DNA of 64,000 nucleotides. It comes from an uncultured Candidatus Nitrosopelagicus sp. GTDB lineage: Archaea > Thermoproteota > Nitrososphaeria > Nitrososphaerales > Nitrosopumilaceae. This document shows, one piece after another, positions 1-64,000 of the stretch. The DNA lies in assembly GCA_964511265.1 (NCBI GenBank), contig CAZEES010000003.1, positions 836-64,835 on the forward strand, read 5' to 3'. The number at the start of each line of letters is the position of its first letter. Within the stretch, counting starts at the first letter, position 1. The notes under the pieces are model-generated. The model did no database searches and was not told the DNA's origin. It saw only the letters and a program-made list of their open reading frames with translations. The position numbers and the translations under genes are program-made.

Positions 1-166
1 ATGGATAAGTTCTCAGTGGATTTTATATCTAAAAATTAGTTAAACTATTCATGAAAAGCGGTTCTAATAACAACCTACAAAATTTTTGCCGTCATAGCCA
101 ACCCTTACAAAAATTGTCATTTTGTATGTAGGATTTTTTGTTGTTAAGGACCGCTTTTTAGGAAAT

Positions 167-1798
167 TTATCCCATTGGAGGCATTCCAGGAGGCATTCCA
201 CCACCAGAACCACCAGAGATTGCAATTACATCATCAATTCTTAGAATCATCGATGCAGCTTCAGTTGCAGATTTGATAATTTGTTCTTTAACAACTACTG
301 GTTCAACAATGTTTTGTGACAACATGTCAGCAACTTTGCCTTCTCTAGCATTAATTCCTGTCCATTTTTTACCTTCACTTTGTTTTGCACGAAGTTTAAC
401 CATCGTGTCAATTGGATCCATTCCTGCATTTTCAGCAATTGTTAGTGGAATAATTTCTAAGGCTTCAGCAAATTTGTTAATAGCCAATTGTTGTCTTCCT
501 TCAAATCTTTCAGACCAATCTTTCAAAAATGCAGCTAGAACTGCTTCTGGTGCACCACCACCTGCAACAATCTCTGGTTTTTCAATTACATCTTTTACAA
601 CCATCAATGAATCATGTATGGAACGGTCAACTTCATCAACTACTCTTTGTGAACCACCACGAATTAGTAATGTTACAGATTGTGGGTTCTTACAACCCTC
701 AATGAAGACCCATTTATCAGATTCAACTTTCTTTTGCTGAACTAGATTAGCTGCTCCTAGATCCTTTTCAGAAATATCGTCAATATTTGATGTGATACGT
801 CCACCTGTTGCTTTTGCAAGTTTAGTCATATCACTTTCTTTTACGCGTCTAACTGCCAAGATTCCATGTTTTGACAAAAAGTGTTGTGCCATGTCATCAA
901 TTCCTTTTTGACAAATTACAACATTTGCGCCAATTGAGTGGATCTTATCTACCATAGTTTTGATCATTCTGTTTTCTTCTTCGAGGAACATTTGCATTTG
1001 TGTTGGATCATTAATTCTAATTTCAGCACTCATCTCGGTTTTTTCAATTTCCATTGCAGTGTTTAGTAAGGCAATTTTTGCTTGTTGAATTTTAGTTGGC
1101 ATTCCAGAATGAACTACTTCTTTATCCAAAACAATTCCTTTAATCAATGCAGTGTCTTGAATTGAACCACCAGCCTTTTTCTCAACTTTGATGTTCTCAA
1201 GATCTACAGAGGATTTGTTATCTTTTGTTTCAGTAATGTTCATAATTGAATCAACAACAATTTTTGAAAGTGAGTCGCTATCTTCAGAGATTAATTTTGA
1301 TTCCATACTTGTTTTTGCAATTTTCATTAAAGTTTCTCTATCGTTTGAAGTGACTTTTTTTGAAATTTCAGCTAAGATTTCTAATGCTTTTTCAGATGCG
1401 GCTTGAAAGCCTTCTATGATAACTGAAGAATGTACATCTTTTTTGAGTAATTCTTCTGCTTTAGCCAAAAGTGTACCAGCAAAGATAACAGAGGAAGTTG
1501 TTCCATCTCCAACTTCAGTGTCAATTGTTTTGGAAATTTCAACCATCATTTTAGCAGCTGGATGTTGTGCATCAATTTCTTTTAGAATTGTAGCACCATC
1601 ATTTGTAATTGTAACATCGCCTAGAGAATCAACAAGCATTTTGTCTAGTCCACGAGGGCCCAAACTTGACTTGACAATATCTGCAACCAATTTGGCAGCC
1701 ATGATATTATTTTTTTGTGCATCTTTTCCTTTCTCTTGTAAGGCACTTTCCTTTAGGACTAAAACAGGTCCGTTTGGTGTTTGTTGGATTGATGCCAT
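167..1798 (-). CDS. ths: Thermosome (group II chaperonin) subunit
   Basis: GDGTTS and ITNDGATIL motifs, [11 protein letters not shown] tail, 543 aa. Confidence 0.97.
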
Positions 1799-1823
1799 GG
1801 AAATTTTTTATTAAATCCCCTTT

Positions 1824-3596
1824 TTATACTGTCGTCTGGATCGTTGGGATGAATTTTCTAGATTTTACATCTACTATCCCATTATACAGTATTCGAATAT
1901 CAGGCAGAGCCAAGAAAGGTAAGAATAAAGGAATCAGATGTGGTTTTTTGAATTTACAGCCAGCATCCAATAAGACATCATTAATTTTTGTAAAATTCTT
2001 TGTTACTTTGTCAACTGCATCAGTAGAGATAATCCCAGCCATTTGAAAAGGTAGTGATGCCAGTGTTTTTCCATCTTTGATAACAATCATTCCACCTTGA
2101 GATTTAACGAGTTTGTTTGCTGCATCAATCATGTCTTTTTCATTTGAACCAATAACAATCATATCATTTTCATGGAAACTCCATGTGGATGCAAATGCAC
2201 CTATATCAGCACCAAAATTTTCCAAAAAGCCAACAGTGTGAGTGCCACTACCAAATGTTCTGTCCATTGCCGCTACTTTCCAAATATCTTTATCATGTGA
2301 TGAGAGAACGTTCGAGTCTTTTACACTCAAATTAGCTGTGGACTTTTTTGTTACAATCTCAGTGTTCATAGAGATGATATTTACAGTTTCAGTGTTGTTT
2401 TTTGAATGTACATGGAAATTTTTATTTGATAATTTTGGAAGTTTGACAGTTTTTGTAATCCAGTTTGGTACTTTAGGGGAATGAATTGTTTCTAGGATTT
2501 TTCCATTAGAAACAACAATTTTCCCACCAAGAATTACTTTGTTAATTTTTATTTTTTTATAGTCATCTAGAATCAAAATATCTGCAATTTTTCCAGGACC
2601 AATTCCTCCAAAATCATTTCCCATTTTATAATAATCAAAGCAATTTTTTGATGCCAAAGAAATTGCATCAATTGGATTCATTCCAAGTTTAATTGATTCT
2701 CTAACACAATGATCAATGTGACCAATGTTTGATATGTCAAACGGATCTAATCCATCTGAACAAAACATTAATCGATTTTTGTAGGTACCATGAGATAACA
2801 CCAGAGGGATGATTTCTTTCAAGTCTCTACGAATTGAACCTTCTCTAACCATTATCCACATTCCAAGACGTAGTCTTTCTAACACCTGATCAAAATTTAT
2901 TGGTTCATGGCAAGAGAATATACCGGAAGAGATGTAAGAGTTTAATTTTTTACCACTTGCCCCAGCTGTGTGACCATTAATTATACAGTGATTCTCATGC
3001 ATTTGCTTTAGTGACTTTATGGTTCTAGGATCTCTTTTGGTAACTTTTGTCCAAGAAAATACTTCTCCTAGTCCAACAACAGACTGGAAACCAATCGCTT
3101 GTTTCTCTTCTTCAATACTGAGAGTTTTTCCATGACTAAATTTTCGGTCAACAGGCAAACCACCGGGTATAGTATGAAAAAATCTCATTGGTAAATTTTG
3201 AGTTTGTCGTAGAAATTCCTTAAACCCACGATAGCCACATACACTAACAATATCAATAGAATCTGGAAAGAGTGAGGTCACCCCACAGAGTAGTGATTTT
3301 TTTACAAATTCTGCAGGCGTTAAAAAATGATCAATGTGAATGTGAGGATCAACAAAACTTGGACAAACATGCTTATTTTTTACATCAAGAATTTTGGTTT
3401 TTGGACCACGTGTATGAGATGCATCTTCGCCAACAAATGCAATTCTATCATTTTTAATTGATATCTGAGTTTTTTCTTGGATTTCATTTGTATAGACATT
3501 GATTAGAGAGCAGTTTTGTAAAATCAGATCTGCAAAATCATCTCCAATAGCTACTGAATTAATTTCAGATAATACTGAAGAGAATTTAGAATGCAC
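1824..3596 (-). CDS. ade: Adenine deaminase
   Basis: DPHIHID, HECPI-like SCHEP, FCSDG motifs and C-terminal adenine deaminase domain (HENDMIVIG); 590 aa. Confidence 0.9.
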   Translation of the reverse strand: MHSKFSSVLSEINSVAIGDDFADLILQNCSLINVYTNEIQEKTQISIKNDRIAFVGEDASHTRGPKTKILDVKNKHVCPSFVDPHIHIDHFLTPAEFVKKSLLCGVTSLFPDSIDIVSVCGYRGFKEFLRQTQNLPMRFFHTIPGGLPVDRKFSHGKTLSIEEEKQAIGFQSVVGLGEVFSWTKVTKRDPRTIKSLKQMHENHCIINGHTAGASGKKLNSYISSGIFSCHEPINFDQVLERLRLGMWIMVREGSIRRDLKEIIPLVLSHGTYKNRLMFCSDGLDPFDISNIGHIDHCVRESIKLGMNPIDAISLASKNCFDYYKMGNDFGGIGPGKIADILILDDYKKIKINKVILGGKIVVSNGKILETIHSPKVPNWITKTVKLPKLSNKNFHVHSKNNTETVNIISMNTEIVTKKSTANLSVKDSNVLSSHDKDIWKVAAMDRTFGSGTHTVGFLENFGADIGAFASTWSFHENDMIVIGSNEKDMIDAANKLVKSQGGMIVIKDGKTLASLPFQMAGIISTDAVDKVTKNFTKINDVLLDAGCKFKKPHLIPLFLPFLALPDIRILYNGIVDVKSRKFIPTIQTTV

Positions 3597-3668
3597 ACCT
3601 CAAGATAGCCTCAGATATTATTATACATTGAAGCGATGTTTAAATTACGGTCAGCGAGGCACAATACT

Positions 3669-3950
3669 ATGAATTTACCAAAAGAGACTAGATCATATTG
3701 CCCAAAATGCAAGAGTCATCAAACAATGAAAGTCTCAATTTACAAAGCTGGAAAAAGAAGAGGTTCAGCAGCAGGGGAGAGAAGACATGCCCTAAGGAAA
3801 AAAGGATATGGAGGACAAAAATTCCCAAAACTCGCAAAACCTGCTAAAACTACTAAAAAAGTTACATTAATTGAAACATGCACTACCTGTAAAAAGAAAA
3901 TGATGAATAAAGGAATCAGAATAAGAAAGTTTGAGTTGATAGCAGTATGA
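3669..3950 (+). CDS. rpl44e: 50S ribosomal protein L44e
   Basis: YCPKCKSH...KGYGGQKFP...CTTC; start placed at the ATG of MNLPK. Confidence 0.96.
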   Translation: MNLPKETRSYCPKCKSHQTMKVSIYKAGKRRGSAAGERRHALRKKGYGGQKFPKLAKPAKTTKKVTLIETCTTCKKKMMNKGIRIRKFELIAV

Positions 3951-4144
3951 AAAAAGATCATGTTTTGGTTCCTGAGCCAAATAGCAAATTTAACAAAGTA
4001 AAATGTCACGAATGTGAAGAAGAACAGATAGTGTATTCTCACAGTTCTACGCAAGTAATTTGTAATTCCTGTGGAAACGTTTTATCAAAAGCTACAGGTT
4101 CAATTGCTCAGATAAATGGCAAAATTTTAGAAACTACCGAGTAA
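3947..4144 (+). CDS. rps27e: 30S ribosomal protein S27e
   Basis: PEPNSKFNKVKCHEC...CNSCGNVL Zn ribbon; coupled to rpl44e. Confidence 0.95.
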   Translation: MKKDHVLVPEPNSKFNKVKCHECEEEQIVYSHSSTQVICNSCGNVLSKATGSIAQINGKILETTE

Positions 4145-4711
4145 TTCAAAATCAGTTTTTGTGTTTACATTCAAGCATACACGCTTGTCATTGATAATTA
4201 GATAATCTTCTTTTACAGATTCTAAATTTTTAATTTCACTTGCATTAACAACAGATATGCCTGTGTGAACATAGGATTCGTCATTAAATGAAACAATACA
4301 TTCAGGAGTTAGACCCAGAGATGATTGAAAAGAATTTGTAGTAACAACACTAGTCCATATTTTATCAGAATTTACGGCATCTACTATTTGTCGCACTGTA
4401 CTTTCATCTAAAAGAGGCAAATCACCAGAAGTGACAAACACATAATCATCCAATCCTTTTAGAATTTGATTTAGATCTGTAACAAAATTTTCTCCTAGAG
4501 TTTCAAATACAGTTACGTTGTTTTCAGCTATAATTTTTTGAGTTTGGGGAGAATTAGGACTGGTTGCAGCAATAATTTTTTCAAAACAATTTGAGTCTTT
4601 TAATGCATCAATAACATGCAGGATAAGTGGCTTTTTGTATTCAAGTAATAGCTTTTCTTCATTACTTTGCATTCTGGTTCCTTTTCCACCAGCCATGATT
4701 AGACCAATCAT
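4127..4711 (-). CDS. cobY: Adenosylcobinamide-phosphate guanylyltransferase (NTP transferase)
   Basis: IMAGGKGTRM N-terminus, NVNT C-terminal motif, position after cobS. Confidence 0.88.
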   Translation of the reverse strand: MIGLIMAGGKGTRMQSNEEKLLLEYKKPLILHVIDALKDSNCFEKIIAATSPNSPQTQKIIAENNVTVFETLGENFVTDLNQILKGLDDYVFVTSGDLPLLDESTVRQIVDAVNSDKIWTSVVTTNSFQSSLGLTPECIVSFNDESYVHTGISVVNASEIKNLESVKEDYLIINDKRVCLNVNTKTDFELLGSF

Positions 4712-5433
4712 AGTGAAACAAAGATTAGTAGTGATGAGAGTCTGGTTATTTCATTACTTGCACCCATTACATCACCGGTAATTCCGCCAAAACTCCTAGT
4801 AGATAATCCAACCAAAAACATTGTGACAACAATTCCAGTTGCAAAAACTATGAATCCACTCATTTCACCGATAATAATGAATGGAATAATTGTAATTATT
4901 CCAGCCACCAATAGACGTTTCTTGTCTTTCATAGAGTCCATGAAAGGAGAGTTTGAACCTATGGAGGCAGAATTTCCTAATCCAGCCATCAAAACCATTG
5001 AAAATTTCGCCATAATTTCACTAAGCAATATTATCTTGAATAATTCCATTCCACTGCTAAGCGATAATGCAATGATTACACCAATTGCATACATTACTAT
5101 TGAAAATATTCCAGCAGAGCCTACGGATAGATCCTTCATGGCTTTGCGCTTTTTTTCTTTTGAACCTTTAGTCATTAGACCATCGGCAAAGTCAGCAAGA
5201 CCATCAGTATGATGTATTCCAGTGATTACTGCTAAAGATGCAACAACAACCAAGGAAACAACTAATGGTTCTAAATATAGAGATAGACCATAACCTAGAG
5301 AACCGATAATAAGTCCAATTACAATTCCGACAATTGGAAAGAGGTACATGTGTTTAGCAATAGAGTCAAGATCGGAATTAGATGTTGGAATAATTGTCAG
5401 GAATGAAAAAACAGACCCAATTTGTTTAAGCAA
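4708..5433 (-). CDS. cobS: Cobalamin synthase
   Basis: FSFLTIIP, GIHHTDGLADFADG, GGITGDVMGA motifs. Confidence 0.95.
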   Translation of the reverse strand: MLKQIGSVFSFLTIIPTSNSDLDSIAKHMYLFPIVGIVIGLIIGSLGYGLSLYLEPLVVSLVVVASLAVITGIHHTDGLADFADGLMTKGSKEKKRKAMKDLSVGSAGIFSIVMYAIGVIIALSLSSGMELFKIILLSEIMAKFSMVLMAGLGNSASIGSNSPFMDSMKDKKRLLVAGIITIIPFIIIGEMSGFIVFATGIVVTMFLVGLSTRSFGGITGDVMGASNEITRLSSLLIFVSL

Positions 5434-6400
5434 TCAAAATCGACTCCATTAATGAAATAAACAAGATTATAGGAATAGATACGATTCCAAAGAAAAGTAG
5501 TGATGTAACTTTCATCAAAGTAATTGCATCTGTTACTTTTTTTGAGGTAATCTCTTGATTACCAGTTCCTAATGAATAATGTTCAATTTTTTCAAACGTT
5601 GTACCTAATGCACCAGCTAAAGCAGCCATCGGATAGCCTGCATTTGGACTATCTGTTTTTTTACCATCACGTTTGAAGATTTCATAACAATTTCTCCAAT
5701 CATGACCTAATAGCATTGCACCTAGTACCATGGTTAATCCAGTCAATCGTGAAGGAATGTAATTTAGGATGTTGTCACAATTTGCCCCAAACCAACCCAG
5801 ATTTTTGAACATTTCAGTTTTGTAGCCAATCATCGAATCAATTGTATTGATTACACGGTAAACAAATGCGCCTGGGAGACCAAATAATGCAAAATAAAAC
5901 AGCGGGCCTGTAACACCATCAACTGTATTTTCGCTGATACTTTCTAGAACTCCAGATAAAATATGATTTTTATCTAAATTTTTTGTTTTACGTTTTGTAA
6001 TCATAGCCAGATTTGTTCTTGCTTTATCAATGTCGTTATTTTCTAGTGCATTAGAAACTGCTAATGCATGCTTTTCCATACCTCTAATTGCAATTGTAGT
6101 CTTTAACAAAATGGCACTAACTAGAATTATCACTATTATGCTAACAAACTCATTTACAATTATTGAATCAAGTTTTAGATTTAGTATTAGCAATAATGTA
6201 GCAACAACAGTAGCGGAGATTAATACGATAAGTATGCCACCAAATTTCTCCAAGTGTGTATTTTCATTTTTAAATAATGGTACTAAATTGCTGACAAATT
6301 TACCAATCCATGCAGTTGGATGGTATTTATTTCTTGGATCACCAAAAACAAGATCTAGGAATATAGCGAGCCCAATTACAACAATTGATTCCAAGATCAT
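5426..6400 (-). CDS. cbiB: Adenosylcobinamide-phosphate synthase
   Basis: GDP...HP, ESISENTVDG, YRVINTIDSMIGY, SPNAGYP motifs. Confidence 0.95.
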   Translation of the reverse strand: MILESIVVIGLAIFLDLVFGDPRNKYHPTAWIGKFVSNLVPLFKNENTHLEKFGGILIVLISATVVATLLLILNLKLDSIIVNEFVSIIVIILVSAILLKTTIAIRGMEKHALAVSNALENNDIDKARTNLAMITKRKTKNLDKNHILSGVLESISENTVDGVTGPLFYFALFGLPGAFVYRVINTIDSMIGYKTEMFKNLGWFGANCDNILNYIPSRLTGLTMVLGAMLLGHDWRNCYEIFKRDGKKTDSPNAGYPMAALAGALGTTFEKIEHYSLGTGNQEITSKKVTDAITLMKVTSLLFFGIVSIPIILFISLMESILIA

Positions 6401-7239
6401 TTCAAAAGTTTCTCCACTTTTCGAATATTAAGACTTGACTTAACAACTTTGGCAATTTTGTTTATTTCAATGTCTAATTTTTTTAAATTTGAAGTATTCC
6501 AATTCAGATTTTTCGGTGAATTTCCAATAGAATCCTCATCAGGTATTTTAAATTCAGTCATTGGAATTGTCCCAAATACCGGTATGCCTGTTTTTTGTTT
6601 TAATTTTCTGTAACCTGGCTTTAGAATTTCAATATCTCCTCGAAATTTGTTTATAATGAATCCTTTAACAAGTTCAACATATTTTTTTTCAATTAATTCC
6701 ATGGTTCCTACAATACTTGCAAATGCACCACCTCTTTCAATATCAGTGATTAGTAAAACAGGGGATTTTGTTTTTTTAGCAATTTTCATGTTTGTAATAT
6801 CAAATTTCTGTAGATTAATTTCAGCTGGGGATCCAGCACCTTCAAGAAATATAATTTCATGCGATTGTGCAATTTTGTTGAAAGAATCAACAGCTGTATT
6901 AAAACCACTTTTTAGAACAAAGTTTTCATAGTAATTACTTGCATGCATTTTTTTGAAAAATTTTCCATTTACAAATACAGAACTACGATAATTTCCTAAT
7001 GGTTTTAGTAAAATTGGATTCTGAAGTGGGGTTATGCTGGTTCGGGCAGCTACCGCTTGTATAGCCTGTGCTCTAGAGATTTCAAAGTTTTTTCCAACAT
7101 ATGAAAAATTTGACATGTTTTGTGCTTTGAATGGAGAAACCGTGTAACCCAGATCAGAGAAAATTCTACAAAGTGCTGTAACAAGTATTGTTTTTCCAGC
7201 TCCGGAAGAAGTTCCTTGTATCATTAATGATTTGACCAT
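6397..7239 (-). CDS. cbiP: Cobyric acid synthase, synthetase domain only
   Basis: IQGTSSGAGKT, PFKAQNMS, EGAGSPAEINL, DIERGG motifs; only 280 aa. Confidence 0.88.
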   Translation of the reverse strand: MVKSLMIQGTSSGAGKTILVTALCRIFSDLGYTVSPFKAQNMSNFSYVGKNFEISRAQAIQAVAARTSITPLQNPILLKPLGNYRSSVFVNGKFFKKMHASNYYENFVLKSGFNTAVDSFNKIAQSHEIIFLEGAGSPAEINLQKFDITNMKIAKKTKSPVLLITDIERGGAFASIVGTMELIEKKYVELVKGFIINKFRGDIEILKPGYRKLKQKTGIPVFGTIPMTEFKIPDEDSIGNSPKNLNWNTSNLKKLDIEINKIAKVVKSSLNIRKVEKLLK

Positions 7240-8318
7240 TTTATTTCTCCAAGTGCTTTGACTAGTATTTTATTTTCTTTTCTATTTTTTATAGCTATTC
7301 GAATATAATTTTCATCAAGACCACAAAAAGTGCTGCAATCTCTAACAAGAATATTTTTTTTAAGTAATTTTTTTTGTAGGATTTTTGAATTAATTTTTGT
7401 CTTAATGAGAATAAAGTTTGTAGAGGAGTTGAAACAAGACATCCATTCTAATTTTGATAGAGAGTTCATTAAAAATGAATTTTCTTTTTTTATATTTTCT
7501 CTAGATTTCTCTAGAAAATCTGAATAACATAATGCTGCACTTGCCGCAGTTTGTGCAACGTAATTTACATTCCAAGGAATTTTAATTCTTTGAAGAATCT
7601 CAATAATTTTTTTACTTCCAAGACCATAACCAATACGTAATCCAGCTAATCCAAATGATTTTGTAAAGGAACGTAGAATGAATAAGTTCTCATGAGATTT
7701 GATGGTTTTAACAAGTGATGGGTAAGAATCCGGCACAAGTTCAATGAATGTTTCATCAACAAATACCAATGTAGATTTTTTTTCAGCAGTTTTTATAATT
7801 TGTTCCATATCCTTTTTTGAGAGGATTTCACCTGTAGGATTATTTGGATTGCAAAAAAAGACAATACCTTTTGTCGGTATTTTTGCTAGAAATTTTTCAA
7901 GATCTTTATTAAAATTCAAAGATTTGAAATGGATTATTTTGCCGCCAAAAAATTTCACTGCGTTTTCATATTCAGAAAAGGTTGGACATGGAATCAGAAC
8001 TTTGGATTTTTTATTTACAAATGTACTACAGAAATTATAGATTATTTCAGTAGCGCCATTACCAACCAAAATTTGTGATTTATTGATTCCTGTAAACCAT
8101 TTTAAATTTGAGCGCAATTTTGTCGATTCAGAATCTGGGTAAACATTGATTTGATTTAGTTGTTTTTTTAGATATTTTTTTACACCTGGATGACATCCTA
8201 GAGGATTAACATTTGAGCTAAAATCAATTATTTTCTCATTTGGATTCTTAATTGAAAATATACCTCCATGATAAGCTGGAATGTGTGAAATTGCGTTGAT
8301 ATTTGGGGTTATTTTCAT
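7224..8318 (-). CDS. cobD: L-threonine-O-3-phosphate decarboxylase (PLP class I/II)
   Basis: YHGG, DFSSNVNP, CNPNNPTG, RSFTKSFGLAGLRIGY; first gene of the cob operon. Confidence 0.85.
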   Translation of the reverse strand: MKITPNINAISHIPAYHGGIFSIKNPNEKIIDFSSNVNPLGCHPGVKKYLKKQLNQINVYPDSESTKLRSNLKWFTGINKSQILVGNGATEIIYNFCSTFVNKKSKVLIPCPTFSEYENAVKFFGGKIIHFKSLNFNKDLEKFLAKIPTKGIVFFCNPNNPTGEILSKKDMEQIIKTAEKKSTLVFVDETFIELVPDSYPSLVKTIKSHENLFILRSFTKSFGLAGLRIGYGLGSKKIIEILQRIKIPWNVNYVAQTAASAALCYSDFLEKSRENIKKENSFLMNSLSKLEWMSCFNSSTNFILIKTKINSKILQKKLLKKNILVRDCSTFCGLDENYIRIAIKNRKENKILVKALGEIKWSNH

Positions 8319-8402
8319 AGTTTGAAATAAACTAATTCAGTATAGTATTCTTTTGGTTATTTTTCTAAAGGAATATTAACAGAAAATTACCAAATTGGAT
8401 CT

Positions 8403-9476
8403 ATGAAAAAAAGAGTTGCAATAGTAGGAGTTACAGGTTCTGTGGGTCAAGAATTTGTACAATCGTTAGATAATCACCCATGGTTTGAAGTAACTCAGAT
8501 TGCAGCATCTGAACGTTCAGCTGGAAAAATGTATCTGGATGCAATTAGAGATTCTAGTGGAATTATTGCATGGGATGTGGGTGGAGAAATTCCAGAATAT
8601 ATCAAAAATATGAAAGTTTTGAAAATAGACGAAGTCAATGTTCAAGAATTAGATTTAATCTTCTCAGCAGTGGAATCAGAAGCTGCTAGAGATATAGAAA
8701 CTAAATTTGCAAAGGATTTACCAGTAATTTCAACATCATCAGCCTATAGATATGAAGAAGATGTGCCAATTCTAATTCCGGGAATAAATGATGAACAAGC
8801 CGAATTGTTAGAGATTCAAAAAAAGAATCGAGATTGGAAAGGATGGGTTGCACCACTTCCAAACTGTACCACTACCGGTTTAGTAATTACACTAAAGCCA
8901 TTACTAGAAGAATACGGTGCAAAAAAAGTAATGATGACTTCAATGCAAGCAATTTCAGGTGGAGGAAAAACTGGAGTGTCAGCAATGGGAATTACAGATA
9001 ATATTTTGCCATATATACCAAAAGAAGAGAAAAAAGTTAGAATTGAAACTAGAAAAATTCTTGGTAAACTAAAAGATGGAAAGATTGAAGATGCAGACAT
9101 CAAAGTGAGTTGCACCTGTACAAGAGTTCCAGTAATTGATGGACATACAGAATCGGTATTTGTCGAGACAGAAAAAGAGATTGACCCTAGCGTAGCAAAA
9201 GATACGTACAATGAGTATAACAAAGAAATTTCAGTTGCAGGATTACCTTCTGCACCTGAAAAATATTATGCATTTCATGAAGATCCAACAAGACCACAGC
9301 CTAGAATGGAAAGAGAAGTTGGAGATGGCATGACTACTTCAATCGGTAGAGTTGAAAAAGAAGAATTGTTTGAAAATGGATTAAAGTATATGTTATTTTC
9401 ACATAATAAAAAAATGGGCTCTGCAAAAGGAGCAGTTCTTTTGGCAGAAATGCTTTACAAGAAAGAGAAGATTTAG
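8403..9476 (+). CDS. asd: Aspartate-semialdehyde dehydrogenase
   Basis: GVTGSVGQ, PNCTT catalytic Cys, QAISGGG, RVPVIDGH. Confidence 0.95.
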   Translation: MKKRVAIVGVTGSVGQEFVQSLDNHPWFEVTQIAASERSAGKMYLDAIRDSSGIIAWDVGGEIPEYIKNMKVLKIDEVNVQELDLIFSAVESEAARDIETKFAKDLPVISTSSAYRYEEDVPILIPGINDEQAELLEIQKKNRDWKGWVAPLPNCTTTGLVITLKPLLEEYGAKKVMMTSMQAISGGGKTGVSAMGITDNILPYIPKEEKKVRIETRKILGKLKDGKIEDADIKVSCTCTRVPVIDGHTESVFVETEKEIDPSVAKDTYNEYNKEISVAGLPSAPEKYYAFHEDPTRPQPRMEREVGDGMTTSIGRVEKEELFENGLKYMLFSHNKKMGSAKGAVLLAEMLYKKEKI

Positions 9477-9547
9477 TCTAAAATTTTAGAAATCTTCCAA
9501 TAATATCTTTATTAAAGGTAGTAATTTCTAAAATGCCGGTGAATTAA

Positions 9548-10003
9548 ATGGCGAAGATAGACGATCTTGATTTAAAAATTCTTTCAGAATTGAGTAATGA
9601 TGCATCAGTATCAGTTCCAAAATTATCAGATAAAATTAACATCAATTCGTCTGTTGTTTATAGCAGAATTAAACGTCTTTTAAAACAAAAATTAATTCAG
9701 AGATATACAATAGATGTTAATGATAAAGAATTAGGATATGTAGTAAAATCTGTTACAGGAATTAACATGGATTCCAAAAGACGAGATACGATAATTGAGG
9801 AGTTATTCAAAATTGAAGGTGTTAGAGAGATTTCAGAAGTTACGGGAAGATTTGACATCATGGTTACAATGTATGCAAGATCATTAAATGATATGCACAA
9901 GGTAGTTTCGGAGAATATTGGTAAAATTGAAGGGATCTTAGGTTCTGAGAGCTTCATAGAGATGAAAAGAAGGACGAAACCAATGCCTTACATGCCAGAG
10001 TAA
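9548..10003 (+). CDS. Lrp/AsnC family transcriptional regulator
   Basis: DDLDLKILSEL HTH start; VTGRFDI RAM domain. Confidence 0.92.
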   Translation: MAKIDDLDLKILSELSNDASVSVPKLSDKININSSVVYSRIKRLLKQKLIQRYTIDVNDKELGYVVKSVTGINMDSKRRDTIIEELFKIEGVREISEVTGRFDIMVTMYARSLNDMHKVVSENIGKIEGILGSESFIEMKRRTKPMPYMPE

Positions 10004-10040
10004 ACGCGTGATATTTATTTTTCCGAGGAAAAGAGACTAC

Positions 10041-10970
10041 ATGCAAGAAACAACTACAAAAATCAAAGTAAAAACATACTATGAATTAACAAAACCAAAA
10101 ATTTGGTACCTCTTAGTTTTTACAGCATTTGGAACTGCAATAACTGCATCAAATATCTATAACATTGAGATTTCAATTGCGACCTGGGCCTTGATGCTTT
10201 TTGGAGTTGCTGCAGGTTCTGCAGCAGCTAATACTTTGACGAATTATCATGATAGAGATATTGATGAGGTTATGGAAAGAACAAAAGGCAGACCAATTCC
10301 AAGTAAGAGAATTTTTCCTGCTGAAAAAGCAAGAGACTTTGGATTAGTTTTAGCAGGGATTTCAATTGCATGTGCATTTGGAATTGCATTCACTACATCA
10401 TTTTGGAATGGGATGTGGTGCGGTATTTTTATGGTGTTTGGTTTGGCAGATAACATTTTGATTTATAGTCATGCATTGAAAAGAAAGAGCCAACTTAACA
10501 TCATACTTGGAGGATTTTCGGGTGGTGCACCAGCAATGATTGGATATGCCGCAGTTACACTAACTGGATTGTGGGACTTTGGGTTAATCATGGCAGGATT
10601 AGTATTCATTTGGATTCCAATGCACATTTGGGCATTGACATTACACTTTAGAGATGATTATCAAAAAGTAAATGTTCCAATGTTAACTGCAGTATTATCT
10701 GAAAAAACATCAGCTAGGGTAATTGCTGCAACTACAGTTATGATGGTAGTATTTAGCATAGTGCCATTCTTTTTGACAACGGATACAGGTGAGCCAGTTA
10801 TGAGTGAAGTTTACCTCTATACTGCGATAGCATCAGGTGTGTTGATGGTAGTACTTAGTGCATGGGTCGTATCAAAACCAACTGAAAAGGCGTCATGGGT
10901 TTTATTCAAATTTTCAAGTCCATATCTTGCAGTGTTGTTTATTGCATTAATGGTAGACTCTGCGCTTTAA
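10041..10970 (+). CDS. cyoE: Protoheme IX farnesyltransferase (heme o synthase)
   Basis: LTKPKI, NYHDRDIDEVMERTKGRPIP, WIPMHIWAL, DDY..VNVPML. Confidence 0.92.
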   Translation: MQETTTKIKVKTYYELTKPKIWYLLVFTAFGTAITASNIYNIEISIATWALMLFGVAAGSAAANTLTNYHDRDIDEVMERTKGRPIPSKRIFPAEKARDFGLVLAGISIACAFGIAFTTSFWNGMWCGIFMVFGLADNILIYSHALKRKSQLNIILGGFSGGAPAMIGYAAVTLTGLWDFGLIMAGLVFIWIPMHIWALTLHFRDDYQKVNVPMLTAVLSEKTSARVIAATTVMMVVFSIVPFFLTTDTGEPVMSEVYLYTAIASGVLMVVLSAWVVSKPTEKASWVLFKFSSPYLAVLFIALMVDSAL

Positions 10971-11013
10971 CAGAAATAGAATCATTTTATTACTCGATTT
11001 TATTTGGAAACAT

Positions 11014-11190
11014 ATGGGGATTCGCCTACGCTGTAAAGATTATGGATACGATTGTGAATTTGTAGTAGAGGCAGATGATGCTCAAGAAGTTATGAAAGAA
11101 TTTGGGAAACATTCTGATGAGGAACATGGCATATGGTATTCAGATGAATCACTAAAGCAAATAGTTCAAAACAAGTACAATCTCAAATAA
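11014..11190 (+). CDS. Small DUF1059-like Cys/His protein (58 aa, not in ORF track)
   Basis: Hand translation MGIRLRCKDYGYDCEFVVEADDAQEVMKEFGKHSDEEHGIWYSDESLKQIVQNKYNLK; C..GYDC...H...EHG pattern. Confidence 0.8.
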   Translation: MGIRLRCKDYGYDCEFVVEADDAQEVMKEFGKHSDEEHGIWYSDESLKQIVQNKYNLK

Positions 11191-12264
11191 TCAGTTAGGT
11201 TTCAGTATTATTTTCCCAACTAATCCTTTTCCGTTTAACATTTTGTTATGAGCATCAACGGCATTTTCAAATGTGAAAATAGAGTCAATTATGACCTTGA
11301 TTTTGCCTTGACCCATCCAATAGAATCCATCTTCTAGCTCAGCACGAGTTCCTTGTGTTGAACCTAAAATGTTGATTCCTTTGAAAAATATATGTCGTAA
11401 ATCGGCAGGAGCATCATAGCCAGTTGTAGCCCCAGTAGTGACAATTGTTGCACCATATTTGAGTAAAGTTAGTTCTTTGTTAAAATGTGAGCCACCAATA
11501 TGCTCAAAAATTACATCAATTCCTGGCGCTTCATTATTCTTTTTTGCCAATTCTTTTGATATCTTGAAAACTTCTTTGTGCCAGTCTTCTTTTCTATGAT
11601 CTACTGCATAATCAGCACCAAGTTCTTTTAATTGTTCTAGTTTTTCTGGGCTTGCAGTTGCAATTACAGTACAACCGTACAATTTTGCAATTTGAATACC
11701 AAAAATACCAACACCAGAACTACCTCCCATTACAAGAACAATTTGTCCTGGTTTGATCTTAGCTCTTCCAACCAACATATGCCAGGACGTTAAAAGCGTC
11801 ATGGAAGCAGCAGCTGCGTCTTCATAAGAAATTGAATCTGGAATTTTTAAGACATTGATTTCAGGTAAATGTGCAATTTCACAATATCCACCCCAAAGAG
11901 GTCCTGTTTGAAATCCCCAGATTATTCTTTTTTTACAATCAAATTCTCTTCCAGAAGTACATCTAGAACAAACACGACAAGACATGTTTCCATGCGAAAC
12001 AACTCTATCACCAACTTTGATAGTTTTTACATCTTCACCAACTGCAATTACTTCACCAGCTGCATCAGTACCAGAGATATGTGGTAAAGGTACTGCAAGA
12101 GGTTTGCCTCGCATTCCCCATATGTCATCATAGTTTAATGCAGCAGCTTTCACACGGAATAATACTTCATTTGGTTTTGGAACAGGGTCAGGAACTTCTT
12201 TTAGTTGTAAGATTGATTCAAAATCATTATTTTCTGCATATTTTTCATAAACTAAAGCTTTCAT
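11191..12264 (-). CDS. MDR-superfamily NAD(P)H oxidoreductase, paralog 1
   Basis: GroES-like domain, structural Zn CRVCSRC...C, GGSSGVG nucleotide-binding motif. Confidence 0.9.
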   Translation of the reverse strand: MKALVYEKYAENNDFESILQLKEVPDPVPKPNEVLFRVKAAALNYDDIWGMRGKPLAVPLPHISGTDAAGEVIAVGEDVKTIKVGDRVVSHGNMSCRVCSRCTSGREFDCKKRIIWGFQTGPLWGGYCEIAHLPEINVLKIPDSISYEDAAAASMTLLTSWHMLVGRAKIKPGQIVLVMGGSSGVGIFGIQIAKLYGCTVIATASPEKLEQLKELGADYAVDHRKEDWHKEVFKISKELAKKNNEAPGIDVIFEHIGGSHFNKELTLLKYGATIVTTGATTGYDAPADLRHIFFKGINILGSTQGTRAELEDGFYWMGQGKIKVIIDSIFTFENAVDAHNKMLNGKGLVGKIILKPN

Positions 12265-12268
12265 TTTG

Positions 12269-13597
12269 TTAGTAATTGTCTAGAGAGATTTTATCAAGTT
12301 TTGGAATTTTTGCAATTTCAAATCCTTCTTTTCTTTTATTTAGTGGTCTCGTTGCATCAATTCCAAGTTTGGCTGTCTTTAGATTTTTTTGATCACTGGA
12401 AGGATCCAAACTGGAACCACGTACATTTTTTATTAATACCATATCTTTGTCAGCCTGGAATCTTGTTGCCATAGCATATTCAACCTGATCAGAATTTGAT
12501 GGTTCAATATCATCGTCTACAATAGTAACCATTTTCAAAGAGCGATGAGATGCAAAAATTTCATTAATTATTTTTTTAACATTGGTTGAAGGTTTTTTTG
12601 AAATTTGTGCTACAGCGTGAAGCCAGTGCGAGCCACCATTAGACAAGATCACCTGGTTAGTTGAAGGGAACTTTTTCTTTATTATTCCATTAAGTTTTGA
12701 CTCTATTGGCATTCCCATTAACAAATGATGTTCCCCAAATCCAGACAGAATGTCATGGAAAATTGGATTATTTCTATAATACATTTTTTCTAGTTCAAAG
12801 AGTGGTTGCTCTCTAGGATGATCATATGTACGCAGCATTTCAACCATCCATTCTTTGTCCGTCTTATCTTGGAGAATTTTACCTTCCATGACAATCTCAG
12901 TACCTGATGGAACATGCATTCCAGAGTATGGGCATTTTGTTAAAGTCAATTTATTTCTCAATAAGGAATTAGCTATATGCAATTCATCTTTTCCCCAATC
13001 TGCTTGATATGCACCAGCAATTGATATTGCAGGATGGACACCTACAGTGATTGCAACTTTTAGATCTTCACCATGTTCTTTTGCATTAATGAAATTTCTA
13101 TGGGAATGACGTCCCTCAACCATTCTAATTGAGAAATGGTTTCTATCAATCGGCATTAATCTATGAAATGCAGAGTTCTGTGTTTTGAATTCATGGTTTT
13201 GAGAATAAACTATAGCAGATGTGATAAATGGGCCAGATTCTTTCTCAAAATGTGTAACAATAGGAAGTTCGGAAAGATCACTTGAAGAATTTTCAAAGAA
13301 TTTTCCATTGGATGTGGTTTTTGGTTTTTTTGCATTTTTTATTGAAGAGTAGATTGATTCGTGTATTTTATTTTCTTTTGCATTTACTGCAAGTGCAAAT
13401 CTTTTTCGTGTACCAACTAAATTACTAACTAATTTGAAATTGTTTTGTTTTATGTTTTCAAAAAGTAATGCTGAACCTCCATCGGCTTTTGCAGTAATTC
13501 CCGCGATTTCAAATTTTGTTGAAACTTTTTTTTGAATGATTTTAATTCCTTTAGATTTTTTTAGTTTGGATATGTAATCACGCAAGTCTCCAGTCAT
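12269..13597 (-). CDS. UbiD-family prFMN-dependent decarboxylase
   Basis: DLRDYISKL start, HFEKESGPFITS, VDDDI, TAKLGIDATRP. Confidence 0.9.
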   Translation of the reverse strand: MTGDLRDYISKLKKSKGIKIIQKKVSTKFEIAGITAKADGGSALLFENIKQNNFKLVSNLVGTRKRFALAVNAKENKIHESIYSSIKNAKKPKTTSNGKFFENSSSDLSELPIVTHFEKESGPFITSAIVYSQNHEFKTQNSAFHRLMPIDRNHFSIRMVEGRHSHRNFINAKEHGEDLKVAITVGVHPAISIAGAYQADWGKDELHIANSLLRNKLTLTKCPYSGMHVPSGTEIVMEGKILQDKTDKEWMVEMLRTYDHPREQPLFELEKMYYRNNPIFHDILSGFGEHHLLMGMPIESKLNGIIKKKFPSTNQVILSNGGSHWLHAVAQISKKPSTNVKKIINEIFASHRSLKMVTIVDDDIEPSNSDQVEYAMATRFQADKDMVLIKNVRGSSLDPSSDQKNLKTAKLGIDATRPLNKRKEGFEIAKIPKLDKISLDNY

Positions 13598-13926
13598 TGT
13601 GTAATTTCTCCCATAATTTCATGCATTAATTGTTTTGTAGTATTATTATCTAATGATTTTTCAAAATTCGCAGTGACAAGACATATGCCTTTTAAAAAAG
13701 ACGAGATTTTTTCAGATAATAATTTCAAAAAAAGTTCTTCAGATTTAGTTGGTATGATTATAGAGGTGGATGGAACAGGTCCAGAGCTAACAGATATTAG
13801 CATTGGACCAATTTTAGGAGAGTTTTCTGAGATGGATATTATTATTCCATTATCAAAATTTAGCATATTCACTAGAAAAGTACGATTCTCGTATGCAATT
13901 GTCTTTGTATTACAACCAGTTTCCAC
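13594..13926 (-). CDS. Conserved hypothetical protein
   Basis: 110-aa ORF coupled to ubiD. Confidence 0.7.
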   Translation of the reverse strand: METGCNTKTIAYENRTFLVNMLNFDNGIIISISENSPKIGPMLISVSSGPVPSTSIIIPTKSEELFLKLLSEKISSFLKGICLVTANFEKSLDNNTTKQLMHEIMGEITQ

Positions 13927-13942
13927 AAAAAGACTTTTTTAA

Positions 13943-14566
13943 TTATGCCTTTATTGCTATCGGTTCAGACTTTGCGTCGAATGCTTCTTTGACTAGATCT
14001 CTTGCCTTTTTGATAGTTATACGTTCTTCAGATTTTCTGAGTTCTTGAACGGTCTTTGTTTTTGTCCATCCTTCAGAGACAGCAGTTGCTAATGTTGTTT
14101 TAACAAAATCAGATGATGATGCTGCAACTTCAACAGGAGTCTCAACTGGTGCATTCTTTGCATCAAATGCCTCTTTAGTTAATTCTCTTGCCCTTTTGAT
14201 GGTCATGCCTTCAGATTTTCTGAGTTCTTGAACGGTCTTTGTTTTTGTCCATCCTTCAGAGACAGCAGTTGCTAATGTTGTTTTAACAAAATCAGATGAT
14301 TCTGCCGAAACTGTTGCAACTTGTGCCACCTCAATAGTTCGAGATTTGAGAGATGCTGCGTCAGCTTCAACTCTTGCTCGGAGTTTTGCTTTGTACTTCA
14401 AGTTACGTGGTTTAGTTCTTAATCGGTAACCACAGCATGGGCACCAAAGTCCTTCCCAATTAATGAAGATTTCACAGATTTGACAACGTCTTTGACCAGA
14501 TGCATAACGTCCAGTGCCTACTGGTTTTTGTGCTTTGTATCTAGAACAGATTCCTTTACATGTCAT
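13943..14566 (-). CDS. Cys-rich Zn-finger protein with duplicated C-terminal helical module
   Basis: CKGIC...CQIC...CPCC N-terminus; two copies of SDFVKTTLATAVSEGWTKTKTVQELRKSE. Confidence 0.85.
   Translation of the reverse strand: MTCKGICSRYKAQKPVGTGRYASGQRRCQICEIFINWEGLWCPCCGYRLRTKPRNLKYKAKLRARVEADAASLKSRTIEVAQVATVSAESSDFVKTTLATAVSEGWTKTKTVQELRKSEGMTIKRARELTKEAFDAKNAPVETPVEVAASSSDFVKTTLATAVSEGWTKTKTVQELRKSEERITIKKARDLVKEAFDAKSEPIAIKA
14026..14300. repeat. Perfect 92-bp direct repeat (14026-14117 and 14209-14300)
   Basis: Base-by-base identity read from the sequence; period 183 bp. Confidence 0.95.
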
Positions 14567-14737
14567 TTTGTATCCAAATATTGTAGAATTTACAACTATA
14601 TAAAAGAGATCTAGTGATTTTTTACAAAAAAATTGATTTTTTATGTAAAAATTTTATTGATTTATATAGAAAAACTAATCAATTTCAAGAAAAAAGGGAT
14701 TATCTATAAATATCTTTGTGTATTTTCGGACTTTGTA

Positions 14738-15382
14738 CTAACCAATAATTGAGAGTGGTAAGACAGATTTTGGAATTCCACTTCTTTGTGAAATGAATTG
14801 GGCGGACAACATGTCCCGTTTTCCACGCTGATTATGATTTTTGATTTTGAGTGAAGTACTTGATTCATCAACAAATTCAATTTCAAACTTGGAACAAAAT
14901 TTCAAATTTAACATTTGAAGAATTCTATTAGCAGTTTTCATATCACCATTGCCAATTTTAACAATTTTTCTAGATGCAGGTAATTCAGCCAGAATTGAGA
15001 TTAGATAAAGAATTAGTTTATCAATAGATACAAAAAATGTTCTTGCAATCTCGTTTTCTAGATATGTAACTGAAACACCAATTCTTTCACCAGGATCAAT
15101 TCCTAAAATCAACCTAGATGAATTAGTCGGTGAATTAAGCATTTTTGTAATAATTCCCTTAACAACTATTGGATCCTTACTAATTATTTCATCAAATAAC
15201 ATGGGCATTGCAATTTGTTTTGGGGCCTCTTTTTCTGTAGTAATGACTAGATCACCATCAAAATCCCCAATTTCACTAGGCAATATGGAATCAAATGGAA
15301 TTGATAATTCCTTGAAAATTTTAGATAATTTGAAATATGGTTTGCCATACTCGGTGGCGATTGCAATTTTTTTATTTTCTAT
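14738..15382 (-). CDS. Hypothetical protein with RNase H-like (ILGIDPG) domain; start uncertain
   Basis: ORF track starts at TTG 15283, but the frame stays open and coding-like to about 15391; ILGIDPGERIG and FVDESSTS motifs. Confidence 0.7.
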   Translation of the reverse strand: MENKKIAIATEYGKPYFKLSKIFKELSIPFDSILPSEIGDFDGDLVITTEKEAPKQIAMPMLFDEIISKDPIVVKGIITKMLNSPTNSSRLILGIDPGERIGVSVTYLENEIARTFFVSIDKLILYLISILAELPASRKIVKIGNGDMKTANRILQMLNLKFCSKFEIEFVDESSTSLKIKNHNQRGKRDMLSAQFISQRSGIPKSVLPLSIIG

Positions 15383-15502
15383 ACGAGTGATAATTCAGGT
15401 ATGGTTTGTACAAATTTAGTACTTTTGGGAGTAAATTTCCTACACAATTGGTCAAAAATGTCTCTAAACAGGTAGAAGATGTTGAATTTAGTGGCTGATA
15501 AC

Positions 15503-15832
15503 TTAGGATTTTAGAATTGTAGATACAGCATTTTCTACAGCAGAATCAAAGTTAGAATCAATATTTTGCTGGATTTCAGTGATTTTTGCCTCTCCCTCTT
15601 GGGAAATTTTCTGAGATTCAGATTCTGCTTTTGATTTAGAGTCAGAAATGAGGGATTCTGCCTCAGAGTTGGCTATTTTTCTTGTCTGTTCAAGAAGAGA
15701 ATCAATCTCCTTTTGGGCAATTGAATTTAATGATTTTTTCATATCGGCCAAACCGAGATTTATAGAGTCAATTTCAGATTCCAGTTCCGATAAGGATTTG
15801 ATAATTCCATCGACTTTGGTAGTTTGGCTCAT
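15503..15832 (-). CDS. Coiled-coil protein resembling A/V-ATPase subunit H/G
   Basis: 109 aa, heptad-rich, EAESLISDSKSKAE pattern. Confidence 0.6.
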   Translation of the reverse strand: MSQTTKVDGIIKSLSELESEIDSINLGLADMKKSLNSIAQKEIDSLLEQTRKIANSEAESLISDSKSKAESESQKISQEGEAKITEIQQNIDSNFDSAVENAVSTILKS

Positions 15833-15867
15833 TTTGATTTTTTCCTCTTACTCCATTATTAAAATCT

Positions 15868-16215
15868 TCAATTTGTAGTTAACAATAAGATCGCTCTTGC
15901 CAGATCGCCTTCAGCCTCAGCTAGTGCATTTTTTGCTGTTTCCTCATCAACATTGGCCTGTTGACATACAAGTGAAATATCCTCATCGCTGAAAATTGGA
16001 ATGTCTAGTTCTTTTTCTTCTATATTATCAGCTACTACCTGGAAAATTGAGTTTTCTTTAGTTTTCATCTCAGTTACTGCTGGTTTGCTAATTATGATCT
16101 CTTTTTTGTCTGTCTTAATTATGACTTCTTGGACATTATTCACCTCTTCCATGTCCATTCCCATCTTGTCCATCATTCTTCTCATTTGGCGATTTCCGCC
16201 ACGTCCGCCCATCAT
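15868..16215 (-). CDS. nac: Nascent polypeptide-associated complex protein
   Basis: NRQMRRMMDKMG, C-terminal UBA domain (GDLARAILLL). Confidence 0.95.
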   Translation of the reverse strand: MMGGRGGNRQMRRMMDKMGMDMEEVNNVQEVIIKTDKKEIIISKPAVTEMKTKENSIFQVVADNIEEKELDIPIFSDEDISLVCQQANVDEETAKNALAEAEGDLARAILLLTTN

Positions 16216-16691
16216 TATGATTCCTCTCCATCATTCTGAGATTTTAAACTATCTCGAATTTTGATTGCTACGCCTCTAGATTGGGTTTTAATCATGTTTG
16301 AAGAAAGAATGGATTTTCCAACGGCAATTATTTGCTTTTTGAAGAATATAGGCACGTCTGAGCCGATTTCTATCTTTGAGCCACATCTTTTCACATGTTG
16401 ACAGAATACTGATTTTCCCTGTTCTACAAATGGCTTTGAATCAGCATCAACTTCAATACAATAATTTTCTACGAATTTCTTATTTTTTGAAAAACGTTCA
16501 GCACAATAAATCGACATGGCAATTCCGCCATCTGTACGAGGAGTGAATAGTAAAAGGTCATTATGATAGACGGCTCTAATTCTGCCGGTCTTTTTTGACA
16601 TTTTGAAATCTACATCTTTTGGAATTTGTTTGGATACTCCAGCACCATAAAGTGCATCAACTGTATGGGAGATTTTTTCAAACTTGTCCAT
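16215..16691 (-). CDS. PUA-domain protein (archaeosine TGT C-terminal-like)
   Basis: SKKTGRIR, PFVEQGKSVFCQHV, RGVAIKIR. Confidence 0.85.
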   Translation of the reverse strand: MDKFEKISHTVDALYGAGVSKQIPKDVDFKMSKKTGRIRAVYHNDLLLFTPRTDGGIAMSIYCAERFSKNKKFVENYCIEVDADSKPFVEQGKSVFCQHVKRCGSKIEIGSDVPIFFKKQIIAVGKSILSSNMIKTQSRGVAIKIRDSLKSQNDGEES

Positions 16692-16831
16692 TGATTTTAG
16701 AGAATTATACCGGAAATATTAGTCTGAGTGAAAAATGTGATGGTCATCTTAAATATACAACACCTAATGTTGAGCCTAGAAAAACACATAGATCACTCAA
16801 AAAACCATATATTTAATAATTCTATATAGTA

Positions 16832-17884
16832 ATGCCGAACATGGCAGATAAGGACCAAATTAGAAAAATCCAGTTTACTGGAAAATCATCTTACATAGTC
16901 TCATTACCAAAGGATTGGATTAAAGACCAAGGTCTAAAACAAGGAGACCAAGTTACAGTTGGAAGAAATGGGAGTAAGACCTTAGAAGTCAGACCAGTAA
17001 ATTTTTCAAAATCTTCAGGAGATGAAGTTTCAAATCTCATTATTTCACCTGATGATGAAAAATCTGCCATTGTAAGAAAACTCATTGCACTATACTTTTT
17101 GAATGCAAAAACTATCAATGTCAAACCAAAAGCAGGAACTAGAATTTCTCCAACTCATAGAATTGCAATTCGAAATACTGTCAAAAAGGTTCTAATGGGT
17201 TCAGAGATTACAGCAGATTCTACAGATGGCATAACTATTCAAGTATTGATTAATCTGGTAGAATTATCAGTTGATGGTGCTTTCAAAAGAATGCTATCAA
17301 TGGCAAAATCCATGCAAACAGATGCACTATTATCTCTCAAAGAAGGAAATGAAGAACTTGCACAAGAAGTCATTAATTCAGATGATGATGTAGATAGATT
17401 TGGATTTTACATTATACGACAATTAACAATAGCAATAGAAAATCAACACATGTTAGAAGAAATGGGATTCAAGAATTCAAGAGATTGCTTAGGATATCGT
17501 GTAATTGTAAAAAACATAGAAAGAATTGGAGATCATGCAGTCACTTTAGCCCAAGATGCCATAGACATCAAAAAGCCAATCAAGGGAAAGATTATGACAA
17601 GCATTGAAAAAATGAATGAATTTGCACTTACAGCAATAGATAACACATGTTTAGCATTATTCAAAAATGACTATCAAGAAGCTGAAAAAGCAATCAGTGA
17701 ATCTCACAATATCAAAAGATACGAAGACAGTGTATTAAAAGCCCTAGAGCAAGCAAAAAACTCTGAAGAAGTTTTCAGAGTTAGAAGAATTGCTGAAAAT
17801 ATTAGAAGAATTGCTGAATATGCCAGCGATATAGGTGAAATCGTGCTAAACATGAATATTGAGAAAATCGCCAAGAAAAACTAG
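16832..17884 (+). CDS. AbrB-PhoU phosphate uptake regulator
   Basis: [19 protein letters not shown] AbrB domain plus PhoU repeats ([15 protein letters not shown]). Confidence 0.92.
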
Positions 17885-17892
17885 GTATAATT

Positions 17893-18963
17893 TTGAAATC
17901 TTGTATTTTAATTACATATGACAATCAGGACGTGATTTCAGAGGCAGAATCACTGTGTGAGGCTGCACAATATAACGTACTATTCACAATTAGAGAAAAC
18001 GAACTTCACTTTACAAAATATGGAATTAGTGAAGGAAAAATGCCAAATTTGGAAGAGATGATTGAGAAATATCAACCAGATGTTATCGTATTCGATGAGA
18101 TACTAAAGCCAAATCAAAATTACAGTCTCGCTTCAAAGTTAAAGTTAGAAATTCTAGATAGAGAGTCATTAATTTTAGAAATTTTTGAAAGTAGAGCAAG
18201 TAGTTCTGAATCAAAATTACAAGTAAAACTAGCTCAATTGCGTTATGAAAGATCACGTGCTAAAGAGCGAGTTAGACTATCAAGGATGGGCGAACAGCCA
18301 GGTTTTATGGGAATTGGTAAATTCGAAGTTGATGTTTACTATAACGATATTCAAAATAGAGTCAATAATGTAAAATCAAAATTAAAAAAAGCAGGAAAGC
18401 AACGAGCATTACACCGACAAGGAAGAGACAGATTAGGATTTAAAACAATCTCACTAGCGGGCTATACATCTGCAGGAAAAACTACACTATTCAATAGCTT
18501 AACTGGAGAATCAAAAGAAAAAAGTGCAGAACTATTCACAACACTAACAACCACAACACGAAGATTAAAGCTTGGAAGAGAAATTGCGTTAATTACAGAT
18601 ACTGTTGGATTTATCAGTAAACTACCTGCTTATTTGATTGAGGCATTCAAATCTACACTAGAAGAATTGATCTTTACAGACATTGTGTTGGTAGTGATTG
18701 ATTCATTAGATAATGATCATCAAATGAGAAAGAAATTTTCTAGTTGTTACAAAACACTAGCTGAACTAGGTGTAGAAAGAAAGAATATGATTTTTCTGTT
18801 TAACAAGTCAGAATCAATCGATGATAAGAAATTGTTACATATTATGAATAATTTAAAAATTGATGAAATAGAAAGTTGTGTAGACATATCAGCAATAACT
18901 GGAAAAAATCTCACAGAATTGAAAAAACTATTAGAAGAAAGATTTTATGGAAAAATAGATTGA
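17893..18963 (+). CDS. hflX: GTPase HflX
   Basis: [25 protein letters not shown] motifs. Confidence 0.93.
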
Positions 18964-18965
18964 AG

Positions 18966-19484
18966 ATGAAGATAGAAGTTTTAAGAATTGGTCAGAGAGT
19001 AATTCGAGATGACAGAGTAACAACACATGTTGCATTAGTTGCAAGAGCGTTTGGAGCATCAAAAATTTACATGAATGAAGTTGATCCTGAGATTGAAAAC
19101 ACCATTAAAAAAATGAACAAAACCTGGGGTGGAGAATTTGAAGTGGAATTTTTTGACGATTGGAAGAAGGTTATAAAATCAAAGAGTGATGATTACAAAA
19201 TTGTCCATTTGACAATGTATGGAGAGAAAATTGATGATGTTGCAAAAGATATTAGAAAAAATCAGAACATCTTGATTGTGGTAGGTGCTGAGAAGGTGCC
19301 TAGAACAATTTATGAAAAATCGGATTTTAACGTCTCAGTGTCAAATCAACCTCATTCGGAGATTAGTGCATTAGCAATTATCTTGGATCGATTACACAAA
19401 GGAAAGCAATTTGACATGAAATTTGATAACTCAACAAGGCGAATCATTCCTACTAAAAAAGGGAAAAAAGTGATTTCAAAGTAA
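18966..19484 (+). CDS. trm56: tRNA (cytidine56-2'-O)-methyltransferase
   Basis: RDDRVTTHVALVARAFGA, VHLTMYG, VGAEKVP, NQPHSEI; start at MKIEV. Confidence 0.95.
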   Translation: MKIEVLRIGQRVIRDDRVTTHVALVARAFGASKIYMNEVDPEIENTIKKMNKTWGGEFEVEFFDDWKKVIKSKSDDYKIVHLTMYGEKIDDVAKDIRKNQNILIVVGAEKVPRTIYEKSDFNVSVSNQPHSEISALAIILDRLHKGKQFDMKFDNSTRRIIPTKKGKKVISK

Positions 19485-19510
19485 AAATAGAGGACAGAAT
19501 GTGAGAGAAT

Positions 19511-20020
19511 ATGGTTGACAAGTATGAAGACCCTTTTGTGAAAATTGCAGCAATGATTGGCGGAGATGAGTATCTCAAAGTTGCACGTTCTCTATTAAAG
19601 ACAGAAGATGCAACAGATGAAGAAATTGCTAGTTCGACAGGACTTCGTATCAACATGGTAAGGCGAGTATTATACGATTTATTTGGAAAAGGTTTGATAA
19701 CTGGCGTTCGTGTAAAAGACGAAAGAAAAGGTTGGTTTGTTTACAGATGGCGTTCAAGAAGAGATGAAGTTGAAAATTTCATAGAAAACCAAAAAAAGAA
19801 GATCCTTGACAGACTACAAAAGAGATTGGATTATGAAAACTCATCTGATTTTTACCATTGCGGAAATGAAGATTGTTCAAGATCAACATTTGAAGATGCA
19901 TTAGAATTATTTTTCAAATGTCCATCATGTGGACAAGTTCTTAATCTTAAGAAAAATGAAAAAATTCGAAAGAATTTTACAAAAAAAATTGATCAGATTA
20001 AAGGCGACATACGAGTTTAA
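19511..20020 (+). CDS. tfe: Transcription factor E (TFIIE alpha)
   Basis: wHTH VRRVLYDL, GWFVYRW, Zn ribbon CPSCG. Confidence 0.95.
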   Translation: MVDKYEDPFVKIAAMIGGDEYLKVARSLLKTEDATDEEIASSTGLRINMVRRVLYDLFGKGLITGVRVKDERKGWFVYRWRSRRDEVENFIENQKKKILDRLQKRLDYENSSDFYHCGNEDCSRSTFEDALELFFKCPSCGQVLNLKKNEKIRKNFTKKIDQIKGDIRV

Positions 20021-20670
20021 ATTTTATAATTTAAAATAATCTCATTACCACTTTTATGTACTTTTTTTAATTTTAAAGATGGCTTGATTTTTGATGATGT
20101 TAAAGAAGGTCCTTCAAATAGATTGACAGTATTTTTTGAGCCTAAAACATAAGGAGTAAGTGCAATAATCATTTCATCAATAAGATTTTTCTTCAAAAAA
20201 GAGTGGTTTAGTGTCCCACCGCCCTCTAGAAGGATAGTCTTGATTCCTTTTTTGTACAAAATAGATAGAAGTTTTGTTATATTTACTTGGTTTTTTCCAC
20301 ATACAATTACATCTAGAGATAATTTTTGTAACCGATGTAGATTTGAATTTGATACAAGTTCGGATGTAACAATGATGGTTGAAACACTTTTACAAGTTTT
20401 AATTATTCGAGAATTATTCTTGATTGTTCCACGAGAATCTAAAATAATTCGAATAGGGTTTTTTCCTTTGACATGTCTGACTGTTAAAAGAGGATCATCC
20501 TGTTCTACCGTGTTTTTTCCAACTAGTATAGCATCTGACTTTGAACGAAGTTTATGAACTCGTATCTTATCAGATTTTGATGACAATACAATTTTTTTGT
20601 TTTTTTGGCCAATTTTCCCATCAAGAGTTATTGCAGCACTCAGAATAATTTGAGGTTTAGATTTTTCCAT
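20017..20670 (-). CDS. 2,5-diamino-6-ribosylamino-pyrimidinone 5'-phosphate reductase (RibD C-terminal-like)
   Basis: AITLDGKI, VHKLRSKSDAILVG, LLEGGGTLN. Confidence 0.92.
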   Translation of the reverse strand: MEKSKPQIILSAAITLDGKIGQKNKKIVLSSKSDKIRVHKLRSKSDAILVGKNTVEQDDPLLTVRHVKGKNPIRIILDSRGTIKNNSRIIKTCKSVSTIIVTSELVSNSNLHRLQKLSLDVIVCGKNQVNITKLLSILYKKGIKTILLEGGGTLNHSFLKKNLIDEMIIALTPYVLGSKNTVNLFEGPSLTSSKIKPSLKLKKVHKSGNEIILNYKI

Positions 20671-21841
20671 TTACAATTTTTCCTCCAATCATTACAGCCT
20701 TAATTGATTTTTCAGAAGCACGATGAACTATGGATGCATGAACATTATTCATTGGATCCAGATCAATTGAATTTTTATCAATGAATATGCAATCTGCAAG
20801 ATAATTTTCTTTAATAGATCCAATCTTTTGATTGAGAATTTTTCCGGCATTAACAGTAGCCATTTTTAGTATTTGTTTTGGATCAAATCTGTTTTGAGAT
20901 ATGCCCATTGTTACTTTCCATAGATAATCCATCTCTCTAAAAATATCGGGGGAATTAATCATTACATTATCAGTTCCAATTGCAATGTTACAACCTAGTT
21001 TTTGCATAAGTACAATGTTAGGAATTCCTTCAGCCAATGAAGAATTTGCGCGTGGACACACAACTATACCTCTAGTGTTTTTTGCTGCTAATTTTAGATC
21101 ATTTTTTGTTGCAAAAGTCATATGAATTAGGAAAGTTGGTTTTAGTAACATCGCTCTTTGGATTTCGGATTTTGCAGTTAGTTTTTTTGAAACGTTTACA
21201 CTTTCCATGGTTTCAGCTGCATGGATCACACGCATTTTTTTTGTTTTTGAGAATGATTGAAGATTAGAATTACTGTTTTCGTTTGTTCCACTAATTCCAA
21301 TTCCATCACAATTTTTTAATAATTGGGTTAATTGTTCACAATTTGCCTCAGGTAGTGGCATGTTACTCTTAATTTCAGTCCTAGTGTTGTAATGCTCAAT
21401 TCTACCTAGAATGACACATCGAATAGGTACATCAATTAAGGATTTTTTCAGTAATAGTACGCCATCTAGGCCACCTTCTCTAAAATCAACAAAAGTTGTA
21501 ATTCCTTTTTTGATCATAGATTTTGCAGAATTTTTTATATATTTTGATAAAACTTTACTGGGAGTTTCTTTTAGAAGTTTTTGTTTGAGACCAATCATTG
21601 GATGAATTTTTGAATTTACATCAGCATCAATAGATAGATCTTTTCCAATTGAATCAGCTATATGTGTATGTGAGTTGATTAATCCAGGAATTAATAATAA
21701 ATTTGAACAATCAATAGATTTCTCTTTTGATGATATGTGTTTGGAGATTTTTTCAAACTTTCCATTTTTAATTTGTACATTAGTTGATTCGACAAATTTT
21801 AAGTGGTTTCCATATAGTATACTAATATTTTTTAGAATCAA
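20657..21841 (-). CDS. Metal-dependent amidohydrolase within riboflavin operon
   Basis: NSHTHIAD, IHAAET, IHMT, VVCPRAN, GTDN. Confidence 0.88.
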   Translation of the reverse strand: MILKNISILYGNHLKFVESTNVQIKNGKFEKISKHISSKEKSIDCSNLLLIPGLINSHTHIADSIGKDLSIDADVNSKIHPMIGLKQKLLKETPSKVLSKYIKNSAKSMIKKGITTFVDFREGGLDGVLLLKKSLIDVPIRCVILGRIEHYNTRTEIKSNMPLPEANCEQLTQLLKNCDGIGISGTNENSNSNLQSFSKTKKMRVIHAAETMESVNVSKKLTAKSEIQRAMLLKPTFLIHMTFATKNDLKLAAKNTRGIVVCPRANSSLAEGIPNIVLMQKLGCNIAIGTDNVMINSPDIFREMDYLWKVTMGISQNRFDPKQILKMATVNAGKILNQKIGSIKENYLADCIFIDKNSIDLDPMNNVHASIVHRASEKSIKAVMIGGKIVNGKI

Positions 21842-22587
21842 TTTAATTCATAAATATCAGGTTTTTCTTTTCCTGAATCTCTAATTTCTCTTATGGTGTC
21901 AAGAGATTTTGTTGCAAGCTTTACAGCATTTCTAGATGTTTGTGCAGTACCTATTCCACAGTTCAATACAACTTGAAATTCATCTTTACACATTTTGATA
22001 AATTCTTTTGCAAAATTTTTGAATTCAGAATTAGTTACTACCATAAAATTATCTCCACCCATAAAAAATGTGAGTGAGTTTTTTGAGAGAAAGTATTCTG
22101 ACATTCTCGAATATATTTTGAACATTAAAGAAGATGTGTCATAAGGAGACATTTTTTTCCGTTTGGATGTTAAATCATCTACATCTAGATGCATTATAGT
22201 AACAGAGTGTTCTGAGTGACCATTTAATGTTCCAAAAATAGAATATTGCTCATTGAGAAATTTTTGTGATTTTTTTGCTTCATATGCATCGAGATTTGCA
22301 TCGTATGGGTTTTCCCCAAAACCAATTGACATTGAAAGTTTTACATCAAAAGAAGTTTCTAGTTCTTTTTGTATTGTTATATGATCATCAAGTGTAAGAC
22401 CATTTGTAACTGAAAAGTATTCATCAGAACGATTAAGAAAAACAAGGCAGTTTTTCTTAGAAAATGATTCTTGTAATTTATGATATAATCTTGATTGTAA
22501 CATTTGTAATTCATGTTCACGATCACTTCCCAATGTAAGAGTCCAAGGACCATATCCAGTAATTTTCATTATTGTTAGTTGTATCAT
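21838..22587 (-). CDS. gch3: GTP cyclohydrolase III (IIa)
   Basis: GYGPWTLTLGSDREHELQMLQ, FMGGDNF. Confidence 0.93.
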   Translation of the reverse strand: MIQLTIMKITGYGPWTLTLGSDREHELQMLQSRLYHKLQESFSKKNCLVFLNRSDEYFSVTNGLTLDDHITIQKELETSFDVKLSMSIGFGENPYDANLDAYEAKKSQKFLNEQYSIFGTLNGHSEHSVTIMHLDVDDLTSKRKKMSPYDTSSLMFKIYSRMSEYFLSKNSLTFFMGGDNFMVVTNSEFKNFAKEFIKMCKDEFQVVLNCGIGTAQTSRNAVKLATKSLDTIREIRDSGKEKPDIYELN

Positions 22588-23000
22588 TTTTCTATTTCCT
22601 TAATCTCATTATCAAGTTTGAGTACTGCATTTACTGCATTTTCAGATACCGGTCTGATTCTTGCATATGCTTGTCTTACAGCCATACCTGGTCCAGATAT
22701 TCCAAGTGATACGGGTTTTTGATGTTTTATTGCTAATTTAGTAAGATTTCTTGCAGTTGAATTAGCTATTACTTCATCGTGTTTTGTTTGACCTTTGATG
22801 ACAGCACCTAAAGTTACTACAGCGTCAATATCATCTCTTTGCAATAACTTATCAATAATTAAAGGCATGTCGAAGATTCCTGGTACATGACTTGTATGAA
22901 TTACATCAAGATTTAGCTTTTCTGCAGTTTCTATTGCAACGTCATACATACGTGATGTGATTTTTTGATTAAAATCCGCGACAACTATTGCAATTTTCAA
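22584..23000 (-). CDS. ribH: 6,7-dimethyl-8-ribityllumazine synthase
   Basis: IVVADFN, VPGIFDMP, GAVIKGQTKHD. Confidence 0.95.
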   Translation of the reverse strand: MKIAIVVADFNQKITSRMYDVAIETAEKLNLDVIHTSHVPGIFDMPLIIDKLLQRDDIDAVVTLGAVIKGQTKHDEVIANSTARNLTKLAIKHQKPVSLGISGPGMAVRQAYARIRPVSENAVNAVLKLDNEIKEIEK

Positions 23001-23002
23001 AA

Positions 23003-23677
23003 TTAATTCACCTTAGAAAATTCAAGTAATTCTTTACCATTAATGAAAGGAATCGCGTTTTCTTTTGCATATTTTTCTGCTTTATCAACTGATAATGCAG
23101 AATATGTTTCAGCGTCCATCATTTCACAGATAGCAGTAATTGGTGAGAGGTTTGCCAATTGAGTCAAGTATACTGACATTTCAGTGTGACCAGTTCTAGA
23201 AGAGAGAAGACCATTTGACGCTATCAGCAGAGGAATATGACCAGGAGTTTTGAAGGTTGAGTTGAAAATGTGTTTTGGATTTTCTTTTTTATATAAAGTG
23301 GACATCTCTTTGATAGTTAATGCTCTATCTCGATCAGTGATTCCAGTGTAAGTTTGTTTATGGTTTATACTAATTGAAAATGTTGGATGATCTCCATATG
23401 GAGCAGTTCCCATAACCATTTTTTTGGATTCTTCATCTAGATGATTTGATTGAGACAACATGTTGTGCATGTATTTTAGTTGTAATTGTTCTGCAAGAGA
23501 GTTATCAATTGCAAGACAAATTAATCCACCTGCGTGTTTTCTCATTCTTACAATATGTTCAGGGGTGATAAATTCTGCTGCAACAACCATATCGATTTCA
23601 TTTTCACGGCCATCAGAATCGTGAATCATTACAAATTCGCCACGTTTTAATGATGAAATTGCAGAATCAAATGTCAT
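23003..23677 (-). CDS. ribB: 3,4-dihydroxy-2-butanone 4-phosphate synthase
   Basis: DSDGRENEID, GLICLA, TGITDRDR, PGHI, RTGHTE. Confidence 0.95.
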   Translation of the reverse strand: MTFDSAISSLKRGEFVMIHDSDGRENEIDMVVAAEFITPEHIVRMRKHAGGLICLAIDNSLAEQLQLKYMHNMLSQSNHLDEESKKMVMGTAPYGDHPTFSISINHKQTYTGITDRDRALTIKEMSTLYKKENPKHIFNSTFKTPGHIPLLIASNGLLSSRTGHTEMSVYLTQLANLSPITAICEMMDAETYSALSVDKAEKYAKENAIPFINGKELLEFSKVN

Positions 23678-23751
23678 AATAAAAATAATTTTTTAGTTAT
23701 TATAAAGTTTACTAGATTTTTAGTTATTACCAATTTATTGGTAATTATTAG

Positions 23752-24336
23752 TCATTTTAAAATGTATTTTCCTAGCACATCAGTCTCAATGTTCAACTTA
23801 TCATCAATGTTTTTTGTTTTAAAATTAGTAATTTGTATTGTATGAGGTATGAGACAAACAGAACCTAGATCATTTTTTACATCAACAACTGTCAAGCTTA
23901 TTCCATCTAAAGCAATAGAACCTTTTTTGACTACATATTTTTTGAGACTTTTTGGAATTTTAAACCAAACTTTTACTTCTTTTGGTTTTTTTTCTATTTT
24001 TTTAATTTGTGCAACACCATCAACATGACCCAATACAAAATGCCCCTCTAATCTTTCTCCAACTTTAAGACTACGTTCAACATTAACAATACTTCCAACT
24101 TTAAGATTTCCTAAATCTGTTTTTTTCATTGTTTCATCAATCATTTCAAACGTACAGATATTTTTCACAATTTTAGTTGCACTAAGACATACACCGTTCA
24201 GTGCAACACTCTGACCGATTTTTAGTCCTTTAGAATCTTTACCTAGATCAACAGATACTTTGATTGCACTACGATTTTTTGTGTTTTGTTCTATTTTTTT
24301 GATTTTTCCAGTGCTAGTAATTATTCCAGTAAACAT
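23752..24336 (-). CDS. ribE: Riboflavin synthase, bacterial alpha-chain type
   Basis: MFTGII N-terminus, SVALNGVCLS, GHFVLGHVD, KGSIALDGISLTV. Confidence 0.95.
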   Translation of the reverse strand: MFTGIITSTGKIKKIEQNTKNRSAIKVSVDLGKDSKGLKIGQSVALNGVCLSATKIVKNICTFEMIDETMKKTDLGNLKVGSIVNVERSLKVGERLEGHFVLGHVDGVAQIKKIEKKPKEVKVWFKIPKSLKKYVVKKGSIALDGISLTVVDVKNDLGSVCLIPHTIQITNFKTKNIDDKLNIETDVLGKYILK

Positions 24337-24369
24337 GTTAGTGTAAGATATTTTGTGTATAAATAATGT

Positions 24370-25224
24370 TTAGATAATTTCGAGTAGGGCTTTGGCTCGT
24401 TTATAATGAACTTCATCAATCATTTTTCCATCAACTACAATTGCTCCTTTTCCTTTCTTTGTTGATTTTTCATATTCTTGTACTACTAATTTTGACCAAG
24501 TTATTTCAGAGGAATTTGGATGAAATATTTTGTGCGTTATTTTGAGTTGATCAGGATGGATTATACTTTTTCCTGTATAGCCTAATTCTTTACCTAATTT
24601 ACAATCTTGTTGTAAGCCTTTTTCATCTTTGATTTCTTGCCATATTCCATCAATAGCAGCAACTCCTGCAGCGGCAGCTGCAACTGGTACTTTATATCTA
24701 GAATATTTTGCACCAATTGGATTTCCTTTTGTGTATTCAATTTGCATATCATTCAATAAATCAAATATTCCAAATACTATAGCATCAACTCTCTTACTTG
24801 CTGATGCAATTTCATAGCAATTAATCACACCTAGAGCGGATTCTATGGAAGGAATTAGACGTATTTTTTTGAGTTTTCTTTTCTTTTCTAAATTTGAGAT
24901 AATTTTTTCAATTTTTTTCAATTCTTTTGCAGAATCCACTTTTGGGATGACAATTCCATCTAATCCTTTTTGAACTACTTTTTCTAAATCGCTAGGAATT
25001 TTGCCTGATTGAGGTGAGTTAGTTCTTACAAATACAGATGCAGAAAAATCTTTGCGTTCTTTTAATTTTTTTGAAATTAATGTTCTAGCATTTTGTTTTT
25101 CGTTATCAGGAACTGAATCTTCTAAATCAAAACAAACTATGTCACCAGAAAGTGATTTTGCTTTTTCTAGAAATCTTGGATTATTTCCAGGTACAAAAAC
25201 TAGACTACGAAAAAGATTTGTCAT
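24370..25224 (-). CDS. CitE/HpcH-family CoA-ester lyase
   Basis: RSLVFVPGNN, DLEDSV, IPKVDS, GYTGKSIIHPDQ. Confidence 0.9.
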   Translation of the reverse strand: MTNLFRSLVFVPGNNPRFLEKAKSLSGDIVCFDLEDSVPDNEKQNARTLISKKLKERKDFSASVFVRTNSPQSGKIPSDLEKVVQKGLDGIVIPKVDSAKELKKIEKIISNLEKKRKLKKIRLIPSIESALGVINCYEIASASKRVDAIVFGIFDLLNDMQIEYTKGNPIGAKYSRYKVPVAAAAAGVAAIDGIWQEIKDEKGLQQDCKLGKELGYTGKSIIHPDQLKITHKIFHPNSSEITWSKLVVQEYEKSTKKGKGAIVVDGKMIDEVHYKRAKALLEII

Positions 25225-25231
25225 TAAATGA

Positions 25232-26308
25232 CTATGCGCCTTCAGGCTTCATTAAGATTTTGCCAAAGAACTTGCCAGATAGCATCTTGGTGTGAGCCTC
25301 TGCTGCTTGTTCGAATGTATGGATTGAGTCAACTGCTGCTTTAATTTTTCCTTGTCCCATCCAGTATAGACCTTCATCAAGTTCAGCTTTTGTTCCTTGT
25401 GTTGAACCTAGGACGTTAATTCCTTTGAAGAATATGTGTCTAAGATCTATTTGTGCGTCATAACCTGTTGTTGCACCACATGAAACTAGAGTTGCTCCAT
25501 ATTTGAGTAAGGTTAGTTGCTTATTGAAATGGGTTTGACCAATGTGGTCAAATGCAACATCAATTCCAGGTGCTTGATTCTTTGTTTTAGCGATTTCTTT
25601 TGAGATTTTGAAGACTTCTTTATTCCAATCGTCTTTTCGGTGATCTACTGCATGATCTGCACCAAGTTCAAGACATTTATCTAATTTATCAGGACTAGCA
25701 GTTGCAATTACATCACAGTTGTATAATTTGGCAATTTGAATTGCAAAACTTCCTACACCAGAACCACCACCCATTACAAGTACGGTTTGACCTGGAGTGA
25801 TTTTTGCTCTGCCAACTAACATGTGCCATGAGGTTAGAATTGTCATAGATGCTGCTGCTGCGTCTTCATAAGAAACTGAATCAGGAATATGTGAAACATT
25901 AACTTCTGGTAAATGAATTTCTTCGCTGTATGCACCCCATAGTGGACCAGTTTGGAATCCCCAGACTTGTCTTTTCACACAATCAAATTCTCTACCACTT
26001 GTACAAGCACTACAAACTCTACATGCTAAATTAGAATGTGAAACAACTCTATCGCCAACTTTGAAACCTTTTACATCCTCACCAACTGCAATCACATCTC
26101 CTGCAACATCTGAACCAGATACGTGTGGTAGTGGAACTGGAACTGGGTTTCCTCTCATTCCCCAGATATCATTATAGTTTAGAGCAGATGCTTTGTTTGT
26201 GAAAATTACCTCATCTGGTTTTGGTTTTGGTGAATCAATATCTTCAACCTTGAGGATTTTAGCATAATCGTCATCAGGTGCATATTCACGGTATACAACT
26301 GCTTTCAT
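25232..26308 (-). CDS. MDR-superfamily NAD(P)H oxidoreductase, paralog 2
   Basis: Closely similar to 11191-12264; CRVCSAC...C, GGGSGVG. Confidence 0.9.
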   Translation of the reverse strand: MKAVVYREYAPDDDYAKILKVEDIDSPKPKPDEVIFTNKASALNYNDIWGMRGNPVPVPLPHVSGSDVAGDVIAVGEDVKGFKVGDRVVSHSNLACRVCSACTSGREFDCVKRQVWGFQTGPLWGAYSEEIHLPEVNVSHIPDSVSYEDAAAASMTILTSWHMLVGRAKITPGQTVLVMGGGSGVGSFAIQIAKLYNCDVIATASPDKLDKCLELGADHAVDHRKDDWNKEVFKISKEIAKTKNQAPGIDVAFDHIGQTHFNKQLTLLKYGATLVSCGATTGYDAQIDLRHIFFKGINVLGSTQGTKAELDEGLYWMGQGKIKAAVDSIHTFEQAAEAHTKMLSGKFFGKILMKPEGA

Positions 26309-26348
26309 AATTTCGAGCCAATTTACCCCTAATTATATTTTTTTGAGA

Positions 26349-26636
26349 TCAGATTCTATTAATTTTGAAATCTCTTTTTGGCTGTTGAGCTGATAATAGA
26401 ATTTTCTTTAACTGATCGTCCGTGATTTGACCAGGAGATCTGCCCTGAGATGCAAGACCTAGTAGATAATTTTCAACCATATTTGCCAATTCGGGTTTTA
26501 CCAGTTTGACATTGTTTAGTCTCAATCTAGCTTCAGAACTAAGAATTTGTTTTAATAGCATGTCTTTTTGTGCGTTGATCTGATCTTCATTAGGTTGATC
26601 ATTTGCGTCAGGTGCAGGTTCACTCATTTCAAACAC
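26349..26636 (-). CDS. PDCD5-like DNA-binding protein
   Basis: QILSSEARLRLNNVKLVKPELA, ITDDQLKKIL, DFKINRI. Confidence 0.9.
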   Translation of the reverse strand: MFEMSEPAPDANDQPNEDQINAQKDMLLKQILSSEARLRLNNVKLVKPELANMVENYLLGLASQGRSPGQITDDQLKKILLSAQQPKRDFKINRI

Positions 26637-27091
26637 TAAGAATAAATTTTTAGTTTTGGTGTTGCTTGGATTAATTCGCCTAGAATTTCAGTTGCAAGTT
26701 TATCTAATTTTTGCATTCCTTGACGACTTAGAATTCTGCCTTTTTTCTCTACTTGTTCAACATAACCCAATTTTTCTAATCCATGAATTGCATTTCTAAT
26801 TATGGCACCGCTTGCATCTCTATGATGACGTGCACCGTAGTACATTTTGCGTTTGCCATCACCATAAATGGTTCTAAGATCATTTATGGTAAGAGGACCA
26901 TGAAGGTAGATTTTTCTCATTATTGATGCACATCTAGTATACCACCAATCAGGTTGTTGTGGAGGTTTGTCAGCATGTGCTCCAGTTTTGACAAAGGATG
27001 ACCAAACAGGTGCAGGAATTTCTTCATTTTTCAAAATCTCAGTAAGTCTTGAGATGAATTCCTGTGCAGGTACATCATAAACTTTAGCCAT
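26636..27091 (-). CDS. rps19e: 30S ribosomal protein S19e
   Basis: VYDVP, FVKTGAH, WWYTRCASIMRKIY. Confidence 0.97.
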   Translation of the reverse strand: MAKVYDVPAQEFISRLTEILKNEEIPAPVWSSFVKTGAHADKPPQQPDWWYTRCASIMRKIYLHGPLTINDLRTIYGDGKRKMYYGARHHRDASGAIIRNAIHGLEKLGYVEQVEKKGRILSRQGMQKLDKLATEILGELIQATPKLKIYS

Positions 27092-27179
27092 TGGAAAAAA
27101 TTTCGATAATCGTCTTATAAATCATTGAGATATTTGGTCAAGTTTGTCAAACATAACTTTCATTCCCATACGTGAGATC

Positions 27180-27332
27180 TTAGCCCAGATCCGATGAATC
27201 ATCACACTGGCACTCCTTATTTGATTTGCCACATTCCACACAGATCAACAATTTTCCTCGTGGTTCTCGTAAGAATTTCTTGGTTTGAAAATTTTGTGTA
27301 GATGTCATGTCATCCATACATGAAAACGACAT
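27180..27332 (-). CDS. Small Cys-rich protein
   Basis: LICVECGKSNKECQC motif; start among ATGs 27308-27368 uncertain. Confidence 0.55.
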   Translation of the reverse strand: MSFSCMDDMTSTQNFQTKKFLREPRGKLLICVECGKSNKECQCDDSSDLG

Positions 27333-27427
27333 ATAACGAGCAGGTATGCATTGTATTGCTGATTTCACAGTTGAAAATCATCTCAAGTATTTTTTAGTTA
27401 TTTTTTCCTGCAATACATATCGATTGA

Positions 27428-27503
27428 CAATTCGCGACTGCATTTCGGGAAATGTTCAATTGCCTGAAGTGGGGGGTCATTGTCAACCTTCAAGACCCCT
27501 CAC
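27428..27503. other. GC-rich two-hairpin intergenic element (candidate structured RNA)
   Basis: CAATT/AATTG enclosing CATTT-cggg-AAATG, then 10-bp stem GTGGGGGGTC/GACCCCTCAC. Confidence 0.4.
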
Positions 27504-27507
27504 AAAT

Positions 27508-27663
27508 TCATCCCGATTTTAGAGATGGTTTTTTCTGCTGCCCAATATCTCTTAGTTGGTCTGGTGACAAATCGCCATGTTTTTGTTTAATGTGACTCAT
27601 AAATGATACAATATCTGTAAAATTTTCTAAACATACAGGACACTTTTTTGAAAAATTAGCCAT
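27508..27663 (-). CDS. C2H2 zinc-finger microprotein (51 aa, not in ORF track)
   Basis: MANFSKKCPVCLENFTDIVSFMSHIKQKHGDLSPDQLRDIGQQKKPSLKSG; CxxC-x12-HxxxxH. Confidence 0.8.
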   Translation of the reverse strand: MANFSKKCPVCLENFTDIVSFMSHIKQKHGDLSPDQLRDIGQQKKPSLKSG

Positions 27664-27785
27664 AAATGGAATTTTTAAACATATGATAAAACATGCATCT
27701 AGATTCTCATCTGTAAAAATAATGTAATTCTCATAAATCGGAATCTACATTTGATATTAAATTACAAAACCTGACATTTTGATTA

Positions 27786-28295
27786 ATGAAACTTTTAGTT
27801 AAATTCTCATTAATTGCAGTATCACTCACAGCAATTGTTTCTGGTTTGATGCAAGTTGATGCAGATAGTAATTCTGTTCCTGACTGGATAAAAAATACTG
27901 CAAAATGGTATGGAGAAGGCAATACCTCTGAATCTGACTTTCTGCATGCAATAAAATTTTTGATTCAACAAAAAATCATCATAATTGATGACAATGAATT
28001 GTCAACTGAACCCTACATTGTCATCCCAAATGGAAATGCACAAAAAGGAAGTCATGGATTTTACGAGCCGATTCATCTTGATATAACGACTGGAACTACT
28101 GTTACTTGGAAAAATCAAGATGATTATGGACACACAGTCCAAAGTCAAGATGACACTGGACGTGTAATTCCACTTTTCAACAGTGATATTTTGCTTACAG
28201 GACAAACATTTGAACATACATTCCTAGAGTCTGGAGACTTTCAATACTTTTGCACGTTGCATCCTTGGCGAGTAGGCACAATCTCTGTTTTTTGA
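27786..28295 (+). CDS. Secreted cupredoxin (blue-copper-like) with N-terminal W..N.AKW module
   Basis: Signal peptide, PDWIKNTAKWY, GHTV, YFCTLHPW. Confidence 0.88.
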   Translation: MKLLVKFSLIAVSLTAIVSGLMQVDADSNSVPDWIKNTAKWYGEGNTSESDFLHAIKFLIQQKIIIIDDNELSTEPYIVIPNGNAQKGSHGFYEPIHLDITTGTTVTWKNQDDYGHTVQSQDDTGRVIPLFNSDILLTGQTFEHTFLESGDFQYFCTLHPWRVGTISVF

Positions 28296-28353
28296 TTCTC
28301 ATAAATGAAAATCGTCATTTTTGTTTTTAACCAATATAAAAAAATCAATCTAG

Positions 28354-28506
28354 ATGAAAAAATGTAAGGGATGTGGAAAAATTCTAAAAGATGTGACTGC
28401 AACACATTGCTCTGATGAATGTCTCTTCAAGGGAATCGAAAAAAGCAAGTCTCTTGAGCAAGGAACAGCACTTGATACACAAATTTCAAAATCATCTGAT
28501 GACTAA
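28354..28506 (+). CDS. Small Zn-ribbon protein (50 aa, not in ORF track)
   Basis: MKKCKGCGKILKDVTATHCSDECLFKGIEKSKSLEQGTALDTQISKSSDD; CxxC...CSxxC. Confidence 0.7.
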   Translation: MKKCKGCGKILKDVTATHCSDECLFKGIEKSKSLEQGTALDTQISKSSDD

Positions 28507-28511
28507 ATTAA

Positions 28512-28601
28512 TCATTCTGAGAGATCATATGCAACTATGACGGTTTTCTTTTTTCTTTTAGATCCCCATTCATCTTCTGTATGTCCTAAATGACTTGACA
28601 T
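28512..28601 (-). CDS. Putative 29-aa peptide
   Basis: MSSHLGHTEDEWGSKRKKKTVIVAYDLSE; fills the gap convergent with 28354-28506. Confidence 0.4.
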   Translation of the reverse strand: MSSHLGHTEDEWGSKRKKKTVIVAYDLSE

Positions 28602-28630
28602 ATCAATTGTGTTTTCTTGCTCCTTTTAAT

Positions 28631-28666
28631 TATGCAGTCAGCATTGCATTGCAGTGCATACATGCT
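28631..28666. promoter_or_regulatory. Pentamer-phased GCA repeats upstream of wHTH gene promoter
   Basis: gcagt-cagcatt-gcatt-gcagt-gcata-catgc just upstream of TTATAT (about 28669-28674). Confidence 0.35.
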
Positions 28667-28696
28667 TGTTATATCTGCCTAAACTGAAATCCATTT

Positions 28697-29041
28697 GTGC
28701 AATCACTTGAAAGAGGGAGATTTATAGAAAACGATGATCAGAAGAACGGGCTCTTAAATGTCCTAGCAGATGACTATTGCAGGCAGATAATTAATCAAAT
28801 TATGGAAGAAAAAAAATCTGCAATTCAAATTAGTCGGCAAACTGGAATCCCTCCAAGTACCGTTTACCGAAAAATTACGATAATGTCTAACCTGAAATTA
28901 TTGAAAACTTCGGGGATTATTAGCCAAGAAGGAAAGAAAATTTTCCTATATCAATCAAAAATTAAGTCTGTTAACGCAAAATTTGAGTGTGGCTTTGTAA
29001 ACATGGAGATAATCCCAAATTCATTTACATCCAATCTTTAA
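28697..29041 (+). CDS. Winged-helix (ArsR-like) transcriptional regulator
   Basis: LADDYCRQII...SRQTGIPPSTVYRKI...GKKIFLYQSKI. Confidence 0.85.
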   Translation: MQSLERGRFIENDDQKNGLLNVLADDYCRQIINQIMEEKKSAIQISRQTGIPPSTVYRKITIMSNLKLLKTSGIISQEGKKIFLYQSKIKSVNAKFECGFVNMEIIPNSFTSNL

Positions 29042-29045
29042 TATT

Positions 29046-29648
29046 TTGGATAAAACACCTCCCATTGTGGAAGATATAATTAGAAAAAAACATTCCATTG
29101 AAAAAAAACGGACACGTAGTACAAGTTACAGACTTCCTGAAGAAATCTTAGACGAACTACAAACTGAGGCACAAGAAAAAAATATTTCAGAAAATGTCTT
29201 GGTAAAACAGATCTTAGAAAAATACGTAAAATGGAACCGAATTGAAGAGTTAGTTGGAATGGTTCAGGTTCCTCAAGGATTACTAAAACTGGTAGGAAAA
29301 GAGATCTCTGAAAAACAACTTGATAATTTGGTGGATGTCATTTATCCAATTATATCAGATTCAACAATATTTGCAAAAGGAAGTACGGACATAGAACAGA
29401 CTATCGAAATGTTGGAAGATTATATGCGTGCATCTCATATGAAATCTGATCATAGAATTGAAGGTACAATTCATCATTTTGTCATACAACATGGACTTGG
29501 AATGACATGGTCTGTCTTTGTAGAAAAATTAATGCGAAGAATCTTCTCAGAAAAGACACCAAACCTAGAACTAAAATGCCAACTAACAGGATCTGCGGTA
29601 ATTGCTTCAATTCCTCTTGGTTCAGACTTTGACGAGCATAGTTATTGA
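29046..29648 (+). CDS. Ribbon-helix-helix protein with C-terminal alpha/beta domain
   Basis: STSYRLPEEILDELQTEAQEKNISENVLVKQILEKYV. Confidence 0.75.
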   Translation: MDKTPPIVEDIIRKKHSIEKKRTRSTSYRLPEEILDELQTEAQEKNISENVLVKQILEKYVKWNRIEELVGMVQVPQGLLKLVGKEISEKQLDNLVDVIYPIISDSTIFAKGSTDIEQTIEMLEDYMRASHMKSDHRIEGTIHHFVIQHGLGMTWSVFVEKLMRRIFSEKTPNLELKCQLTGSAVIASIPLGSDFDEHSY

Positions 29649-29941
29649 GAAATTATCTTACGATACGTGTGATTACAATACGTACAAGTTATTCGTATAG
29701 ATTTTGGTTTTGAGCCAAGACGGATTTTCGATGCGATCCCAGGAGCAATGAATTTTTTGCAATTTTTACAAAAACTGGAACTAATTTCAAAAGGCATCTT
29801 AATTTTAAATTTCAGACTAATTTTTTTAGCTATTTCAGCCTGTCTTTGAGCCAACCCAGGATTATTTTTTGCATTAGATAATGCATTGTTAAATAGAATT
29901 TCTATACGTCTTGTGGCAATCTGCTTTTTGGAATTTTTCAT
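29642..29941 (-). CDS. rnp4: RNase P protein component 4 (Rpp21)
   Basis: IATRRIEIL, FCKNC, ITCTYCNHTYR; start at MKNSKK. Confidence 0.92.
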   Translation of the reverse strand: MKNSKKQIATRRIEILFNNALSNAKNNPGLAQRQAEIAKKISLKFKIKMPFEISSSFCKNCKKFIAPGIASKIRLGSKPKSIRITCTYCNHTYRKIISQ

Positions 29942-29980
29942 TATGTATCTATTTGATATGTTATAGAATAAATTAATAGA

Positions 29981-30054
29981 TGCAGTCAGCGGGATTCGAA
30001 CCCGCGTCACAGGGTTGGAAACCCCGAATACTAACCAGGCTATACTATGACTGC
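29981..30054 (-). tRNA. tRNA-Gly (anticodon TCC), intron-less
   Basis: GCAGTCA acceptor stem, CGGGG-TTTCCAA-CCCTG anticodon arm, GGTTCGAATCC T-arm. Confidence 0.96.
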
Positions 30055-30076
30055 ATAAGGATAAAAAAAATTTTAC

Positions 30077-30745
30077 CTAAATAAAAATGGTTTTTTCATA
30101 TTCATAAGCAAGTCTACTTGCAACAAGGTGAGCTTCTAAAGATGAATTATTTATTGAAAATGATTCTTCTATGATTTTTTCGGTTTCATTACTAAAATGA
30201 CCTTTTTGAAATCCACCTAATATGATACATGAGTTTTCTTCAATTTGTTCAACCAATTTATCAAGACTGGTTTTTTGACCTTGGGTTGTTAGTCCAATTA
30301 TCCGAGTTGGTTTAATTTTTGAGATCAATTGAGACAATGAGGAATTTTTCATTTCCATTAAAATTTCATCTTCCGATTCAATTTTTTTGGTAAGGAATAA
30401 TTTTTCCATCAATCCTTGAAATCTGTGGTAAGATTTTGGTAAACGAGTGTTATTGTTAATAGAAATAACTTCATTATTTACAGTATGGACGAAGACTTTG
30501 ATTTTATTTTCATAAAAGACAGGAGTTGTGCAAAGAGACAGTAATGTTAAATGTATAATATCAGGTCGTCCACGTTTAATTTCATTATCAAGCCCTTTCA
30601 TAGCACCAAAATGCCAAGAATTATCGAGTAGTGTGTTAGAAGAATTTTTTTTGAATTTTTTTGAATATGATACAACAGAAGGATGATTGCAGATTTGTTT
30701 AGGTATTAGTTCAAGAGATGATTCTGCAAGGATGATGTAAAGCAT
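30077..30745 (-). CDS. nep1: 16S rRNA pseudouridine methyltransferase Nep1
   Basis: ILAESSLE, RGRPDIIH, RLPKSYHRFQGL, GGFQKGHF. Confidence 0.93.
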   Translation of the reverse strand: MLYIILAESSLELIPKQICNHPSVVSYSKKFKKNSSNTLLDNSWHFGAMKGLDNEIKRGRPDIIHLTLLSLCTTPVFYENKIKVFVHTVNNEVISINNNTRLPKSYHRFQGLMEKLFLTKKIESEDEILMEMKNSSLSQLISKIKPTRIIGLTTQGQKTSLDKLVEQIEENSCIILGGFQKGHFSNETEKIIEESFSINNSSLEAHLVASRLAYEYEKTIFI

Positions 30746-30749
30746 TTGA

Positions 30750-31874
30750 TTATTGTGGGATATTTGTTTTTAGTTGTTCCCATGCTGGTTTTGCGTTTTG
30801 GTTTTTATCTATTAAGCCAGAATTACAGAGATATTCATCAATTCTTTCTAAACGAAATGAATTACTTGAAAAACCAGAACCTCCTATGCTTTGTATGTCT
30901 TGAGAGACACAACTTCCTTTTGGTTTATCAAACAATCTGGAAATGGTAAAAAATTCTATTTGAGATTCATTTTCTTCAAAAAAGTTTAAGCTGGATTTGA
31001 TGAAAGATTCTTGATGTATATTATACCCATTAACAAATTCAGAGGTACTCCAACTAATTTCAAAAAATGCCAATTTTTGTGAAGGAAATATTTCCAGAGA
31101 TTTTTCAAGATCACCTGTAGCCTCCAGTGGAGTTCTGTCAATATCACCAACTACATCTGTAGGTTTGTATGAGAGAGCTATAAAATCACCCATTTCTAAT
31201 TGAGGGGTTAGTTCACGCACACCATTTGGAACCAAGTCTTTGTTTATGATGTTTTCAAGTGATATACTGTTTCCAATTTTTACATTAGGATGATTTGATT
31301 TGGTTTCTGATGAGACATTATTAAAAAATTCTACATAGGACGGAATTGTACCAGTTCCTCTCTGAAAGTAATAATCAATATCTGCTGCAAATATTACATA
31401 ATCGATATTTTCATATCTAGAGAGAATTGCATCCAACACTCTAACAGTGTCAGTCTCAAGAGATTTTCCAATTATTTGGTTACCCATCCATGATGGAAAT
31501 GGACCTAACCTATCTGCGTTAATTACTGAAAGATATAATGTTGTTTTGAGATTATATTTTTCATTTAGTTTCATCATGATATCAGTAACACGCCAATCAA
31601 AGTTTCCTTTTTCAGGTTCAAGATAATCCCAATGCACATACAAATTTGTTCGTCCAATTCCAGATGTCGAGGCAATTTTGTATGAGTCTTCTAGATCAGC
31701 AACACCTGTTGGTGGATTTATGGTATTAATCACCAAGCCAATCTTTTCATTTTGAGATATCTGATCACTCGGTGATGAGACAGTATCAACTGAATCACTT
31801 TTTGTTAGAAAATAAGCAGATGAACCACCTATTGCAACAATTAGGATTACAATTCCAATAATTTTACTATTCAA
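30750..31874 (-). CDS. Membrane-anchored glycoside-hydrolase-like TIM-barrel protein
   Basis: N-terminal TM helix; VHWDYLEPEKGNFDW; LAFFEISW. Confidence 0.6.
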   Translation of the reverse strand: MNSKIIGIVILIVAIGGSSAYFLTKSDSVDTVSSPSDQISQNEKIGLVINTINPPTGVADLEDSYKIASTSGIGRTNLYVHWDYLEPEKGNFDWRVTDIMMKLNEKYNLKTTLYLSVINADRLGPFPSWMGNQIIGKSLETDTVRVLDAILSRYENIDYVIFAADIDYYFQRGTGTIPSYVEFFNNVSSETKSNHPNVKIGNSISLENIINKDLVPNGVRELTPQLEMGDFIALSYKPTDVVGDIDRTPLEATGDLEKSLEIFPSQKLAFFEISWSTSEFVNGYNIHQESFIKSSLNFFEENESQIEFFTISRLFDKPKGSCVSQDIQSIGGSGFSSNSFRLERIDEYLCNSGLIDKNQNAKPAWEQLKTNIPQ

Positions 31875-31917
31875 TATGTGTTGAGATGAACTTGTATTCT
31901 AAAATGTTGTTATTTCA

Positions 31918-34572
31918 TTATCCAGATGTACATCCACTATATCCACATTCAATACAGATGTGGCAGCCCTCAGTTAAGACAAGAGTGTTCTTACAAGTAG
32001 GGCATAACTTTTCTTCTATTTCAGGTTCTGCCATTACATGATTTTCTCGAGGAAGTTCTTGTGGGGCAGTCACTTTGAGTGCATTGTTAATCTGCTTTAA
32101 GATGTATGGATTTTTGATATTACTTGTGATGTAATCGTATAGATAGTCAGTGGCGGTAACTTCAAAGGTTTTCTCAGAGTTTTCACTTGTCATATGAAGT
32201 ACTTGTTTGTGTCTTGAACCATCACGATAAACAGTGATTCCTTTAAGGCCTAATTCATGTGCCAACAAATAGGCTGCTTTTACGTCGTCTGCAGAGACAT
32301 CGTTTGGCATATTGATTGTCTTTGCAATAGCATTTCCAATCCAGTCTTGCCACACTGCTTGAGCCATTAGATGATCAGTCCAATGAATATCCATTGCAGT
32401 GACAAAGATGTTTTGAATCCATTCTGGTATTTCATCAATTCCTTTCACTGAACCATAGTTATCAGCAACTTTTGCTAGTAATTCTTCACTGTAAAGACCA
32501 TTTTCCTTTAGAACCTCTTCAAACACTTTGTTTGTGTAAAAGAATCTTCCAACAGTGACACGTTTTTCAAATACTAGTGCAAAGGTTGGTTCCATTCCAT
32601 TTGAACAATCAGATAGCATAGATAATGTTCCAGTTGGTGCAACAGTTGTTGTGAGAACATTTCTAATTCCATATTTCTCAATTTTCGTGATTAAAGCATC
32701 CCAATCGTAATAGTGTCTTTGTCGTGGTTTTTCATAATAGCCAGCAATTGGGATCTTACCTTCAGGATATTCTGTCTTTGAACAAAGTGGGAATGCACCA
32801 CGAGATTGTGCTAAAGCAACACTTTCTTCCATGGAGTAATATGATAGTGCTTCTGATAATTTAGCCATAAACTCGTAACCTTCTCTTGAGTTGTATGAAA
32901 TTCGTAATTTGTATAATAAATCCGCAACTCCCATTACACCAAGACCAATTCTTCTCGATTCTTTTGATGCAACATTAATCTCTGGAACTGGATAATGATT
33001 TACGTCAATTACATTGTCTAAGAATCGTGTTGTCTTTCTAACAATTTCTTCATATTTTTGCCAGTCAAATTCGTATTGACCATCTGCTTTTCGTTTTGTA
33101 AGATTAGATAAATTGATTGATCCTAAATTACATGATTCGTAAGGATACAAACTTTGTTCGCCACATGGATTTGTTGCACGAAGTGGTCCGCCACGTGCTT
33201 TTGCAAATACATTGTATTTGTTAATTAGATCAAAGAAGATTAAACCAGGTTCTGCACTTTTCCATGCAGATGTTGCAATTAGATCAATAAGATGATGTGC
33301 ATTTATTTCGCGTACTGGGCTATCATCTCTAGTACTTCGAAGTGTATATGCACCATCTTCACTATTTACAAGTGCATTCCAAAAGTCACCCCACACTCCC
33401 ACACTGACATTAAAGTTCTCTAAAACTCCTGGTTCTGTCTTGTTAGTAATGAATTTCTCAATATCGGGGTGTGATACATCCATGATTCCCATATTTGCAC
33501 CCCTTCTCTTTCCTCCTTGTTTAATGACATCTGTAACAGTATTGATGATATTCATGAATGATACAGGACCAGATGCAACACCAGATGTAGATGCAACAAT
33601 GTCACCTTCCTCTCTTAATTCTGAATAGTTAATTCCAACACCACCACCTGATTTGAAAATTAATGCTGCATCAGAAGTAGTCTTCATGATTTGTGCCATG
33701 TCATCAGGCATTCCTAGTACAAAGCATGCAGATAGTTGTCCGAGACGTCCACCAGCATTCATCATAGTAGGAGAATTTGGTAAGAAGACTTGATTTACCA
33801 TTAGTTCAAGGTATTCTGTAATTCTTGTACCGTATTCAGTAAATTGTTTTGCTGCAAGTTTTGTTAATAATTCTTTAAAGCTGATTTTTGCTTGACCTCT
33901 TTCTGCAATATCGATATATCCATTAACTAAACCTCTAAAGTGGTATTGATTTAGATAATATTCATCAATTTTGAATTTATAATTGAATTGTTCTAATTTT
34001 GAAAGATATTCTTTTGCTTCGTCCACATTTTGTGGAGTATTTCCAGCTGCGTTGAATATTGAAGAGTCATGTAAGAGATCACCAATTCCAATTAGGATTG
34101 CAACTCTTTCAAATAATTGAGTTGGGCTTTCAATTATCTCATTTTTATTGTTTCTTAGAAGATATCTGGATGCTAATACGCGAAGGCAGTTAAGATCAAA
34201 GTGTTTTGAGACGGGATCAAGCGTTTTTGTGTTAAGAACTTTCATCTTCTCATCACGAATCTTTCTTCTCTCATGTCTATACAGAATGTATGATTTTGCA
34301 ATCTCACTGTGCCCTTGTTCTATCAAGGTTGATTCAACCATATCTTGGATATCTTCAACAGATGGGGGGTTTTCAGTACCAAATCCTTGAGTTGCTAATT
34401 TGTTTAGAACACCATCCGTTAGAGTTTGTGCAAGATCACGATCGCCTTCACTTGTAGCAAGTAATGCCTTATAGATCGCGTTTGTAATTTTATTCTGATC
34501 AAACTTCGTTGTGTCACCATTTCTCTTTCGGATCTCCGCGAAAGACGACTCTATTTGTGAATTTTCAACCAA
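31918..34572 (-). CDS. nrdJ: Class II (adenosylcobalamin-dependent) ribonucleotide reductase
   Basis: N-terminal ATP cone, FLPNSPT, LSACFV, TNPCGEQ, VAPTGT, GITVYRDGSR, C-terminal Zn ribbon. Confidence 0.96.
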   Translation of the reverse strand: MVENSQIESSFAEIRKRNGDTTKFDQNKITNAIYKALLATSEGDRDLAQTLTDGVLNKLATQGFGTENPPSVEDIQDMVESTLIEQGHSEIAKSYILYRHERRKIRDEKMKVLNTKTLDPVSKHFDLNCLRVLASRYLLRNNKNEIIESPTQLFERVAILIGIGDLLHDSSIFNAAGNTPQNVDEAKEYLSKLEQFNYKFKIDEYYLNQYHFRGLVNGYIDIAERGQAKISFKELLTKLAAKQFTEYGTRITEYLELMVNQVFLPNSPTMMNAGGRLGQLSACFVLGMPDDMAQIMKTTSDAALIFKSGGGVGINYSELREEGDIVASTSGVASGPVSFMNIINTVTDVIKQGGKRRGANMGIMDVSHPDIEKFITNKTEPGVLENFNVSVGVWGDFWNALVNSEDGAYTLRSTRDDSPVREINAHHLIDLIATSAWKSAEPGLIFFDLINKYNVFAKARGGPLRATNPCGEQSLYPYESCNLGSINLSNLTKRKADGQYEFDWQKYEEIVRKTTRFLDNVIDVNHYPVPEINVASKESRRIGLGVMGVADLLYKLRISYNSREGYEFMAKLSEALSYYSMEESVALAQSRGAFPLCSKTEYPEGKIPIAGYYEKPRQRHYYDWDALITKIEKYGIRNVLTTTVAPTGTLSMLSDCSNGMEPTFALVFEKRVTVGRFFYTNKVFEEVLKENGLYSEELLAKVADNYGSVKGIDEIPEWIQNIFVTAMDIHWTDHLMAQAVWQDWIGNAIAKTINMPNDVSADDVKAAYLLAHELGLKGITVYRDGSRHKQVLHMTSENSEKTFEVTATDYLYDYITSNIKNPYILKQINNALKVTAPQELPRENHVMAEPEIEEKLCPTCKNTLVLTEGCHICIECGYSGCTSG

Positions 34573-34658
34573 TTATAATCCCCAAGAACATCTTATTCTA
34601 AACAGCTTAAAAATTCTTTGGCAATAGTTTTTCCAACAATGAGTAAATTAATTTCACA

Positions 34659-34753
34659 ACGAAAAATTTCGTAGCATTTTATGGATTTTCATAGTGCTAA
34701 TTGTAAGATCAAGATTTTGTTCTTGTTTTCAAATTGATCGAAACGAATTTCGA
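34659..34753. promoter_or_regulatory. Two related palindromes upstream of nrdJ
   Basis: ACGAAA-aa-TTTCGT (34659-34672) and TCGAAA-cgaa-TTTCGA (34738-34753). Confidence 0.4.
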
Positions 34754-34826
34754 ACCAGAAGATACTACAATAAGCAAAACACTATTTCCTTGAAAAGTTT
34801 CATGCCTAGAAGTTCCTAAGGAGATT

Positions 34827-36905
34827 TTATTTTGTGTGTTTAATTGGTTTGAATGACGAAATTAGCGAAGATGCTTTTTCAATTGCCTTTTTTATATCGT
34901 CGTCCTTTGCTTTTGGATCAAATGGCAATTTTACGAGCAGACCACCATCTAATGTCTTTGAAATCTTGTTATACTCAGATATGATGTCACTTTTAGCAGT
35001 TAATTTACCAAGTTCTGCATAGTTTAATTCCAATCCTTGAGAATAAAGATCACCATCTAAGACATCCATGATTGAGTTCTTGCCATATTTTTCACTATCA
35101 AGTGTAACAAATCTTGTTAATTCATCACTATCAACCATTGCAATAGAGACATCAATTCCCATCTCTTGACCTTTTTTATGTACAATATCAACGGCAGTTT
35201 CTAAGACTTTGTTTAGAATTTCCTTTCCTTCTTTGTCATCTTTATGTCCAAGTATTTTGTAAACTGCTTCTTTTAGTCCAACAAGATTAAGAATTAAAGA
35301 AGAATTATTTTTTTGCATGAATTGAGTTTTTTCTGCAAGTATTGGATTTACACCACGTCTAATTAGATCAGACACATCTTTTTTGCGTGTTGCCATTGCA
35401 GCAATTGCAGGTTTCAGTAGTAAAGCAAGTCTAGCTCTGAAGTATGTTTCATCTTTACTTGATTCAAGTGCTAAACGTGGAAGGTTAATGGATAATGATC
35501 CTAGTTTTATTGAGGGTTCAGAAGTTTTACTAGAATGTCTAATTGCATTAGTTGAACACATTCCTTTGGAGAAGGTTACATTTCCACCATGAGATACAGT
35601 TTGTGAAAGTATTTCGGAGTGATCACTAACTTTTCCTTTCTCATAATCAACAACTAAACCAATTTTTGGTGCAGGAGTTGCTTTGACAAAAGTATTGTAT
35701 GCAGAGAAGATTGTATTAATTAATTTTTTATCACCTGAGAGTGGAACTCTGAAGGACAGTATAGTTGGAGATTTATCAAGACTAATAGATGTAGACGACA
35801 TTGTAAAGACATCTACAAGCATTTTTTCAATATCAGAATGTGTTTTTGAGAATTTTCCAACTACTGCAGCTAAATCATCTATTACTATTTCTTGTGATGA
35901 TTCTTTTGATAGTAAATTAAAGATCATAGGAAGCACCTTTCCCAAGTCATGAAGTGTTTTTGGTGCAGGAACTCTTGTAACTCCAGGACACTTGCCTTTT
36001 AGATCAATTCCTTCGTCAATTAGTTCTTTGAGATTGAGGAATATAGTATCAGGTAGTAATGACCACAAACCCAGATTAGAGATATGTAATTCTCCAGAGA
36101 GGTGAGAATCAGCAATGTCTTTTGGTAATGTATTTGTGAGTAAGTATTCAGCTAGGGTGTTTTTTCCACTAGTGAACAGTATATCTTCAACACCATTTCG
36201 TATATTTTCAACATTTGTGAACATTTCTTGAATGTCAAATACAGGCATTCCAAGTCGTGCAAGTTTATTTCTATATTCTTCATGACCATGCTCCAATAGA
36301 ACATTATTCACCATTTCACGAATTAGTGAACCAGTAAGGTACGTTGTCTGAAATTTGTAGATTCTGTTTTCTACTTCTTCAGTAATTTTTTGTGATAATT
36401 CAAGTGGAAGACTTCCTTCACGTACTAAAGATTGAATGATTTTGTCAGAGTTGAATTCCTCAATGGAATCATGTGACGTTCTGACATACATCTTTCCACT
36501 TTCGATGATGGATCTCTCTTCAATTTGTCTGGCTAGACTTAGAACCAGTTTTCCAAGATTTGTGATAGTATAACGTCTTTCAGACTTGTTTAATGCCACA
36601 AGGGATTGTCTAAGAAGTTTTCTCAAATGATAGGCGAATTTACCACTCTCTTTTTTTGATTTGAATCCAGCTAGAGATTTTAATTCAGAATAAGTCAGAG
36701 GGCCTTTGGAATTTAAGATTCTTAAGATATCGATTCTGTTTGGGCTAGCCATAACAGAGAATATCATTCTGACACGTTTTGAGGTAGATTGTAGACGACC
36801 ATCACCTTTAGTATCATCATCCACTGCCAAATCTAGATCGTCATCGTCGTCGACGTCGACATCCATTACTAATTCTTCTTCAAAATCTTCGTCTTGTTTC
36901 CCCAT
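34827..36905 (-). CDS. wHTH + ATP-cone + degenerate NrdD-like fusion
   Basis: ASPNRIDILRIL...FAYHLRKL HTH; VRTSHDSIEEFNSDKI ATP cone; HLSGELHI and SINLPRLA NrdD-like motifs. Confidence 0.85.
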   Translation of the reverse strand: MGKQDEDFEEELVMDVDVDDDDDLDLAVDDDTKGDGRLQSTSKRVRMIFSVMASPNRIDILRILNSKGPLTYSELKSLAGFKSKKESGKFAYHLRKLLRQSLVALNKSERRYTITNLGKLVLSLARQIEERSIIESGKMYVRTSHDSIEEFNSDKIIQSLVREGSLPLELSQKITEEVENRIYKFQTTYLTGSLIREMVNNVLLEHGHEEYRNKLARLGMPVFDIQEMFTNVENIRNGVEDILFTSGKNTLAEYLLTNTLPKDIADSHLSGELHISNLGLWSLLPDTIFLNLKELIDEGIDLKGKCPGVTRVPAPKTLHDLGKVLPMIFNLLSKESSQEIVIDDLAAVVGKFSKTHSDIEKMLVDVFTMSSTSISLDKSPTILSFRVPLSGDKKLINTIFSAYNTFVKATPAPKIGLVVDYEKGKVSDHSEILSQTVSHGGNVTFSKGMCSTNAIRHSSKTSEPSIKLGSLSINLPRLALESSKDETYFRARLALLLKPAIAAMATRKKDVSDLIRRGVNPILAEKTQFMQKNNSSLILNLVGLKEAVYKILGHKDDKEGKEILNKVLETAVDIVHKKGQEMGIDVSIAMVDSDELTRFVTLDSEKYGKNSIMDVLDGDLYSQGLELNYAELGKLTAKSDIISEYNKISKTLDGGLLVKLPFDPKAKDDDIKKAIEKASSLISSFKPIKHTK

Positions 36906-36970
36906 TAAATAAGTAAAAAAAAATTAGCTAATAAGGATTCTTATAATTAACGTATGGATCGGGTTAGAAA

Positions 36971-37132
36971 TTACTTTTCTTCAACATCTAAAGAAAATTC
37001 TGATGTTGATAATGTCTGATTACATGATGGACATTTGTTGTTGTAATGTTTTAGAACATCTTTAACAGACTTTAGCATTTTCATTGTAGAGATCTTCTCT
37101 CCACACTTTCCACATACAACTTCTACTGACAT
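36971..37132 (-). CDS. Small Zn-ribbon protein (53 aa, not in ORF track)
   Basis: MSVEVVCGKCGEKISTMKMLKSVKDVLKHYNNKCPSCNQTLSTSEFSLDVEEK. Confidence 0.8.
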   Translation of the reverse strand: MSVEVVCGKCGEKISTMKMLKSVKDVLKHYNNKCPSCNQTLSTSEFSLDVEEK

Positions 37133-37201
37133 AATAGATCAATTCTTACAGAACAATTAAAAATTATAAAAATTTTTTTTAATAAATGCAATAAAATTGA
37201 T

Positions 37202-37567
37202 TTACTGTTTTTCTAAGACTATGCCACGTTCATCAAAGCCCACAATTTTCACAGAGGTGCCAATTGGGAGATCTTCAGGGGCTGGTATTTTTGCCAGAAA
37301 TCCCGAGATTCGTATGCCAGAGTCGTCTAATTCCATAACAACCCAAGCGTAAGGAGCCAAGTCCTCAAATCCAGCAGGCGGAACAGTCATGATTGTATAT
37401 GTGATAACCTTTCCAACTCCTTTTAGAATAGAATCTTCAAATCCCTTGTTTCCACATTTTTTACAAAAGTAAACAGTTGCAAGATGGAGCTCGCCACATT
37501 TAGTACATTTTCTAGCTAGGACATTTCCATCCTTTGCTGCTTCTATAAATTCAGGTTTTGCAGACAA
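37202..37567 (-). CDS. DUF35 Zn-ribbon/OB-fold protein
   Basis: CTKCG...CKKCG, YTIMTVPPAGF..APY; TTG start directly after thiolase stop. Confidence 0.9.
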   Translation of the reverse strand: MSAKPEFIEAAKDGNVLARKCTKCGELHLATVYFCKKCGNKGFEDSILKGVGKVITYTIMTVPPAGFEDLAPYAWVVMELDDSGIRISGFLAKIPAPEDLPIGTSVKIVGFDERGIVLEKQ

Positions 37568-37568
37568 T

Positions 37569-38729
37569 TTACACACTTTGGAATATGTGAACTGCACAAC
37601 TTGCTCCAGTAGCACCAAAGTTTTGTGTCAACCCAATCTTTGCGTCATTAACGGTTCTTTCACCAGATTTTCCAGTTAGTTGCTCAAATACTTCAACAAC
37701 TTGGCCAACACCAGTTGCACCAATTGGATGTCCTTTTGATTTTAAACCGCCAGAGGGATTAATAGAAATTGAACCATTTAATTTAGTCTCACCATTTCTT
37801 GCAGCTGTTGCACCAGTGCCTTTCTCAAAGAAACCTAGATCTTCACTGTCAACTACTTCTGCAACAGTAAAGCAATCGTGAACTTCTGCAAAGTCAACAT
37901 TTTTTGCAGTAATTCCAGCCATCTTGTATGCTGCTTCTGCTGCAATCTTAGTACTTGGAATGGTTGTTAATTTTTCACGTCCTTGTAGTGCTGCAGGAGA
38001 ACCACCACGTCCAGAACCAATGACTTTAACATAATCTTTTGAATGTTCTTTAGCAAATTTTTCATTACAAAGTATGACAGAGCTTGCTCCATCAGAGAAT
38101 GGACAGCAATCATATAATTTTAAAGGACTTGCAACTACTGCAGAGTTCATTACATCATCAATACTAATTTTTTTTCTCAAGTGTGCTTTAGGATTTAATA
38201 TTCCATTTTCATGATTCTTAACTGCAACACTTGCAAGATCTTCTTCGGTTGCATCAAATTCATGTAGATATGCACGTGCCATTGATGCAAACAGACCAGG
38301 GAATGACGCACCTGCTTGACCTTCATAAAAGAAATCAGAACAATAAGAAAAGTAAGTTGTTGTCCAATCAGTACCTGTATGTGTAACCTTCTCAGTACCA
38401 GTAACCAGTACGGCATCATAGAATCCTGCTGCAACATTTGCAAATGCTTCTCTGAAAGAAACAGAACCACTTCCACACGCGGATTCAATAGAAAGTGAAG
38501 GACACTCAGAAATCCCTAGATTACTCATAACAACAGGACCCAAATGAACTTGCTTGTCTGCTACACCAAATACATTAGAGATGTAACCTGCTTGGATCTC
38601 TTTAGGTTCAATACCAGCACTTTCAATTGCACCAACAGATGCTTGTAATGTGATATCAGAAATACTATCATCAAGTTTACCATATTTTGTACTGCCTCCA
38701 CCTAAAACACAAACACTTTCTCTTTCCAC
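37569..38729 (-). CDS. Acetyl-CoA C-acetyltransferase (archaeal thiolase)
   Basis: ESACGSG, EVHDCF, GHPIGATG. Confidence 0.93.
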   Translation of the reverse strand: MERESVCVLGGGSTKYGKLDDSISDITLQASVGAIESAGIEPKEIQAGYISNVFGVADKQVHLGPVVMSNLGISECPSLSIESACGSGSVSFREAFANVAAGFYDAVLVTGTEKVTHTGTDWTTTYFSYCSDFFYEGQAGASFPGLFASMARAYLHEFDATEEDLASVAVKNHENGILNPKAHLRKKISIDDVMNSAVVASPLKLYDCCPFSDGASSVILCNEKFAKEHSKDYVKVIGSGRGGSPAALQGREKLTTIPSTKIAAEAAYKMAGITAKNVDFAEVHDCFTVAEVVDSEDLGFFEKGTGATAARNGETKLNGSISINPSGGLKSKGHPIGATGVGQVVEVFEQLTGKSGERTVNDAKIGLTQNFGATGASCAVHIFQSV

Positions 38730-38789
38730 GAAAATTTGCTGACCTAGTCCCTATAAAAATTGATCAAGTAATTTCATTAACTTGAGACA

Positions 38790-39242
38790 TTGTCAAAAGA
38801 TATGAGAAAAAAAATGCAGGTTTCTATTACAAAGTCTGAAAAACGAAACGTTACAAAATCAACTAAAAAAATTGTAAGTAATTTTAAAACAGAGATTGAT
38901 CAATACTATGATGAAAATGGATTTGTTTCGTTTTCTGCAAAGAGTAAAAAATACATAATTTTAGGAACAAATTCTCCAAAAGAAGGAATATGTGAGTGTC
39001 CAGAATGTCATATAGGACAGTTATCAGTCATAAAATCAATCACAACAAAGAAACGATTCATAGGATGTACGAATTATCAAAATGGCTGTAAGGCATCAGC
39101 CCCACTTTTACAAAAGGCAATGCTAAAAGTTCTAAAAACTAAATGTCCGGAATGTCAATGGCCTACCGTAATTTTCAGGTATACAAGAAAACAAGAGTGG
39201 AGAAGGCAATGCGCAAACATGAAATGTAAAACTAGATCTTAA
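38790..39242 (+). CDS. Stand-alone topoisomerase IA-type Zn-ribbon protein
   Basis: CPECHIGQL...RFIGCTNYQNGC...CPEC...CANMKC. Confidence 0.75.
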   Translation: MSKDMRKKMQVSITKSEKRNVTKSTKKIVSNFKTEIDQYYDENGFVSFSAKSKKYIILGTNSPKEGICECPECHIGQLSVIKSITTKKRFIGCTNYQNGCKASAPLLQKAMLKVLKTKCPECQWPTVIFRYTRKQEWRRQCANMKCKTRS

Positions 39243-40041
39243 AATCAGAGTAGATGTCTGTTCGTCTATTTTTTAGTAGTGGAAGTTTTTTTCTAACTTC
39301 ATGAACCTTATCCAAAGAGATGTTAACATAACCAATTCCCTGTCGCTTTTTCATATCAAGTAAGATACGGCCATATGGATCAATTGCTAGACTTCGTCCT
39401 GAATAGACATGCCCTAGATGATCAGGCGCTATTACATAACATCCATTTTCAATTGCACGAGATTTGTTTAATGTTAACCAATGTTCTTCCTTCATAGGAC
39501 CATTCACCCATGCAGATGGTGCAACTAAAACTTCTGTGCCAGATGATGCTAGTGCCCTTGACATTTCCGGGAATCGTAAATCATAGCAAATGAGCATTCC
39601 AATTTTTCCAACGGAAGTTTTTGTAGGCAAGGGTATTACAGAACCAGATGACATTTTATCAGATTCTTTAAAACCCAAAGCATCGTAAAGATGGATTTTT
39701 CTATATTTTCCTGTAACTTCTCCTTTTTTGTTAATGACAAATGATGTGTCATACACACGATCTTTTTTTCTACTTTTTTCATACATTGTACCAACAATAC
39801 TGATTGAGTGTTGCTTTGCAGATCCTGCAACAGCAGAAACAAATTCTCCATTTATTGTTTCAGCTTCGTGTGCAACTTGTTTTGCTGTTTGTGTTGATGG
39901 AGTGTAAAACATCATGTATTCGGGGAAGGTAACCATGTCAGCATTGTTCTTTGCTGCTTGTTTTATGTAGTCTAGAATTTTTGGAAGATTTTTTTTCTTA
40001 TCAGTTGATGCTTTAAACTGAACAATTGCAATCTTTGACAT
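39232..40041 (-). CDS. Carbon-nitrogen hydrolase (Nit1/amidase-like)
   Basis: FPE, YRKIHLYD, ICYDLRFPE catalytic triad; RAIENG. Confidence 0.93.
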   Translation of the reverse strand: MSKIAIVQFKASTDKKKNLPKILDYIKQAAKNNADMVTFPEYMMFYTPSTQTAKQVAHEAETINGEFVSAVAGSAKQHSISIVGTMYEKSRKKDRVYDTSFVINKKGEVTGKYRKIHLYDALGFKESDKMSSGSVIPLPTKTSVGKIGMLICYDLRFPEMSRALASSGTEVLVAPSAWVNGPMKEEHWLTLNKSRAIENGCYVIAPDHLGHVYSGRSLAIDPYGRILLDMKKRQGIGYVNISLDKVHEVRKKLPLLKNRRTDIYSDFKI

Positions 40042-40076
40042 GATTTATGTAAAAAATATTAAAATAAAAAGATAGA

Positions 40077-40253
40077 TTAGAGTTGTTTTCCTGCAAGGAA
40101 CCAGTTCTCTTTTGGATTTTCGTCAAAGACAATGATCACATGATCTTCTTTTGTTTTTAGAATTTCAACTGCAGATTTTGTGATAGCCTTTGCAAATTCC
40201 TGTTTTTGTTCTTCAGAACGTCCAGGATATAGTGATACCTGTATGTACGGCAT
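40077..40253 (-). CDS. 4-oxalocrotonate tautomerase family (58 aa, not in ORF track)
   Basis: MPYIQVSLYPGRSEEQKQEFAKAITKSAVEILKTKEDHVIIVFDENPKENWFLAGKQL; Pro1 and GRS.EQK. Confidence 0.9.
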   Translation of the reverse strand: MPYIQVSLYPGRSEEQKQEFAKAITKSAVEILKTKEDHVIIVFDENPKENWFLAGKQL

Positions 40254-40291
40254 GAATTGAAATCATATCTATGATAATTTAATTGATTGAA

Positions 40292-41062
40292 TCAACGCCA
40301 ATCACCTTTGTATCCATACCTAGAACCGTAGGCATAATCAGATTTGTTAGTTTTCTTATAGAAATAACCAACTCCTAATCCCAAAAAGAATCCACCAATG
40401 TGTGCCAAAAATGCAACACCGCCACCTGCAACACCAAATCCTCCTATGAAGAATGGTAACAAGTTTTGGAAGATTAGCCAAAATGGTAAGAAGAATTTTG
40501 CAGGAATGTGCATCATTCGCCAGAAAAATCCCAACATAACGAACGTCATGACCTTAGCTCGTGGGAACATTACCAAATATGCACCAAGAATTCCAGCAAT
40601 TGCACCAGATGCACCAACTGCAGGAATTCCGCTTCCTGCATCACCATAAATGTGAATTAACCCTGCACCGACTCCCCACATTAGATAAATTCCAATGTAT
40701 TTGACTCTACCAAACTTGGCTTCAATGTTGTCACCAAAGATCCACAGAAACAACATGTTTCCTCCAAGATGCATTATTCCTCCATGCATGAATGTCGAGG
40801 TAATCAGAGTAATTTCAGGAATTGCAGGACAATTAATAATTTCAGCACCGGTATTGATTCCATCAATCTGACCTGTAACACATCCTGGAACTGCACCCCA
40901 AGTCAGAAACATGTTCATTGCTTCATAATTTGAAAACTCGATAAATTGTCCAGTAATTGAAACCTCAATTCCAAATACTATAACGTTCATAATGATTAGC
41001 GCAATTGTTAGTTTTGGTTTAAATCCTGGCGGATGTGGATTTTCATCTCTTAATGGAAGCAT
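40292..41062 (-). CDS. Rhomboid intramembrane serine protease
   Basis: HLGGNMLFLWIFG, VGASGAI, AHIGGF. Confidence 0.95.
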   Translation of the reverse strand: MLPLRDENPHPPGFKPKLTIALIIMNVIVFGIEVSITGQFIEFSNYEAMNMFLTWGAVPGCVTGQIDGINTGAEIINCPAIPEITLITSTFMHGGIMHLGGNMLFLWIFGDNIEAKFGRVKYIGIYLMWGVGAGLIHIYGDAGSGIPAVGASGAIAGILGAYLVMFPRAKVMTFVMLGFFWRMMHIPAKFFLPFWLIFQNLLPFFIGGFGVAGGGVAFLAHIGGFFLGLGVGYFYKKTNKSDYAYGSRYGYKGDWR

Positions 41063-41104
41063 GAATCAATCTGATTGTGTTTAATTTGTATAAGAATTTT
41101 CAGT

Positions 41105-42757
41105 CTAGACTGCAATTATTCCTTCTTTAATGAGGAATTGAATTCCGGATGCAAATGTATTATCGTCTATTTGACCGTCAGCCCACCATGCAGCATTATT
41201 TCTGACCCAATCAGGAATTGTTGCATTTTCATTTTGTGCACCACTTCCAGTGGTTGGTACAGAAATAATTCCTTGTTTTATCATAAATTCAATTCCGGAT
41301 GCAAATGTATTATCGTCAATTTCACCATTTGACCACCATTTTGCATTGTTCTTTACCCAATCAGGAATACTAACAGATTGTTCTGCAGATGGAGTTGGGG
41401 TAAATGAGCTACTAGTAGATACACCTACTTCAAACATCTGAGATGTTTGTATAAATTCATCATAATTAGAAAAGCCCTCTCCAGTCAATACCAAATTCAG
41501 AGTATACATGCCATCGTCAGGTATTGTTATCAAATGTGTGGCAATTCCTTCTATTGATTTTACACCTACAAATTGTTCAGGAGTATCACCAGTAACCAAA
41601 TTAAATTGATTGCCTTGTGGATCAACTAGACCAAATGCATAGATTACATCTTTTACCAAACCTCCATTATTATCAAAGAAGGAAAACTCAAATGGAATTT
41701 CGTCTCCAATTCCATATTTAGAATCCCAAGCAATAATTGCTGTATAGCCATTATCAAATGACATATCAAATGAATTTTTTTCAGTATTGCCTTGTGGAAT
41801 TAATTCAAAGTTCATTGTCTTAGAAGATTCATGAGATGGACCCAAAACTTCGTTAATTCTCTGTAATTCAGTTCCAGTTACTAAAAAGTGAACAATATTT
41901 TCAGTCTCAGATGAATATGGATCCATTATCAGAACTCTTTGATCAACTTCAATGCCATCTACATAACCCTTGAATGATGTTTCAGTACTGTATGGATCAA
42001 ATGATTTTGGAACCCGAATCTCTTCATGAACCATTTGAACTAATTCTACATATTCAGGTGCCCAATCAAAAGGCATGTCGAACGATATGGCGTTATTACT
42101 TTGAGCATATGTGAAATTTTCTATGTCGTCATAATAGGTTTTTACTGTTACAGGAATTTCTGCTGCTGCAGTTTTGATAAAGAAATTTTGATCTTGGGCA
42201 ACACTAACGAAAGTATCAAAGTTTAGTGGTTCAGCTACTAATGTTCTAGGACTTGTAGCACCTTCAATTGAAACTTTGACATTATACAATCCGCCTTTTT
42301 CAAAGATTGGACCATCAATAATTGGTACACTGTCACCTCGTGCAAACAATCCACCAGCTGTACTATGGACTTCACCATAATATTGAGTACACTTCCAAGG
42401 CTTTGCCTCATAACAATCAGTTTGTGGTCTGACCTCAACATTTAGTGTACCATCTTGATCATAGAAATAATTTCTAGCTAAAAGATCTCCACTTCTCCAG
42501 ATTTCAACACGATAAGTAACTTGTTCTAAATTTTGATCAGTTAATGTGTCGTAAAAACGAATTGCAATATTTGCAGAATCAACTTCACCTGCAGTCATAT
42601 CAGAAGGGTCTAACTGAGTAAACACAGTGACTTGCATGCCACCAAAACTAATTGGAGGTGCAGCATCGCCACCTAAACCATGACCAAATGCATCTTCACT
42701 TAGAAATGGCAAAGTAACAAAGATAGCTGCAATGAATAATAGACTTGTATAGTACAA
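41105..42757 (-). CDS. Secreted surface protein with two C-terminal IPxWVKNNA-WW modules
   Basis: Signal peptide ...DAFG-HG; paralog of 49017-50567. Confidence 0.8.
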
Positions 42758-42852
42758 TTATCATTTTTAGCTGTAAAGCACCTATTAATGATTCGATGAA
42801 TTTTCACATGTGTTACGAGATGATTTTTATATTATCTCACAAAATTCACGTT

Positions 42853-43677
42853 ATGAAATATTTTCTGGGCTTGATGTTACTTCCATTATTGTTAACGCCT
42901 GCTTTTGCCGAAAGTGCAGAAGACTTTGATCAAGTTTTACCTTCAGAAAATGATACATTAAACATTGGATTATCAGTAGTCCCTCATGCAGAAGCTAACT
43001 CAGTGTCAAAATTGCACATTGGATGGATAAAGCCAGGATTCAACAAGATTCAAGAGCATATTGATTACAAAATTACAGTCATCAAAGATGGTCAGAACAT
43101 CTTTGGGCCAATTCCACTTACACATACATCTTTGGGAACGGTAAAAATTCCTGTAGAGTTTACGTCAGAAGGGGAACATCAAGTAAAAATTGAGATGGAA
43201 GGAATTTTGTTCCAACCAATCCCATTAGAAACTACATACTTTACAATTAACGTTGGAGGAGAAAAGACTACTCAACCAGTACAAGAGAACGAGAACGAAG
43301 GAGGAGGATGTTTAATTGCAACTGCGGCATTTGGTTCAGAAATGGCACCACAGGTTCAACAACTTAGAGAAATTCGTGACAATGTTGTGATGCAAACAAA
43401 CTCAGGAAAATCTTTCATGACAGGATTCAATCAAGTTTACTATTCGTTCTCACCATATGTTGCTGACTATGAAAGAGAAAATCCACTATTCAAAGAAATT
43501 GTCAAAGTAACATTAACACCAATGCTAACATCATTTACAATTTTGGCTCATGTTCCAGTTGACACAGAACAAGAAATGCTAGGTTATGGAATTGGCGTTA
43601 TACTACTAAACATTGGAATGTACTTTGTCGCGCCAGCAGTATTGTTTACAGCAATCAAAAAGAAACTTGGAAAGTAG
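42853..43677 (+). CDS. Secreted protein with CFI-box-CTERM-like domain
   Basis: Signal peptide MKYFLG...AFA; GGCLIATAAFGSE; C-terminal TM. Confidence 0.8.
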   Translation: MKYFLGLMLLPLLLTPAFAESAEDFDQVLPSENDTLNIGLSVVPHAEANSVSKLHIGWIKPGFNKIQEHIDYKITVIKDGQNIFGPIPLTHTSLGTVKIPVEFTSEGEHQVKIEMEGILFQPIPLETTYFTINVGGEKTTQPVQENENEGGGCLIATAAFGSEMAPQVQQLREIRDNVVMQTNSGKSFMTGFNQVYYSFSPYVADYERENPLFKEIVKVTLTPMLTSFTILAHVPVDTEQEMLGYGIGVILLNIGMYFVAPAVLFTAIKKKLGK

Positions 43678-43679
43678 AA

Positions 43680-44327
43680 TTATTTTCTCTTTGCAAATGA
43701 TGCAATAGCAATTACAATTCCTATGATACCTAATCCTATTGCAACGTAGCTTAACATAGAAGTGTCATTTGATGGTTGATCTTTTAATTCATTTACGGTT
43801 TGTTGTAATTCTCTAATATCACCACGTAAATCATTAATTTCACGCTCAAAATCTCCAGATTCCACAATAGTTGATTCAACAGGAGGGAATTGCAAAACTT
43901 CTTGCTCTTCAACTTTTAGTGGATGTAATGCCAAGTTGACATTTTGTTCATTGATTTTTCCAAGAAAGTTTAGTTGCGACCAACCAGAAAATGTTGGTGT
44001 GATTGGCGATTCGTATTTACCTGAAATATCTGTTGGTTGTAATGGAAGTGTTATAGATTCAGTTTCAACAACTAGTTGTATCTTCAAAGTTTTTCTTAAA
44101 CCATCGATTCCTTTTTCAGGATCAAATGGCTGATCTGCAGCCTCCTTACTTGTGTCCATTTCACTAACATAAACAATTATGGCATTTGACTCGCCAGTAA
44201 CTATTGGCTTGTTTTTCCAGTCAATCTCAATTCTGTAATCTCCTACCGAGTCAGATTGGTGGGCAAATACACTACTAAGGAATAAAGGAGATATCAAAAG
44301 AATTACAATTATGGATACACTTTTCAC
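43680..44327 (-). CDS. Secreted, C-terminally anchored His1 protein
   Basis: VFA-HQSD, coiled coil, TM, KRK tail; paralog of 45473-46123. Confidence 0.75.
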   Translation of the reverse strand: MKSVSIIVILLISPLFLSSVFAHQSDSVGDYRIEIDWKNKPIVTGESNAIIVYVSEMDTSKEAADQPFDPEKGIDGLRKTLKIQLVVETESITLPLQPTDISGKYESPITPTFSGWSQLNFLGKINEQNVNLALHPLKVEEQEVLQFPPVESTIVESGDFEREINDLRGDIRELQQTVNELKDQPSNDTSMLSYVAIGLGIIGIVIAIASFAKRK

Positions 44328-44434
44328 AGTATTTTCAGAGAATTGTTTGAATAAAAATCAAGGTAGTACATTTATCGATAAAATAGGCATGAATCTGGAG
44401 ATCATTTTTATTGTCCAAATTTGGAATTTACCTA

Positions 44435-45304
44435 ATGAATAACAAGACTCTAAGTTCCTTATTCGTTCTTTTTGCAATTGTTTCAATCGGAATGACTGCA
44501 GCACCTGGTGCATTTGCTGAACACTCAATGAATGCAACAGTAGAGAACGCACAAGGTTCTTCGTCTCCGGGATGTGAACCAGATTGTTTCATCCCAGCTA
44601 CAGTTACCATTGGTGTTGGCGGTCAAGTTACATTTGCTAACAACGATAATGCAGCACACACATCTACAGCTGGAAGTCCAGCAGATGGACCAAGTGGGGT
44701 ATGGGACAGCTCATTAGTTATGGTTGGACAATCATACACAACTCCACCACTAGATGCAGGAGAATATCCTTACTTTTGCATGGTTCACCCATGGATGGTA
44801 GGATTGGTAATTGTTGAAGAAGAAAGTCATGACGATCACGGTGATGAACACGCTGAAGAAGCAGAAGATCATAGTGGTATGGAAATGCAAACACTAACTG
44901 CAGCAGATATTGCAATTAGTGTAAATGATGGTGCAAAAGCAGGTGAGAAAGTAGCAATTGACGTAACAATTAGCGGTGAACACGTTAACTATGATATTGT
45001 TGCAACTCACAATGGTGAAACAATCCTAGATGAGAGTGGCAATCATTCACATACAGGAGAAGGTAGTCACACTACATCAGCACTCAGTGCAGATGCATCT
45101 GATGACAACCCAATTGATGTTACAGTAACATTCCAAGGATTTGGTATGCCAGGTGACGACAAGACAGGTCCAATTGGATTAACAAACACAGCACAAGCAG
45201 TTCCAGAATTTGGTGCAATAGCAGCAGTGATTCTTGCAGTAGCAATTGTTTCAATAATTGCAGTATCAGCAAAATCAAGACTTAGCTTTATGCCAAGACT
45301 CTAG
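44435..45304 (+). CDS. Blue-copper (type 1) protein with His-rich linker and PEFG-CTERM anchor
   Basis: AAHT, YFCMVHPWM, SHDDHGDEH, VPEFGAIAAVIL. Confidence 0.92.
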   Translation: MNNKTLSSLFVLFAIVSIGMTAAPGAFAEHSMNATVENAQGSSSPGCEPDCFIPATVTIGVGGQVTFANNDNAAHTSTAGSPADGPSGVWDSSLVMVGQSYTTPPLDAGEYPYFCMVHPWMVGLVIVEEESHDDHGDEHAEEAEDHSGMEMQTLTAADIAISVNDGAKAGEKVAIDVTISGEHVNYDIVATHNGETILDESGNHSHTGEGSHTTSALSADASDDNPIDVTVTFQGFGMPGDDKTGPIGLTNTAQAVPEFGAIAAVILAVAIVSIIAVSAKSRLSFMPRL

Positions 45305-45310
45305 ACAAGA

Positions 45311-45338
45311 CTTTTTTTCCTTTTATTTTTATTTTTTA
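45311..45338 (+). terminator. U-tract terminator of the PEFG cupredoxin gene
   Basis: Long T-rich tract right after the stop codon. Confidence 0.6.
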
Positions 45339-45396
45339 TCTAGTACAACTGTAGTATGTACCAATTTGTATAATAATGAAAAGTGTAGAAACAAAG

Positions 45397-45474
45397 TGAT
45401 AGACAGTTCCCTTAACGTGTCATAAGATAGGAACTTCATCGTCTAACCAGAAATTCTGTCTATCAGTTTTTTTT
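45397..45474 (+). ncRNA. Candidate structured small RNA
   Basis: Perfect 10-bp terminal stem, inner hairpin, upstream TATA-like box and downstream T8; strand not certain. Confidence 0.45.
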
Positions 45475-46123
45475 ATTTTCGACGAATCATAGCAATTACA
45501 GCTAAGATTACACCAGCCGCGCCTAAGCACAAACCAAATACACCAAAGTTGTAAGCATTTTGTATATCTACACCACCTGCAGTAAGACTGACATCACCAA
45601 CATTTGATTTTAGATTTGAGACGTCCTTTTGCAATGAGGATAATGCATTTTTTACTGCGCCTATTTCGCCTGCAGAAGATGATCCACTAACTGGTGGAAA
45701 TGCAATGACTGATTGACTCTCAACATCTTCAATAGGAATAACAGCATCAATTGCTAAGCCGTTAAGTTCACCTACTAATTTTACAGACATTGAACCTGTT
45801 TTAGTTGGTAAAATTTTTGCATAGTAATGTCCAGGTCTTGGATCAGAATTAATGTCAAGTGTTTTAGTTGCACCACCTGAGATTAGAGTTGCAGTCATGC
45901 TTTTGAAAGCACTGTTAATTCCTGTTCGAAGACCTTCTTTTTCTCCAGATTCAGCCACTTCAACAACAATAGTATTAGGTAATCCAACTACTGGAGGTTC
46001 ATCTCCCCAGCCAGCCTCAATCTCATATTGTTCAATATGGATAGTAGTATGCGCAAATGCAGAAGACATTCCAAATCCGGATATCAAGAGCATACTCAAA
46101 AAGAGAAAAGATTTTTTCAACAT
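45473..46123 (-). CDS. Secreted, C-terminally anchored His1 protein
   Basis: AFA-HTTIH, GWGDEPP, coiled coil, TM, RRK tail. Confidence 0.78.
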   Translation of the reverse strand: MLKKSFLFLSMLLISGFGMSSAFAHTTIHIEQYEIEAGWGDEPPVVGLPNTIVVEVAESGEKEGLRTGINSAFKSMTATLISGGATKTLDINSDPRPGHYYAKILPTKTGSMSVKLVGELNGLAIDAVIPIEDVESQSVIAFPPVSGSSSAGEIGAVKNALSSLQKDVSNLKSNVGDVSLTAGGVDIQNAYNFGVFGLCLGAAGVILAVIAMIRRK

Positions 46124-46218
46124 GTTTTATTTCAATTCTTACATTATTATCTTTACTAAAATAGTACAACTTTAAAACACGTATTTCTTTAAATTACAAG
46201 AATGCAGATTTCATATTA

Positions 46219-48990
46219 TTGAATAAAATTTGGATTCTTCCAGTCATAATATTTTTTTTAGGATTTCCTCTAGCCAGTGCACACCCATTTTTGTTAGATT
46301 CTGAACCAGGACAAGGACAAAATGTGCCAGCAGGCACTACCCAAATCATTACAAATTATTCCGAAGCAGTTGAAATTGATTTTTCTGAATTAAAAGTGTA
46401 TGACGCAAATGGAAATCAGATAGACAATAGAGACACCATGTATAATGACGGAGAGACGTCACTTGTTGTTACAACATCACCCCTTGAAGATGGGGTTTAT
46501 ACAATAACTAGCAAAGTTTTATCAAAAGTTGATGGTCATCTAGTTCAAGCAGCAATAGTTTTCGGAGTTGGAGATGTAAAAATTGATTCATCATTACTAG
46601 AAAAACAACAAAGTTCAGAGACTACATTTATTCCAGAATCAGTTGCTAGATTTCCCGGATTAGTGGGACAAACAATAATTCTTGGAGGAGTAATAGTTTC
46701 AATTACGATCTGGTCATCACAGCAAACTAGATTTAGAGAAGTTTTTAGTGACATAAATGAACAATTCAAAATAAAATTTTCAAAGATTATTGGATATGGA
46801 GTGATTGCTACATTTGCATCAAATTTTATAATGCTTGGAGTTCAGACATGGAGATTAGAAGTTTCACCATTAGATGTTATTGGAACTACATTTGGTACAA
46901 CGTGGCTAATTCGAATGATCATTACCATCATCATTATTGGAATTTGGTTTTGGATGGAAAAGAAAAAAGAGATTACAATGAAAGGACAAATTCCTTTGTT
47001 AGTAGTATCACTAATTTTGATTGCTACAACTACAATGATGGGACATGGAGCATCGACTGAATTACAAGCACCATGGGTTTTGGATTATGCTCACAATTTG
47101 TTGTCATCAATCTGGATTGGCGGAGTGATATTTTTTGCCTTTGTTGTACTCCCCACAATTACAAAAGCTGATAATTCTACGAAAGAGAAAATTGCACTAA
47201 GTTTGATTCCAAGATTTTCAGGATTATTCATCATAGCAATTGGGATTTTAATCATAACAGGCCCAACTTTGCTATGGTTCTTAGATGATAACGTATCATC
47301 CCTTACAGATTCAACATATGGCAAGTTAATTTTAATCAAGATTGGAATTGCCGCCATAATGATAGCGTTTGGCGGATTATACCAAGTGAAGTATTTAGGA
47401 AAGATGAAAGATTTTGAGAAATTAAATATTTCAAGAAAAATTAGCAAGCCACTGAAATTTGAAGCAGGGTTAGGAATTGCATTATTAGCAGTAGTTGCAC
47501 TTTTGGTAAATTCTTCATTGCCTGCTGGAGAGATTCAATCAGCTGATGCGATACAAGGAACGTTTGGTTACGAGTCAGTTTTATTTTCTGAAAATGCAAA
47601 ATTTGATGTTAAAATAGAACCAGCAGGAATTGGTTCAAATACAATTTCAGTTATAGTTTCATCATTTGATGATAAACCGCTTGCAGATATTTCTGGATTG
47701 AAGATCAAAGTTTCAAATCCACAAAAGAACATCTCTCCAATAGGAGCTGAGGTAATTGAGAACGTACAAAATTCAGTCACCAGATATACTGCAGACACAA
47801 CATTTGGATTTGCAGGTAACTGGCAAATTGAGTTAGAAGCTCAAAGAATAGAGACCTCTAATGAAAATGTAATTTTCAACATTCAGATAAAACCATCGCT
47901 AAACGATGTCAGAACAGAGATTACGGAATATGATTTACCTGCAGATGATACTGCACCACTCTTTCCAGTTTATGATGGAAAGAACATTTGGATTTCTGAT
48001 GCACAAAAACCACGTCTATGGAAATTTTCAATAGAAGATGAACAGTTTACATCATACACATTTGATGGAATGACTACAATTTTTATGGACATCGGTAAAG
48101 ATGGGAAGATTTGGTTTACTGACACACCAAATTCAAAAATTGGAAGTTTTGATCCAAAAACTGAGAAATTTGAGACAATCAAATTGCCACAATTTACTTT
48201 GGTGAGTAAAAAATCACTTCCAACCTCAGTTGCAGTCGATAGTGAAGATGATGTTTGGGTTGCAGTCATTGACCGTTCGATAATTTTAGAGTATAACCAA
48301 TCAACTGAGAAATTCAAGATAATGAATACAATCACGCCTGAAGCAGGACCAACTGCATTAGAGATTGATGGTTCAGATAACGTATGGTTTGCCGAATCAC
48401 TGGTAGGAAAACTTGGAAAAATTGATGCAGAAACAAAAGAGATGAGTGAATTTGTTCCACAAACAGAGCCAATGGCAGAACCATTTGCGCTAATGATTGA
48501 TAAAGAAGAAAATATTTGGATTGCGGAGCATATTGGACCTGCAGTAACAAAGTTTAATCCAATCTTAGAAGATTTTCAGAAAGTTCCGATTGCAAATCCA
48601 GAATCATTGCCCTTCGGAATGGCCATTGACAAATATGATAACATGTGGGTAGCACAACACGTCATAGATAGTTTAGTGGTGTATGATCAGAGTAGCGGAC
48701 AGATGACTCAAGTTGCAATACCAACTGAAGGATCATTTACGCAGTTTGTGATTGCAGATGATAATGGAGACATTTGGTTTGTAGAACAACGTGGAGGAAA
48801 ACTTGGTAAAGTTTCAATCAGTGCGGTACCTAGTCAGAGAACAGCAATTCAGGAAGAATCAACTGAAAGTATGATGTATGTTGAATTGGTAGCGCCGATT
48901 ATTGCTGCAGGAATTATTGCCACATCATTATTTTACGTTAAAAGTGTGAGAGATAAGAGAAAAGTTGACGAGATGATCTCCACTAAGTAA
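46219..48990 (+). CDS. CopC-CopD-Ig-like-beta-propeller (Vgb/NHL) fusion, copper uptake/resistance
   Basis: ASA-HPFLLDSEP and DGH (CopC); GHG, HNLLSSIWIGG (CopD); repeated DG.IWFT/DN.W..E blades. Confidence 0.9.
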   Translation: MNKIWILPVIIFFLGFPLASAHPFLLDSEPGQGQNVPAGTTQIITNYSEAVEIDFSELKVYDANGNQIDNRDTMYNDGETSLVVTTSPLEDGVYTITSKVLSKVDGHLVQAAIVFGVGDVKIDSSLLEKQQSSETTFIPESVARFPGLVGQTIILGGVIVSITIWSSQQTRFREVFSDINEQFKIKFSKIIGYGVIATFASNFIMLGVQTWRLEVSPLDVIGTTFGTTWLIRMIITIIIIGIWFWMEKKKEITMKGQIPLLVVSLILIATTTMMGHGASTELQAPWVLDYAHNLLSSIWIGGVIFFAFVVLPTITKADNSTKEKIALSLIPRFSGLFIIAIGILIITGPTLLWFLDDNVSSLTDSTYGKLILIKIGIAAIMIAFGGLYQVKYLGKMKDFEKLNISRKISKPLKFEAGLGIALLAVVALLVNSSLPAGEIQSADAIQGTFGYESVLFSENAKFDVKIEPAGIGSNTISVIVSSFDDKPLADISGLKIKVSNPQKNISPIGAEVIENVQNSVTRYTADTTFGFAGNWQIELEAQRIETSNENVIFNIQIKPSLNDVRTEITEYDLPADDTAPLFPVYDGKNIWISDAQKPRLWKFSIEDEQFTSYTFDGMTTIFMDIGKDGKIWFTDTPNSKIGSFDPKTEKFETIKLPQFTLVSKKSLPTSVAVDSEDDVWVAVIDRSIILEYNQSTEKFKIMNTITPEAGPTALEIDGSDNVWFAESLVGKLGKIDAETKEMSEFVPQTEPMAEPFALMIDKEENIWIAEHIGPAVTKFNPILEDFQKVPIANPESLPFGMAIDKYDNMWVAQHVIDSLVVYDQSSGQMTQVAIPTEGSFTQFVIADDNGDIWFVEQRGGKLGKVSISAVPSQRTAIQEESTESMMYVELVAPIIAAGIIATSLFYVKSVRDKRKVDEMISTK

Positions 48991-49016
48991 AATAAGAGTG
49001 AAATTAATTTCAAAAC

Positions 49017-50567
49017 ATGAAGATCATATTGGGATTATTCTTTGCATTTGTCTTAACATTTTCAATTGGCAGTGCATTTGGTCACGGTGCAGGAATTGAA
49101 GCATCACCACTAGTTTTTACAAATGACAGACAAGTCAAAGTTACAGTAGAATTACTTCCATCAGACTTTTACAAATCTGATCAAAAGATGATAAAAATTG
49201 ATGCCTACGACCATACAAATCGCGAGACAATCACAAATGTTAGTTTCAAAGTTGAAATTTTTAATGAAGGACAATTATTGTTAGATGAATGGTTTTACAC
49301 ACAAGACGGAATTTTAATTTTAGAAGTTGACCCAGAAATAATTCTAGCAGACAAAAACAGTGTTGAGGTTTTTGGAGAGAAGAATGATTTTGGATTATGG
49401 GAGAAAACTGGAGAGTCACCATTAATAATAGCAGGACCAATTTTTGATAAAGGCGGAATATACACATTCAAAATTACACTTGATGCACAAGATGAGGTTG
49501 GAATAATTAGTGATGAAGAATTCGAGGTGCAAGTAAGTGTGACGGATGTATCACATCATCAGGAAACTGTTGGTCAAAAAGAAACAGAATTTAGAGTAAA
49601 ATCCTACTATGATAAGATTAGCAATTTTGAGTATGACGCTAAAAAGAATATAGCGAAGATTAATTTCCCGTTTGACTTTTCCGAGTCAAACATTTCACAT
49701 ACAAGTGTGGTACATACTGAGATAATGTTTCCAAAAAATACACTCGAATTTCTTTCACCAAATTATTCTGGAACGGCAAATAATATTGAATTATTCAAAT
49801 CATCTATCTTCATAGATGATTATTCTGAGGAAGACAATCGAATAGTTCACTTTGTGTTATTGCCAGATCATCTAAGACACATTAAAAATCAGTTAAAAAA
49901 GACAATGGATGAATTACCAAATTCAGTTGAATTAATTCTTAACAAAGGAGAAGAGATAGAATTTCCACTAAGAACTCTAACACTCAGTGAGGAGTATCAA
50001 GTGGATCTAACATGGGACCCAAAAGTAATCACTCCTGGAGAAAGTATTAGATTCATTTACACATTTAGAGATACAACAGATTTAGGACCAATTAGGAATT
50101 CGGATTATACAATTACATTGTTACAAAATGGTCAAACAATTTTTTCTGAAGACAGATTTGCAAAAATTGGTGCGGATTATACCGACTTTACATTTGCAGA
50201 AGGACAAACAGGTTTGACAGTTGCCAGATTTTCAAACATCTCAGGAAGTGGACAACAGACAGAATTTGCATTTGCAGTTGGATTACAAGTAGATTCATCA
50301 TTAGTTCCGGAATGGGTGAAGAACAATGCAGGATGGTGGGCAGACGGTCAGATACCTGACTCGGCATTCATAGATGGAATTGAATTCTTGATAAAAGATG
50401 GAATAATTGTTGTTTCAGATATGCAGCAAAGTGAGTCACAAACAGATGGGATTCCGGAATGGGTGAAGAACAATGCAGGATGGTGGGCAGACGGTCAGAT
50501 ACCTGACTCGGCATTCATAGATGGAATTGAATTCTTGATAAAAGATGGAATAATAAAAATTAGTTAA
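49017..50567 (+). CDS. Secreted surface protein with two identical C-terminal WW modules
   Basis: AFG-HGAG; paralog of 41105-42757. Confidence 0.8.
   Translation: MKIILGLFFAFVLTFSIGSAFGHGAGIEASPLVFTNDRQVKVTVELLPSDFYKSDQKMIKIDAYDHTNRETITNVSFKVEIFNEGQLLLDEWFYTQDGILILEVDPEIILADKNSVEVFGEKNDFGLWEKTGESPLIIAGPIFDKGGIYTFKITLDAQDEVGIISDEEFEVQVSVTDVSHHQETVGQKETEFRVKSYYDKISNFEYDAKKNIAKINFPFDFSESNISHTSVVHTEIMFPKNTLEFLSPNYSGTANNIELFKSSIFIDDYSEEDNRIVHFVLLPDHLRHIKNQLKKTMDELPNSVELILNKGEEIEFPLRTLTLSEEYQVDLTWDPKVITPGESIRFIYTFRDTTDLGPIRNSDYTITLLQNGQTIFSEDRFAKIGADYTDFTFAEGQTGLTVARFSNISGSGQQTEFAFAVGLQVDSSLVPEWVKNNAGWWADGQIPDSAFIDGIEFLIKDGIIVVSDMQQSESQTDGIPEWVKNNAGWWADGQIPDSAFIDGIEFLIKDGIIKIS
50305..50554. repeat. 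Perfect 103-bp direct repeat (50305-50407 and 50452-50554)
   Basis: Base-by-base identity; period 147 bp. Confidence 0.95.
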
Positions 50568-50776
50568 AAAAATCTTGGTTACTCAAAAGCTGAAACAAAA
50601 CTAGATTCTTCAACTTTTGTTTTTGTACACTTGCATTGAATTGAGGCTTCCCCACACTCGAAGCAGACCAGAAGATTTCCTTTCTTGTAATCGTAAAGTG
50701 ACATTTCCATGTTTATTTACAAAATTTGTATTTAATGCTAATTGGGTACATAGATCACATGGGGCTATAGTGTTTT

Positions 50777-51694
50777 TTATTGTAAAAGCAGACTTAAAAT
50801 TGCTGCACGAGTAAATTTTCCATACTCAGCCTGCTTGAAGTATTTTGCTTGTTTTTTAGAATCAACATCAGTAGAAATTTCATCAATTCTTGGAAGCGGG
50901 TGAAGTAAAATTGCATCTTCTTTCATTTTGTTTACAACATCTTGTCCAATTACATAACTGCCCTTAACTTTGACATATTCTTCTTCATCTGGAAATCTTT
51001 CTTTTTGAATTCTTGTTACATACAAAACATCTAGATCCTCAATACATTCATCCAAGTTTTCAGATTCTGTATATGATAGATTCTCTTTGAGATTGTATGT
51101 AGAGTCACTTCGAATTTTCAAAGACTCGGGTGAAATTAGATGGACATTAACATCATAGTTGCATAATCCATACAATAAAGAATAAACTGTTCGGCCATAC
51201 TTGAGGTCACCAACAATTCCAATGTTTTTTCCATCAATGTTACCTAGTTCCTTTTTTATTGTGTACAAGTCTTGAATTGCTTGTGTTGGATGTTCTTCTG
51301 TTCCACTACCTCCATTTATGACAGGTTTTGTAGATACTTCAGCAGCAAATTTACTGGAGCCATCTAGAGAATGACGCAGGACAATTGCATCAGTGTATCC
51401 AGACATTATTCTTACGGTGTCAGCTAAACTTTCACCTTTCTGAATGGATGATGATGATGCATCTGCGATTCCAAATGATGTTCCTCCAATCAAGGCCATT
51501 GCAGATTGAAAACTAAGTCTAGTTCTAGTACTTGGTTCAAAGAAGAGATAACCCAAGGTTTTGCCTCTAGCTAGCTCACGTCTTTGTTCTGCTTTCATTT
51601 CTATAATTTCATCAGTTTTAGTATAGATTTGTTCAAGATCGTCTTTTGACAAGTCTCGTATAGAGATAATGTTATTTTGAGAAAAATTATTCAT
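50777..51694 (-). CDS. pyrB: Aspartate carbamoyltransferase catalytic subunit
   Basis: FFEPSTRTRLSF, EHPTQ, GDLKYGRTV, LHPLPR; start may be 51706. Confidence 0.97.
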   Translation of the reverse strand: MNNFSQNNIISIRDLSKDDLEQIYTKTDEIIEMKAEQRRELARGKTLGYLFFEPSTRTRLSFQSAMALIGGTSFGIADASSSSIQKGESLADTVRIMSGYTDAIVLRHSLDGSSKFAAEVSTKPVINGGSGTEEHPTQAIQDLYTIKKELGNIDGKNIGIVGDLKYGRTVYSLLYGLCNYDVNVHLISPESLKIRSDSTYNLKENLSYTESENLDECIEDLDVLYVTRIQKERFPDEEEYVKVKGSYVIGQDVVNKMKEDAILLHPLPRIDEISTDVDSKKQAKYFKQAEYGKFTRAAILSLLLQ

Positions 51695-51734
51695 TCTTTG
51701 AATCATATATAGTGGCAGATATACAAACTATTCT

Positions 51735-52208
51735 ATGGAACAATCCGATTTGATAGTCAGGCGTATCAAAGATGGCACAGTAATTGATCATATCAATGAA
51801 GGAAAAGGTCTCAAAGTACTAGAAGCACTAGAAATTGATGGTAGTCGTGGAAATGTCATAACCATTGCTCTAAACATGCCTAGTGGAAAATTAAAGAAGA
51901 AAGACATGATAAAGGTAGAAGGCAGATTTTTAGAAGATGATGATACTAGTAAACTTGCAGTAATTGCACCATCATCGACTGTGAATATTATCAAGAATTA
52001 CAAATTAGTTGAAAAAAGAAGAGTTTCACTTCCAAATGAGATTGACAGGATTTTTAGATGTTCAAACCCCGATTGTATATCAAATAGCAGTGAACATATG
52101 GATTCAATTATGGATGTTATTGATAAAGAGAATCTAGTTCTGAAATGTAGATATTGTAGTAGAATTTTAGATGTGAATAAAATTAATTACAAAAGACCAA
52201 CAATTTAG
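51735..52208 (+). CDS. pyrI: Aspartate carbamoyltransferase regulatory subunit
   Basis: GTVIDHI, KDMIKVE, CSNPDCIS...CRYC. Confidence 0.96.
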   Translation: MEQSDLIVRRIKDGTVIDHINEGKGLKVLEALEIDGSRGNVITIALNMPSGKLKKKDMIKVEGRFLEDDDTSKLAVIAPSSTVNIIKNYKLVEKRRVSLPNEIDRIFRCSNPDCISNSSEHMDSIMDVIDKENLVLKCRYCSRILDVNKINYKRPTI

Positions 52209-52212
52209 TTAA

Positions 52213-54288
52213 TTACGATTTTTTCTTTTTTACTAAATGTGGTTCTTCAGATTTGTATTGATTTTCAGTGAATCTTCTCATTGAACCGAAGGGTTTGAAT
52301 GCACGTCCATTTCCTTTGTAGAATTTTGAGAAAAACTCCACATAGATCAGTCTAGATCCCTGGATTCCGGGTTCAAACACTCCAATTATTATGTTGAATA
52401 GATGCCCGACAACTAAAATAATCGCTCCAAGAGCTGCCAACGGGAGTCCAATGTTAATTGATTTTAAGAAAATGTAATCAATAGTATGAGCAAGTATTAC
52501 TGACGCAAGTAAGATTCCAACCAGTCGTGTATAAGAAAGAACGTGACTCACAATTGTAGCTAATTCCATTATTGCCATTGGACCTTGTCCAAGTATCATC
52601 ATACCAACACCTCCAAAGATTAACCCATAGTATCCAAATGCCATAGGATTGACTTCAATAAGTCGCGGCCATGTCGGATTAATAGCATCGCCATTGATTA
52701 GAGCTAAACCAAGAAGGACAACTCCCCAAGCAAATGCTAACCAACCAGCTTTTCCAATTGCTTCTTTCTTGTCACCTTCTGCAATACATTGTATAATGCC
52801 AATGATAAGACCAAATGAAACAAAGCCAATTCCAATATAGCCAGCAATTAGCAAAAGTTTACTTGCATCATGAATAGGATCAAGAAATGCCTGTGAGGGT
52901 CGATTTAAGATCTCACCTGGTTCTGGAAAACCAGTAATACCAACACTTGCCAGATAATCAAAAACGTAGCCATTTAGGTGAAAACCAAAGTGTAGATCAA
53001 AGATTACTCCTAAGATTATTCCTATTACACAGCCAGGAATCATTGCTTTTGCCAGTTTTACCATTTGCCGTTTCTTCAAAATATTCAACGCAAAACTACG
53101 TAATGGCTTTGGCATAATATTGAAATTACGTTTTCCTTTCTCTACACGCCTAATTACCCATAAACAAACTAGAAGGATGACAAGACAATAACCAGTATCT
53201 CCAATCATTAGACCATAAAAGACTGGAAAGACTAGTGCGAACACCATAGTTGGATCAAATTCTTTGCTTTGCGGTAATGAATAAAATCGAATGAATGCTT
53301 CAAATAATCTGAATTTTGATGGGTTACTCATTAAAGTTGGAGGCATATCTTCAGTTTTCAGTTTGTAGATGGTTACACTGTCAGTAAATTTTTTTAATGT
53401 TGATTCAATCTGTTCAAGTTTTGATTTTGGAGCCCATCCTTCCATTGCAAATGCATCTTTTGTTGCACCAGAATTTGAAATTACTTCCAATTTTTTATTT
53501 TCAATTTGCAGTTGTTCTTCAATTTCGATTAGAGTGGCATAATGGCTTTCAGAGATTTTAGTTAATTCTTTATTAATCTCATCTAGTCGTTGATTTTCTG
53601 ATTGTAGTTTAGTTTTTAAATCTGTGATAATTTTATTTGGCTTACCATTCAAATTTGGTACAACTTCCATCTTTACATCATGTGTTTGGATAATATTTGC
53701 AAATTTATCTGATGGAATTGAGTTAAAGACTACTAAGATCAAGTGTGTAATTTTTTTTTCAGCCTTTGTGTAAAGCATAATGTCTTTCTTATGCACATCT
53801 ATGGATTTCTTAAACTCCTCAAACTTGTCAGATTGGATTCTACCAAAATATGAGGTTGCAGATGTAAGTTTGAGAATCTTCAGATCTTCAGGAAAGAAGC
53901 TAAACTCCTCGACAAGTTTTAGATTATTCTCAGTATCTTTGATTTGAGTTAGGAGTGATTCTTTTTCCTTTTCAAAATTTGCTACAGATTCATCAATATC
54001 AATTGTACTCGCAATTTGCAAAACTTCATCAACAGAATCAAAGCGCTTTTTAGTAGACATTTTGGTTGAGGGCAATACCGTCAGTAATGCTCTAACACGA
54101 AGTAATTCGTCTGAAACATGTCGAGATAAATCATTATCACGCTCACTCTTTAAAATTGCTGAAATATCTTTTGATAATGGTTCTAATTGTAGAACTTCCA
54201 TATCATGTAAAACAGATACAGTAGTTTGCTGGTTTTTTCGTAGACCCAGAATGGCTATTTTAGACATAGGAACTGGTCTTAGAACCAT
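52213..54288 (-). CDS. atpI: V-type-like ATPase subunit I (a), second operon
   Basis: DPT...FPVFYGLMIGDTGY, SHVLSYTRL, RLIYVEFFSKFYKG.G..F.PF. Confidence 0.95.
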   Translation of the reverse strand: MVLRPVPMSKIAILGLRKNQQTTVSVLHDMEVLQLEPLSKDISAILKSERDNDLSRHVSDELLRVRALLTVLPSTKMSTKKRFDSVDEVLQIASTIDIDESVANFEKEKESLLTQIKDTENNLKLVEEFSFFPEDLKILKLTSATSYFGRIQSDKFEEFKKSIDVHKKDIMLYTKAEKKITHLILVVFNSIPSDKFANIIQTHDVKMEVVPNLNGKPNKIITDLKTKLQSENQRLDEINKELTKISESHYATLIEIEEQLQIENKKLEVISNSGATKDAFAMEGWAPKSKLEQIESTLKKFTDSVTIYKLKTEDMPPTLMSNPSKFRLFEAFIRFYSLPQSKEFDPTMVFALVFPVFYGLMIGDTGYCLVILLVCLWVIRRVEKGKRNFNIMPKPLRSFALNILKKRQMVKLAKAMIPGCVIGIILGVIFDLHFGFHLNGYVFDYLASVGITGFPEPGEILNRPSQAFLDPIHDASKLLLIAGYIGIGFVSFGLIIGIIQCIAEGDKKEAIGKAGWLAFAWGVVLLGLALINGDAINPTWPRLIEVNPMAFGYYGLIFGGVGMMILGQGPMAIMELATIVSHVLSYTRLVGILLASVILAHTIDYIFLKSINIGLPLAALGAIILVVGHLFNIIIGVFEPGIQGSRLIYVEFFSKFYKGNGRAFKPFGSMRRFTENQYKSEEPHLVKKKKS

Positions 54289-54617
54289 TATTCAACACCT
54301 TTTAACAAAATTTCTAGGATTTTCTTACTATTCTGTGCATGAATTTCTGAAGTAATATTTTCAGATTTTGTCTTTGCATCTTCAATGAGAGTAGCTGTTT
54401 GAGAAGTTGCATTATTCCTTGCAGTCTCTATGCTAGAATCAACTAGTTCTTCACCTTGTTGTTTTGCAGATGTAATAGCACTTTCTAGATCAGATTGTAA
54501 TTGATTAATTTCAGACTCAATTTTTTTTCTGTAATCTTCAATTTCTTTTTGTGCATTTTCTTCCACTTTTTTGATTTTTTTCAGTGATTGTAAATAGTGT
54601 TCTTGATTTTCCAACAT
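54288..54617 (-). CDS. atpH: V-type-like ATPase subunit H (G)
   Basis: Coiled coil directly before atpI; SD GGAGGA. Confidence 0.75.
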   Translation of the reverse strand: MLENQEHYLQSLKKIKKVEENAQKEIEDYRKKIESEINQLQSDLESAITSAKQQGEELVDSSIETARNNATSQTATLIEDAKTKSENITSEIHAQNSKKILEILLKGVE

Positions 54618-54748
54618 TATAATCCTCCAATGAAATCCTTTGCGAAGAAGAGTCCTAATCCTAGTGCAATTCCAATGTTTGCCATCTTAATTATTACTTT
54701 AATGTAATAGAATTTTTTTTGCTGTGCATTTGCAAAATCAGTCTGCAA
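54617..54748 (-). CDS. Putative 43-aa membrane microprotein between atpD and atpH
   Basis: TTG start 9 nt after GAGGAGG; TAATG overlap with atpH; hydrophobic C-terminus. Confidence 0.45.
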   Translation of the reverse strand: MQTDFANAQQKKFYYIKVIIKMANIGIALGLGLFFAKDFIGGL

Positions 54749-55394
54749 TTATTTTTTCCTCCTCTTTTTCTCTTTCACCCATCTTTCGTTTTACAGTCTT
54801 AAGCATTGTGAAAGTATCGCGTTCCATTTCTTCCAATCTGAAAGTAATGAATTTTACTGCAGACTGTAAATTAGGAATAAACACATTTTCAATTGCGTTA
54901 GCCTTTCGCTTTGTTTTATCAATTTCGTAAAGAAGTTTACGCAATGTCGTTTCTTTTTCTGCTACATCTAATACAATTTTATGAACTTCTTGAAATGCCT
55001 TCATAGCTTCGCTAATTGATACAGGAATCTCTAAGAGATATTCTGTAAGAGCTTGTTCTCTTGTTCCTCCTTCTAATTTCGGAATACTAACTCCCATGAC
55101 ATTTTTTGGCATAATAAGTAATTTTTTTAGTTGAGGTATCTTCATGGCCTCATTTTCTAATCTCATTTCTCCATCAAGCATCTCTGCCATTCTAATACTT
55201 TGATAGCCTTTTTTCAATTCAGATTGTAATTCACTTCGTAATCGTGATGATGCTTTACTAATGCTGAAAAATTCTAAAATCAATGCTTGGCGTTTTAGTT
55301 TTAATAGCTTCAGTCCTTTCTCTGCAATTTTGATTCGTCTTTTTGCACGCAGATATTCAAGCCGTGTTGGGCGAATATCAGAACCAGATGGAAT
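54738..55394 (-). CDS. atpD: V-type-like ATPase subunit D; non-canonical start
   Basis: Frame extends upstream of the tracked ORF to DIRPTRLEYL...GLKLLKLKR; NVMGV.IP, KTKRKANAIE. Confidence 0.9.
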   Translation of the reverse strand: MPSGSDIRPTRLEYLRAKRRIKIAEKGLKLLKLKRQALILEFFSISKASSRLRSELQSELKKGYQSIRMAEMLDGEMRLENEAMKIPQLKKLLIMPKNVMGVSIPKLEGGTREQALTEYLLEIPVSISEAMKAFQEVHKIVLDVAEKETTLRKLLYEIDKTKRKANAIENVFIPNLQSAVKFITFRLEEMERDTFTMLKTVKRKMGEREKEEEKIIAD

Positions 55395-55399
55395 TTTAA

Positions 55400-56809
55400 T
55401 TACCTCCTGTCATGTGATTTTTTCCACCACTGTGTATCAGATTTAGCATATTTTGCAATAAATTCTGGTTTGATTCTAGTAAGGTCAGATTCATCCAAGT
55501 CACTTAGTAATTCCCATCCTAATGCAAGTGTCTGTTCGATTGTGCGGTTTTCATCTATTCCTTGATTGACAAATTTCTGTTCAAAGTTATTTGCTACATC
55601 AAGGAATTTTCTGTCCAAGTCACTTAATGCACCTTCGCCGACAATAGCAGCTAATGCACGTGCATCTTTTCCTTGTGCATAAGCAGAATAAAGTTGGTCT
55701 GCTAGTTGCCTGTGATCTTCTCTTGTTCGTCCTTCACCTATACCTTGATTCATGAGCCGTGACAAACTTGTTAAAACATCAACTGGCGGTTGAACGTTAT
55801 TTCTATGCAATTCTCTACTCATTACTATCTGACCTTCTGTGATGTATCCAGTAAGATCTGGAATTGGGTGTGTGATGTCGTCAGCTGGCATTGTTAAAAT
55901 TGGCAGTTGTGTAACTGAGCCTTTTCTACCCTTAATTTTTCCTGCACGTTCGTAAATGGAAGCTAAATCTGTGTATAGATAACCAGGATATCCTCTTCGA
56001 CCGGGTACTTCTTCTCTAGCTGCAGAGATTTCTCTTAATGCTTCACAATAATTTGTCATGTCTGTCAAAATTACAAGAACATGCATCTCTTTTTCATATG
56101 CAAGATATTCTGCCGTAGTTAATGCCAATCTTGGAGTAAGAATTCTCTCCATTGAAGGATCAGATGAGAGATTTAGAAACAAAACAGTTCTTTCTAGTGC
56201 ACCACTTTCTTCAAATTGTTTTATGAAAAAGTTTGATTCCTCACTAGTGATTCCTATTGCTGCAAAGACCACAGAAAAGTTTTCTTCGGTTCCAAGAACT
56301 TTTGCTTGTCTTGCAATTTGTGATGCAAGAAGATTGTGTGGTAATCCTGATGCAGACATTATTGGAAGTTTTTGTCCGCGTACCAGAGTATTCATTCCGT
56401 CAATATTTGACACGCCAGTTTGAATGAATTCGGATGGTTCCTCTCTAGAATATGGATTTATTCCCGAGCCTACAAGATCATATTTTTCCTTAGAGATAAT
56501 CTTTGGACCATTATCTCTTGGATTTCCAAGTCCATCAAAAACTCGTCCAAGCATTTCATCAGATACTGCCAATGTTGCTGTTTCTCCAAGAAAAGTTGTT
56601 GAAGTGCCAGTAGTTGTTAAACCAAGTGTTTGACCAAATACCTGAACAATAGCTAGTCCTTGACTAGTATCCAACACTTGACCTTGTCTTCTTTCACCGT
56701 TTGGGAGTTTGATTTCTACCATCTCACCGTATGCTGCATCGTCAACACCTTTTACAAAGATTAATGGTCCTGCCACTTTGTCAAGTGATTTGAATGAGAC
56801 ATTAGTCAT
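55400..56809 (-). CDS. atpB: V-type-like ATPase subunit B
   Basis: [43 protein letters not shown]; start MTNVSF. Confidence 0.96.
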
Positions 56810-58571
56810 TACCAGAAGCCTCCACAGATAGACTGCCAAATTCAGTTTTCATGGTAGATTTAATGTTATCAAGTAATTGTTCAAGCTCATCTTCTTTTGT
56901 CCATTTCATTTTTGGAATCATTTTTCTAGATTCAAGGGAGCTGATTTTTGCTGCAGTAATTCCTTTCTTTATACTTTCATCTGCTTTTTTACCAAATTCT
57001 ATTATGGTAGATAGCATTTCTGATTGTTTCTTAATTGATGTGTAAGTATCAACTTCATCAAAGGAATTTTGTTGTAAATAATCTTCTCTAATTGAACGAG
57101 CAGTATCTAAGATGCCTTTTTCTGGTTCAGGTAGTGCATCGTAACCAACTAGCTGCACAATTTCTTGCAGTTCTGATTCTTTTTGTAAGATATCAAGTGC
57201 GGTAGTTCTATTATCTATCCACTCCTTTGAAACATTGGTTCTGTACCAATCAGCCAAGTCATCAACATACAGTGAGTAGCTAGTTAACCAATTGATTGAT
57301 GGGAAATGTCTTCTAGATGCAAGACTAGCATCAAGTCCCCAGAATACACGTGTTACCCTCAATGTGTTTTGTGAAACAGGCTCGGAAAAGTCTCCGCCAG
57401 GTGGTGAAACTGCACCCACTAGAGATAAAGAACCTTGACGGTTTTCAGGAGAAATAACAATACTTTTTCCTCCACGCTCATAGAATTCAGCTAATCTTCT
57501 TCCCAGATATGCAGGATATCCTTCTTCTCCGGGCATTTCCTCTAATCTGCCTGAGATTTCTCTTAATGCTTCTGCCCATCTTGAAGTACTATCAGCCATC
57601 AATGCAACACCATATCCCATGTCACGATAATATTCACCCATTGTAATTCCAGTGTAGACACTTGCTTCTCTTGCTGCTACTGGCATGTTACTTGTATTTG
57701 CAACTAGTATAGTTCGTTCCATTAGAGGTCTCTTTGTTTTTGGATCTTCTAATTTTGGAAATGATGAAAGAACATCACACATTTCATTTCCTCTTTCTCC
57801 ACAACCAACATAGACAATTACTTCACTGTCTGCCCATTTTGCAAGTTGTTGTTGAGTAACTGTTTTTCCACTTCCAAAAGGACCAGGTATAGCAGCGGTT
57901 CCACCTTTTGCAACTGGGAAAAATGTATCAATTACTCGTTGACCTGTAAGTAGTGGCTCTTCTGGAGGAAGTTTTCGAAGTACTGGTCTTGGAATTCTAA
58001 CAGTCCACCAACTTGATAATCCAACATCTGTTGTTTTTCCATTCTTTACAGATGCAATGTTTTCATTTACGTTGAATTGTCCTTCTGATATATCTCCAAG
58101 AGTTCCAGAGATGTTATGTGGGATCATAATTTTGTGTTTGATTAATGGTGTTTCTTGAACTTCACCAATAATATCACCAGGTTCAACTTGATCACCATTC
58201 TTCTTAGTTGGAATGAATTCCCATTTTTTTGTCTGATCTAATGCAGGGATAACTTTTCCTCTACTAATGAAATCTCCACTTTCTTTTTGTAAGACATCTA
58301 ATGGTCTTTGAATGCCGTCATAGATAGACGTCAATAATCCAGGACCTAATTGTAATGAAAGTGGTTTATTCGTATTGACGACTTTCTCGCCTGGTTTAAG
58401 ACCAGTTGTATCTTCATAAACCTGAATCATTGCACTGTTTCCTTCTAGACGAATAATTTCACCAACAAGACCCATTTCACCAATACGTACAATATCAAAA
58501 AGTTGAGCACCATCAAGATCTTTAGCTACTACAACAGGACCAGAAATTCTTGCAACAGTTGAGTCTACCAT
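56802..58571 (-). CDS. atpA: V-type-like ATPase subunit A (catalytic)
   Basis: GPFGSGKT P-loop, [19 protein letters not shown]; no intein. Confidence 0.97.
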
Positions 58572-58578
58572 GATTTCA

Positions 58579-58929
58579 TCAACTTACCTCAATCTTAATC
58601 CCGAGTATTCGCTTTGCTAATGCAGCGATTGACTCTTCTTCTTTACTTTCCTTTTGAGATGGCATAAACAAAACTAATGGTTCAATTGATTCTTCGATGC
58701 TTGACAAAAATGTTGTGGGGAGACTTGAACGGACAGAATCACTTGCTATGATCAAGCCAAATTCTCCAGATGAATAGAGTTCTTGAATTTTTTTACTTGC
58801 TTCATCATCATCTACAATGAAAGTGTCATCAATTCCAATTAGACGATAACCGATAACGAGTTCACGATCTCCAACTATTGCTAATTTGCCAGAAGCATCT
58901 GAGATTTGTTTTGAAAGTTGCTCACTCAA
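58579..58929 (-). CDS. atpF: V-type-like ATPase subunit F
   Basis: AIVGDRELVIGYRLIGI, ILGIKI. Confidence 0.9.
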   Translation of the reverse strand: MSEQLSKQISDASGKLAIVGDRELVIGYRLIGIDDTFIVDDDEASKKIQELYSSGEFGLIIASDSVRSSLPTTFLSSIEESIEPLVLFMPSQKESKEEESIAALAKRILGIKIEVS

Positions 58930-59990
58930 ATCAAAAGCATCTCCTTAATTTTATCTAATGATAGATCATAACGTTTTCCATACGTTATTCTTTTTAGATT
59001 TTCATATTCATATTCGGCATGAAAAATGAAATAGAAAATTGTACCTATCGATAATGCTATGTTTCTTAGTTTTTTGACATAATTTGTGTTGATTAGTTTT
59101 GTAAGCTCTATTTCAAAAATTATCAAACTGTTTTCGGTTTTATATTGTTCAAGTGCTTCGTTTAGTTTGTAGTATGATTCTATTCTTCCGACAATTTCTG
59201 CAACATCTTTAGTTTCGTAAATATCAAGTAATTCTTTTGCAGGTATTCTTCCAATGTCTATCAGGTGTTCAGATAAAATTTCTTTGCCAATGTTTGACTC
59301 TTTTGCTTTTAGTAAATTTAGAATATTTTTCTTGTCAATTTCTGCACGAATCAATTCTCTAATGACACCTTCATCCCCTTGAAAAAATTTTAGAGATTCT
59401 AAGAGTTTTTGATAGTATGCTTCATGTATTGCAGACATCATTGGTCCTAGATCACCTGTCTTTTGATAATCATCTAGATGCTTCATTAGTATTGCACCAT
59501 AATCATATTTTGCAAGCTTGTTTACAACTCCTTCAACACTTGTTTCAGATAGAATAATTTTGATTTCATCATGAGGAATTACGCCTGCTTCAATTCCTGC
59601 TGGCACATTTCTACTAGAGACTAACAGTGATTCAGTTTCAGTAATTGTTCTACCCATCATTTTTGAAGAAAGAATTAACTCAATGTTGTAGAGATCCCAT
59701 TTTGAAAGAAAAGTTCTTACTGCATTTTTTCCACTAAATGGAACTGCTTCTAAAATGATTTTATTTGTTTCAACAAGATGACGATTGAAAGCTACTTCCA
59801 AAAGTTCTGCACCACTAAACGTTGATGCTGCTTTTTTGATCTCTTGACCATACCATGTAGATTCCAATTGCTTTGTCATATCATTGATATCATTTGCCTT
59901 GAGAAGATTTTGTAAGACATCTTCAGATAAAAAATTAATTGAGATTGATTGCAGTCGCCCAAATGAAGATGAGTATTGCGATGTACCCAT
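58926..59990 (-). CDS. atpC: V-type-like ATPase subunit C (d)
   Basis: WDLYNIELIL, AEIDKKNI, AEYEYENLKRI. Confidence 0.88.
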   Translation of the reverse strand: MGTSQYSSSFGRLQSISINFLSEDVLQNLLKANDINDMTKQLESTWYGQEIKKAASTFSGAELLEVAFNRHLVETNKIILEAVPFSGKNAVRTFLSKWDLYNIELILSSKMMGRTITETESLLVSSRNVPAGIEAGVIPHDEIKIILSETSVEGVVNKLAKYDYGAILMKHLDDYQKTGDLGPMMSAIHEAYYQKLLESLKFFQGDEGVIRELIRAEIDKKNILNLLKAKESNIGKEILSEHLIDIGRIPAKELLDIYETKDVAEIVGRIESYYKLNEALEQYKTENSLIIFEIELTKLINTNYVKKLRNIALSIGTIFYFIFHAEYEYENLKRITYGKRYDLSLDKIKEMLLI

Positions 59991-60547
59991 TATAAAATCT
60001 CCTCAAGAATTGAGGTTTTGATCTCGTCTTCGTTGTTTCGTAATAATTCTTCAAAAGTTAAATCAAGTTCTTTGGTTCCATCACTATTTTCAGCAACAAT
60101 TCCTCCTAGTGTTTGGATTGTAGAACCAAGTGTAACATCAGAATCATTGAAGAGTGATTTATCCTCTTCTTTAAAATGAATTGTGATGTTTTCTCCTAGA
60201 GCATTTTTTGAAGTTTTGATCATCTTTTCTAAGACATTTTTGTATTCTGGATTTTTGGTATATTTTTCAAGATCTTTTTTTATAATTTCAAATGTTGAAT
60301 CTAGGTTTTTGTTGATTGCATCAAATAAGATTTTCTTAGCTTCTAATTTTCCTCCTTCAAGAATTCGAGCTTCCTCTCTATCAGATCTTGATTTTGCTTC
60401 TTTCTCATAATTATCTTTGAGTTCTTGAATTACAGTATTTTTTTTGTCTTCAATCTCAGATTTTTTATCATTTAATTCCTTTTCTAGCGTACTCATGTCA
60501 CTTTTTTTTCTACTTTCTATTTCTTGTATGAAAATCTCGATACTCAT
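59990..60547 (-). CDS. atpE: V-type-like ATPase subunit E
   Basis: N-terminal coiled coil, LGGIVAENSDG..ELDLTFE. Confidence 0.88.
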   Translation of the reverse strand: MSIEIFIQEIESRKKSDMSTLEKELNDKKSEIEDKKNTVIQELKDNYEKEAKSRSDREEARILEGGKLEAKKILFDAINKNLDSTFEIIKKDLEKYTKNPEYKNVLEKMIKTSKNALGENITIHFKEEDKSLFNDSDVTLGSTIQTLGGIVAENSDGTKELDLTFEELLRNNEDEIKTSILEEIL

Positions 60548-60556
60548 GAGATTCTC

Positions 60557-60898
60557 CTACAAGATATCTAGCAAGAGAATTATTCCCAGAACGAATCCAA
60601 TTATCCAAAGTGTTTCAGGAATAACAAAGAAGAATAAGACCTGACCAAATTTCTCTGGTTTTTCAGCTATAATTCCCATACCTGCTGCACCTATTCCTTG
60701 TTGTGCATTACCAGTTCCGATAAGACCTCCTGCTATGGCAATTGCTGCGGCTAATGCCAGAATTGGTTTTGTTAGATCTCCACCAGTAGAACCTTCTGCT
60801 GCAAATACTTCAGTTGGAGAGAAAACGGTAAATAGTAAAAGTACTCCTCCAAATACCCCAATCCCTACTCGGGAAGATTTGGAAAGTGAAAACATCAC
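60557..60898 (-). CDS. atpK: V-type-like ATPase proteolipid K (c), single hairpin with signal peptide
   Basis: AQQGIGAAGMG.IAEKPE...IPETLWIIG. Confidence 0.93.
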   Translation of the reverse strand: MMFSLSKSSRVGIGVFGGVLLLFTVFSPTEVFAAEGSTGGDLTKPILALAAAIAIAGGLIGTGNAQQGIGAAGMGIIAEKPEKFGQVLFFFVIPETLWIIGFVLGIILLLDIL

Positions 60899-60917
60899 TT
60901 TGAGGATCCAGTTGATC

Positions 60918-60923
60918 TTTATA
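60918..60923 (-). promoter_or_regulatory. TATA box of the second ATPase operon
   Basis: TATAAA 20-25 nt upstream of the GTG/ATG of atpK, consistent with a leaderless first gene. Confidence 0.55.
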
Positions 60924-61038
60924 GGAATTATCTTCCCTGAAAAATTTAAAAATATGTTTCAACATAATGATTGTTTAGAAAAAATTTCGATAAAATAGCG
61001 ATCAGAATAAAATAAAAATTTAAAAAATTTCTCTGTGA

Positions 61039-61377
61039 TTATTGTCCTAATATAATGAACATCATTACGATACCATAGATAGCAATTGATTCTACCATTC
61101 CGATAAAGATGAACACTTTAGACTGTAATGCTGGGTTTTCAGTAATTACTGCTAAACCTGCAGAACCGACATAACCTAAACCAATTCCTGCACCCATTGC
61201 TGCAAGTCCAAATGCAAGTCCTGCACCGATTAGTTTTGATCCATCGGACAATCCTCCTGCTGGCGATGCCTCTTCTGCAAATGCAACAGTGCCTAAGCCT
61301 GAAACAGAAACTGCAAGAGTCGCAAGTAGTAAAATTGAGAGTGGTTTCATTTTCATTTTTTGAAATCTAGAGACCAT
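61039..61377 (-). CDS. atpK: A-type ATP synthase proteolipid K (c), native operon
   Basis: GAGIGLGYVGSA...ENP...MVESIAIYG. Confidence 0.94.
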   Translation of the reverse strand: MVSRFQKMKMKPLSILLLATLAVSVSGLGTVAFAEEASPAGGLSDGSKLIGAGLAFGLAAMGAGIGLGYVGSAGLAVITENPALQSKVFIFIGMVESIAIYGIVMMFIILGQ

Positions 61378-61400
61378 ATTTAAACCAACACCTAATTTTA

Positions 61401-61532
61401 TCAGATCTGATCCAGAGTTTTCTTTTTTGCAGATTTTAATTGATCTTTAATTGTTTTTGCAGAATTTTCATATTCTTGATCTAAAGTTTTTTTAGATTTT
61501 TCAAGTAGTCTTTTTATTTCATCTTTTGCCAT
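61401..61532 (-). CDS. 43-aa charged coiled-coil microprotein (not in ORF track)
   Basis: MAKDEIKRLLEKSKKTLDQEYENSAKTIKDQLKSAKKKTLDQI; ATG abuts atpD stop. Confidence 0.65.
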   Translation of the reverse strand: MAKDEIKRLLEKSKKTLDQEYENSAKTIKDQLKSAKKKTLDQI

Positions 61533-62165
61533 TTACTGTCTTTTCTCCATTGAAGCTTTCACTTTTTTTAACCTTGCGAATTCTTCTCTTTCTCTTTCTT
61601 CTAATGTTGCTAGTATAAATCGAACTCTTTGTTTGTATTGAGGAATGATGACATTTTCCAAGGCGTTTAGTAGTTTTTGCGTCTTTTCAAGTGCTTTTGC
61701 GAGACTAAATATTGAATTTTCAAATTCAGCGGCCTTGCAGATCTTTGGAAGTAAATCTTTGATTAGTTTTGCACCACGATCAATAGATGCATTGGTATCT
61801 GCAAATCCATATGGAATTGATTTTGTATCTTTTTCAGTAACGCTTAACACAGGAATAGTTACATCAACTACACGTTTTACATCAGAATCTACCTCCATAA
61901 CACCAGGGGTTGATTGTGCTACAGAATCAACTGTTCCTACTCCTAGAGATAGGTATGATTCGTTAACTGATTGGTAGATTTCCTGTAAAGGTTCCCAAAT
62001 TCCACCTCTAGTTTTTTGTGCTTCAGTAATCATTTCTTCAATATTTTTTAGTAAAACTTTACGTTTGTCATCTAGAATTTTTTGTACCATTGAAGCAACT
62101 TGGTTAGAACGTTTGTATTTGAACAACTCAATTTTTGTTGCTGTGACGTTTTGTCCAAATGACAT
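61533..62165 (-). CDS. atpD: A-type ATP synthase subunit D
   Basis: TATKIEL, ILDDKRKVL, LNALENVIIP. Confidence 0.93.
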   Translation of the reverse strand: MSFGQNVTATKIELFKYKRSNQVASMVQKILDDKRKVLLKNIEEMITEAQKTRGGIWEPLQEIYQSVNESYLSLGVGTVDSVAQSTPGVMEVDSDVKRVVDVTIPVLSVTEKDTKSIPYGFADTNASIDRGAKLIKDLLPKICKAAEFENSIFSLAKALEKTQKLLNALENVIIPQYKQRVRFILATLEEREREEFARLKKVKASMEKRQ

Positions 62166-62170
62166 TAGAA

Positions 62171-63553
62171 TTATTCCTTGTAGTATTGTTCTACGTATTT
62201 GTCTTTAACTTTGGTTAATTCATTCTTTGGAAGTTTAGAGACACAGTTCCATTGTAATCCTAATGTTTCTTCAATTGTTCTATCTTCGTCAATTGCTTGT
62301 GACAAGAATTTCTTTTCAAATTCATCACCAAAATTCATGTAATTAAGATCAACAGGGGTTAGTCCTGCTTTTCCCACGATTCCTGCAAGGGCTCTAACTT
62401 CCTGAGCACGGGAATATGCATCATAGTTTTGATTAGATATTTCCTGATGATCAGCACGTGTACTTCCTTCACCAATTCCATCTTTCATGATTCTGCTAAG
62501 GCTCATCAAGATGTTGATAGGTGGATAAACTCCTTGTCTAAATAAATCTCGTCCAAGTACAAGTTGTCCTTCTGTAATGTATCCAGTAAGGTCTGGAATT
62601 GGATGTGTGATATCATCAGATGGCATGGTTAGGATTGGCATTTGAGTTACACTTCCTTTTTTACCTCTTAGTCTTCCTGCTCGTTCATAAATTGTAGAAA
62701 GATCAGTGTAAAGATAGCCAGGATAGCCTTTTCTTCCTGGTACTTCCTCTCGTGCAGCACTAATTTCACGAAGTGCTTCAGCATAGTTTGTCATATCAGT
62801 TAGAATAACGAGTACGTGCATTCCCAAGTCATATGCAAGATATTCTGCCACAGTTAATGCCACTCTAGGTGTGATAATTCTCTCAATTGCAGGATCGTCT
62901 GCAAGATTCAAAAATAGTACACTTCTTTTTAGTGCACCAGATTCTTCTAAACTTCTTTTGAAATATTCTGCTTCGCTGTATTGCACACCAATTGCTGCAA
63001 AGACTACAGCAAACTCATCTTTTGTTCCAACAATTGCTGCTTGACGTGCAATTTGTGCGGCCAAGATATTATGTGACATACCAGAGCCGGAAAATATTGG
63101 GAGTTTTTGTCCTCTTACCAAAGTGAGCATTCCATCAATTACAGAAACGCCTGTTTGGATGAAATCTTTTGGATATTCTCTTTGTTCAGGATTCATTGGT
63201 GCTCCGTTAATATCTAAAAATGATGTTGCAACTGGCTCTGGAAGACCGTCTTTTGCTCTTCCTAATCCATCAAAAACTCTACCTAGTACTTGTTCTGATA
63301 CTGGCATCTCCATAACTTTGCCAACAAATTTTGCATTTGTTCCAGAAACAGAAAGACCTGTTGTACCTTCAAAGACCTGAACAACTGCTTTACCATTTCC
63401 AACCTCTAAGACTTTTCCTAAACGTTTTTCACCTTCAGTTGTTTCAATTTCTACTAGCTCATCAAATGCTGCATTTTCAACACCGTCAACAATTACAAGT
63501 GGTCCTTTGATTTCAGCAATCTTGCTGTATTGAACTCCGCCTTGAGTGGTCAA
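62171..63553 (-). CDS. atpB: A-type ATP synthase subunit B
   Basis: [40 protein letters not shown]. Confidence 0.96.
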
Positions 63554-63999
63554 TTTTGAACCTTTACTCCCGTAACAGTTTTGAATTGTTCTGCCATGTC
63601 AGTTTGGATCTTATCTAATTTATCCATCTCATCATCTTTTACATCCATTCTTGCTTTAAGCAAAGATGAGACTACGTCCATGGAACGAATGTCAGCTAAT
63701 GCTGCGCCGTCTTTGAGTGCTTGTTGACCTTGATTGTAAAAGTCAACTTGTAATTTCATTAATTTGAATTGTTTTTCAGGGCTGCAATAAGTATCGACAT
63801 CATCAAAGGAGTTTTGTTGTAAGATTCCAATCTTAATCATTCTTGCAACTTCTAAGATTAGTTTTTCTTCGTCTGGAAGTGCTTCTGGTCCTAGCAGTTT
63901 AACGATTTCTTTTAGTGTGTCTTCTCTTTGTAGGATTCCGTATGTTTCACTTCGTATGTTTAGCCACTGATCACTGATGTTTTCTGACCACCATTTTGC
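63550..63999 (-). CDS. atpA: A-type ATP synthase subunit A, C-terminal part (runs off window)
   Basis: Frame open to window edge: ...[43 protein letters not shown]. Confidence 0.93.
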
Positions 64000-64000
64000 T

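Follow-up and report, generated by a model that had tools for sequence, protein, structure and literature searches.

The window, i.e. the whole stretch of 64,000 nucleotides that was analysed, carries a complete second rotary ATPase operon (V-type) directly behind its A-type operon. It comprises nine intact open reading frames in the order K-E-C-F-A-B-D-H-I on the minus strand (60898-52213), assigned by Pfam and NCBIfam with a weak match for H, and lies between the A-type atpK and a convergent pyrI, as the first-pass annotation had claimed. Judged from its sequence, the source organism is a pelagic Nitrosopelagicus (WCA-clade) archaeon and sister to N. brevis. Taken as a whole, function included, these data are in our opinion probably best explained by a long-resident operon of the Thermoplasmatales type, one half of an ancestral tandem pair, of which the V-type member was lost in N. 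brevis and the A-type member in WCB.

The nine subunit genes form a single operon (K-E-C-F-A-B-D-H/G-I), all on the minus strand:

atpK2, 60898 (GTG) or 60895 (ATG) to 60557, minus strand: c-ring proteolipid of the V-type-like enzyme (Pfam ATP-synt_C)
atpE2, 60547-59990, minus strand: peripheral stalk subunit (Pfam vATP-synt_E; NCBIfam V-type subunit E)
atpC2, 59990-58926, minus strand: d/C subunit, rotor coupling (Pfam vATP-synt_AC39, E = 1e-53)
atpF2, 58929-58579, minus strand: central stalk subunit (Pfam ATP-synt_F)
atpA2, 58571-56802, minus strand: catalytic subunit (four Pfam domains; NCBIfam TIGR01043, 936 bits)
atpB2, 56809-55400, minus strand: non-catalytic subunit (Pfam)
atpD2, 55394-54738, minus strand: central stalk subunit (Pfam ATP-synt_D)
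atpH2 (H/G), 54617-54288, minus strand: peripheral stalk subunit (sub-threshold matches to V-ATPase_G and NCBIfam subunit H)
atpI2, 54288-52213, minus strand: membrane a-subunit (Pfam V_ATPase_I)

Two of these starts differ from the list of open reading frames. The TTG start given there for B2 is probably ten codons too long; an ATG at 56809 overlaps the end of A2, and homologues of B2 are annotated at 469 amino acids. D2 is shortened in the list because its true start is a non-canonical ATT (55394-55392, with GGAGGT at 55407-55402), and the listed TTG start (55283) cuts off 26 positions of the ATP-synt_D profile. The ATT is kept in six genomes with both operons, and other lineages have ATG, TTG, GTG or CTG at this place. 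H2 occupies the position of a 106-aa open reading frame in the Picrophilus operon.

The surroundings of the operon are as follows:

A-type operon tail, 61039..63999, minus strand: C-terminus of A1, B1, D1, a 43-aa open reading frame and K1 (Pfam)
B1, 63553-62171, minus strand: A-type operon
D1, 62165-61533, minus strand: A-type operon
K1, 61377-61039, minus strand: A-type operon
T-rich tract after the atpK1 stop, 61006..61027, minus strand: likely archaeal terminator
Putative V-type operon promoter, 60917..60955, minus strand: CTATAAAG at 60924-60917 and an AT-rich element at 60955-60939, read from sequence
pyrI, 51735..52208, plus strand: conserved convergent flank (Pfam PyrI)
pyrB, 51706-50777: downstream of the V-type operon, next to pyrI

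Only the C-terminus of A1 is contained, as the gene runs past the window end. The TATA-like CTATAAAG, located 20-27 nt upstream of the K2 start, is kept in L001 and L002, and its position matches that of the conserved TTAATATAG of other V-type operons. The V-type operon appears to possess a putative promoter of its own; it would start after the terminator of the A-type operon and encode the full set of nine subunits for a second A/V-type ATPase. At the other end, the stop codons of pyrI and I2 are 4 nt apart. The placement between a sulfurtransferase gene and pyrI/pyrB, a criterion for Nitrosopumilales, is found here as well: pyrI and pyrB lie in the window, and a rhodanese gene stands upstream of the A-type operon in L081, a contig 95.8% identical to the window.

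Two ATPase operons arranged head to tail on one strand might suggest a recent tandem duplication of the resident operon. This reading is refuted by the paralogue identities (B 58%, D 28%, K 31%, C-terminus of A 38%), which bear out the earlier claim that the B, D and K paralogues are clearly divergent, and by the greater likeness of the V-type set to Picrophilus (Thermoplasmatales) than to the A-type set; in addition, the two operons differ in gene content and order. Picrophilus provides the best match of A2 among 1.84 billion cluster representatives, and its operon has the same order K-E-C-F-A-B-D-H-I, which is also seen in 80 AOA loci. Each V-type subunit outscores its A-type paralogue against Picrophilus (identities A 57 vs 53%, B 65 vs 53%, D 40 vs 26%, I 36 vs 27%), and the core of K2 is 92% identical to the c-subunit core of that organism. 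By identities and bit scores, the catalytic and membrane subunits are nearer to Thermoplasmatales than to the AOA A-type enzyme, and the proposed Thermoplasmatales type of the operon is upheld.

The residues regarded as essential are all present: the P-loop of A2 (GPFGSGKT at residue 230), the conserved Arg588 of I2 (SYTRLV) and the carboxylate E95 of K2. Next to the A-type synthase, the enzyme may use ATP to pump protons and so keep the cytoplasmic pH stable, or it may be a further synthase whose properties differ. K2 begins with a signal-like leader of about 40 amino acids, holds Q66, E95 and T96 at its ion site, and can be aligned with T. thermophilus K and E. hirae NtpK. These three residues align with Q110, E139 and T64 of the NtpK Na+ set (L61, T64, Q65, Q110, E139), which would agree with a sodium-coupled enzyme, be it a Na+ pump or a Na+-driven synthase; however, K2 has Leu in place of the fifth ligand, Q65 of NtpK. 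T. thermophilus, the enzyme of which is proton-coupled, has an identical Q/E/T/L set, as has Picrophilus, whose cells live on a very large proton gradient. For hadal AOA, Zhong et al. inferred that the two sets differ in coupling, Na+ versus H+ (PMC7265257), and possible Na+ coupling is mentioned by Zheng et al. (PMC10811736). On the other hand, E. coli expressing the AOA V-type operon became more tolerant to acid (PMC6863869). We regard sodium coupling as unlikely, and the second enzyme is most likely proton-coupled. ATP-driven pumping as an adaptation to pressure or pH is an inference from the literature (PMC6863869).

A-only and V-only populations co-occur in seawater and have the pyrI flank in common, so that a fusion of an A-type and a V-type population at this conserved flank during assembly might be imagined. 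The K1-K2 spacer is, however, crossed by single Logan contigs in four DNA runs, one from each of four studies, at a word depth of 53-447x (three contigs with zero differences, one with a single difference). The tandem arrangement was found in at least 7 other public assemblies, and the same order is present in an independent JGI contig, several ENA contigs, a single-cell genome and a MAG. An assembly artefact has a negligible probability on these grounds, and the chimeric assembly named as a possible objection by the first-pass annotation did not materialise. RNA contigs are even across both operons, to which DNA carry-over may contribute.

The operon had also been described as inserted behind the native one, the intact junction being taken as informative. 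In composition it is indistinguishable from its surroundings: no deviation exceeding the window's own null was found in GC (0.351 vs 0.346 for the rest of the window), GC3 (0.220 vs 0.221), relative synonymous codon usage (distance 0.389; null 0.348 +/- 0.072) or tetranucleotides (4-mer r 0.972; null mean 0.976). The reported lack of transposase and att repeats agrees with our search, which found no direct or inverted repeat of at least 10 nt common to both borders and nothing above chance (in 167 of 500 trials with shuffled sequences a 10-mer was shared). No mobile-element gene was present among the immediately flanking genes examined, and no integrase, transposase or tRNA at the borders, where the neighbours are atpK1 and pyrI; the sole tRNA is at 29981-30054.

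Comparison with N. brevis CN25, to which the A-type genes and pyrB of the window are closest, reveals a close presence/absence pair. The A-type genes of the window are 97% (B1) and 96.7% (D1) identical to those of CN25 at the protein level, with a nucleotide identity of 88.9%, and pyrB is 93% identical. CN25 displays identical synteny with 25 nt from K1 to pyrI and lacks window positions 61003-52179 (8.8 kb); the T-rich tract is the last sequence common to both before this difference. In neighbour-joining trees from query-anchored alignments with simple distance corrections, CN25 groups with the window lineage for the A-type genes (B, D, K) and for pyrB (bootstrap 100), and a second clade with both operons (AH-558-D10 and relatives) lies outside the CN25/window pair, species relationships being judged from locus-proximal genes only. 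Deeper lineages with both operons at the same locus are the NP-iota, B2D1T2 and nzgw MAGs. Since CN25 branches inside lineages that have both operons, loss in N. brevis is the better reading of the difference.

The V-type K-to-H tree has the same topology as the A-type and pyrB trees for taxa with both operons; the V-type clade is sister to WCB at only 67-69% bootstrap. Among close relatives no gene-tree conflict with the flanks was found for K to H, and atpI2 is discordant. In three genome pairs with both operons, A-type and V-type divergence is matched for proteins and synonymous sites. The four-fold-site identities, which are partly saturated in the deeper comparisons, are:

L081-L089: A1/B1 81/79, A2/B2 79/76
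L081-L001: A1/B1 61/59, A2/B2 56/55
L001-L086: A1/B1 78/76, A2/B2 78/72

CN25 is intermediate with 74/72 for A1/B1. Native composition, co-divergence of the two types and the nesting of N. brevis within lineages with both operons all speak against the junction as a record of insertion. The term "inserted" is hence misleading as a history of the V-type operon, and a fresh insertion at the junction is not supported.

Homologous recombination has nevertheless left traces at this locus. I2 is 83% identical to L003 and 78% to WCB, but only 65% to L001, and the affinity switches exactly at the H2/I2 border. The atpI2 segment is recombinant, with a separate history. The 3' half of pyrI is nearer to L003, a WCB-like contig, than to CN25, and has perhaps also moved between lineages. 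Recombination acting at the locus could in principle have moved the whole operon. The V-type operon might then have been gained after the split from N. brevis, which is devoid of it, through homologous recombination anchored in atpK1 and pyrI, the donor being another pelagic AOA, either of the AH-558-D10-like clade or a relative of WCB; repeated in-situ operon replacement between the same flanks has been proposed by Wang et al. (PMC6863869). However, V-type divergence from each possible donor clade equals or exceeds A-type divergence, both for proteins and at four-fold sites, the K-to-H tree mirrors its A-type and pyrB counterparts, the composition is fully native, and there is neither scar nor repeat. 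A recent acquisition appears quite improbable to us.

We therefore return to the old tandem pair. In agreement with the literature, from which this step is taken and with which our data are consistent, the operon type would have entered the ammonia oxidisers long ago from a Thermoplasmatales-like source. The tandem of A-type and V-type operon, reaching from the sulfurtransferase gene to pyrI, would date back to the common ancestor of the Nitrosopelagicus clade and probably further, and both operons would have been inherited together since then. Subsequently, the V-type operon would have been cleanly lost in surface lineages of the N. brevis type and the A-type operon in WCB, and the a-subunit gene with the adjacent end of pyrI would have been replaced by homologous recombination among pelagic lineages. 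Whether the split between shallow WCA (A-type) and deep WCB (V-type), which the literature portrays as sharp, as such reflects reciprocal loss from a tandem ancestor rather than repeated horizontal replacement, with the window and its relatives as surviving intermediates within WCA/Nitrosopelagicus, is in our estimate an evenly balanced question. For the tandem operons of sediment AOA, an ancestral acquisition with later selective loss has already been proposed (PMC8397731, supplement).

If this holds true, N. brevis would be a derived surface lineage that lost its V-type operon, and pelagic archaea with both operons would be a distinct, abundant ecotype. The evolutionary model for this clade shifts as well: instead of horizontal transfers that repeatedly and precisely replaced the operon in situ, our data favour a tandem pair of old age, shaped by differential loss and by homologous recombination at the local scale. 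Marine ammonia oxidisers belong to the most abundant cells of the ocean, and their ATPase type serves as a marker of depth adaptation. A sister lineage with both operons and N. brevis, which is short of exactly these 8.8 kb, offer a natural comparison for the role of the second enzyme and for the depth at which it pays.

Among known systems, the V-type operon that Wang et al. (2019, PMC6863869) described for acidophilic and deep-sea AOA, for example in Nitrosotalea devanaterra and in single-cell genomes of WCB, agrees in all nine genes and in their order, with 81-85% (A) and 84-91% (B) identity to the window; likewise, I2 converges on pyrI and a TATA-like element stands at the same distance upstream of atpK. 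The window differs in the start of atpD (ATT vs ATG/TTG), in its promoter motif (CTATAAAG vs TTAATATAG), and in being preceded directly by a complete A-type operon, in an organism close to N. brevis, whose clade was described as A-type only (PMC6863869). The Picrophilus atp operon agrees in gene order (B 65%, A 57-64% identical), but its flanking genes are unrelated to those of the window, its stalk and a-subunits are only 26-40% identical, its A contains an intein that A2 is free of, and its K is devoid of the N-terminal leader seen in K2. Hadopelagic Nitrosopumilus-like AOA (MTA1; Zhong et al., 2020, PMC7265257; Wang et al., 2019) also have both ATPase types per genome, and a role in high-pressure adaptation was proposed. 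There, however, the V-type operon is reported from another part of the genome, next to unique neighbours, and has been interpreted as acquired independently and recently, whereas that of the window stands in tandem at a conserved locus and has diverged together with its flanks.

Tandem operons, with the A-type adjoining the V-type as in the window, were described by Kerou et al. (2021, PMC8397731, supplement) for NP-iota MAGs from sediment and by Zheng et al. (2024, PMC10811736) for Nitrosomirales MAGs. The NP-iota pair is flanked by sulfT and pyrI/pyrB, and the order in L041 is that of the window. These are sediment or subsurface lineages, in which B1 as well as B2 reach only 86% identity to the window copies, whereas the window represents a pelagic Nitrosopelagicus whose sister, the cultured N. 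brevis, has the A-type only. The tandem arrangement is hence not unique, and the window adds a pelagic lineage to a known type rather than a new kind of system; together with N. brevis it contributes a close presence/absence pair and the evidence of matched divergence.

Nine tightly spaced or overlapping ORFs on the minus strand (60898-52213) are assigned by Pfam and NCBIfam to the c (K), E, C(d), F, A, B, D, H/G and I(a) subunits. This set is predicted to encode the subunits of an A/V-type rotary ATPase, in keeping with the first-pass annotation of a complete operon in the order K-E-C-F-A-B-D-H-I. Directly upstream on the same strand lies the end of the ordinary A-type operon (suffix 1; the genes of the V-type-like operon carry suffix 2), comprising the C-terminus of A1, which runs off the window, B1, D1 and K1. 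Downstream lies the convergent pyrI, whose stop codon is 4 nt away from that of atpI2, followed by pyrB. The essential residues are intact (P-loop in A2, Arg588 in I2, Glu95 in K2), and the V-type operon appears to hold the full set of parts of a working enzyme under purifying selection. The A-type and V-type sets are old paralogues, with identities of 58% (B), 28% (D), 31% (K) and 38% (A C-terminus). The B, D and K paralogues had already been described as clearly divergent, and a recent duplication, against which the first-pass annotation had weighed its own reading, is rejected at identities of 28-58%.

The start of B2 is most likely the ATG at 56809. For D2, no ATG, GTG or TTG yields a full-length protein. 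An ATT codon (55394-55392, minus strand) is located just past the atpB2 stop and 7 nt after GGAGGT (55392-55407 in total), and aligns with the ATG, TTG, GTG or CTG start codon of other lineages. Since it is kept in six diverged genomes (D2 protein identity 93-100%), covering the whole Nitrosopelagicus clade with both operons, this ATT is probably a genuine non-canonical start of atpD2 and no sequence error.

The A-type operon and the flanking genes of the window are closest to those of Candidatus Nitrosopelagicus brevis strain CN25, with identities of 97% for B1, 96.7% for D1, 93% for pyrB and 87% for a CopCD-domain gene (46219-48990); nucleotide identity is 81-89% across 21 kb. CN25 and two environmental relatives display the same gene order, but with pyrI only 25 nt after K1. 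Because the alignment of the window with CN25 ends at 61004 and resumes at 52178, the two differ by exactly the 8.8-kb V-type operon and its promoter region. No V-type remnant is recognisable in the K1-pyrI spacer of N. brevis, where the K1 terminator tract is the sole shared piece. N. brevis and the window diverge in the final 8-9 residues of pyrI.

The junction between the two operons is well attested. Fifteen public DNA runs, drawn from five studies, contain 96-100% of the sampled words of the K1-K2 spacer. Four runs, each from a different study, yield single contigs that traverse the spacer with no more than one difference, at a word depth of 53-447x. The same gene order is found in a JGI metagenome contig (L081; 95.8% identical across 17.2 kb), in several ENA contigs (A2 identity 89% and 94%), in the single-cell genome AH-558-D10 and in a MAG. 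The upstream part of the JGI contig adds the rhodanese gene sulfT, I1 on the opposite strand and E1, so that the full locus reads sulfT, I1 (opposite strand), E1-A1-B1-D1-K1, K2-E2-C2-F2-A2-B2-D2-H2-I2, pyrI, pyrB. A chimeric assembly, the other explanation considered in the first-pass annotation, is rejected by these junction-spanning contigs and by the independent assemblies with the same order. The K1-K2 spacer itself contains the following elements, which are retained in related genomes:

61027-61006, minus strand: T-rich tract after the K1 stop
60955-60939, minus strand: AT-rich element between the T-rich tract and CTATAAAG
60924-60917, minus strand: putative promoter element CTATAAAG, 20-27 nt ahead of the K2 start

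At equal distance upstream of K, a conserved TTAATATAG is found in other V-type operons. These elements would fit a promoter belonging to the V-type operon and a leaderless or short-leader mRNA. Of the TATA box proposed earlier, the element and its position stand; its promoter role is putative.

The V-type operon had been described as inserted behind the native one. An insertion into the window lineage is compatible with the absence of the operon from N. brevis at an otherwise shared locus, and it may be expected to leave traces in composition, borders or phylogeny. GC, GC3, codon usage and tetranucleotides of the V-type operon agree with the rest of the window. A search at the operon borders found no att-like repeats or mobile-element genes above chance, as the first-pass annotation had noted for transposases and obvious att repeats, and an Rfam scan of the 64-kb window returned a single tRNA and no rRNA. 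In neighbour-joining trees (200 bootstraps) of A-type B, D and K and of pyrB, the CN25 group joins the window group (bootstrap 100), and a second clade with both operons (AH-558-D10, binchicken_co46_296 and ENA contigs) falls outside this pair. The V-type K-to-H tree recovers the same relation between the two both-operon clades (bootstrap 100).

Had the V-type operon been transferred later, it should be the less diverged of the two operons, which it is not. Compared with AH-558-D10, proteins of the window lineage have identities (A-type/V-type) of 93/91% (A), 94/96% (B), 89/95% (D), 90/84% (K) and 68/70% (E); I1, E1 and A1 of the window lineage were taken from the JGI contig, these genes being outside or cut off by the window. 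Divergence at four-fold sites likewise appears matched between the two operons in each genome pair:

Four-fold-site identity of A-type and V-type genes between genomes carrying both operons (L001, AH-558-D10)
L081 and L001: A1/B1 61/59; A2/B2 56/55
L081 and L089: A1/B1 81/79; A2/B2 79/76
L001 and L086: A1/B1 78/76; A2/B2 78/72

CN25 (74/72 for A1/B1) lies between the depths of these pairs. Deeper lineages also carry both operons at the locus, namely NP-iota (same order), the MAG B2D1T2 (A-type module inverted) and three groundwater MAGs (V-type operon beyond pyrBI), and their V-type, A-type and pyrBI trees are in broad agreement. Composition, trees, matched divergence and deeper lineages point to an old, co-inherited operon pair, and the insertion history is not supported. 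The most economical reading would be an ancestral tandem pair, from which the N. brevis lineage lost the V-type operon and WCB, the deep AOA clade, the A-type operon.

The a-subunit gene has a different history. Over the stretch K2-H2, the nearest relatives of the window belong to the AH-558-D10 clade, and precisely at the H2/I2 border this changes. I2 shares 83% identity with a WCB-like contig (L003) and 78% with WCB, against only 65% with AH-558-D10, and its tree nests the window group with L003 within the WCB side (bootstrap 100). This switch and the I2 tree indicate that homologous recombination between pelagic lineages has acted on the stator/ion-channel gene atpI2 (52213-54288). The 3' half of pyrI (51735-52208) displays the same tendency, with L003 as nearest relative. 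In WCB genomes (L004-L007), atpI2 and pyrI are separated by a conserved stretch of about 180-220 nt (e.g. L004 16372-16553), which could be a small ORF or RNA, whereas the window clade has only 4 nt. In B2D1T2 (L010 503-7517) the entire A-type module (I1 / E1-A1-B1-D1-K1) stands inverted with respect to the V-type operon, and in L052, L056 and L057 the V-type operon lies beyond pyrI-pyrB and a 516-aa gene; given this inversion and relocation, the ATPase locus must have been rearranged several times.

The 516-aa ORF (49017-50567), adjoining pyrB, is a conserved gene without Pfam domain, present in N. brevis and relatives. Within it, at 50305-50554, about 103 nt are directly repeated with a period of about 147 nt. 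Another ORF, hydrophilic and 43 aa long (MAKDEIKRLLEKSKKTLDQEYENSAKTIKDQLKSAKKKTLDQI; 61401-61532, minus strand), lies between atpD1 and atpK1. It has equal length and conserved sequence in all A-type operons examined, from N. brevis to NP-iota and groundwater MAGs, and has no Pfam or NCBIfam match. We know of no H/G homologue reported for the AOA A-type operon; the ORF could encode a small, unrecognised stalk subunit of this ATPase.

In Logan metatranscriptome contigs, depth is similar over both operons, pyrB and the spacer; this could stem from DNA carry-over and says little about expression. The A-type genes (61039-63999) favour the C-ending two-fold codons ATC, TAC and AAC relative to the rest of the window, and the V-type genes (52213-60898) do not. 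Against a null distribution, the bias towards C-ending codons is 0.795 for A-type genes (about the 93rd percentile) and 0.515, the null mean, for matched V-type genes; this difference is not significant and weakly hints that the A-type enzyme may be more highly expressed. Transcription of such a V-type operon is induced by acid in N. oleophilus, its expression improved acid tolerance of E. coli, and proton extrusion at high pressure has been proposed (PMC6863869). In lineages with the V-type enzyme as only ATPase it must also make ATP. In the organism of the window, the enzyme may pump or synthesise.

Ancestral acquisition with selective loss was proposed, and a tandem pair described in NP-iota, by Kerou et al. 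(supplement; PMC8397731), and adjacent operons were found in Nitrosomirales by Zheng et al. (PMC10811736). Wang et al. reported a "very clear separation" between the shallow, A-type clade WCA and the V-type clade WCB, with operons replaced repeatedly in situ (PMC6863869). In the literature searched, the coverage of which is incomplete, we found no report of both operons in Nitrosopelagicus/WCA. What the present locus adds is a close comparison with N. brevis, in which the V-type operon is absent, together with evidence that the two operons were inherited jointly, a recombinant gene for the a-subunit, and the ATT start of atpD.

The observation and operon type of the first-pass annotation are correct: its "Thermoplasma-like" label and the Thermoplasmatales gene order are borne out by Picrophilus. 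A2 finds its best match, among 1.84 billion cluster representatives, in the A subunit of Picrophilus (Thermoplasmatales), which contains an intein; the Picrophilus locus has the identical order K-E-C-F-A-B-D-(106 aa)-I. Every V-type subunit is nearer to Picrophilus than its A-type paralogue is (A, 57% versus 53%; B, 65% versus 53%; D, 40% versus 26%; I, 399 versus 102 bits). Both c-subunits of the window (60778-60898 and 61255-61377, minus strand) begin with a signal-like leader of about 40 aa ending in ...FA(A)E(E/G), which is absent from Picrophilus K and has a similar counterpart in the T. thermophilus subunit; the V-type c-subunit thus carries a leader resembling that of the host's own A-type subunit. 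The mature K2 is 92% identical to the Picrophilus c-subunit. Its ion site (Q66, E95, T96, and Leu at the NtpK Q65 position) matches E. hirae NtpK at four of its five Na+ ligands. The same set is found in T. thermophilus and Picrophilus, which would make proton coupling of the V-type enzyme more likely.
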